A stretch of 56,267 nucleotides of DNA, counting the filler, from Sphacelaria rigidula (lineage: Eukaryota): the NCBI GenBank assembly GCA_964200075.2. It is 6 parts of 6 records of this genome, joined end to end, with 100 filler letters (N's around TTAATTAATTAA, not from the genome) between each part and the next. Parts side by side here need not be neighbours in the genome. Positions count along the whole stretch, not along the records: positions 46,974 to 56,267 come from CAXNAA020008824.1; 5 more parts are not named here. One strand, given 5' to 3'. Below, piece after piece: positions 1 to 56,267 of the stretch. Numbering within the stretch: the first letter of the stretch is position 1; each line of letters opens with the position of its first letter. The notes under the pieces are model-generated. The model saw only the letters and a program-made list of their open reading frames with translations, was not told the origin of the DNA and ran no database searches. Both the position numbers and the translations under genes were made by a program.

Positions 1-199
1 AAACTTGTCGACTGTAGTCTCTGCTGGATTGCCTGAGCTCCTGTACTACCATTGCATTCCGAACAACTGCAGTTGGCAGGTAGTGCTCTCTTGCCCAAGT
101 TGAAAATGCAATGCTGTTGACACGAAGTTATAGAATTTCACGTCAAGTGGCTATTCATGGGCGCACAGCTGGTTTCCATCGCCATCAGTAGCCACGTTG

Positions 200-1100
200 G
201 CTTTGATCCCATCACCAGCAGTAACCACGCGAGACACACTCGACATGCACAGCCCTCACAGAGAGGTGCGCACAGCTATATTTCCCAGCACTTCGCCGAG
301 TGAGCAAGCATGGGCCCATCGGCGGGTAGTACGGACTAGCTAGCGCTTTCCAGCACGGTGGATATCACGCGCGAGGTGAGCGGGCGTTGTTGCAAGATCG
401 AAACGCAGACTCTCTCGTACGAGGAAGAGCAGCAACAGCAGTAGCAGTAGTTTTGGCATCGGCTGATTCAGATCCACCCCCAGCCGTACACATCTACTGA
501 ACGTAAAAATATTGCTGCTGCTGCTGCTGCTGCTGCTGCTATTGCTTTTTCTCCTTTTCGTGTGGTGAACGATCCGTGTTTCGACCCGCGACAATGTTCA
601 TCACTCGGCGCGCTATTGCCTCCCTACTTCAAATCGAGTGTGGTCGTCACCCCCACCGCAGTTTCAATATTTATCACTTGTTTCCCCTGCGGTGGACGCT
701 GACTTCACTCCCATCACCAGCAATAACAACGCGTGTGAGACACACTCGACGTGCACAGCTCCCACGGAGAGATTCGCACAGCTATTTCTCCCAGAACTTA
801 GCCGAGTGAGGAAGCATGGACCTGTCGGCGGGTAGCACGGACTAGCGCTTTGCAGCACGGCAGCTATCACGCGCAAGGTGCGTGGGCGTTGTCGCACCAT
901 CAAATCGCGGACCGTTTCTCGCACGAGGAAGAGCAGCAAGAGCTGCAGCAGCAGTATCGGCACCGGCTGATTCAGACTCACCCACAGCAGTATATATCCA
1001 CTGGTGGTAAATATGCTGCTGCTGCTGCTGCTGCTGCTGCTATTGCTTTTTCTCCTCCTCCAGCTCGAGGCCGTCCGCGTTTCGACCAGCGACAATGCCT
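200..1100. repeat. Diverged tandem duplication, ~500-bp unit, each unit ending in a (CTG)n tract
   Basis: CCATCACCAGCA..GAGACACACTCGAC..GCCGAGTGAG..GGCGGGTAG at ~209 and ~711; (CTG)n at ~512-540 and ~1013-1041. Confidence 0.85.
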
Positions 1101-2914
1101 ATACACCCTTACGCGTGATTGCCGCCCTGCCTGAAGTCGTTGGTCTATTCGTGTGCTGTTACCGTCATTGCATCACTCGTCCCTCCCCCTAAATTGGAAC
1201 GGCGTGTGATTCCTCGTGAAGATGAATTTGTCAACCGTCACGTCACCATCACTATATCACTATGTCACGAAATGATTTTCACTTTCCTTTTTTCGTCAAA
1301 ATGCTGCCTCATGCTGCATTTTATATATCTTTTGGTGGTGCTGTTGTAGAGATGCACACCTCCCACGTGACGCCAACTTAAATATCCATGTACGACTCCA
1401 AAGTATATGCCAAAGTAGTGTGCTTGTTGGTACCGGTTCAGAATCGTGGCAGAAAAAATACGCGTTTGAAATTCTCGAAAAATATTTTTTTGAGCGGCTC
1501 CCATTAGAGTTGGCCTTAGCACTTTTTTCTTCGACCGAAAAAGTGCGGTCGGTTTTCTTTTCACCGATCTGATACGTCCACCACATTTATGTCCCCAGAA
1601 GGCTTCAACTCAAAATCACAGTTAGCGGCGCGCGGAGAAGAATGCAACGAGGTAAAAAATAATCGTGTTTGATCGAAAACATGCGATCGAAAGGCACGAA
1701 GCGGCACTTGACTCGTATCTTACAGACCACCACGCCAGATAACACCTGTCCACAGGACCATGCAAACCCTATTCAACTCATTCTCAGCTACCACCGCAAT
1801 CCTGCAGCATAGCGCACGAGTGGAGCCCAGGGATAGATCCACTGCAGTAGTTGGATGTGCTTTGTTTATTTCTGTTGGCGAACACTTGACCTTGCATCTT
1901 CTCTCATGGTAGGGATCAGCGACGGAACTGCGTGGTACGGTGCGCAACCAAGTTGCGTGCACGCTCATGGACAGTGCAGGTAGCACAAAGCTGCACGTTG
2001 CTGAAGTCTTATTCACGTCGCATTGTAAGCAGAGAGAACTGATAGTCCTGGGCTGTCTGCGCTGCACGTTGCCCGCTTCTCTTCTATATCCCCCTGAACG
2101 AAATACGCACACACGCACACAAGACACGGCTTGTAAGCGTTGCAGATAGTACAAACGGTCGGTACTGAACACGCGTGACCACGTGCCGTTTCACGAACTT
2201 TATTCTCTTTTTTCGATTGAAAGGTTGAAAATCCATCTGGACCCGACTGCATCAAAACGAGAAAATTTCGCTCAAGTCGATTCCACCGCCACATTTTTTC
2301 AATCGAAAAAAAAAGTGCCAAGACACGCCCGAAGACACACCCTTCGAACGGAATACTACTGTGACGCTACAGTAGACGGCCAGGACAGAGACAATAGAAT
2401 TCGGCTCCAAAATTCACCGAACTGCGGCAAATCGGCTGTTAAATTCACCGATCCTCGAACGCCGGGAAAACGAATCTTGGGAAGACAGAAAGGCCTGCAC
2501 ATAGGCAACAACAAACACAGCGTCTACGATTGTTGTTGATTGAAATCATATTGATATGATGCCCGCATATGTCGCGCTTACACGATTCAGACGCCTATGG
2601 TGTAAGGAAATATAATCGCGTTTCCGTTTGAACGTCATGTGTCGCACATATAGAATAAAGGCTGCGATTGTCATATAATAGACAAGCCAGAAAGTGACGA
2701 AATAACAAAAACTGCGACACCAAAATTCACCTAACTCCGAGAAATCGAAGGTACGAAAAAAAGAAATGCCTGCGGAAAAAGCGCCGCGCTGTAGGCTGCA
2801 ACGTTTAGTGTTCTTGCCTACGCTCTCACTGATTGGATGCCTATGCTTTAAAGAAAACTAACCGTATTATCGCTTCAATGTGAGTGTGTTGTACATATAC
2901 AGTCATATATGGTC

Positions 2915-3530
2915 CATAGAAAACTCCAGCCTGAAAGAAACATCGTTGCTTTTCTTGCTTTTTGGTGTCTTTTGCGCGTTCATCATGTATGCATGTAAGA
3001 TTGAAGTTTCTGTTTTTCAGAATCAAAGCGTCGGAACCACCATCAGGGCTCCACGTATGACCAATTACGTGCATCTTGAGGCACTGATAGCTTGGGTCAA
3101 CGTGGAATCTTGCGCTCGTCTAAAGTTAGCGGTGATGGAAAATAATTGCGCTACCTGATCAACCTTACGAAACAGAGACGCTCTTCTTGCGTTTTGGTGT
3201 CTCCTGTGCTCATCGCGTATGGGTGTAAAGAATCAAATCTCCGTTTTTTAGAATCAAAGAGTCTGAGCCACCATCAGGGCTCCGCGTATAACCTATCACG
3301 CGCACACTTTCAGGCACTGACAGCTTGGGCCGAAGGTCGAATCTCGCCTTCGTCGAAGGTGAACGGTGATGGATAAACATTGCACTATCTCGTCGAGCTT
3401 TCGAAAATGAAAAACGTCGCAGGTTGACGTGGAGCTGAAGGGGTTTGTGAAGTGTACTGTTTTGAGATTAGGTCTAATTGTTCCGCTTGCACGGGAGCGT
3501 TCACACGTAATCATAGTTGGACATATTTGG
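2915..3530. repeat. Interspersed repeat with ~240-bp tandem subunits; a homolog lies on the opposite strand at 17925-18159
   Basis: CCACCATCAGGGCTCC and GGCACTGA.AGCTTGGG occur twice; 3296-3530 aligns with the reverse complement of 17925-18159. Confidence 0.8.
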
Positions 3531-3729
3531 GTTATATGCGAGTCAGTATTACGCTCAAAGGCGAAAAACAAACTAGGCGATATAGCTTGGGTGTGTGGGA
3601 AGCGCATGCAAGAAACCGCAGTCCAATTCCCCGCTTCGTTGTCGAGATGTAAGCGTTGCGCGATCGGCACTTTTGGGTTGAGGATCAGTAGCGTCTTTCG
3701 AGGTCGAAGATGGCAAATTAAAAAAATCG

Positions 3730-4650
3730 GCGCGCATACTGTTTTTCTTGTCGCAAGCAAGTTTTGACGATACTGTATGCAGTTTGGTTGCGTGCCATAA
3801 GCCGCTGCTTTGTTCTGTGCGGCTGTGCACAAAGGGCAATTTCACCTTTCAACGGCGATTATCCTCTCAAGTGTCGAATTACAGAGTGAGAGTCCACAGA
3901 AGAACGACAAAGCTGGCGACTGCTTGGTGTCAGGCAGAAGCCAAGGCGCCGAGAGCGGTTTTAGTATGTGCACTACCTTACACCTGCTGGCGACTGAGGT
4001 CATGTATTTAGTAACTATATGAACTATTCATAGTATAAGAATGAGATGCAAACTGTGCGACGTTCGACAAGCAGCTTCGTTTTGGGCTGCGTGCAGTGTG
4101 TGACGGCATCTACCTTTGTGGCGTGCCACCAGGTGCTGCTTCATTCTTTACGGCTGTGCACAATAGGCAAATTCGCCTTTCAACTGCGAGTACCCTTCAT
4201 GGATTGAGTTGCAGAGGGCGAGGTCACACATGAACTTCGGCTGTTGTGTCTGAGGGTTCCAGCGGAGGAAGCCAAGGCGCAAGAGTGGTTTTTATTTTAG
4301 ACTACGCACTGTCCATGTATGACCAGTTCGGTAGAGCCAGGATGCTTCAAGTGATTGCCTGTACATACCGAAAAAAATATGTAAACCATGCGATTTGCGC
4401 CAACATGCATCTTCGACCCTATGCCATTTTTTGGCATCAATCAATGTTATGACACTTGCTTCGGTGGCGGTCCGCCATGTGCTGCTCTGTTCTGTGGGGA
4501 TGTGCACAACAAGAGACAACCTCACGTATCATGTCCTCACGTATCATGAGCGAATGCCCTTTTATCCCTTGACTTCTAGAGGACGAGTTCACGGATGAAC
4601 TACGGCTGTTTGTGGCAGACTGTTTCGAGGCAGAACCCAAGGCGTTGAAG
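3730..4650. repeat. Three diverged tandem units of ~335 bp; related fragment near 50000-50230
   Basis: GCTGCT..TTCT....TGTGCACAA at ~3803, ~4135 and ~4481; CCAAGGCG in each unit. Confidence 0.7.
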
Positions 4651-4699
4651 ATGTTGATCTGGACAGAGTGAACCAGACCGTGCCCAAGTCACTGACCAG

Positions 4700-4960
4700 A
4701 TGGGATTCCTTTCACTCATGCCATGACCCTGACCCCATGGGGCCCATGAAAAATTCACTCTCCATTCCCGCAGTCACAGCCGTGTGTAGGACATGCAGCG
4801 CGCAGCCAATCCGCGCAGCGTGAGCCTCTTCATCGCCAATATTATCAACATGGTTCTCAGTAGTTTTCACATGCGCGACGCTGCTGCTCATGACCTCCAA
4901 ATTATTGTACTTTCTTGTCTAGCACACCATGTCAGGCACGCCTTCCACTGCAGTGACGTT
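4700..4960 (-). pseudogene. Possible degenerate hAT-like DDE transposase fragment
   Basis: Minus frame contains RIGCALHVLHTAV, resembling the CxxH motif; in-frame stops on both sides; motif resemblance only. Confidence 0.3.
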
Positions 4961-5456
4961 AGTGTGTGGCCGCCGCAACAGTTGCTGTTCGTGCTCTTGT
5001 CTTGTTATCTTCGCAATGACGGTAAACGTGGGGTGGCAGCTCGGGGGCGTGTGCCTCCCGAGTGGTGAAGACAGAAGCAGGACACTAGCTAGTGCAACAA
5101 GATTGTTTATCTACTGATGTGGAGAAAGCTTTCCGGAGGAACAGTATCATCTCAACACCGACCACTCCCAGGCTTGAATAAATGTACCAGAAATGTAGTT
5201 CATTTCATATGAGCTAGATCGTTATTTGTAGGTGACGCGTGTATTTTCCATTGATATGGTTCGTTGGATTACGGGCCACTTCTGACGAATACAGCGTTCA
5301 GCTTGCACTTTCCAGGAATAGAGTACCCAGAATCGGCCCCCATTCCTACCCAACCGTGCCGGTGGGGGTGCGTGGGGGGTGAGGGACAGTGCAGTCGTTC
5401 ATGCTCTCGAGAAGCTCAGAGCTGAGGTTGTTGAGCTTCGCTTTGGTTGATGCGAG

Positions 5457-5760
5457 CAACGCTTGTTTTTGTTGCGCGGTCCGCGATTTTGCCAGCCGCT
5501 CAAATTGACGCCCTCTCGCCCCCCCCCCCCCCGCCCTGTGACTGTTGTTGTTCCCCCCCCCCAAAAACCTCTGAATTCCCCGGTATGTGTGAAAAANNNN
5601 NNNNNNGGGTGGTGGGGGCAACGCTTGTTTTTGTTGCGCGGTCCGCGATTTTGCCCGCCGCTCAAATTGACGCCCTCTCGCCCCCCCCCCCCCCAGCCAT
5701 GTGACTGTTGATGTTACCCCTCAGCAAATACACTGTAATTCGTAGGTATGTGTGAAAAAA
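5457..5760. repeat. ~160-bp direct duplication straddling a 10-N gap, probably an assembly overlap
   Basis: CAACGCTTGTTTTTGTTGCGCGGTCCGCGATTTTGCC...GGTATGTGTGAAAAA on both sides of N at 5597-5606. Confidence 0.75.
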
Positions 5761-6147
5761 ATTGACCTCCTCACCCCACTGTTGGAAATTTTCATGTTCG
5801 GGCCCTTGTCTGAGATCATGTAGTAGCTCAATAAGCACTTGAAGCAAGTATAATGCATCCATGGCCTACGCATGTGGTGTACACCTCGGCCGTGGTCTGC
5901 AAGTCCTTTGTACAGGACAATGAGACGGGTAGGTGGGAGGAAGGTAGGACGAACTAGGGGGGTTCAGCTCAGTCTCGCGGAGGACGAAGGGGCTTGACGG
6001 GGTCACAACCGCATGGCATGTGCGAGAAACTCTACGGTTCGTACGTATGATTGCTCATCGTTGGACGCAACCCGTCCCCTCCCCCCCCTCGCCCACTCCC
6101 TGCGCGCCTCATCCTAATCCTCAGATGCCCCCCCCCCCCCCCATATA

Positions 6148-6546
6148 ATCTTTTGTGGTAACCATGATTGTGGTGGAGCTAGATCATATTTTGCGGGGTG
6201 GCACAACCTCAATTCCGCGCAAAGGGGATGATCACACTACGTAGTGTTTTAATAATGAGACACCCATGAGGCAGTGTACAAGCCGTGGCTGTCCCTACAA
6301 GTGGTGATACCGGGAGATGAAGCAACTCATTGCAAGCGATCATCATGCGAGATAATCAGTACGCTCGGGCGAAAAATCTTAGCAGGATGCAGCTCACCCT
6401 GCATGTGACTCGCCGGACACATCACGGCGCTTCGCGCTTAGTAATAGGCGAGCCTGATACGGCGAGAATCCGGCGTGCTCCATCCCAGCTTTGTAGGGGG
6501 GCGAGGTCAACGGTCTTTTGACTCTAGTATGCAAGATCACGAGTAC
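6148..6546 (+). repeat. Unclassified interspersed repeat; second copy at ~19075-19556
   Basis: Colinear matches (GGTAACCATGAT, AAGTGGTGATACCG, AGATAATCAGTA, CCGGCGTGCTCC.TCCC.GCTTTGTA) between contigs 1 and 3. Confidence 0.8.
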
Positions 6547-8509
6547 CCCCCTCTCCCCCACCCCACCCCACCCTCCCCATTTCCCATACATCCGGTGAAC
6601 GCACTGGTGGCGACCGCCCGTCTGTGCGCGTGCGTTTCTCATTAGATGCACGAATCGAAGCACATCACGGTTCCCGTGTACCACAGCGAGGGCGGCGATG
6701 CCAACGTAGGAGAGAACAACACAGAAGAAACACAGCAGCTCACGGAAGAAGGGGTGCCAGAAGCTAAGGGGGAGCGGGAATACCCCGTATAGCCGGCTGG
6801 TGGGGGGGCGAGGGTGGGGGGGGGCAGCTCCCAGGGTGTATACCGGTAGGAATTATTATGTGGGAGCAGATGAAAAAGCAAGAGATATGTGTTGCATTTG
6901 TTTTGGTCGAGATCCCATGCATGCAGATAGATAATTGAAACTGTCTGCGTCGATGGTACAATCACACGCCAGTACTAGTTCGGGGGAGAGTTTGATAGCG
7001 GGTACTGCTGTAGATTGGTTTGCGATACGAAGTCAGTCACGAGTGAGTGTTGTTTGTGCTGTTACCCAAGAGGGATGTGGTGTGCGTGCGTGCGTGCGTG
7101 TGTGGGTACTTCTGTCTTTGGGCGGGATATACGGTTGTGACGCTGTCGGCCGGGTTGCTCTTGCTGATTGTGTATGGAACGTGCAAGCGTTTGCGTCGTG
7201 TACGATTCACTCCCTATTTTCTTTTTTTCATCCAGTCTAAATTTTGTGATAGAGGGTATACACCGCCCGTTTACCACTCGCACTAAATGGAAGTAACCAG
7301 TACATGTTTACGGACGGTATTGGATGTTGGGTGCTCGGCAGATATATGTGTGGTAACTTCATGCGTTCGGCGGGAGATCATCTCCACATTATCTCTGCTG
7401 ACGTCAACGATGGCCTCCGGAACAGTGGTGAGAAGGGTACTCCCACCATTTCCACATGTCTTCTGCTGCGTGTGTTGGGTGGCCAAGCACGTCAACAGTC
7501 CCCCGCGGAAGATACGAGCTTGGCCAGGCACGAAACGTTGAACCCCAGGGCGCACAACATGTACAGTTTCCCGAGTCAGCCCGGGGTGAGCATATCGCTG
7601 TGATTTTGGATAAGGCTGGTTAAGCGCGGCTCCGCCGCCATTCGATTGGCACAGTTTTGGCGACGAGGTTATTGTACTGCATCGGGTACTGGGTGCGTCT
7701 CTCTTCTTGGCGTGACTGTGTATTGAGTCTTTTTGATCATATGCTAGTGGCGAGCCACGGCTAACGCGCGTGGCAGCAGTGCCGCAGGTATCAACACCAC
7801 GGGTCTCGCACGCGTGGAGGATTTGAACAAAAATTGTCGAGAGCAAAAAGCGACCCTGACATTCCAATTTTTAAATTGGTTGTTGTCTCAAGCTATTCCA
7901 GATCCGGTATTGGATTTCTGTGACAGAAAAACGAGCAGAACTTTTGGAGAATTTTTCAAAAAACAAACAGAACTTTTCAAGAACCGCTCAAAAGATGACC
8001 CCATTATCTGGAGTACAGGCTGGTACACTTAGCGCAAGACAACTCTGCAGTGGTATATGAAGCGCGAGTACTACACTGAACACCAGACAACACGGCAGTT
8101 CTGCAGTGTTTTTTAGTATTAGAGCCTGAAGACGGACTGTATGCAACAGTGCGAGTATGCATCAGCTTCTCTTAATGCAAAATTAATCTTGCCGTGGCCG
8201 CGAGCGCTGGCGCTGATGCCAACGGCAACAGCCGTCATGCTGACGGGTGCAAGCACTACCCTGGTGGTGCAGTATATCCGCACTGTTCGAGGGAAACGGT
8301 AAGAACGTGGAAGGTGTGCTGACCGATCATGTTTGCACACACTTACCCCCCTCAGCAAGGGGCAGCTGAATATTTTTTTCGGGACACGTAGGCCCCAAGA
8401 TCGAAAATTCGAGTTTTTGGGAGGGGGGCGGGACACCAAGCCGTGTGTCCCCTGGTTTCTTGCCGAAACGTTGGCGGATGTGGTCAGCTGCCGTAGACAG
8501 TAAAGATCC

Positions 8510-9035
8510 TTCTATATTATATACCATATATTATAAATAATATTTTACATATAATATATTATATTTCGTATATTATGTTTCAAATATTATATTTCGTATA
8601 TTATGTTTCGAATATTATATTTCGTATATTATGTTTCAAATATTATATTTCGTACATTATGTTTCAAATATTATATTTCGTATATTATGTTTCAAATATT
8701 ATATTTCATATACTATATTTCATATACTACATTTCATACATTATATTTCATACATTATATTTCATATATTATACATCATATAACATATATTTCATATAGT
8801 ATATTTCATATATTATACATCATATAACATCGGTCTATATTATCGATCTAAATTATTCATATCCTTCTCCTTGATATATAGTATATTGTTTATATTATAT
8901 ACAATATATTTATATGTGATATATTTATATATATAACTATACAGCAAGGGGCAGTTTATTCTATATCATGTATTTATATATAGAAATATATGTGCTAAAA
9001 TAATACGATCCTTATATTATATATTATATATTAAT
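8510..9035. repeat. AT-rich minisatellite (28-bp unit TATTATATTTCGTATATTATGTTTCAAA decaying into 14-bp units)
   Basis: Tandem array visible 8555-8830. Confidence 0.9.
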
Positions 9036-9295
9036 TAGAAAAGGAGCAGAAGCAAACATACACCCCGCAAAGCCCACCAAACTTTTCGGATTTTGCCAAT
9101 GTTCATGGACCAATTTTTTGCAACAAAATCAACAGAAATAATCAAAACAGTTTTTATTGATCAATTTCTTGCGAAAAAGTTGACAAAAAAAACGAAAAAA
9201 TCATGACAATTTTTATAAAATGCCCTTCGGGCGGGGGGGGGGGGGGAATGTCCCTTTTTTTTTTTGCCTTGGGGGGGTGTCCCTTGGGCCCGCTT

Positions 9296-9395
9296 NNNNN
9301 NNNNNNNNNNNNNNNNNNNNNNNNNNNNNNNNNNNNNNNTTAATTAATTAANNNNNNNNNNNNNNNNNNNNNNNNNNNNNNNNNNNNNNNNNNNN
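9296..9395. other. Artificial contig linker (N44-TTAATTAATTAA-N44)
   Basis: Six-frame-stop 12-mer flanked by 44 N on each side; the same cassette recurs every ~9.4 kb. Confidence 0.97.
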
Positions 9396-9468
9396 CCGGG
9401 AATCGAACCCCCCAACTCAACCATCAGAAGGTTACGAGGTTACCAACTGAGCCACCGGGGCGACCGGT
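9396..9468 (-). mobile_element. tRNA-derived SINE head (family 1), cut by contig start
   Basis: Minus strand has A box TGGCTCAGTTGG and B box GGTTCGATTCC; matches 28017-28085 and 34360-34434. Confidence 0.8.
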
Positions 9469-9713
9469 ACCGTTGATATTGAAATCTCGAAATACCGTGG
9501 TATCGTAGGTATCGTAGGTATGGATTTTAAAAATACCCGATCGAGCGGGTTCGGTAGCTAGGTGTTGAAATTTTGAAATGTCGTGGTATCGTGGGTCTCG
9601 AAGGTATGACATTTGAAAATACCCGATTGGACCGGTATCGGTAGGGTATGAGCTGTCCCAAATACCGATACCGGGTACCTACCTGACCTACGGTGCCTGT
9701 GAAGAATCCCTAG

Positions 9714-9990
9714 AATCAGGTATTCCTCGGCGAAATGTGGCGTACAAAAGGTAAGCGGTCTCTGGAGGCGAAATGTCCGTTTTTGCTTGGTCATATGTCT
9801 CGAGTAACATGTTTTTTATCCGCTATTTTTTCCAGTCCCGAGGGCTAATGTCCCCCCTCATTATGTGCGTGGGAATCCAGAGCGAAACTGTTCAAAATGG
9901 CGTGTTTGGCTGTTTTCGCGTGTTGGCCATTTTTCGTACCTTTCTCGGGCAAAAAACGAGAAGGTATACCTTTCCTAGGCCATTGCCCTG
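9714..9990 (+). mobile_element. Non-autonomous element with imperfect subterminal inverted repeats (AGGTAT[A/T]CCT...); second copy 28643-28920
   Basis: Colinear with 28643-28920; ends are imperfect reverse complements. Confidence 0.7.
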
Positions 9991-10019
9991 AGAATATGAC
10001 GCGTGGACCGAGAGAGTTT

Positions 10020-10232
10020 CTTTTGCACTTGAATGTTCAAGGCAATACACTAATCGATTTTCAGGTATGAGTAAAATGCCCTATATTCCTGAAAAAAAAA
10101 AACTTTGGGTCCACGCCATTTTTCTTTTTTTGCCCTATTCATCGTCCATACCGTAGTTCAGGGTCCAACTTTGACATTGGCCGACGAATGGGCCCGCAAA
10201 CTGAAAATCCGCCTCCAGGCTGGCCCAGCTCA
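10020..10232. mobile_element. Diverged half copy of the mariner-like MITE at 33494-33851
   Basis: GCCCTATTCATCGTCCATACC...CAGGGTCCAACT...GGCTGGCCCAGCTC. Confidence 0.75.
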
Positions 10233-10489
10233 TGTGAACTCGGTGCCTTTTGTCCAGGGTGGGCATTTCTTCCACGAAATTTCACTTCAAATCGCCATCG
10301 AAAGCAACAACAACCTGCTGTTCGAACGCGCTAGTTATCGATAAATATCACTCACTCATTCCGCTCGACACCGGTTTCCTCAAATGCAAGCAAATCACGA
10401 CTGTGTTGGGTCGTCGCACACAACTATGAGTCCATTTTTGCGTGGAATCAACGCCGGCACTCCCCTCTATCGTAGGGTCACTCTCCTGT

Positions 10490-10712
10490 GTCGCACTGCC
10501 TGCAGACGCGACACTGTGAACACGAGGTAGTGAAGGCACTTCAGTGTGGCAGAGTCCTCGGTGAGGCCGAGCTTGAAAGATTCGCCACCCAGGTTTTCAG
10601 TCCCAACAGCCTTGCCATTAACAACTTTCCGGATGCTTCCTTGACTTCTTCCATCGAGGGCTCGGCCGCGTGAGCTGCTTCCCCCGGCATCTGTTCGATG
10701 GCTTCGACTTAT
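10490..10712 (-). pseudogene. Non-LTR retrotransposon (RTE-like LINE) ORF relic, region just upstream of the RT domain
   Basis: Minus strand reads EPSMEEVKEA / IRKVVNGKAVGTENLGGESFKLGLTEDSATLKCLH across a frameshift, the typical pre-RT EEV..AI...NGKA.G motif. Confidence 0.7.
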
Positions 10713-11651
10713 GTCATTTAATTCAATGCGTTTTATTTAATTCAATGCAGAGCTTACCCTGTGGTCGTCAAGCCGGACGCTAGAAACAGCCAAGCCGAGA
10801 TCGAGGCCGCGCCGTATAATAGTTGCAAGCTGAGGCACGGCTTCGGAACCCAGCGCTTGGTGAAGCTACTACTGTACATATTAGGTGAGAGCAAATCATA
10901 CGTGCTTTGCAAAACCGACAGAGTTGAGTTGTGCTCTACAATCTTCTGTAGCCTTTCCGCACCTGTGTTGGCTGTGTTTAAAAATGCTGTTCTCAACGCC
11001 TGTGCAAGCGCTCCAGGGAGGCATTACAGTACCAAGCTACCTCACCGGGCTCGTGCACCGTGAAATAAAGATGGCAGGCAGAGGATGCGTACGATGAGCC
11101 AGCACCAGCACCCACTTATCCGGCCATTCGCAGGGAGTACTGCACAGCACAGACGGCACATTACAGTACAGCCTACTCTGGAGATGATCCTCAGTGCTCA
11201 AAACCCCGTACATGTAGCCTCAGCAGGGCCGTACATGGTGCATGCTGTCGCTCTAGATCAATTCTCCCTACCAATATACTCTGCGGAATATGCCGAGGAT
11301 ACCGTTCATGCGCTTTTGTTGAGTTGGGCTTGACGCTACTCGTCTAGTGTTACGAAGAGCTTGGACAAAATTTCCGTAAAATTTTGTTCTGAAAAAATCA
11401 TGACGACCCAGCAGCACCCAGTATTGCGCGTCGTTTAGTGTCACGTCGTTTACCACCTCCTTTGAAAATCAATACACGGTGCGGTCAGCAGACTCGGTAA
11501 AGCATGAAATCACGTTTTATTGGCCTCCGAAGTATGGGAAACGTCGATTGCTCCCTCGCCCGAGAACTCCAGCTCAATTACACTTCGGAGCACACAAACT
11601 GACGATCAGTATTTCTCAACCGCGGACAGCACAGCTACTGACAAGATTGTT

Positions 11652-12050
11652 CAAAACTGCTTTTTTGGCCCTTTTACGTCGTTTTACGCCCGAAAGAGGG
11701 GATGGGCATGCTGACACCTCGGAATGGCCTGCTCTAGTCGGTAAGGTCGTTCCAAGGCACTTTTGTGTTGTCCGGTGGCTACAGTTTTTGTTTTGGCCAA
11801 ACTTGCATTTCCAACAACAAACGGTGACGTCATGAAAAAAGCAGGAACACGTTCCGCCGTTTTTAAGTAACCTGGCCGTTTGTTACTCACTGAAAATGCA
11901 AGTTTGGCAAAAAAAAAAACTGTGGCCACCGGCAAACATAAGGGTGCCCTGGAGCGGTCTCACCGACTAGAGCGGGTCATTCCAAGTTGTCAACATCCGC
12001 CTGGCCTTCTTTCGGGTAAAAAACAACGGAAACGGGCCAAAAAGGCAGTT
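11652..12050. mobile_element. Foldback/MITE-like imperfect palindrome
   Basis: Arms ~170 bp (e.g. CCAAACTTGCATTT / AAATGCAAGTTTGG, CTCTAGTCGGT / ACCGACTAGAG), centre ~11850. Confidence 0.8.
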
Positions 12051-13559
12051 CCAACGGAATATTTTGTTGAAACATGTAAAGCGGACTTGGACGATTTGGG
12101 GGGGGCACAATTTTGTACATGTTCAAATATGCCGATTTCGGCCCGTCTGTGGGCGATTTTCTCCCGTGGATTGAGTTTTCAGCCCCCAGTCCGTTGGGCA
12201 ACGTTTCTCGACCAGCTGTGAGAAAACCAGATCGATTCTACGATTCTCTGCGCGTTGACTTTTGGTATGACACCTTTCTTTTCAACTCGAGAGAGACACT
12301 CGCGAATGTGTGTGCGAGAGGGACAAATTTGCGCAGATCTGTATTTCGTACACGCATATTCGAGAGTGTCTCGATCTGAGCAGCAAGGTGACATACGAAA
12401 AGCCAACGTCCAGAGGGCCGGAATAATGATCTGGCTTCTCACAGCTAGCCGAGCAGCATCGCCCAACAGACCGGGGTCAGCAAAATCAATCGACGATAGA
12501 ATGGGTACAAATCCCGAATCTGCAGAGACCCCCATCTGTGCAAACTCGGGGTTATTCATTTTCGAAAGTGGGATTTGCATGAGGCCGAATAATATGCTTT
12601 CACGGATTTGTTGAAAATGGTTCTGTACACGGAGGAACATTCTCTGCAGGGGCATGGTATCGTTTTCTGGTGAAGCCTGAGAACAGGCAAGCGGCGTTAC
12701 ATCCTTCAAGTACAGTATCGCACCGTGGTATCCTACGGTATATTACAGGGCACCACACTCCATTATCACAGCTAGGGGTGCGAATCGGGGGGGGGTGTTA
12801 GCCTCCGAGTTTTGCATGCCGCTCGACGCAATTTTTGTCGACCATAGACAACTCATCCTCGTCTCCTTTCTTCCATGTGGATACACTTGATTAAACACAA
12901 CATCATTAGAACGAGCAAATCGTGCGTTGAAGCGACGTCCTCCCTGTTCAGGCGCCACATACACGTCCACACCCCTGACACGCATTGCAAGATGAGCTCC
13001 TTTTTTCTCAACTCTTGTAGCGTTCGTTCAAACTCTGCAAAGAAAGTACTTCTTGCCGCCTGATGTGCCGAGCGTGGGACGTTCCCGGAAAGCGAAGTCA
13101 TCAAAACATGTATTGTGATTTCAAGCTCACAACGCAAAAAACAGCGCCCAAATCGCACTCGTGATCGACGAGATCGTCTCTGATTTAGCCGGCCTATCGA
13201 GGGACTCTCCCCAACAAACCACGGTCCCCGATAAGAGCAGATGTCAAAAAATACACGCAGACGGGACGGTGGAGGCGAGAAGGTGGGAGAGGTCTGAGCC
13301 AGAGTAATCTTTTTCGGTTCCGCAAAAGTATGTCCGTGTGTGATGCACTCCGACAAGTTAGTAGCAGAGAACCGTTGCTGCTTGTATACCCAGCCGCTCT
13401 GGCGACCCATGTAAGAGAGCGTGGTGTGTACTTGAACAGACAACACCGTGGTGATTGTCGTGTGCTCTTCTCTTTCTTGGTTACGCAGAGTCCACCTTCA
13501 CCGCCATATGTGGCCTGCCGGCTGTACATCATATCTGCGCTGCTACACTTGTATGAGGC

Positions 13560-14490
13560 TTCAGTGTTGTGTTCACATGTACTGAGTTGGCGTGATTTGA
13601 CTCGAAATGTGAAAGGGACCCAGATTGCCGACCATGGACGCCCAAGGGTTCACGTACATAGCTGGGGGCAGGACGAGTTCACACTCTCCAAAGGTTTCTT
13701 GCAATCTGGTCCATGATGATACCCATAGATGATGGGAGTAGTGGGAAGGAACGCACGGAAAGAGAGAGAGAAGACAACACTCTGTTGAACTGGACTGGAC
13801 TGCATTATACTGCATTGCCCTGTATTGCCCTGCATTGTACTGTTGTGCCTTGTTCGGCTTCGCCCATCTATATATAGCCACCTTCATGGCGAGTCATCTG
13901 TTGTGCGTTGGCATGATTTTGACTCGAAAGATGAGTGCAAGACCCAGATTGTGGAGGTCCAAGGGTTCAATTCCAGAGCTGAAGGTAGGACAAGTTTCCG
14001 CTGTCAACAGGTTTTTTGTAATCTGGTCCACATGGTAATGACCATAAATAATGGGAGCAATAGGGAGGAACGCAAGGGGGGGGGCGGAGAGAAGGCGGCA
14101 CTCTCCTGAACTGTACTGTTCTACAGTGTGCTGAATTGCCCTGTGCCGTAGTGAGCCTTGTTCGGCTTTGCCCATCTATATACACCCACCTTCGGGGAGA
14201 GTAATCTGTTGTGCATTGGCATACTTTTGACTTGAAACATGAATGCAAGACCCAGGTGACCCGCCGTAGAGGCGCATGGGTCCAACGCTTTTTGAAGATT
14301 TCGTGTAATCTGATCACTTATGGTGCCATCGAAGAAGGGAAGGAAGGCAGCAGAGGGAGAGATGAGACAATATTGCACTGTACTGTCTGTACCACACAGC
14401 TTTTGTACTGCACCGTACAGCTGTTGTACTCTCTGTTCTAATTTGGCCTTGTCTATAGTCACCCCTAGGGTCGGCCTTTGCATCGGAATA
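13560..14490. repeat. About three tandem ~310-bp units; related fragments at ~21430-21490 and ~22300-22380
   Basis: TTGGC.T..TTTGACT.GAAA..TGA...AGACCCAG at ~13587, ~13908 and ~14216; reverse complement matches CTGGGTCTTGCA...TCAAAAT.ATGCC at 21429. Confidence 0.8.
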
Positions 14491-17400
14491 ATCTTCACCT
14501 GAAAAATGAATCATCAGTACGCCCATGATAAATGCAGCTGCGGCAGAGTGTGTGATCTGCGCAGAAGGCCTTCCGGGTTTTCTTGGAACCGACCGGACGG
14601 ATCCTTTGTTTCTGACTGGCTAGCCTGATTTGTCCATCATGAAGAGCCAGGACACTTTGGGGGGAAGATTTCCTATATGTTTTGTGAGCGATTTGCATCT
14701 CTAACAGTACACGACAATGCCGTGCTGTAATACACGATGGTACAGTGAGTACTGTAGAACAGTGTGCTAGAAGAGTACAGTACGAATGCAGTTCCGTGTA
14801 TCACCCTGCAACTTCGTCGGCAACAAACAGTGAGCTAATACAGCAGCGTTCGCTGTGGTGATACGCACGCCGTGCAGTGCGGCATATTACCATCGCCGCA
14901 GGGCACGGCATAACACTTCTCACCCGCTTGTCGAACCCCGTATGCACCACCGTTGCTACGACGCGGCCCCAGCAGCCGGCGCAGGTAGGCACGGTCTGTG
15001 CTGTCACGAGACTGTCTGCTGCTGCGCTTCCAAAACGTTTGAACGCCTCTTGTCCTACTATCGTGCGTCACTGTACATGCGTCACCTTCCTGCAGCTTTG
15101 GAGAACCTCAACTTCCCCCCAATCTGTTGCGCATTTTCGGACAATCCCGATCTCCGCTCCCCCGATCCTCGTACAGATTGAGATTTGTGTCGCCCATCAA
15201 AGCTAGATTTATCCCCGCCCGGGTAAATCCAGTTTCTCTCCAGCCGGGGACCAAATGACTCTATCCCTTCTCTAGACACGATGGGGGTTGTGATCTACCG
15301 TATTTGCCAGTTACACGGGCATTCAAACACGAATGGCGATGCCCCCGAACACGCAGGGGGCATCTTGAGGACTTGTCTAGCACATTCTATTCTCATGTGA
15401 CCCCATCCTCCTCCCATCTCCTTTCCCGGAGATGAACTCAACACATCCCCTCCCAGAACAATCTCAGCGAAAAATTCAGCGAAAAAGGGGGTGTTATCAG
15501 ACTTTGAGGCATATGCTGTTGGAATACAGTAAATCTGAACACGTGACCGTTACCAATAGGAAGCGAGAAATTACCCCATCAAGTGATGGGATCATGATCT
15601 ACCCTAGGGACTTGTCGAATGGCGATGCCCGTGAACACGCGAATGGTCACTGAAATGTATGCATCTTACTAGCTGATTCGGGACAATCCTCTTCCCCCTC
15701 ACCGACGATGAGATGAGCATACAAGCTGGCCAATGGTCATCCCCCAATATTGTATCATCTGCAAAAACGCGGGGTTTTAGAAGTTGAGCATGTGTTTTTT
15801 TTCTCTTGAGAATGAACCTTGACAACCTTCACAAGCATCAAACTACGTTCGAAGTAGAGATGCGAATGCACCCTGCAGCCGTGATTTGTGACCTAGCTTA
15901 TCTTCGAGAGAATCTATCCGCAAGTCGTGAAATATCGTGTTGATACCCAACAATCTCGACTTCGGTTTATCCCCCTACAAACGTGTTTTATTTGTCAGTA
16001 CCCCCTCTTAACACGGGATTTTACACACAGCGAATGACTTTGTTTTTGGAGATGAGAAAGACCACACATCACGGTGGGATAGTGTATTTGCATTTTGTTT
16101 TCGAGGATATTTAAATGCTTGCTAAGGTTCCCAAGTTTCATCCTTGATGAAGAATTCATCTTTGACTGGCGAAATCCAAAATCAAATTCCTTCCGCATTA
16201 CGTATTCAATAGTCGCATACACGGTATCATATCGGCCGTAATGAACAGACGAAGAGGTTGATAGCCGGATTTGTGTTCAAGGCCATAGCAGTGGCGCTAA
16301 GGGCGAAAATGTACCTTGACCAATCAGCGCACCTCAATTTGTTCTGAAATCAAAAAAGTGTCCTCGTAGCCCAATTCGTACCCAATCTCCACGTGCTTCA
16401 AAGCGTATTAACCGCCATCAGCTCCGGAATCTAGCGGAGAAAAGAGATTTGGAAGCTGTTACTGTCATGATGGGATCAACCTATACCCCGAACCGTCATA
16501 TTTCGGGGATACGGGGTTTTAGCGTTGTCGGATTTCCACTGATAAAACACACGAAGGACCCAGGAAGCCTCTCGACTCGTTCCCTTATATACGTTGCTGA
16601 AGAGCTCAGATCGCCCTCAAACGTGGCAGTTCTGCAAGTATTGGTGCTCCAAATGAAGAAAAAGAAAAGGATAGTGATGAAAACATTTCAAGGACTCTCT
16701 GCTCTTCACGAGCTACCGGGGGTCCCAGCTTGAAGATCCCCGGAAGGCGGTACAAAACGCCCCAAAACAACATAACTGTGTTGCGCCCCGCGATAGTCCT
16801 AGGAATACATGTACAAAGTTTGGTCACAAAACTCGAAAACCTCATACTGTTTTTCTCGCATGAATTTGAACATACGCGGAAAAGACTCCTTCATATTAAG
16901 AAAAAGCAGGTGAGAGTTAGCACGTTTGAAGCTCACTTAATCACACAAAAGCGCAAAACTTTATGCCGCTCTTGGAGTCTCGGACACTTGCACACATGTG
17001 GTCTGCTTCATTACAAAAATTCGATGGACGACGGATTTGGACTTTTCAATTTTCACTGTTTTTCATGGGTCCTACGGGGTCCTTCCTGGGGCCCCCGGGA
17101 AACCGGCGGAAATAGTCGGAACGTGAAAACGATCTCCACCATCGAAAATTTCATAATGATACATACAGTGTAGTACATCCGTGAAACATTTCAGGGTCTA
17201 ACTCCTAGAAATGGCGTGAAGCTGTGCAGATGAAGTGTCTGTAGAGTGATGAACGTGAACCAGGCTCCAATCTCTCCTCACACTCTCACTCGGGGGGTGT
17301 TACTTCAACGTGGGGGCCGTTTGCGGGCGGGGTGCAATATCCTTCTGAACGCATGACAGGTACCGTAAAAAAATCGACACCCTTACTACGTATTCCTAGG

Positions 17401-17924
17401 ATGGGCAGGAGCACCACCCTTCGTTTGAGACGAGGCAAAACGGTGAACACTACCCTCGTGGACGGCTACTTGCCTATCCGTTGTGAAGTTGTGGGCCTCA
17501 CCTCCACATGAGACACCATCAGTGCATGGAAGATGTTATCTATATAGCCGGACATGGCATGCAGTAGTCTTTCGACGCTTGATGGGGCCTTGACTGTACT
17601 GAAATCGCCGAAAACAGAGCGGGGCAACGCCAACCTACAATTTCGTACAAATGCAAATGAATTGGCCAAGATCGGTCGGCCCAAGTGCTGATACTTCACT
17701 TGGTGTTTGCTAAGCCTGACATGACCCAAGTCTGACAAACGATATGTCATCCCCCAATAAGTACATAGCGTAGTTCCGTTATCCGCGTTGCCTCTCTCGA
17801 TAACTCGCCTTGAATACCCCGAGCTGGCAACGTGAAATTTCCAACGATGTTTGAAATATGTGTTGATGTCGCAAAGGGCATCTCGGATTCGGGTGTCTAA
17901 GCCTCATTTCCAGACAGGACATGT

Positions 17925-18159
17925 TTATATGTCCAACTGAGATTACGCGTGAACGCTCCCGTGCAAGCGGGTCAATTAGACCTACTCTTAAAACGGTACA
18001 CTCCACAAAACCCTTCAGCTCTACTTCACCCTGCGACATTTTTAATTTTCGAAAGCTTGATGAGACAGTGCAATGTTTTTCCATCACCGGTCACCATCGA
18101 CGAGGGCGAGATTCGACCTTCGACCCAACCTCTGAGTGCCTGAAAGTTTGCGCGTGATA
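17925..18159 (-). repeat. Copy of the repeat at 3296-3530, interrupted by a MITE
   Basis: Reverse-complement alignment to contig 1. Confidence 0.8.
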
Positions 18160-18460
18160 GGAGCCGGGCCAGCCGAGAAGCGATTCTACAGTTTGCAGGC
18201 CCATTATACGGCCAATACTTGGAGCTGGACCCTGAAATTTGGTATGGACAATGAGTAGGGCATAAAAATATTACTGGCGTACACGATTTTTTTTTTTCAC
18301 GAGTTCGGGGCATTTTACCGATATCTGAAAACTGATTATTGCTCTTAACTCATGAAGAAAAAAAAACTTGTGTACGCCAGTAATGTTCTTATTATGCCCT
18401 ACTCATTGTCCATACCAAATTTCAGGGTCCAACTCCAAGTATTGGCCGTATAATGGGCTG
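18160..18460. mobile_element. Mariner-like palindromic MITE, right end truncated
   Basis: Same sequence family as 33494-33851; starts right after TA. Confidence 0.8.
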
Positions 18461-18690
18461 TTTAGTGACAGGGTCAGAAGAAATTCGGAACAATAGTTTG
18501 CAGGCCATTTCCCGGCCCACGTTTGGTGTTTGTTGAAATTTCGTGTGGGCGCTCTCTAAGGAATAATTATCAAAAGAAAGTGGGTCAGATTTTTTTTAAT
18601 TTTTCCCAGTGGTTTAGAGCGTTCTACTATGGTACAGACCATATTTCACGAGAACGCCCTAACCTCCATGAAAAAAAAATGGAGGGCCCA

Positions 18691-18790
18691 NNNNNNNNNN
18701 NNNNNNNNNNNNNNNNNNNNNNNNNNNNNNNNNNTTAATTAATTAANNNNNNNNNNNNNNNNNNNNNNNNNNNNNNNNNNNNNNNNNNNN
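18691..18790. other. Artificial contig linker
   Basis: Same N44-TTAATTAATTAA-N44 cassette. Confidence 0.97.
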
Positions 18791-18885
18791 GGGGGAGGAG
18801 CGGGGGCCCGCCCCGAAAGGGGGGGGGGGTCATGGGGCAAAAAGCAAAGGAAGGAAAAAAAGGAGTAGGCCCCCCCCCCCCCCCC

Positions 18886-18946
18886 CGTCTCGAAAGGGAT
18901 GCCTGGTCAATGGTCAAACGACTAAGGCAAGCAACAAATGAGTACG
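18886..18946 (-). repeat. 61-bp repeat (CGTACTCATTTGTTGCTTGCCTT...TTTCGAGACG) flanked by G-runs
   Basis: Matches 56203-56263 and 37808-37849. Confidence 0.8.
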
Positions 18947-19074
18947 CCCCCCCTCCCCCTCTTTAATTCCGTTGAGGGTTGACGTCGGTTGGCATCGACG
19001 CTATAAAACACGCCACGCATGCGTATGCTACGTAACCTGGTGTTACCGCTACTTTTTTCTCGTGCGGTGTTTCC

Positions 19075-19556
19075 CGGTAACCATGATGGTGGTTGAGTTG
19101 ATCATATATTGTTTGTCTTCCCCTTGTCCCGACCAAAAATAACCAAAAATACCCTACTCACCCCCCCAAGCGTTGTGCGGGGTGGAGAATCTTAACTCCG
19201 CAAAAAGGCGATGATTGTACCATCGTACGTAGTGTTTGAATAGTAAGGCACCTCATGAGGCAGCTCATAACCTGTGAATGTCTCTGGAAGTGGTGATACC
19301 GCACAATGAAGCAATCAATTTGACATTGCCACCCATGATAGTCATTTAATACAAGATAATCAGTAGGCCTCGGACCGAACAATCTCAGCAAGATGCAGGT
19401 CACCCTTCATGCGAGTCGCCGAGCACGTCGCGGCGCTCCGCGCTTGGTGATTGATGCGAGCCTAGTTCGGAAGAAAACCCGGCGTGCTCCGTCCCGGCTT
19501 TGTATGAATGCGAGGTCAATGATCTTATGACTACGGCATGTGAGATCATGAGCACA
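19075..19556 (+). repeat. Copy of the interspersed repeat at 6148-6546
   Basis: Colinear alignment. Confidence 0.8.
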
Positions 19557-20469
19557 GCCCCCCGGTCGCTCTTTACCTTTTACGGTGCTCGGGGTTTTGT
19601 GAAATCGGGCCCTCTGAGGCACTTTATATGGACCGCCCGTTTCTGGGTTTCCGTGCCGTTTGCCTTCTGCCTTCGAAGGTACGTTCTAGTAGAGCGGAAA
19701 TGCTCCGAACGGTAGGTTTTAAGGCACCTTACACATTACTTTAATGCCCGCCATATAGGCTGGTTCAGTTTGAACAACCGGAATTTCCTCCCCGAAAATC
19801 CTTCTCGCCGTTTGTTCAAGTTAGACCCTGAATTTCGACGCACGGGTGTTTTCTGAGATTTTCAAAAGGGATGCACTCGTATGGATGGCGTCTTTCGATC
19901 TTGTTTCTTGCCAGATATCCGGAATTAGCGGTGCATGTCCGACTGAGGGCGTATCTTACAATTAGCAAGATCATGTTTTAATCGAAAAAGTGCGGTGAAG
20001 AATAATAGTTCGGATCTGGTGAGTTGTGATGTCAACTTCAATGACTACCGTTACAACCACAACTGATCAGATCAGAGTTTTCTTTCGACACCGCACATTT
20101 TCGATTCAAAAATAAAGTGCGAAGACGCGGGCTAAGATAAGCCCTCAGGCAGTGCCTGGGAAACCATTTCGCGATCGAAATAGTGTGGTGGGAAGTAAAA
20201 ATTCGGATCGGACAGGTCGTGAATTCAACTGTCGTCATTCGTGTTGAAATCACGACCTATCAGCTTGGAATTTTCCTTTCCCACCTCACATTTTGGATCG
20301 AATAGCAATGTGCTGATGGAGGTTTTTCAAACTCGAGATTTCCGGTACATTTTACACCAGTATGATCAACTTTCATGGGAGCCGTTCAAATTTTACTTTG
20401 GAAAATACTGAATATTGATGCCATTTCCTGCCTGCCGCGATTTTGAACGGAGACGAAAAAGACTGCTAA

Positions 20470-20969
20470 CAGTGGATTCTCGAAAATGGGGTTCACAAAC
20501 AACATGAGGTTCAACTCAAAAGCCGTGCTTTCCCTGGCCTAAATTCATGACAAATTACTTTCGTACGGACGACCTCATCCCTCCCGACCTCCCGGAAACT
20601 ATTTCGGGGGACTTCTAGCCTTCCGTTCCGCCAAAGGGTATGTGCGAAAGCGCACTTTTGCCTCGATTTCGGGGTGAAAAAAGGATGTCTTTTGGCCCAA
20701 AAATCGTGCTGTCGCACATACCCTTTGGGGGAACGAAAGGCTGGAAAGCCCCCGAAATAGTTTGATGGAGGTCGGGAGGGATGGGGTCGTCCATATGAAA
20801 GTCATTTGTCATTAATTTAGTTCAGGGAAAGCACCGCTTTTGAGTTGAACCTCGTTTTTTTTCAATCCCATTTTCAAGAATCCACTCTTTGCTCTTAGAC
20901 CGATCCTTACGGAAGCCGCTCAAGTTTTCTTTAAATAAATTTTCAACAGGCGTTAACGAAATCCACTGT
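20470..20969. mobile_element. Foldback MITE with ACAGTGGATT termini flanked by TA
   Basis: Long palindrome 20471-20887; outer ends TA|ACAGTGGATT ... AATCCACTGT|TA. Confidence 0.75.
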
Positions 20970-22043
20970 TATAGTGTCATGTCCTGGAGAGGCGTTCATA
21001 TAATCTCCCTCCCAGACCCGGAGATCATGATATAGATATGTATATTACAGTACGTCAGATTTGGACAGCAAAGGCTGCTCGCGAGTCCTCTTTTTTCCTA
21101 ATTTCAGGTAAAATTGGTGGGCAAAACGAGGACTTCCGAGAATCCTTTGCTGTACATCTCCCACATGCTAGTGTACGGGATTTTACAGCAGGGGCTGTCC
21201 GGGATTAATCCTCGTGTTTCCCTATTTGGAATTAAAAAAAAAACTAATTGGGCAAAGTGAGGATATATCAGATGAATGATTCAAATTCTCGTTTCTCCCA
21301 ATTTGGCTTTCGAAAAAAAGGGGGGGGGAGGGGAAACGAGGATTTACCACTTTTTTCTGGAGGGGTATATATAGATACACCACGTCTCGAAAAGTTTATA
21401 TGATACCAGGCCCTTAACCTCTGGGCGTCTGGGTCTTGCATCCAGTTTTCAACTCAAAATAATGCCAATGCTACAGATGACCCACGCTGGTATGGAGGAC
21501 GATGGTGGGTTAATATATGTTCATAATTTTGAATAACTCTAACCCCCACCGAAGGCATAACGAGAGCTCTCGGGCAAATGGGGTGTAGGAAAGATTCGAG
21601 ATTTGCGCCGTTAGCCTACTTCTCATGTACAAAAAAAGCTCTATAAAAAACGCGTTTTCTTATAAATGACCAAAAACTCACTTGTTATGTGATCGGAATC
21701 AGAAAACGCGTTTCTCGATATAATTTTTCCTGATAACATTTTCCGACAGCCCAAATTTATCAGAAAATCACGATTTTCTGATAACCTTGGGCTATCGAAA
21801 AATGTTATTGAAAAAGAGTTTGGACACATCTTACAGCCCCCGACAGCACCTGTGATGGCTTGGCTGCTATCACTACTGCTGTCGCTGGTGCTAGCAGGAT
21901 TATCGCGTGTTGCATCATTGTCCTTCGCTCGCCAGTAGCGTGATGGTCCTTTACCCCATGAGAGCAGCAGAGGCAGGGTCGATGACGAGTATTGTACAGA
22001 CAGGACAGTCTATATGTAGTCCGTACAATACTGTAGCTCAGGT

Positions 22044-22570
22044 CTGTGCACGCAGCGTGTTGCGAACAGCTGTCGAAATGCTTTACAGATTACCCACGCA
22101 CCCTAGCCTTGCAGAGACAGGACCGGACTGACAGTACACACAAGACTAGAAGATAGGTAGTGCTACTATTATACTGTAGTACATTCAATCTATACAAGAC
22201 AGCACTGTCTGTATCATTGTCCGTGCTGCCTGTACAACTGAGAACTACAACAGTCCAGCGAAATTGCAGTTCAGTTGACCCTTTTGAAACTTATTGACGA
22301 TTTTGGTTTCTGTGAATTGGCATCATTTCAAGTCATTTTCGAGTCAAAATGATGCCGATTCACAAAAACCAAAATCGTCGTTGGGTTAAAAAACCTGTGC
22401 ATGCAGCGTGTTGCAAACAGACGTCACTTTGCAGTATACAGGCTGTCTACGCACCCAAGCCCTGAAGATGCAGGACCGTACTGACAGTACACACAAGACT
22501 ATGAATAGGGCTACTGTTGTAGTGCTACAGCCAGTGCATATAATAAAGCACTGTTGTGTGTACTGTTGTC
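22044..22570. repeat. Two ~170-bp direct repeats enclosing a ~90-bp palindrome (22294-22380)
   Basis: GCAGCGTGTTGC.AACAG and ACTGACAGTACACACAAGACTA at ~22052 and ~22403; ACGATTTTGGTTT...AAACCAAAATCGT in between. Confidence 0.75.
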
Positions 22571-23122
22571 CGTGATGTCCTTCCAGTCAAGTACGTCGAG
22601 TACCATGCAGTGAAAAAGCACAACCGTCACTTGTACGGTAAGTTAGTACAGCAAGGGAGTGTTCGCATTGATCGCCTTGCGTCACGCAGCCGACCATAAT
22701 ATATTGCTCAGGCAGTGTGTGGTAGTAGTACAGTCAATACTGACCGTACACCACGACAGGATGGCAGAGTGCCGCGTCTCTTTCGCGCGCCCCAGAATTT
22801 GAAATTATGCCTGCACACTTCATAAAAAATGAACACTGCGTTTTCAATGTTGTTAATAGTGCGTCGATCACGTAAGAAGGACTACGTTGAAAAATTCTGT
22901 AAAAAATCGCTCTGTTGAAAAACGGCTTTTCTGATAACGTGTTTTTTTATTCAAGCGAGATTCAAGATTTGAAAAAAGTGTCTTTTGGTACTGCCTGCAC
23001 GTTTGTTCATGAGCTTATATGCGCGAGTCAGTCTACTAACCTACCACGCAACTCCGTCACCAAACACTTTAGCAGAAGAGAATATGGTACAGTTTTCGCC
23101 GACAAAAGATAAGCGCATTAAG

Positions 23123-23561
23123 CACGGGATCTTATAAATTGGGGATGGATCTTTTATTGGGGATGAGAAACCCGGAGAATCCAAATCTTCGTATCCCCAC
23201 CAAATCTTCGAAATATGGTTCCATTTCTTCACCTACTGAATGCTGTTGAAAACCGCTACACGCCATAGAAATTTGGATTTCGATCACCGAAATGTCGGAG
23301 TCCCAGGTGAAAAAACAATTTTGGGGAATTTCGGGTGTCCGAACGGACGCCAAAATGGTTCCGAAATTATTTTTCACCTGGGACCCCGACATTTCGGGGT
23401 TCGAAATCCAAATTTCTATGGCGTGTAGCGGTTTTCAATAGCTATCAGTAGGTGAAGAAATGGAACCATATTTCGAAGATTTGGTGGGGATACGAAGATT
23501 TTAATTCTCTGGGTTTCTCATCCACAATAAAAGATCCATCCCCAATTTGTAAGATTCTGTG
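23123..23561. mobile_element. Near-perfect ~440-bp foldback MITE
   Basis: Arms of ~200 bp are reverse complements (GGGGATGGATCTTTTATTG / CAATAAAAGATCCATCCCC etc.). Confidence 0.9.
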
Positions 23562-24511
23562 TCTAAGCACGAAATAGACTCACCGTAGCTGACGCATCTC
23601 TTATACAAACACCAAAAAACCTGTCGGCATCTGAAAACCGAAGCGCCCACATACTACGTACACTCCACGTACAATACTGCGAAGACGATTGGATCCCTGA
23701 GAAACAACGGCTACGAGTCCTCTACGCTTCATTACACGAACACCAGCTGAAGCCAACATTACTGGACAAAACGAGGATCACATTGTTCAATGGTCGCCCC
23801 CTCAAAACGGATTCAAGCGATGAACAACTGAAAAATACCATGGTTACAAGTACAAGATTACATGCCCGAGGGATTCGGATTCTACACAACGTATCCAAGC
23901 GGACAGCGTATCGATCGCCGAGAACAATTTAGTCCCGTACTTTGGTTTTCCACAAAATTCTTCTGAAGTTCGTTCGCTTTCGGGACATAGTCTACGCACG
24001 GGCGTCCAAAATTGACCAGCCTACCGAATAAGCCAGGGCGGGCGATGACTGAGTGATCATACAAAAGAGATGGATGGGCAAGGGGGTGGAGGGATAGCCA
24101 CGTTTTTACACAAAATAATAATTTGCTGTGTTCTCAATATCGACACATTGCACGTATGCGCCCCGCTCATCAAGAGTGTGCGGGGTCGTATATCGAAACC
24201 ATGAACCTCCTTAGATTGTGCAGCATTTCACCTCACCCCTACCATAGCCACATGATCACTCGACTCGGGGAAAAACGGAACTGGCTCGAAATACAGTAGA
24301 TTAACGAAGTGAAACGTCCTCGGATGGCGAGCCATTTGTTTTTCGAGTCGTTTGCAGGAAGCAAATAAGACCTCGTCAGAGACCTTTCCCAAAACGGACC
24401 CACGGGAGTACATGGATTTGCTCCTTGAGAAACCCGAGAACGGCAAAACGTCCCACTTGGGGGTGTCACACTCCATCACCTCCGGTAGCACGCACGCCTT
24501 TCGTCGGAAAA

Positions 24512-24736
24512 TCAAGGGGTCTTCCCGGACGGTTTCTCGAATTCTTCAAATCCATCTGAGAGTTTGTTCGACGTACTTTCGCCCGGAGTCCCACCACCGA
24601 CGTAGCGCTCCAAACCCTTAGTTATATCCACGCCAGTCAGAGCCTCAACCGTGACCGGAAGCTGAGAGAGTATTGCCCCGACGTCTTTGGTCAGCTGGCT
24701 GCCGGCGCCGCCACCCTCCCCCGAAATGAAGACCAT
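24512..24736 (-). CDS. Flotillin-like (SPFH/band 7) protein, terminal exon
   Basis: CAG acceptor; MVFISGEGGGAGSQLTKDVGAILSQLPVTVEALTGVDITK...* is the flotillin C-terminal LP.TVEALTGVD motif. Confidence 0.88.
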   Translation of the reverse strand: MVFISGEGGGAGSQLTKDVGAILSQLPVTVEALTGVDITKGLERYVGGGTPGESTSNKLSDGFEEFEKPSGKTP

Positions 24737-25117
24737 CTGCGTCGTGTATAGATTGTACAGGGTACAAGACAAATAGCATTCAAAACGTATGCGGGAAAAA
24801 AGCAGTGTTGCGACGTTATTTGAGACCATATCGGCGAATAACCGAATGCTATATTTCCATCTAAAAAATATTACGCGGCCAATCCTTCCTGTGAGACGCG
24901 TTGAACCCTTCGATGGAGAACGAATCCAAGGCACTGACCCGATACGAAAACAGCTAACCGCGGATGTACCACCACTCGAAATTACGCGATTCGCCACGTA
25001 CATAACGGCCCAGGCCGTTGAAGAGAGCATACGCACGCAAGCACGAACAGGAACACACAAACACATGCACATGCACACACATGCACATGCACACATACAT
25101 GCACACATACAACACAC

Positions 25118-25240
25118 CTTCTCCGTCTTGGCTAATGGAGCCGCAATCTCTCTCGCGATATCGGGCAGACGATCAACGATGCTCTGCACCACCGCCGCGT
25201 TGCCGAAGTGCTGGAAAGCGTCACCCTTTAGAGCGAGTGT
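25118..25240 (-). CDS. Flotillin-like protein, internal exon
   Basis: CAG/GT boundaries, 123 nt, phase 0; TLALKGDAFQHFGNAAVVQSIVDRLPDIAREIAAPLAKTEK matches the flotillin LP.IA..IAAPL motif. Confidence 0.88.
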
Positions 25241-37579: not shown

Positions 37580-37807
37580 CTGCGCAGGGTACGTAAACCC
37601 TGTAGACCCCTCCACAGGGTGCTATCTGTCCACGTGTGTGGTATTTGGTTTGCCCCGTAAGTGTCTTGGTTTTAGTGTGAAACCCCCAAGTGTATTTGTT
37701 TTGGTGTGGGTTCACTATTATACTGGTTTCAGTATGGTGGATGCGACATGGATCGTTGAGTAGAGGGGGGTTAGGTTTAGGGTTGGGGATAATTCTTGGG
37801 GGGGGGG

Positions 37808-37849
37808 CGTACTCATTTGTTGCTTGCCTTAGTCATTTGACCATTGACC
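37808..37849 (+). repeat. Truncated copy of the 61-bp G-run repeat, bracketed by GATAATTCTTGGGGGGGG direct repeats
   Basis: Direct repeats at ~37787 and 37852. Confidence 0.7.
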
Positions 37850-38094
37850 GCGATAATTCTTGGGGGGGGTTGTATTGTTTTTTTATAGTGCCCACAGTGG
37901 AAAGTGGTCAAAATACGGCCATTTTCGGCCTGACTACTTTTTTGTTAGCCGCTAACCCATGCAGGGTAGTGCGCAAAAAAAAAAGAAGAAATGTGTTTCA
38001 ACCCAAAAAAACGCTCAAGATTTCGAAAAAGTTATCGTCGAAGACTTCCAAGACTGTTAATGGTCTCTCCCAACATAAATTCCCAGACTTATGA

Positions 38095-38366
38095 GACAGA
38101 GGAAGTATCAAAGTCTAAATCCGATTGAATGAACGCCTGCTCGATGTCGAAATGACTACAGTAAGATCCCATCCATACGCGTTTGCCAACGCTACGAGGA
38201 GACGAATTGTTGCAGCATTCGCAGTAGGTGAAAACACCTCCAGGAAATCAATCTCGTACCGTTGACTGAAACCGTTTGCCACAAGCCTAGCCTTTGCCTT
38301 CAAGATTTCGCCGTTGACATCAGTTTTCCACTTGAGAACCCATTTAGCGTTCACTATGTTACTCCC
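38095..38366 (-). pseudogene. Ty1/Copia reverse transcriptase N-terminal part (host of the Gypsy insertion), truncated
   Basis: NAKWVLKWK...KAKARLVANGFSQRYEIDFLEVFSP; continues the frame from 44344 across the insertion (VPEGSNIVNAKW). Confidence 0.9.
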
Positions 38367-38646
38367 TACAGAGCCCTCCTGGACTCAGAACAAGGTCACA
38401 AGATTGCTCCAAGGGCTTCCTCCCTCACTAGGGCCTGGAGACTTCAAGACAGTTGTTATTCATAAACACACAACCTTCGTTATCGGAAGTAACCACATGC
38501 GTGAAGCATGTGATGTTCAAATCCACATAGTCTGCCGATCAGACCCGCAAGTCCGTCAACCAATAGAAAACGCCTACAACAGATTGTTCCACTTGTAGAT
38601 CATCATGAACCTGCACGTACGTGTACTGGAGGTGGACTACTCTACA
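38367..38646 (-). repeat. Gypsy 3' LTR, preceded by a PPT-like GGGGGTGC
   Basis: 5 substitutions relative to 44060-44339. Confidence 0.95.
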
Positions 38647-38947
38647 GCACCCCCAAAACCTCCGCACTACTCGAAGTAGAACGCGAGTTGAACAAAACAG
38701 TAGACACCGACTATCACGTATGCTACCTTTGTCCCCCCGGTAGTGACACACGACCTTGTATTGTCATGTTCCACAAAAACAATAACGTGCACAACTTTGA
38801 GCACCGACACTCAAAGACAATGTCTCAAGCGAACTCAGGGAAGTCAACCATTCTTCAACGGTAATTTCCACGTAAGCATTCTCATACAAAGCAAAGGTGT
38901 CAAGTAAAGTACCATCTCAACCAGTAGCATTCGATATCATCATATTT

Positions 38948-39199
38948 TCAAAGCTTCATACCATGCTTTGCCTGCAAACGTGCTCGCACCTTTTTACTTA
39001 GTCCCAACTCACGCAGCTCAGATTTTACAAATTGCGGGGGTCCGTCCAAAATATTTTCCAGAGGCTCCCACGAGTTTTCATCTTTGCCAAATCCGACCCA
39101 CTCCACTTGTACATAAAATCCATCTCCTGCTTCGTCCTCAGATATACCGAAAATAGCCGCCATCTCGAACTCGCCTTGTGCAAAAGCATACTGGAACAC
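38948..39199 (-). pseudogene. Gypsy integrase C-terminal chromodomain
   Basis: FYVQVEWVGFGKDENSWEPLENI chromodomain consensus. Confidence 0.85.
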
Positions 39200-39292
39200 C
39201 TCCTTAACATCAGCCGTAATCTTCAGCTCCTTGTCCGCATAAAATCAAAGGCGGGCGACATGAACATCTTGTACTTCGCCATTCACAATGTT

Positions 39293-40579
39293 CTATGCCC
39301 CGCACACATGTTGTTGTTCCGCCATCACAATCCGCCAAGGCCCCGTCCACGTACTCACAAGCTTCGACGTAGTTCCCGAACACCTCACCCTCGCCGCCAG
39401 CACGTGATCGCCCACCACAAAGTTAGTAAGCTTTCCTTTACTAGCCACACGTCTCTGTAGATCGCGATTCTTGTCGACACGCTGCTCCACTTTCTTGTGC
39501 AACTCTTGCTGAGCCTCAACGATTGACGTCACCTGTCGCCTCAAAGCGTCTTCGTCAAGCACATCGACGCTCCATTCGCCCCCAGTTAAAGATGCCAGAG
39601 TAGAGAAACTGGTGCGCGGTGCCCGGCCAAACATAACATGGTATGGCGTGCTAGCATAACGCTCTCGGAAAGCAGTGTTTAATGCCCACTGCACTGCAGG
39701 TACCAAACTCACCCACTCACGAACATCACGCCTTTCCTCTTGCAACATTGCCTTCAAGGTACGAACAATCTCACGCATTATTCGCTCACAAGTGCCATTA
39801 GACCATGGCGAGTTAGCAACCGCGAATCGGCGATCCATCTTCAGCGCCTTCTCAAGCGCTCTCATTACACGATTCTTGAAATGCGATGCCGTATCGCTGA
39901 CCAATACCTCTGGCGACCCCAGCGTTTTGCACCATGTCAACAGATGCTTCACCATCGTGGCCGCCGTACAAGACTCCGCGGGCTCCAACCACACGAAGTT
40001 GGACAAATCGTTCATCATGATTAATATATACTTGAACCCGTCTCCTTCGTTCAAGCCACTAGTTTCCAGGGGGGCACTCTCGCCAACGTAGAGAAAATCA
40101 AAATCCAGCACCTCCCCTGGGCGTGTACCATGCACCGTCTCCCCGAAGGGACGCGGGACCTTCTCCCCTGCCTTGGAATCTAAACAGTGCAGGCACTGCT
40201 TCACAAACTCAGTCACATGGGTCTCCATCCGGAACCAGCAACGATACTCTTGTAAGCACTGTAAACCTGCCACAATCCCTCGGAGACCAGCCCCTTTCAT
40301 GTGAGCGCATACCACCAAGCGTGTTTGTAGTTCTCTCGCTGCTAGTGGGATCCACAATACATCCCTTCCTGCAACATGCACGCGAAACAAACCCTCACCG
40401 TCTTTGAAGACACGACCAACAGCGGCAGTAAACGTCTCGGCCCCATCAACCATACCTCCTAACCCCTCACAGGCTTGCTCTTGGGCTTCACGAACGGCCT
40501 CTTTCGACGGTAGCGTCTCATCAGGCTCTCCACTTGCAAAAACAGCGATGACTCTCACGGATACCGCCGGAACGTTCAC
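39293..40579 (-). pseudogene. Gypsy integrase (zinc-binding region plus DDE core)
   Basis: CAH...VKQCLHC; LDFDFL, VSDTASHF, SNGTCER. Confidence 0.92.
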
Positions 40580-41922
40580 CCACCGGGACAGTAGATCTCA
40601 CTAGCAGTTACGCTCACCAGAAATATACCTGATTGAATAATCATACTACCCGAGTACAGCCTTCCTTGTTCAGAGCGCTGGGCGGCAGTTTTCGCCAGTG
40701 TGGTCACGCATGCTTCGGGATCAAAAATATAAGCGAGATTGCGATGGTCCGTAAATATGGTCACTCCTCCCCACAAAAGGTACTCCAACCGACGAAACAT
40801 ACTCACGATGGCATATCCTTCCTTATCCAACGTGGCCCACCGCAACTGCGCTCCTCGAAACGTCCCACTAAGAAACCCTAGGGGCTCATGACTCATGTCC
40901 TCCACCACTGTATCGCGGTTCAATTCAGCTCCCGGTACCTGGGTCACGAAACTACCCCAATGAAGATCCGACGCGTCTGGAAACATCATCACCTCATAGC
41001 CCTCCTTGCGATATGACAGAGCAACAGCATTTGCCACCAAATCTTGCGCCGCTGTCCAAGCTTGCGCACGCTCAAACGTCCACGCCGCCTCCTTGATGGT
41101 CCTGTTTGAAGCAACCCGCTTTGTACAACGCACGTTGCCCACCATATGCTCCTCGAGCAAAAGACGAAGTGGCTCCACCACTTCAGCAAGGCGCGAAAGA
41201 GACGTCCGCAGCCAATTCACCGCTTGCAAAAATTGTATCAACTCGCCCGCGTTTCGAGGACGCCTCATATTCGCCAAACCGCTCAGCCGCTCCCTGTCGT
41301 GAGCCACCTGCCCACCCGAAAGACCTTTTCCGCACCACGTAATTTGCGTATCATAAAACATACACTTGTGTGCAGCCGCAAAAAGACCAGCATCCTCGAG
41401 ACGGCTTAAAATCGCATCTAGCGTGCACAGCAAGTCATCTTCATTTGCCCCCCACCACGAGATGTCATCTACCCACACCTTACATGGAAGTCCAGTCAAT
41501 AGCTTCGTCATAGTGCCCTGAAAATACCCCGTAGCGTTGAATACTCCTTGAGGCACGCGCGTAGGCGTGAATAAGCCGTCAGGGGTTGCAATAGTGAAGA
41601 TTTCTTAGGCATCTGCCGCCAACGGCATCTGCCAGTATCCCTGCAGCATGTCTAGCTTTCCAAAACAAGCAGCCCCTAACAAATCCGCCATCTCCGCTTC
41701 TTGGTTTGTCATCACAGTCGGCACTTTCTCAATCTGCTTATTAACGGCACGGTAATCACTCACCAGTCTGAAACCACCCTTTTTAGGCGTTGCAACAGCC
41801 GCGCTCCCCCATACTGCCTGCAAACTGCGATGCACGAGCCCGAGCGCCACCAACGTCGCCATGCAACCATGCCATCTTAACTGGAGAGTATGCTCGCGGC
41901 CTAGCCTTAACCGCCTTAGCAC
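40576..41922 (-). pseudogene. Gypsy reverse transcriptase and RNase H, with an internal stop at 41605-41607
   Basis: FRLVSDYRAVN, KLDMLQGYWQ, PQG..NA, WVDD, FPDASD, TDHRNL. Confidence 0.92.
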
Positions 41923-43015
41923 CAGGTTTGAATGTCACCCTGAGAGGCTCGACACGAGCGGGCGGATCACCACGTAGCGCTCGCCGAAAAGCATTCGCAC
42001 GGCGGTTTACAAGCTCGCGAAGCTTGCCCACGCCGCTGTCGGGCATACCTTTATTGGCAGCTGCTAGTACCGCCTCCTCCAGCGCGACCTTACGCTCAGC
42101 CAGCTCTTGTTCGGGGGTCATACTCATCTCCGGCCCGCGCGATACCAACCGCTCGACTGAAGGATCCATGGGCTCCTCCCGATCACCTTGGTGCTGCAGA
42201 GCCTCAACCGCGATGTTGATACGTCGACAATCCTTGAATTCAGGCGTGTCTACAGCACGCACCGAAGTGTTTCTCGCCCGCGCACAGGCACCCAAACTAC
42301 TGTACACGTCGATGCCAAGCTCCTCTAGCATAGGGCTCCCCATGATAATGACATCATCGGTACCCTGCATGACCGCATAGGAGCATGGGTCCAATACAAC
42401 CGGACCCCAGATGGTGTGCAAAGCGGTGCGGACAGGGCAAGTTTTCTGCTTCACGCGCTCAACATTGCCATTTGCCAATTTCACCAACTATTCACCAGCC
42501 ATCGGTCTCACCACTTGGACATCTGGAACCATGGCTTGCAATTTCGCCGCCACACCAGCTGACATGGTCGTAAGTCCAGATCCCGAATCTAAAATAGCCG
42601 TGACCGGACAAACACCCTTTGCCCCTGCACTCGGGACAGACAAGTCGGCAAGACACCACTTTTCCTTGTGATCTACGTCCAGACCCTCAGATTGAAAACC
42701 TGACACCTCACTCACTTTGAGCGATCTCCATGCTGGCACCGCCGCAGAGTTCGAACCCGGGAACGAGTGCGATGAGATGGTCTGCTGCACACCACCAGTA
42801 GAAGCGACCGGTTCTGGTGGCAACGTCGCCCGCCCGCTGGGAGCACTTTGTCCATCGGCTGACAAGACAGCCCTTGTAGGGGCGGGACTCGTGCCCCCTC
42901 CGCGAGGCACCTGTTCAGGGCCCTGCGACAGCTGCTGTTGTTGCTGCTGCTGCTTGTCGCCAGCCTTCGTCTGCTTACCGTCAATGTAGCAGCAGCCTGG
43001 CCTTGCTGCTTGCAA
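41783..43015 (-). pseudogene. Gypsy aspartic protease and linker, with an internal stop near 42488
   Basis: AILDSGSG active site; DVIIMG. Confidence 0.85.
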
Positions 43016-43899
43016 TCCTTCCGGAAATGGCCCTTGTCTTCACATATGAAACATTCTCCAAAGTTTTGGCCTGGTTTGCGGGTTTTCCCGGAAGTGGCAG
43101 TCCCATTTCCACTGCTCGCCGTTTTCCCACCATTTGGTTGGCGCTTGCTTCCGGAAGTCCCGTTGCCACTCCTTTGTTTCAGCTGCGGCTGCTGACGGCG
43201 CTGCTTATCCGCCGCTTCCACCGTTTTCCATGCCTCCGCTGCTTCCCGAGCCGTGTTAAACACAAGCCCAGGGTCCTCCTTCCACCCCCCCTTCATGTTC
43301 AACATGTTGAGGACTTTAGTTTTGAATTCGGGGGGGGTTAGTCCGTTCAACATTTCCCGAGTTATGATTTGAGCGGGTCCAGGTTTGAAATCTGCCTCAT
43401 CGCGGAACGCACGCTCAGCGCTAGTATTCTCCGTAAAACAATCCTCCAGGGCACCCCACTGCCCTTCTACTCTTCCAATTGCAGTTTGCTCGTTGCGGGC
43501 CGCCAACGCTTTCCGCACACCAGCAGCAGCAACTGAAGGATCAATCTCTTCATCCTCCAAATATTTCGCGTGTCGGCCTAGTGCCTCCTTGAGATCATCT
43601 TCGTCAAGCACGGATCCGTCAAAAATCGTGCGTGGCAAACACGCACGGATGTGCTTCGGCACCAGTTCAGTAACAGCCAGTAAAACGGCCTGCATACTAC
43701 GTTCTTTGTTGTTCATGTTGACCGCCTCTTCATACTCGACGTATTTCTGATAACGTCGGGACGCATTTTCGCTAAAATACCGTCCGTACTCTGGGGCTTT
43801 CAGCGGTCCTGTAGGCATAAGCTCAGTAAACTTAAACTTCACCTCTTCGCCTGCATCGCCATCACCCACTTTCTTGCGCGTTGCCATAGCTGCACGCAA
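42712..43899 (-). CDS. Gypsy Gag with CCHC zinc knuckle
   Basis: CFICEDKGHFRKDC; first ORF after the 5' LTR. Confidence 0.85.
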   Translation of the reverse strand: MRAAMATRKKVGDGDAGEEVKFKFTELMPTGPLKAPEYGRYFSENASRRYQKYVEYEEAVNMNNKERSMQAVLLAVTELVPKHIRACLPRTIFDGSVLDEDDLKEALGRHAKYLEDEEIDPSVAAAGVRKALAARNEQTAIGRVEGQWGALEDCFTENTSAERAFRDEADFKPGPAQIITREMLNGLTPPEFKTKVLNMLNMKGGWKEDPGLVFNTAREAAEAWKTVEAADKQRRQQPQLKQRSGNGTSGSKRQPNGGKTASSGNGTATSGKTRKPGQNFGECFICEDKGHFRKDCKQQGQAAATLTVSRRRLATSSSSNNSSCRRALNRCLAEGARVPPLQGLSCQPMDKVLPAGGRRCHQNRSLLLVVCSRPSHRTRSRVRTLRRCQHGDRSK

Positions 43900-44059
43900 C
43901 AGTTCCAGCCAACGTAGCCGTCTCTCCGTTGCCAGCGAGCTCCCTCACGTTACAGAGTGCACACTACTGTGTTCAAATTTTGATATAATTTCTCCGCAGC
44001 TGTCCACAGTTGAAAAAACTCTTCCAGAAACCAGCGGGTTCCTCTCAATAAACGTTTAT

Positions 44060-44339
44060 TATAGAGCCCTCCTGGACTCAGAACAAGGTCACAAGATTGC
44101 TCCAAGGGCTTCCTCCCTCACTAGGGCCTGGAGACTTCAAGACAGTTGTTATTCATAAACACACAGCCTTCATTATCGGAAGTAACCACATGCGTGAAGC
44201 ATGTGATGTTCAAATCCACATAGTCTGCCGATCAGACCCGCAAGTCCGTCAACCAATAGAAAACGCCTACAGCAGATTGTTCCATTTGTAGATCATCATG
44301 AACCTGCACGTACGTGTACTGGAGGTGGACTACTCTACA
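44060..44339 (-). repeat. Gypsy 5' LTR
   Basis: Direct repeat of 38367-38646. Confidence 0.95.
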
Positions 44340-46065
44340 TCCCTTCCGGAACCGATCCTACCAAGGTAAAAGTCCCTGCAGCAAGCAACCCCTCGAACTC
44401 TAAATTCATAGCCCCCTCCCAAAGGTCAGCATATGCAGAGGCGCGGGCTTCGGCAATGATTGTGGGCTCTGGCTCTTTGGCATGTTCGGCAGGTATCTCG
44501 TTCGGCTTCTTCTTCAATGTTCTCTCCTCAGTAATCAGCGCACGCAATTTTTTGGTCCCCATTGATGGACCCCAGCGAAGTCAGCAAACCGATCGCTTGT
44601 TGCTGGTTCAGCGCCCGAGTTTGTGCTCGCGTCCTGCCCTCCATGCGCTCTTCATCGTCATGTGGACCCACGTTGTACGCCTCGAGCTGTCTCAGCGCGT
44701 TGTGTGTTTGCGCTGGCACATCATCTCCGTCAGGGATGGCGTAGCTGCTGTTGCTGGAGGACGATGCTGGTGCTGATGATGTGCTGCTGCGAGATGATGG
44801 TGACGCAGACGCTGATCGGCCGTCGAGAGATGGCGAGGGCGATGCTGATGACTCGCCGCTGGATGATAATGCTGATGGTGATAGAGCGTCCAGCGGTAGT
44901 GGAGTTTCCTCTGCCTCTGCTGGTTGTTGTCTGTCTTCCACCCCCTGGACCGGTAGCCGCACGTGGGGAACTCCTCTTCCTGTCAGCGGCCACACTTCCG
45001 CCAACTCGTCGTCGCAGGGTTCATCCCCCCCTCCCGATTCCGCTGTCGTCAGTGATTGCGGGGGCGGGAAAGACTGCGGCGATGCTTCCCACGTGATGTC
45101 TTTGGTCTCGACAACTTGCCCTCCCCACGTTAGCACACGGTAAGAGTCGCGAGGATGCTCGCGCGAAGGCCTGAGATAAAGCAACTCTCCGCCTTAGGCA
45201 GCAGCTTGGATGGCCGCTTCCATCGGCAGTAGGCTGGCTTGAGAAAGGGATGTGGACTGGCCGGCATAGCTGTCCCAAACCACATTTTGTTGGGTGATTT
45301 GTTGTCTGGGTTGGAGGTTGAAGCAGTGTAGTTGAGCTGTTCACACGCCCAATGCTTTGCCTCGGCTCAAAGCTTTTCGGTATTCGGCAGCTGAACATGA
45401 CCGAACAATACCTTCGCCTGAATCCGTGCCGTCATTGCCGTTGCTTCAATGATTCCTAAAGCGCACTCTGCAACGCCATTAAACTGGGGACTTTTGGCGG
45501 GGGTAAATTCCTGCATAATCAATAGATGATCACATACTGTTCTGACATTATATCCGAAAACCTCTCCTCTGTTGTCAGATCTTACTATCTGTACTATTGA
45601 AGGAAATCCGTCCGCTCGTACATCTGCCAGGAAACGGTTGAAAGCCTGATCAGAATCAGCCTTACGTTTCAAGACATACAGCCAGGATTTTCTGATGTAA
45701 TCGTCCTTGATGATCATCGGGTAGTGTTTCCCTCCTACAGATGAAATTTCTTTTCTGCCTCCTAGGTCTACGAAAACTCTACCGAGCTTGGTTTAAGCTC
45801 TATTTTTAGTCTGATGAGGAATACCTTTTCTGTATCCGTTTGCCGTCGAGCACCCAGTACATGCATGCATTTCTCCTTCAAGTGCAGTATCTAAATGTCT
45901 AGCAGTATGCCTCAACAGCTGCTCATGAGCATGACCATAGATACAGTGAAACAGGTTAATATCCATCCTTTTTACAGGGGGAGAGTTTGAGGGTATAATT
46001 GCTCGTGATGCGTAAGCACCGAATTGCTCCCCTTCTCAATATGCTGTGGCCACCAACATACCGTC
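44340..46065 (-). pseudogene. Ty1/Copia pol relic: GAG-pre-integrase, integrase and IN-RT linker
   Basis: DINLFHCIYGHAH...CTGC; IKDDYIRKSW; VRSDNRGE; PQFNGVAE; several stops and frameshifts; homologous to the Copia at 51953-53641. Confidence 0.9.
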
Positions 46066-46322
46066 TGTAGACTTCTGTCACTCAAGATCAGATTGCCATG
46101 TGGACTACTCCCATCACGGGCACATGGACTTCAGTAGCTTTAGTTATTCATATATCAACCCTCAGCATAGTACAGGAGAACTGGACTATAGCCTCTCTAC
46201 AACAGAGTTGCAAAAACTGCTTTACTCGTCATGGAGGTCACCATCACATAGTCCAGCAACCAGACCCGCAACTCCACCTACAATGTTCCTGACCTTGGGT
46301 AACAATGGTGGTAGAGTCTACA
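46066..46322 (-). mobile_element. 3' LTR (257 bp) of a second, related Gypsy element inserted in the same Copia; the body runs off the contig
   Basis: TGTAGACT...AGTCTACA inverted termini; followed by GCACCCCCAAA as at 38647; shares CACATAGTC......CAGACCCGCAA with the other LTRs. Confidence 0.8.
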
Positions 46323-46873
46323 GCACCCCCAAAGCTCTCTACTACCAACAAGTAGTTACATCAGAGCTTGACAAACTCAGACATCATTGGTGCCTAATAG
46401 TACCGTCGTCTTCCGCAAAGAATAGTAATATCTTCCGCTGCTTTCGACAACAGCTCCATACAAGCTTGCCCTACTTCCGAACGACTCGCAAGAGATTCCA
46501 AGAAAATACCGTCCATCATGAACATGCGATCACACTACTTGCACCACTTCGAGTTACAAAGCGATAGCTAGCGCCAAATTCTCAAATCTTCGCCCAGAAC
46601 AAGTCTCTTGACTCTTCATCGGCACGAGACCGGAAATATCAGCAAACGTCCAATTCCAGAGCATTCGTGACTCATCGTCCCTCTCATCCGAGACAAGGTA
46701 CTTCTCAACATACAAAATGCACTCTTTGTACGTTCAACACCCGCGTAACGGAGTGCAACAGCGAAATGATACATCATCCTCACGATTGAAGGAAATAAGC
46801 ACCCAACACGTCTAAAACGCACCTGGCCTCTTGCTTTTGCAACACCGTCAAAAACGTATGCATCGCATGCGTC

Positions 46874-46973
46874 NNNNNNNNNNNNNNNNNNNNNNNNNNN
46901 NNNNNNNNNNNNNNNNNTTAATTAATTAANNNNNNNNNNNNNNNNNNNNNNNNNNNNNNNNNNNNNNNNNNNN
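46874..46973. other. Artificial contig linker
   Basis: Same cassette. Confidence 0.97.
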
Positions 46974-47386
46974 CCCCGTCACGTCCACACCGAGGTGGGC
47001 GACTCCCCTTGCCAGCGCTCTTTCGACTGCCATCACGATCTCTAGTGTTGTCACTTCTCACCGTACCTTTTGAGTTACTCGTCTCCCCCACTCATTTTCA
47101 GAGTGTGTTCACTAGGGTCCCTAGCAGTCGACTCCAAACAGAGCCACCAGGCTATACCCCACCCTTTTTGCTTTTTGGGCCATATTTTTACTGGGGTTTT
47201 TTCTCCTTGGGGTCAATTTTTTACCAGAGGTTTTCTCTCCGCTTTTTTTCTGCAAAGAAAGTGCGTACGACGGGAATCGAACCAGCGACTACCTTTTGTG
47301 ACGGTTCAAGCGACAGCCAACTAGACTACTGACAAGTCAGCGCTGACTTGGTCAGTAGTCTAGTTGGTTGTCTCTTAAACCGTCAC
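46974..47386. mobile_element. Split-tRNA element with internal complementary region, copy 1 (left ~30 bp lost at contig start)
   Basis: Colinear with 50706-51142; terminal hairpin centred on AGC|GCT at 47341/47342; ends in CCGTCAC. Confidence 0.8.
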
Positions 47387-48813
47387 AGGTCACTTTGACG
47401 GTGTTTAGCCAAGAGAGCACAATGCTCCCAGGTGAAATAAACAAAAAAATATATATGTATCTTCAACACCGGCTTGTTACTAACCCGAGACTTAACCCTA
47501 CTCAGGTGTCCGTGGACCCGAAGGCATCCCAGAACCCGGGCAGGAATAACTCAGGCGCCCGTGGATCGATCAGTGTCCCAGTGCCCAGTCATGCATACCA
47601 GCAGATGAAACCAGCACCCAAGTGAAAATACATCTGATGGAAACATGTCACATATGACAGCTACAGGACAGGAAAAAAAATATATATAGACGGTTTGGAA
47701 TACAGTACATGCACTGTTACTGACCAAAAGTGGCAAAAATATACTGGGGGTGTTTACTCAACACCACAGTATAGAGAAGGGCTACCTTTGCGATTAGTGG
47801 TGGCGTGACATAATCAATGATGTCACTCAAAGAAACCTCCATGATTATACCACCAGCGAAGCTGATGATCGCCTCGTCCCACCAGACATAGCCTCGATGG
47901 TCTTGAGGCGCATAAAGGGGGGGGGGATATGTGGAGGATATATTTTTGCAGTGACATATCAGAGACTGATGCCACACATGTATGCAGACCCAGCGCAAGC
48001 AGGGACAAGGTAAAAACGTTCCGCAAGGACGAGATCACCGACGACCTGTAATGCCGACGTGACTAGACAACTCGGGGTGATGCCAGGAAGAGCCTAATAT
48101 AGGACGGCCCAACATCCCCCAAGGCCCCGGTCGCCCCTGGCGACCACATCTCGTCTGACCCCGCTTCTTGCCTGCATATACAAGAGGAAGTCATCGCCAG
48201 CCTCGGAGTTCCTTCGGCATCAGGACGGCAGTCTCTTCCGTAGGTCTCTGACTACTCTAGCGAAACGCCTCCCCCACACGTCATGTTGAAACATATGACC
48301 CTACCGCACATCTCTTTGGCGTATATCATATTTCGCATATATTTCTTGGCGATTTACTTGTGTTGTGTTTCTAGTCTTGTACCATCTGCTCCTTTCATGA
48401 ACGTGGAATATATTTTTGTTATTATGAATATCAAATGTGACGCAACGCAAATCCAAGCCAGAGCGTCACATTTGTGCATGTGTTCATCGCTGCTACTTCA
48501 TTTTCTACTACACGCTTCTTTTAATTTCCTTCAAACTTCGTACTCTACGCAAAGTCCGACGCCTGTCCCTCTCGATCCGACTACGGTATTCATATACTAT
48601 TTACCCCGATCGTAAATACACGATGTGAACCAAACATACCCACGCATGAGCATAAGACACGCCCGTACGCCTAAGCACCCCCAGGATGGGTGGGTGGTCT
48701 TGGATCATGGGATTGGAAGAATAAAATGCGCAAAAGGAGACAGGGTCCAGGGTCCTACACGTCACACTTTTAGATTTGAATTTGTAGGTCGAAAGTTAAA
48801 CTATTAAAATAGG

Positions 48814-48910
48814 CTAGTAATACGGTGGGGGACCACGAGGGCAGCCCCGATTTGACTTGACTTTTAAACCGAGTTCCCAACGTGGTCCCCATCCCCCACC
48901 GTAGTACTAG
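48814..48910. repeat. Short inverted-repeat (MITE-like) element
   Basis: CTAGTAATACGGTGGGGGACCACG ... CGTGGTCCCC..CCCCCACCGTAGTACTAG. Confidence 0.7.
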
Positions 48911-49027
48911 ACTGGCTGAACTTTTGACGTGAAACGTGAAACATGAATGTGTAACGTGGTTTTTTGCCCGGGGAAATCGCAAGTTTGCGCTGTCCTATTG
49001 GAAATGTTCGCCAGGCAATCCCAATTA

Positions 49028-49300
49028 CAGTAGTGCACACGTCGGACAGCTCATGAGCTACCGAAAATAACAAATCGAAGGGGACTCTTAGATTGCTCAT
49101 CCAAAAACACAAATTACGTGACAGCACGGCCCGAGAAGCCAAAGCGCTACCTCTGCGCTTCTCCGCGTGCTCGGTGTCCAGCGCTGTGGGGAGAAAATGT
49201 GGAAAAAGCGATCACATGAGTTAGCTCGTGATCCGGATCAGTACACTAATAAGAAGTAATATTTAGGTAGCTCATGAGCTGTCCGACGTGTGCAGTAGTG
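49028..49300. mobile_element. CACTA-like non-autonomous element with ~35-bp TIRs
   Basis: Right end reads CACTACTGCACACGTCGGACAGCTCATGAGCTACC on the minus strand; left end CAGTAGTGCACACGTCGGACAGCTCATGAGCTACC; no clear TSD. Confidence 0.7.
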
Positions 49301-50676
49301 GGCGGTCTAGCTATTCATTTTGTGGCATTTTGTGGCTTTTTGTGATTTTTTCGTAATTGGCGATTTTCTTGGGTTATTTTCGCTCGCCACCGCTCATCAC
49401 ATTGGGGATCTGAAGATACTTGTATCCGCTTCACATTCGAAGAAAAAAATATCATATATACTCAGTATTGAGTGACTTACTGGCTGAATGGTCATCGGGG
49501 GTCCTGCTACGTTTCAGCCCAGATTCTCCCTCTTCGGTATTTTCGGTCGATCGAGCCTGTCCCAATCATATTTGTGAAGAATTGTACAGTTTTATTTTTT
49601 GAAATTCTACCCACTCATTGCACTAGAGCCGAAAAACTGTGTTTTACGTTCAATAAAACCCTCCTGATAAACGAGGTATTTTCTCGTATCGCCCAATCAC
49701 ACCAACTAACACTGACTTGGGCACTCTGTTTCGAGGATGATACTGTATATTGTACCACAATCTACCGACGCTAGCAATTTCGAGTTCTATCGAAGGGTAG
49801 TACACGAGGAAAATCTCAAGACACCTCTGAATAGTTAGACCACCCACTACTGTATACTCAATCCTCTCTAAAATCTGCCGTTTTTTCTGAAAATCTGCGA
49901 CATATTTCGGTGTTCCTGCTGTTTTTTTCGCGGCCGTTTTTCTGCGCAAAAAAACGGAATTCTGCGTTTTCTGCGGCCGCAGATGAAGTTATAGCCTATA
50001 TGCGCTTGTGTACAAAGGGCAATTCATTCTCCCAAACAATTGGAGAAAATGTGCTGTGACAACTGCCTGTGTACATTGGTGACAAGCTACGTGCTGGTTC
50101 CCTCTGTGTGGCTGTGCAAAGCGACTTCGCGTTACAACAGCAAGTACCTGCCACCTCTCGAATTGCAGTGGGCAAGGTCACACATGAGCATCGCCTGAGC
50201 GTATGTCGGACGGATCAAGTGCAGAAACCCACGTGTGAAACGCGGTTTTAATCATCGTCGGTGTACCGCACTTCATTGACTAACAATATCAGCAGCCATG
50301 ATGTTTGCAAGAGCAGGTCGAGTAGAGTATACTCAACTGCGGGGTATTTTCAAATACGTACTTGAGGTACTCAAATTAGGGTAGAGCTTCAGGAGTCTGG
50401 GACGTTTTCGTTTGTCTTGAACGCGCTTTGGGGGTGCTGTGGCGAAATCACGCCCTCATGGTTGAGTATATAGTGGATCCTGGATGATGACCAGGGGACA
50501 AGAGCATCCTGTGGATGATGACCTTTGCTGTGTAGCCCAGGCCTGATGGTAGGCTGCAGGTGTTCACTCCGTTAATGATAAGGTGTTGTGAAGGCTGACA
50601 ACTGAGACCTTGAGGCTAGTGGAGCTGGGGAGTCCCTCAACAGCATTAGACGCTGCAGTATTAGCAACCTGCTAGC

Positions 50677-51142
50677 GTCACGGAAGTTAGTCGTGGGGGT
50701 TCGATCCCCGTCGCCTTCACTCCGAAGAGGGCGACTCCCCTTGCCAGCGCTCTATCTACTGCCATCAGGTTATCTAGTATTGTCGCTTGCACCGTATCCT
50801 AGAGTTACTCGTCTCCCCCGCTCATTCCAAGAGTGTGTGCACACGGGCCCTTATCAGTACACTCCAAACATGGCCACCAGGATACCCCACGCTTTTCTCC
50901 AGGCCAATTTTTTACAGAGATTTTCTCTCCTTCGGGCGGATTAGTCATGGAGGTTTTCTCTCCTCTTTTTTCTTCAAAGAAAGTGCGTCCGACGGGAATC
51001 GAACCAGCGACTAACTTTCGTGACGGTTTAGGAGACTACCAACTAGACTACTGAGCAGTCAGCGCTGACTGCTCAGTAGTCTAGTTGGTAGTCTCTTCGC
51101 TGACTGCCCAGTAGTCTAGTTGGTAGTCTCTTAAACCGTTAC
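50677..51142. mobile_element. Split-tRNA element with internal complementary region, copy 2 (complete), nested in the hAT element
   Basis: Left end GTCAC+B box; right end A box+GTTAC; 50990-51063 is the reverse complement of right end joined to left end. Confidence 0.85.
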
Positions 51143-51200
51143 ATGTCTCACCCGAAAAATAACGGTAAAGCGATCTCTAAAACCCTACCTCCCATTTGTG

Positions 51201-51384
51201 TACTTTTAGGCCAACTCTTATGGGAGCGTTTATAATTTCATGTTGCAATCATTTGAAACGACTTTTTTTTCTTTGCGGTAGTTGTGTATTTTGTGCCCGA
51301 TCACCATGATGACAAATAAAAAACAAAAATCTGAAATTGTTGCGAAATAGAATTTCAAACGCTCCCACAAGAGTTGGCCTTAGT
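51201..51384. repeat. Small inverted-repeat element; related arm at ~1495-1522
   Basis: AGGCCAACTCTTATGGGAGCGTTT ... AAACGCTCCCACAAGAGTTGGCCT. Confidence 0.7.
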
Positions 51385-51952
51385 ACGAGTTTCGAAATAC
51401 CCCGAAATTGAGTATACTCTACTCGACCCGCCCTTGGATGTTTGTCGCCACTGCCGCCTGTGTACACCAACAACAATATGTAAACATCGCGGTTGGCAAG
51501 TTGCAGTTTCGATCGAATACTTGGTTTCAGGACTATATACTACGAAGCACAAAGCAAGAATGAGCAAGGGCATTTGCACGAACATGCGCATTCCAGCACT
51601 TGCTCTGTGCCGATGTAATGTGAAATGGATATGTGGCGGCCTTGATTACGCAGCGCTCCTTTTGCGCTGCCGTGGTGGTCGGCATGACGCAAAAGGCGAC
51701 ATGACGGTTCAACACTGATAGCTCCATAATCGTCTTGTGTCTTACGTCGCAGAGGTGAAGTTTGCCGATGACAAATTGCTTTCAGGAGTGGAGAACACAA
51801 CAATGATTCCTTCATGACCACACATCGGGCGAAAGACTGTCCAGACAGGCGTTGTGTTAGGTGCGGGAAGAGAGGACATAGTTTTATTGACTGTCACAGC
51901 AATGTGGAGGACGCGGCGACTGTGGAGGACGCGGCGATTGTGATGGGCGAGT

Positions 51953-53641
51953 ATGGCTATGGCTGTGGTGGACGACGACTCCGTCTGTTCGGATGCTGAT
52001 GTAGAAGCGTTCACCAGCCTTGACATGACGGTGGACGAGGTCAACACAGGCGAGTATGCGTTTGCAACTGGGAAGTGGGATGCAGAGCAGTCAGATGGGG
52101 GCGAACCATGGGTACTTGACACGGCGGCCACTTCGCACTATTCTCCTGATTCAAGTAAGATGACGGACTATAGAAAATGCAGTGGAAGGGTACTACGGTG
52201 TGCGGGCGGTGGTACCTACCCGATCGCGGGAAGAGGAAACTTGGCTCTATCTTTACGATCTGACGGACGCGATATAGTCTTGTACTTGAAAAATGTAGAC
52301 CACGCACCTTGGGTCCGTCACCATCTGTTGTCACTGACCAGGATGTCCAACGCGGGTCACACCTACATTGGGTCTAGTAACGGCTTCCGGGTTGAGTTAA
52401 AGTCAGGCAATACCCTGAAAACCCCCGGTCAGCACAGGCAGTTGATAATGTACGCCCAACGCATTTATCCACAAGATCATGACAAGCATGCGACAGCATG
52501 CGCTGTGATTGCCCCGGGGAAACTCCCCAACCCCGAAGTTAAAGACATAAATGATTTCCATTGCAAACACGCGCATGTTCACGAGGACCTGCTCCGGCGG
52601 ACTGCAAAGCAGCTCGGAGCGGAGCTGCGCGGCGAGTTGAGACCGTGCCGGGGATGCTCGGAAGGAAAGGGACTTCGGCAGCCCATCCCAAGATCGACCC
52701 ATACACGAGCAGTTGAGCCAGCTTCCAGAGTGTTTGTTGATCTCACAGGCCCAAAACCACTTAGATCTCGGGGAGGAAAGTCGTACATGATGATAGTACG
52801 CGATGATTGCTCGCGGCACACTAGACTGTTTTTTCTGCGCACAAAGGACGAGTCCGTACAGTACTTCAGTGAATACATCGCAGAAATTCACCGGCGAAAA
52901 ATCGAGAAGGTTCGCAGTGATGGTGGAGGTGAATTTTCGGAGGGGGCGTTCGAGGAGCTATGTGATAGAGAGAAAATAAAACAAGAGAAAACAACTGCTG
53001 GCTCCCAACAGTTCAACGACGTAGCAGAGCGTGCAATTGGCATCATAGAGTCGGCCGGCCTTGCAGCCAAAATTCAGGCATCGGAGATGTACCCGAACCA
53101 GAACATCCCAACTAGCAAGAATCTGTGGGCGGAACAGGCTAACTGGGCATGCCATGCTTTGAACTGTACTGCGACCTCGGCTGACCCGGGAAAAAAGACG
53201 CCACACGAAGTGTGGCACAGAGTACCACCGGAAAACAACCTCCTTCCTTTTCTAAAGCCTGGATTTTGTAGGGTTCAGAGGACAGACAAAATTCAACGAA
53301 TAGCTCAGAGGTGCTGGTACCTTGGCCCAAACCCAGGATACCCGCGCGATGCTATGAGAGTGATCACGGAAACAGGACAAACTATTACGACCAGGCACGT
53401 AACATGGGCATATGTCCCCCCTACTCCTTTCCCTGCCCCACAGCAAGCGATCCCGACGCCCGACGAAGCGAGGGATGACAAAATCAAGGGAGGGACGGCC
53501 GGCAGCGAGTCCGCGGAACATCAAACTCCGGCGGCGCGTGCTCCACCCCGCGGTTCACGTCACGTGTCATTTTTGCTTCCCAACCCAGAGCTGGACGCAA
53601 AAGCAGCACAACGGACCCCTGCTATTGGCGGGGGGGGGTGA
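51953..53641 (+). pseudogene. Copia protease, GAG-pre-integrase and integrase
   Basis: WVLDTAATSH; FHCKHAH...CRGC; VFVDLTGP; VRSDGGGEF; QFNDVAER; frameshift at the G-run near 53630. Confidence 0.92.
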
Positions 53642-53741
53642 GATGACCTCGCCGCTTCCTTGCAGAAGCAGGGGGGGGCGCGGGATTCTACGCAACCCTG
53701 TCCGGCATCTCATTGATGACGGGGGATCAGCGCCCTCCACA

Positions 53742-53940
53742 TCGCCACCGACAGCCACGTCGCCGCCGACAGCAACACCGCCGCCGACAGCTACATCGCC
53801 GCCGACAGCAGCACCGCCGCCGACAGCTACATTGCCGCCGACAGCAACACCGCCGCCGACAGCTACATCGCCGCCGACAGCAACATCGCCGCCGCAAACG
53901 CCGACAGAAACAACGCCGACAGCAACAACACCGACAACCG
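53742..53940 (+). repeat. 18-bp in-frame minisatellite (PPTATS-like) in the Copia IN-RT linker
   Basis: CGCCGCCGACAGC(A/T)ACA(T/C) tandem units. Confidence 0.9.
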
Positions 53941-54449
53941 TAGACACCCCCGAGCGCAACGACGGGGGGGGGCGGTGGAGCTCCCGAAATCCCAAGGACG
54001 GAGCTACGCCGTCTTGCACTCGACGATGAATTGTCTCTGCCTCCACAAATGGCAGGTCGCACGCGCAGTGCGACGAGAGCGGCAGCCGACCGGAACGAGC
54101 TAGCATCGGCGGCAGAGGAACTGGAGAAAACGCTGGCGTGGGAAAGAAACGAAATTTTCTCCCGCGCGATGGCGAGGGTTCAGGCGAGGGCTCAAGCTGA
54201 AACTGTACTGTATGGAATGGCGGAGGACAATTACGGGGTGACGGAGCTGATCACTGCAGCAGCCGGACCAGAGGTAGGAGGCAGCGCGACCATGCTGATC
54301 GAGGAAACTTTTGCGGAGCAGGAGTATTCTTGTTTCTCGGCAGAAAACGGGAGAAAGGCAAAGCCCAGTTTTGGTTTGCATTCCCCAATCGGTCTGCACG
54401 TGAGAGATGTGGAAACTCCCCCCGTAACAGTAGAAGATATAGAAAAGTC

Positions 54450-55971
54450 GAAATACCAGAAAATATGGTTGAGTGCCATGCGTGCAGAACTGAATGGACA
54501 TAAACGCAGATACATTCTCAACAGGAGAAATTCCTAAAGGAGTAAACATAATCACAGCCAAATGGGTGTCACTTGGAAAACCGACGCTAATGGTACTATA
54601 ACTAAAGCGAAGGCTAGATTAGTGGCGCGTGGGTTTGGCCAGAGATACGCGGTGGATGATTTTGAGACGTTTGCATCCACCCCAGCCATGACATCAATAA
54701 AACTGGCCATGGCCGTGGCAGTACAGAAGGGATGGCCACTGTGTCACTTCGACGTTAACCAGGCTTTAGTACGAGCCAAAATGGACACGAATGTGTTCAT
54801 GAAGCTCCCAGAAGGGTGTGGCCCACTAACAGATAGCACGGTTAGGCTAGAAAAATCTATATACGGCGTCAAACAAGCAGGGAGACAATGGTACCTCCTC
54901 CTGAACAAAACACTGATGGAGGATGGAGGAATGTCGCAAAGTAAGGCTAACCCGTGTGTATACAAACTGGAGGAAGGGGGAGGAGTGTGTGCCATACTTG
55001 TTGTGCATGTGGACGACATTGTAATCGGGGGAGAAACGAAAAGAGTGGAGAGGGTATGTAATATCCTAAATAACAGGTTCCTAACGAACAACTTAGTTGA
55101 AGTTCAGTGGTAAATGGGGTGTGCCATAGAGAGGAATTGGAAAGGAGGTACCATGTACGTGAATCAGACGACCATTCTCGACACCATGCTGAAGCGTTTC
55201 GAGGTTACGGAAATTTCTGATATTCCCTCATCAGTATCTGCAGACTTGGGACCGGTGAAGCAAGGTGACAAGGTTTTTGATAGACTATACCGGAATGCCA
55301 TGGGAGGGTTGATGTGGTCGGCTATGGTAACCAGGCCTGATATTGCAAATGCAGCCCGAGACCTGGCCCGGCAATCACACGACTCATGTGAAAGACACTG
55401 GCGAGGGGTGTTGAAAGTTTTGGCGTACCTCAACACGACCAGAAATTACGGTCTGACTTTTAGTTCAGGGGAAAGTAGGCTCACAGTCTATTGTGACGCT
55501 GACTACGCGAAGAAAGATACAGACCGGCGATCGGTTTCCGGGGTAGCTGTCATGTACGGGGGGATAGCAGTATCAAGTACTAGTCGAACGCAACACTGCT
55601 TTACCCTGTCAACTACCGAAGTCGAGTACGTAGCTATGGCAGAAGGGGCGAAGGAGTGTATGTTTGTCAGGTCGGTACTATCTTTCCTACGAAAAAAGGT
55701 TGTGTTGGGACGACAAGTAGAGTACGACATCGTCCTTTATGAAGACAATGAAGGGGCTAAGGCTCTAGCCGACAACCCTCTCAGCTCAGGTCGTAGTAAG
55801 CACATCGACGTGAGATGGCATTTAATTAGGGACTTGGTGAGGACGGGAGCAGTAAGGATTGTACATGTGGATTCGGAGTGGCAACACGCTGATATCCTTA
55901 CAAAGCCGCTCCCATTCACGCTGTTCAACAGGCACCGTCGCGCCTTGATGAACACTGGGGACGGCGAGTAG
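54450..55971 (+). pseudogene. Copia reverse transcriptase and RNase H (frameshifts, stop at 55111-55113)
   Basis: KAKARLVARG; HFDVNQA; IYGVKQAGRQW; HVDD; TRPDI; YCDADYA; EDNEGA; KHIDVRWH; HADILTK. Confidence 0.93.
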
Positions 55972-56202
55972 ACACATATTTTGTTTTATGTGTGTCTTTC
56001 GATTTGTCAGCTCTGGAAGTTTCAGGTCATGGTTTCCGTAATGCATTTGCGCTTACATCGGGTGAAGCCGCTCATCCTACTTTGTGGGGCATGGGTTTGT
56101 AAGGCGTTTCCCGTTGTTAAGTGCAGGTGCCCTGGCCTGGGCGTCTGCGAAAAAAGGGTGTTTGTTTTGACCACAAGCGGTGGAGTTTGTGTGATGGGGG
56201 TG

Positions 56203-56263
56203 CGTACTCATTTGTTGCTTGCCTTCGTCGTTCGATCATTGACCACGCATCCCTTTCGAGACG
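56203..56263 (+). repeat. 61-bp G-run repeat; possibly the start of the Copia 3' LTR
   Basis: Follows GATGGGGGTG ~230 bp after the RNase H stop; matches 18886-18946 and 37808-37849. Confidence 0.6.
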
Positions 56264-56267
56264 GAGC

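Follow-up and report, generated by a model that had tools for sequence, protein, structure and literature searches.

A short repeat in the genome of Sphacelaria rigidula (assembly GCA_964200075.2) has the two halves of a tRNA-like unit as its outer ends and carries the entire unit, in antisense, in its interior. This architecture is real and lies well above chance. The repeat is about 430-470 bp in size, and belongs to a family with many copies, recurrent ends and some right-to-left junction forms, in which the final letters of one unit are followed directly by the first letters of the next. Also observed are a strand asymmetry in the terminators for RNA polymerase III (Pol III) and a co-variation of the arms that pair within the element. 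It is tentatively put forward here, as a serious possibility rather than a settled view, that this is a retroelement of the non-autonomous kind, with transcription driven by the tRNA-derived unit in its interior, and that this unit is also used for the rebuilding of its ends, as in the retroelement DIRS-1. The window, i.e., the whole stretch of DNA that was analyzed (56,267 nucleotides), consists of six assembly contigs of 9295, 9295, 9295, 9294, 9294 and 9294 nt and is not one chromosome stretch; the linkers between the contigs have the form N44-TTAATTAATTAA-N44. The features of the element and its surroundings are listed in Table 1.

Table 1. Positions of the element, its parts and neighboring features in the window.
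Feature	Position	Strand	Remarks
Copy A, whole element	50676-51142		Ends are tRNA-like halves; entire unit antisense inside
Left end (L)	50676-50713	+	3' half of the tRNA-like unit; starts with CGTCAC; T-arm hairpin
B box of the left end, GGTTCGATCCC	50698-50708	+	
Body	50714-50986	+	Non-coding; rich in plus-strand T runs; the middle is the most variable part
Plus-strand runs of at least four T in copy A	50893, 50908, 50921, 50954, 50966	+	
Internal complete tRNA-like unit	50987-51063	-	Sense on the minus strand
Boxes of the internal unit	A box 51050-51038; B box 51005-50995	-	33 nt apart
First plus-sense copy of the 5' half	51064-51097	+	51064-51095 is a perfect arm of the 32-nt palindrome
Right end (R)	~51098-51142	+	Terminal 5' half; ends with CCGTTAC; 93% complementary to 51020-51064
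A box of the right end, TAGTCTAGTTGGT	51112-51124	+	
Copy B	46974-47386	+	Body, internal unit and single right end
Internal unit of copy B	47265-47341	-	Minus sense
Right end of copy B	47342-47386		Single
Host repeat	50308-51436		55-nt terminal inverted repeats (TIRs) at 50308-50362 and 51382-51436
Ty3/gypsy pol gene	39293-41604	-	
Ty1/copia pol gene	51944-55971	+	

Copy A is the one complete copy that was available for examination (n = 1). Read along the plus strand, its internal unit consists of the complement of the left end (L') followed by the complement of the right end (R'), and it adjoins the right end. The motif CGTYAC is found at both ends of copy A, as CGTCAC on the left and CGTTAC on the right, and once in the internal unit. 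In copy A, the 5' half is duplicated in tandem over 35 nt (51063-51097 and 51098-51132), which is not the case in copy B. This duplication is the only direct repeat of the element, and a pair of direct LTRs is not present. Inverted terminal repeats between the two ends are also absent; by eye, only the word GTNACGG is common to both. Neither end of copy A carries a tail. No conserved open reading frame was found, as the stop-to-stop frames that overlap the element are 76-112 aa long and differ in frame between the copies, and none of the five overlapping frames gave a Pfam match. The original prediction had described the left end as a 3' half with its B box, the right end as a 5' half with its A box and the interior as holding an antisense unit that forms a hairpin with the right end, in an element with no tail and no ORF. 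The analysis confirmed this description for copy A, including the A box at 51112-51124, the antisense unit at 50987-51063 and its hairpin, and the lack of a tail and of any conserved or Pfam-matching frame (0/5). Only the predicted start had to be moved, from 50677 to one base further left.

Copy B begins with the first letter of its assembly contig, and its left end is therefore not visible. The claim that it has the same layout thus holds for the body, the internal unit and the right end, but not for the left end, which is lost at the contig break. Over these three parts, the two copies are about 81% identical. The identity in the body is 76-85%, and the best-conserved part is the segment with the B box and L' (94% over 50976-51025). 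Copy B ends (47386) at the same letters as copy A. In addition, it was considered whether copies B and A could be the LTRs of one element. This was ruled out, as they are only 81% identical, have no TG...CA ends and show no primer binding site (PBS); the left flank of copy A, which consists of other repeat families, also counters such a reading.

The inner arm and the right end together form a perfect palindrome of 32 nt with zero spacer, centered at 51063|51064. With mismatches allowed, this pairing extends over 45 nt at 93% complementarity. The left end pairs with 51008-51025 over 18 nt (94%), and over 37 nt with about 84% complementarity and a 2-nt indel. In the predicted folds of either strand, the two ends meet side by side on the internal unit, with z scores of -10.7 and -12.1, and none of 100 shuffled sequences was equally stable. 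When the 44-nt hairpin was compared between copies A and B, nine variable positions were found, at three of which the two arms had acquired an identical new base, and each copy has 41 of its 44 arm positions matched. By random placement of the observed differences, three or more of such concerted changes were obtained in 94 of 100000 trials. This indicates that the arms are not evolving independently, and that either the pairing is under selection or one arm serves as the template for the second. The concerted changes in the hairpin would thus support a templated or selected pairing. The pairing of L with L' is poorer than that of R with R', which is contrary to a fresh templating of both ends. 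A nested insertion of one SINE in another was also considered as a source of this layout, and was ruled out because a plus-sense 3' half upstream of a plus-sense 5' half cannot result from one nesting.

The combination of an A box and a B box at a spacing of 25-45 nt occurs twice in the window, once per copy and on the minus strand in each, and was found in none of 100 shuffles. In an integrated copy, no A/B-box unit other than the internal one is intact. The start of this unit lies inward from the end of the element by 79 nt in copy A and by 45 nt in copy B. The tRNA-like features of the unit are limited to the boxes and the T arm, and a cloverleaf is absent. ARAGORN reported no tRNA genes at default settings and, at relaxed settings, only a partial, odd and unconvincing call. 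A search against Rfam gave no matches in the whole window at the gathering threshold and no match to tRNA up to E = 10 in the region 50300-51500. The 14 matches of other kinds that were obtained in this region at E ≤ 10 are look-alikes of miRNA-type hairpins and T-loop matches of 11-13 nt to tmRNA; they were rejected as by-products of the hairpin and the B box, and no hammerhead ribozyme is among them.

Runs of four or more T residues act as Pol III terminators. On the plus strand, copy A has five and copy B ten of these runs, all of them in the body before the internal unit, and runs of T4-T6 are met 217-295 nt from the start of the element. Neither copy has such a run on the minus strand. 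Therefore, a Pol III RNA of the plus strand could not cover the element, as it would stop short of the internal unit and of the right end. In contrast, a transcript of the minus strand that starts from the internal unit could, judged by the sequence, continue across the body and the left end. The lack of T runs on the minus strand (i.e., of runs of four or more A on the plus strand) is weak evidence in this respect, coming from only two related copies. In tRNA-type promoters, the Pol III start is expected about 13 nt upstream of the A box. The palindrome center is located 13 nt upstream of the minus-strand A box, and a Pol III start would thus be expected at this center (51063), with the promoter activity of the internal unit assumed from the boxes alone.

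The occurrence of the element beyond the window was studied using the contigs of four public runs (X1, X2, X5 and X8), which were compared with 50300-51500 at a likeness of at least 80%. The public runs listed as containing parts of the locus have a share of at most 0.22 each, none of them is an RNA run, and 'algae metagenome' is among their labels. In the contigs of the four runs, the region 50300-51500 is repetitive throughout, and the internal unit at position 51019 is covered by 60 contigs in X2 and 114 in X8. Among the contigs listed, some continue from the body through the internal unit to 6-34 nt past the palindrome center, which was seen in all four runs and indicates that the hairpin is a feature of the family. 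Among the same contigs, at least three have the left end and the body contiguous. The left boundary is recurrent as well. One of the contigs with the left end and the body, from X2, matches 50676-50871 and has 18 unlike letters outside this boundary, and joints reach 50676 in X1, X5 and X8. Loose ends at 50842 and 50950 mark the variable middle of the body.

Joints that lead from the right part of the element back to its left end were also found in these contigs. A joint of 51097 to 50676 is present in one contig each of X1, X5 and X8, and two further right-to-left joints are present in X8. Two of the junction forms, when read through, give a tRNA-like unit in plus sense that has no seam and is continued by the body. 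In one junction from X8, both CGTYAC cores are kept with one extra letter between them, which is not predicted by a simple recombinase crossover. The three contigs with the joint of 51097 to 50676 have depths of 4.8, 6.5 and 60, compared to 5-6 in X1 and X5 for the locus of the window itself. The depth of the junction forms is thus about that of a single locus, and either tandem dimers or circles could give rise to them. They represent loci or molecules that are rare next to the many solitary copies. The right-to-left junction, for which the original prediction had suggested a search of reads, is present in contigs of three of the four runs, but contigs cannot tell a circle from tandem copies. 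Searches with short words of the element added no relatives. The 14-nt palindrome center matched 85 stretches of viral contigs, none of which resembles the element on BLAST; a 23-nt word gave no matches in metagenome contigs, a 21-nt word gave six stretches with only a chance similarity of 21-29 nt, and a 20-nt word was found neither in genome contigs nor in viral contigs.

Copy A is located inside another repeat, which is bounded by TIRs. This host repeat is found uninterrupted in all four runs, where it is seen as a joint of 50386 to 51150. Together with the ending of copy B at the same letters, this fixes the right boundary of the element. The block that is inserted in the host repeat extends from approximately 50400 to 51144, and includes 276 bp of other repeats to the left of L. 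These other repeats are cut short on their left side (loose ends at 50407 and 50420), while other copies of them continue. With these 276 bp included, copy A may have arisen by something other than one clean insertion. The larger inserted block, rather than the element, is surrounded by a doubtful duplication of 5 bp (GTCTG / GTCTC).

In the tentatively preferred model, Pol III would start at the palindrome center and read leftward along the minus strand, through the terminator-free body and past the left end. The resulting minus-strand RNA would lack the right end. Reverse transcription would then give a plus-sense, single-stranded cDNA that extends from L to R'. At the 5' end of the RNA, the 3' end of this cDNA would turn back and copy the R' half, by which the right end would be rebuilt. 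A turn-back of this kind would explain both the spacer-free perfect palindrome and the slipped 35-nt duplication of copy A. The 5' end of the cDNA (L) would anneal to the L' half of the internal unit, and the synthesis of R would halt at the start of L, so that the two ends would come to lie next to each other on the internal unit, sharing the 6 nt of CGTYAC. The ends aligned in this way would perhaps be ligated, resulting in a circle or a head-to-tail form, or would be inserted unchanged. By analogy, the cycle is proposed to follow the end-regeneration logic of DIRS-1's internal complementary region (ICR), run by a tRNA-like promoter in an element the size of a SINE. In this cycle, we infer the transcription by Pol III, the reverse transcription and the turn-back synthesis, as well as any circle and the enzyme for integration.

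A different route to a circle would make use of the tRNA machinery of the cell. Here, tRNA-processing enzymes would cleave an RNA that exceeds the unit in length or results from read-through, with the cut in the anticodon-loop region of the tRNA-like unit, the antisense unit would act as a splint that keeps the two half-ends in place for tRNA ligase, and the resulting circle would be reverse-transcribed and integrated at CGTYAC. This route is considered quite unlikely. If it were true, the promoter, the cutting and the joining machinery would all be borrowed from tRNA, and a partner would have to supply only the reverse transcriptase (RT) and perhaps a recombinase. The element would then represent a new class of Pol III-driven, circle-forming retroelement, i.e., a tRNA-based counterpart of retrozymes and DIRS.

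Rebuilding of the ends on the internal unit has to be weighed against more conventional origins. The element could be a LINE-dependent, tRNA-derived SINE on the minus strand, with a master copy that had an inverted duplication of the 5' half upstream and the antisense T-arm hairpin as its 3' recognition signal. Its ends would then be inherited by transcription and target-primed reverse transcription, and the complementarity would have no role. Such an origin is in line with the other, plain tRNA-like SINE heads in the genome, with the intact A/B-box unit on the minus strand that is followed by an A-rich stretch and the body, with the absence of any minus-strand terminator and with the possible 5-bp duplication around the inserted block. 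Loop-broken retrocopies derived from tRNA are also known, according to the available part of PMC5322556. However, the 45-79 nt to the right of the palindrome center lie upstream of any Pol III start and could not be transmitted by such a SINE, yet they are kept with the same end in both copies. The arms co-vary between the copies, a tail in the form of an A-tail, a microsatellite or a LINE-like sequence is absent, and right-to-left junction forms are present. A SINE origin is therefore rather unlikely. It is also possible to place the junction forms at the center and to regard the element as a tandem, satellite-like unit of the form [sense tRNA-like unit - body - antisense unit]n, from which solitary units would be derived as fragments or as re-inserted, excised DNA circles without an RNA step. 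This would account for the right-to-left joints in three of the four runs, for the two junction forms that give an intact sense unit followed by the body and for the location of the two copies in the same orientation, 3.7 kb apart. It is unlikely, as copy A is exactly one unit in which both breaks fall at the same point with a 6-nt overlap, and copy B terminates at the letters of copy A. In addition, the junction contigs are at about single-locus depth versus the 60-114 contig variants over the internal unit, and the uninterrupted host repeat points to a discrete insertion.

The literal form of the original prediction is that of a plus-strand promoter which integration would divide and which would be complete only in a circle transcribed by Pol III, with a crossover by a DIRS-type tyrosine recombinase in GT(C/T)AC. 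The seamless junction forms, the short word shared by the two ends and present a single time in the internal unit, and the ICR-like layout would all agree with this model. As a driver, however, the split plus-strand promoter fits poorly, since Pol III on this strand would encounter T4-T6 runs at 217-295 nt, ahead of the internal unit and the right end. The one intact unit of an integrated copy has minus-strand orientation. Moreover, one junction has both cores, no recombinase was found in the window and inverted terminal repeats are absent, which makes this model very unlikely. A non-autonomous DNA element of the Helitron or Crypton type, which would move without RNA and use the sub-terminal hairpin of the right end as a termination or recognition signal, was considered as well. 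It would match the strong hairpin just inside one end, the lack of coding capacity and the head-to-tail abutting copies, which are also known from Helitron arrays. Helitrons have a 5' TC, a 3' CTRR and a sub-terminal hairpin. The element does have a hairpin, but its ends are CGTCAC... and ...CCGTTAC, i.e., CG...AC instead of TC...CTRR. Since, in addition, the internal copy of both ends would have no evident use and neither a Rep/helicase nor a recombinase was found in the window, a DNA element of this type is highly improbable.

The closest parallel for the proposed rebuilding of the ends is found in DIRS-1. In the available part of the source, the ICR of DIRS-1 is described as 88 bp long (33 + 55 nt), located before the right repeat and essential for retrotransposition, and the element as flanked by a repeated trinucleotide (PMC7192593). 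Experimental proof for the regeneration of ends by an ICR is given there only for the 4.8-kb DIRS-1 of Dictyostelium (PMC7192593). The original prediction of an internal region that is complementary to both outer ends in the style of DIRS was confirmed, with an order as in the DIRS-1 ICR as described in this source (PMC7192593). The element has this region, of approximately 77 nt versus 88, as L' followed by R' beside the right end. A short word is repeated at both of its ends, and junction forms exist that may be circles or tandem copies. On the other hand, it has no genes for RT, RNase H or recombinase, lacks the inverted terminal repeats that are a feature of DIRS-1 and is about 430-470 bp long compared to about 5 kb. 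In addition, its internal region is itself a tRNA-like A/B-box unit, and the pairing of L with L' is imperfect. As no inverted terminal repeats are present and no coding partner was found in the 56-kb window, the element is not filed as a member of DIRS.

The absence of a partner had been predicted for both RT and recombinase. For the recombinase this was correct, as a tyrosine recombinase is absent from all 37 frames of at least 180 aa in the 56-kb window; for RT it was not, as the copia and gypsy elements of the window contain RT. The interpretation of the element as a hybrid of SINE and DIRS can therefore be kept for its DIRS-like end logic, but not for the strand that is driven, for copy B or for the absence of a nearby RT. 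To our knowledge, SIRE of trypanosomes is not tRNA-like, and no internal complementary region has been described for it. SIRE and VIPER do offer a likeness in another respect, since, in the available parts of the sources, a SINE-like element is tied to a tyrosine-recombinase retroelement by common ends (PMC7192593, PMC6681497). TOC1 of Chlamydomonas has been cited as a non-autonomous DIRS element, as far as can be taken from the available part of PMC9940879. Together, TOC1 and SIRE/VIPER indicate that non-autonomous relatives of recombinase retroelements are not new in principle.

The element is similar to tRNA-derived SINEs in that it is short, non-coding and present in many copies, with A and B boxes at the spacing of tRNA. 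It differs from them in that its promoter unit is not at the end, an inverted copy of 45-79 nt being located upstream of this unit, and in that it is tailless, has a 3' end that is an antisense copy of the 3' half of the head and is not recognized as tRNA by ARAGORN or Rfam. A Pol III promoter of a small RNA has also been described in a non-autonomous retroelement that is not LINE-dependent, namely in the TRIMp3 families Helenus and Ajax (Kojima 2024, PMC10886601, available part). TRIMp3 (Helenus, Ajax) and Cassandra thus set a precedent for a Pol III promoter inside a non-autonomous retroelement. However, as far as the available text of these sources goes, TRIMp3 and Cassandra are built with a pair of direct LTRs, a PBS and a PPT and show target duplications of 4-5 bp, whereas the element has only inverted copies of the internal unit. 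Retrozymes are also small non-autonomous retroelements with circular RNA forms and a head-to-tail genomic arrangement (PMC4918200, available part). In that text, they are defined by hammerhead ribozymes, of which none was found in the element using Rfam up to E = 10. As for MITEs and other TIR transposons, the element itself is without TIRs, and the 55-nt TIRs belong to the surrounding host repeat.

In some algae, circularly permuted tRNA genes are present, in which the 3' half precedes the 5' half, with a break in the region of the anticodon loop and a short linker, and which give a working tRNA. The element resembles these genes in having the 3' half before the 5' half and the break in the anticodon-loop region. 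It differs from them in that its halves are about 385 nt apart, a cloverleaf is absent and many dispersed copies exist.

The original prediction had not recognized the layout as one that has been described. In agreement with this, no description of a tRNA-like unit that serves as an internal complementary region was found in the literature searched, i.e., in article texts as far as they were available, with Repbase, Dfam, SINEBase and supplements outside its scope. In the same texts, no tRNA-derived SINE that is linked to a tyrosine recombinase and a circular intermediate was found, and four words of 15-17 nt from the element had no occurrence. The family may already be catalogued in Repbase, Dfam or SINEBase. 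Non-autonomous relatives of DIRS are barely described in the literature searched. A Pol III promoter unit that doubles as an internal complementary region within 430-470 bp would be a minimal and tractable system for the rebuilding of ends. It would also add a third route by which tRNA-like sequences can spread, beside the LINE-dependent SINEs and the LTR-type TRIMp3.

With respect to the other features of the window, the RNase H region of the copia element led only to generic copia clusters in the ESM Atlas and to no informative taxon, and the dinoflagellate spliced-leader motif had no matches in the window at up to three mismatches, a result with no firm bearing on the lineage. Elements such as the one described here seed inverted tRNA-like repeats in the genome, which lead to breaks in short-read assemblies and can confuse the prediction of tRNA and miRNA genes. 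The contig ends of the window fall in homopolymers and repeats, and three of them are located in tRNA-like T arms. One of these three is position 46974, the start of the last contig, which lies within copy B. The other two, 9396 (minus strand) and 28085 (plus strand), are cuts exactly at the B box of another, unrelated tRNA-like SINE head.

The tRNA-like element (copy A, 50676-51142) is located within a host repeat whose terminal inverted repeats show 85% complementarity, and an uninterrupted form of this host repeat was found among the contigs of all four public sequencing runs (X1, X2, X5 and X8). The repeat sequence preceding the left end of the element, which carries the 3' half of the tRNA-like unit, is left-truncated relative to other copies, with run contigs whose matches stop at positions 50407 and 50420. 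One X8 contig matches this sequence and the first 6 nt of the element's left end, beyond which it diverges.

Features located in the window around and beyond the tRNA-like element
Feature	Position	Strand	Description
Host repeat	50308-51436		TIR element; 55-nt terminal inverted repeats
Other abundant repeat(s), at least one	50400-50675		between host repeat and left end of the element
MITE-like hairpin	51206-51382		nested in host repeat
Ty1/copia-like gag-pol	51772-55971	+	domains Pol_BBD, rve, RVT_2
Ty3/gypsy-like pol	39293-41604	-	domains rve, RT, RNase H
Other tRNA-like SINE head	9396-9465	-	B box GGTTCGATTCC
Other tRNA-like SINE head	28016-28085	+	B box GGTTCGATTCC
Linkers between contigs	9296-9395, 18691-18790, 28086-28185, 37480-37579, 46874-46973		N44-TTAATTAATTAA-N44

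The nested MITE-like hairpin has 68-nt arms that are 75% complementary, and forms of the host repeat lacking it are seen in the runs, where contigs pass straight from 51205 to 51382 or from 51205 to 51385. When compared with plant miRNA precursor models, the hairpin gave weak scores, far under the model thresholds.

Retrotransposon genes of Ty3/gypsy-like and Ty1/copia-like type are also present in the window. No Pfam match was obtained for the open frames adjoining the Ty3/gypsy-like pol, up to 43944. The Ty1/copia-like gag-pol contains in-frame stops and begins approximately 630-800 bp to the right of the tRNA-like element. Within it, short tandem repeats of approximately 48 nt each are observed at 53739-53894, one frame of which encodes Pro/Thr/Ala-rich repeats.

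The window was put together from six separate contigs of the assembly, each 9294-9295 nt long and divided from the next by a linker; adjoining pieces are therefore not genomic neighbours. The other tRNA-like SINE head, which lacks an inverted partner, is unlike the tRNA-like head of the studied element in sequence. Its 5' flank is ordinary and unique, and the contig ends break it precisely at the B box.
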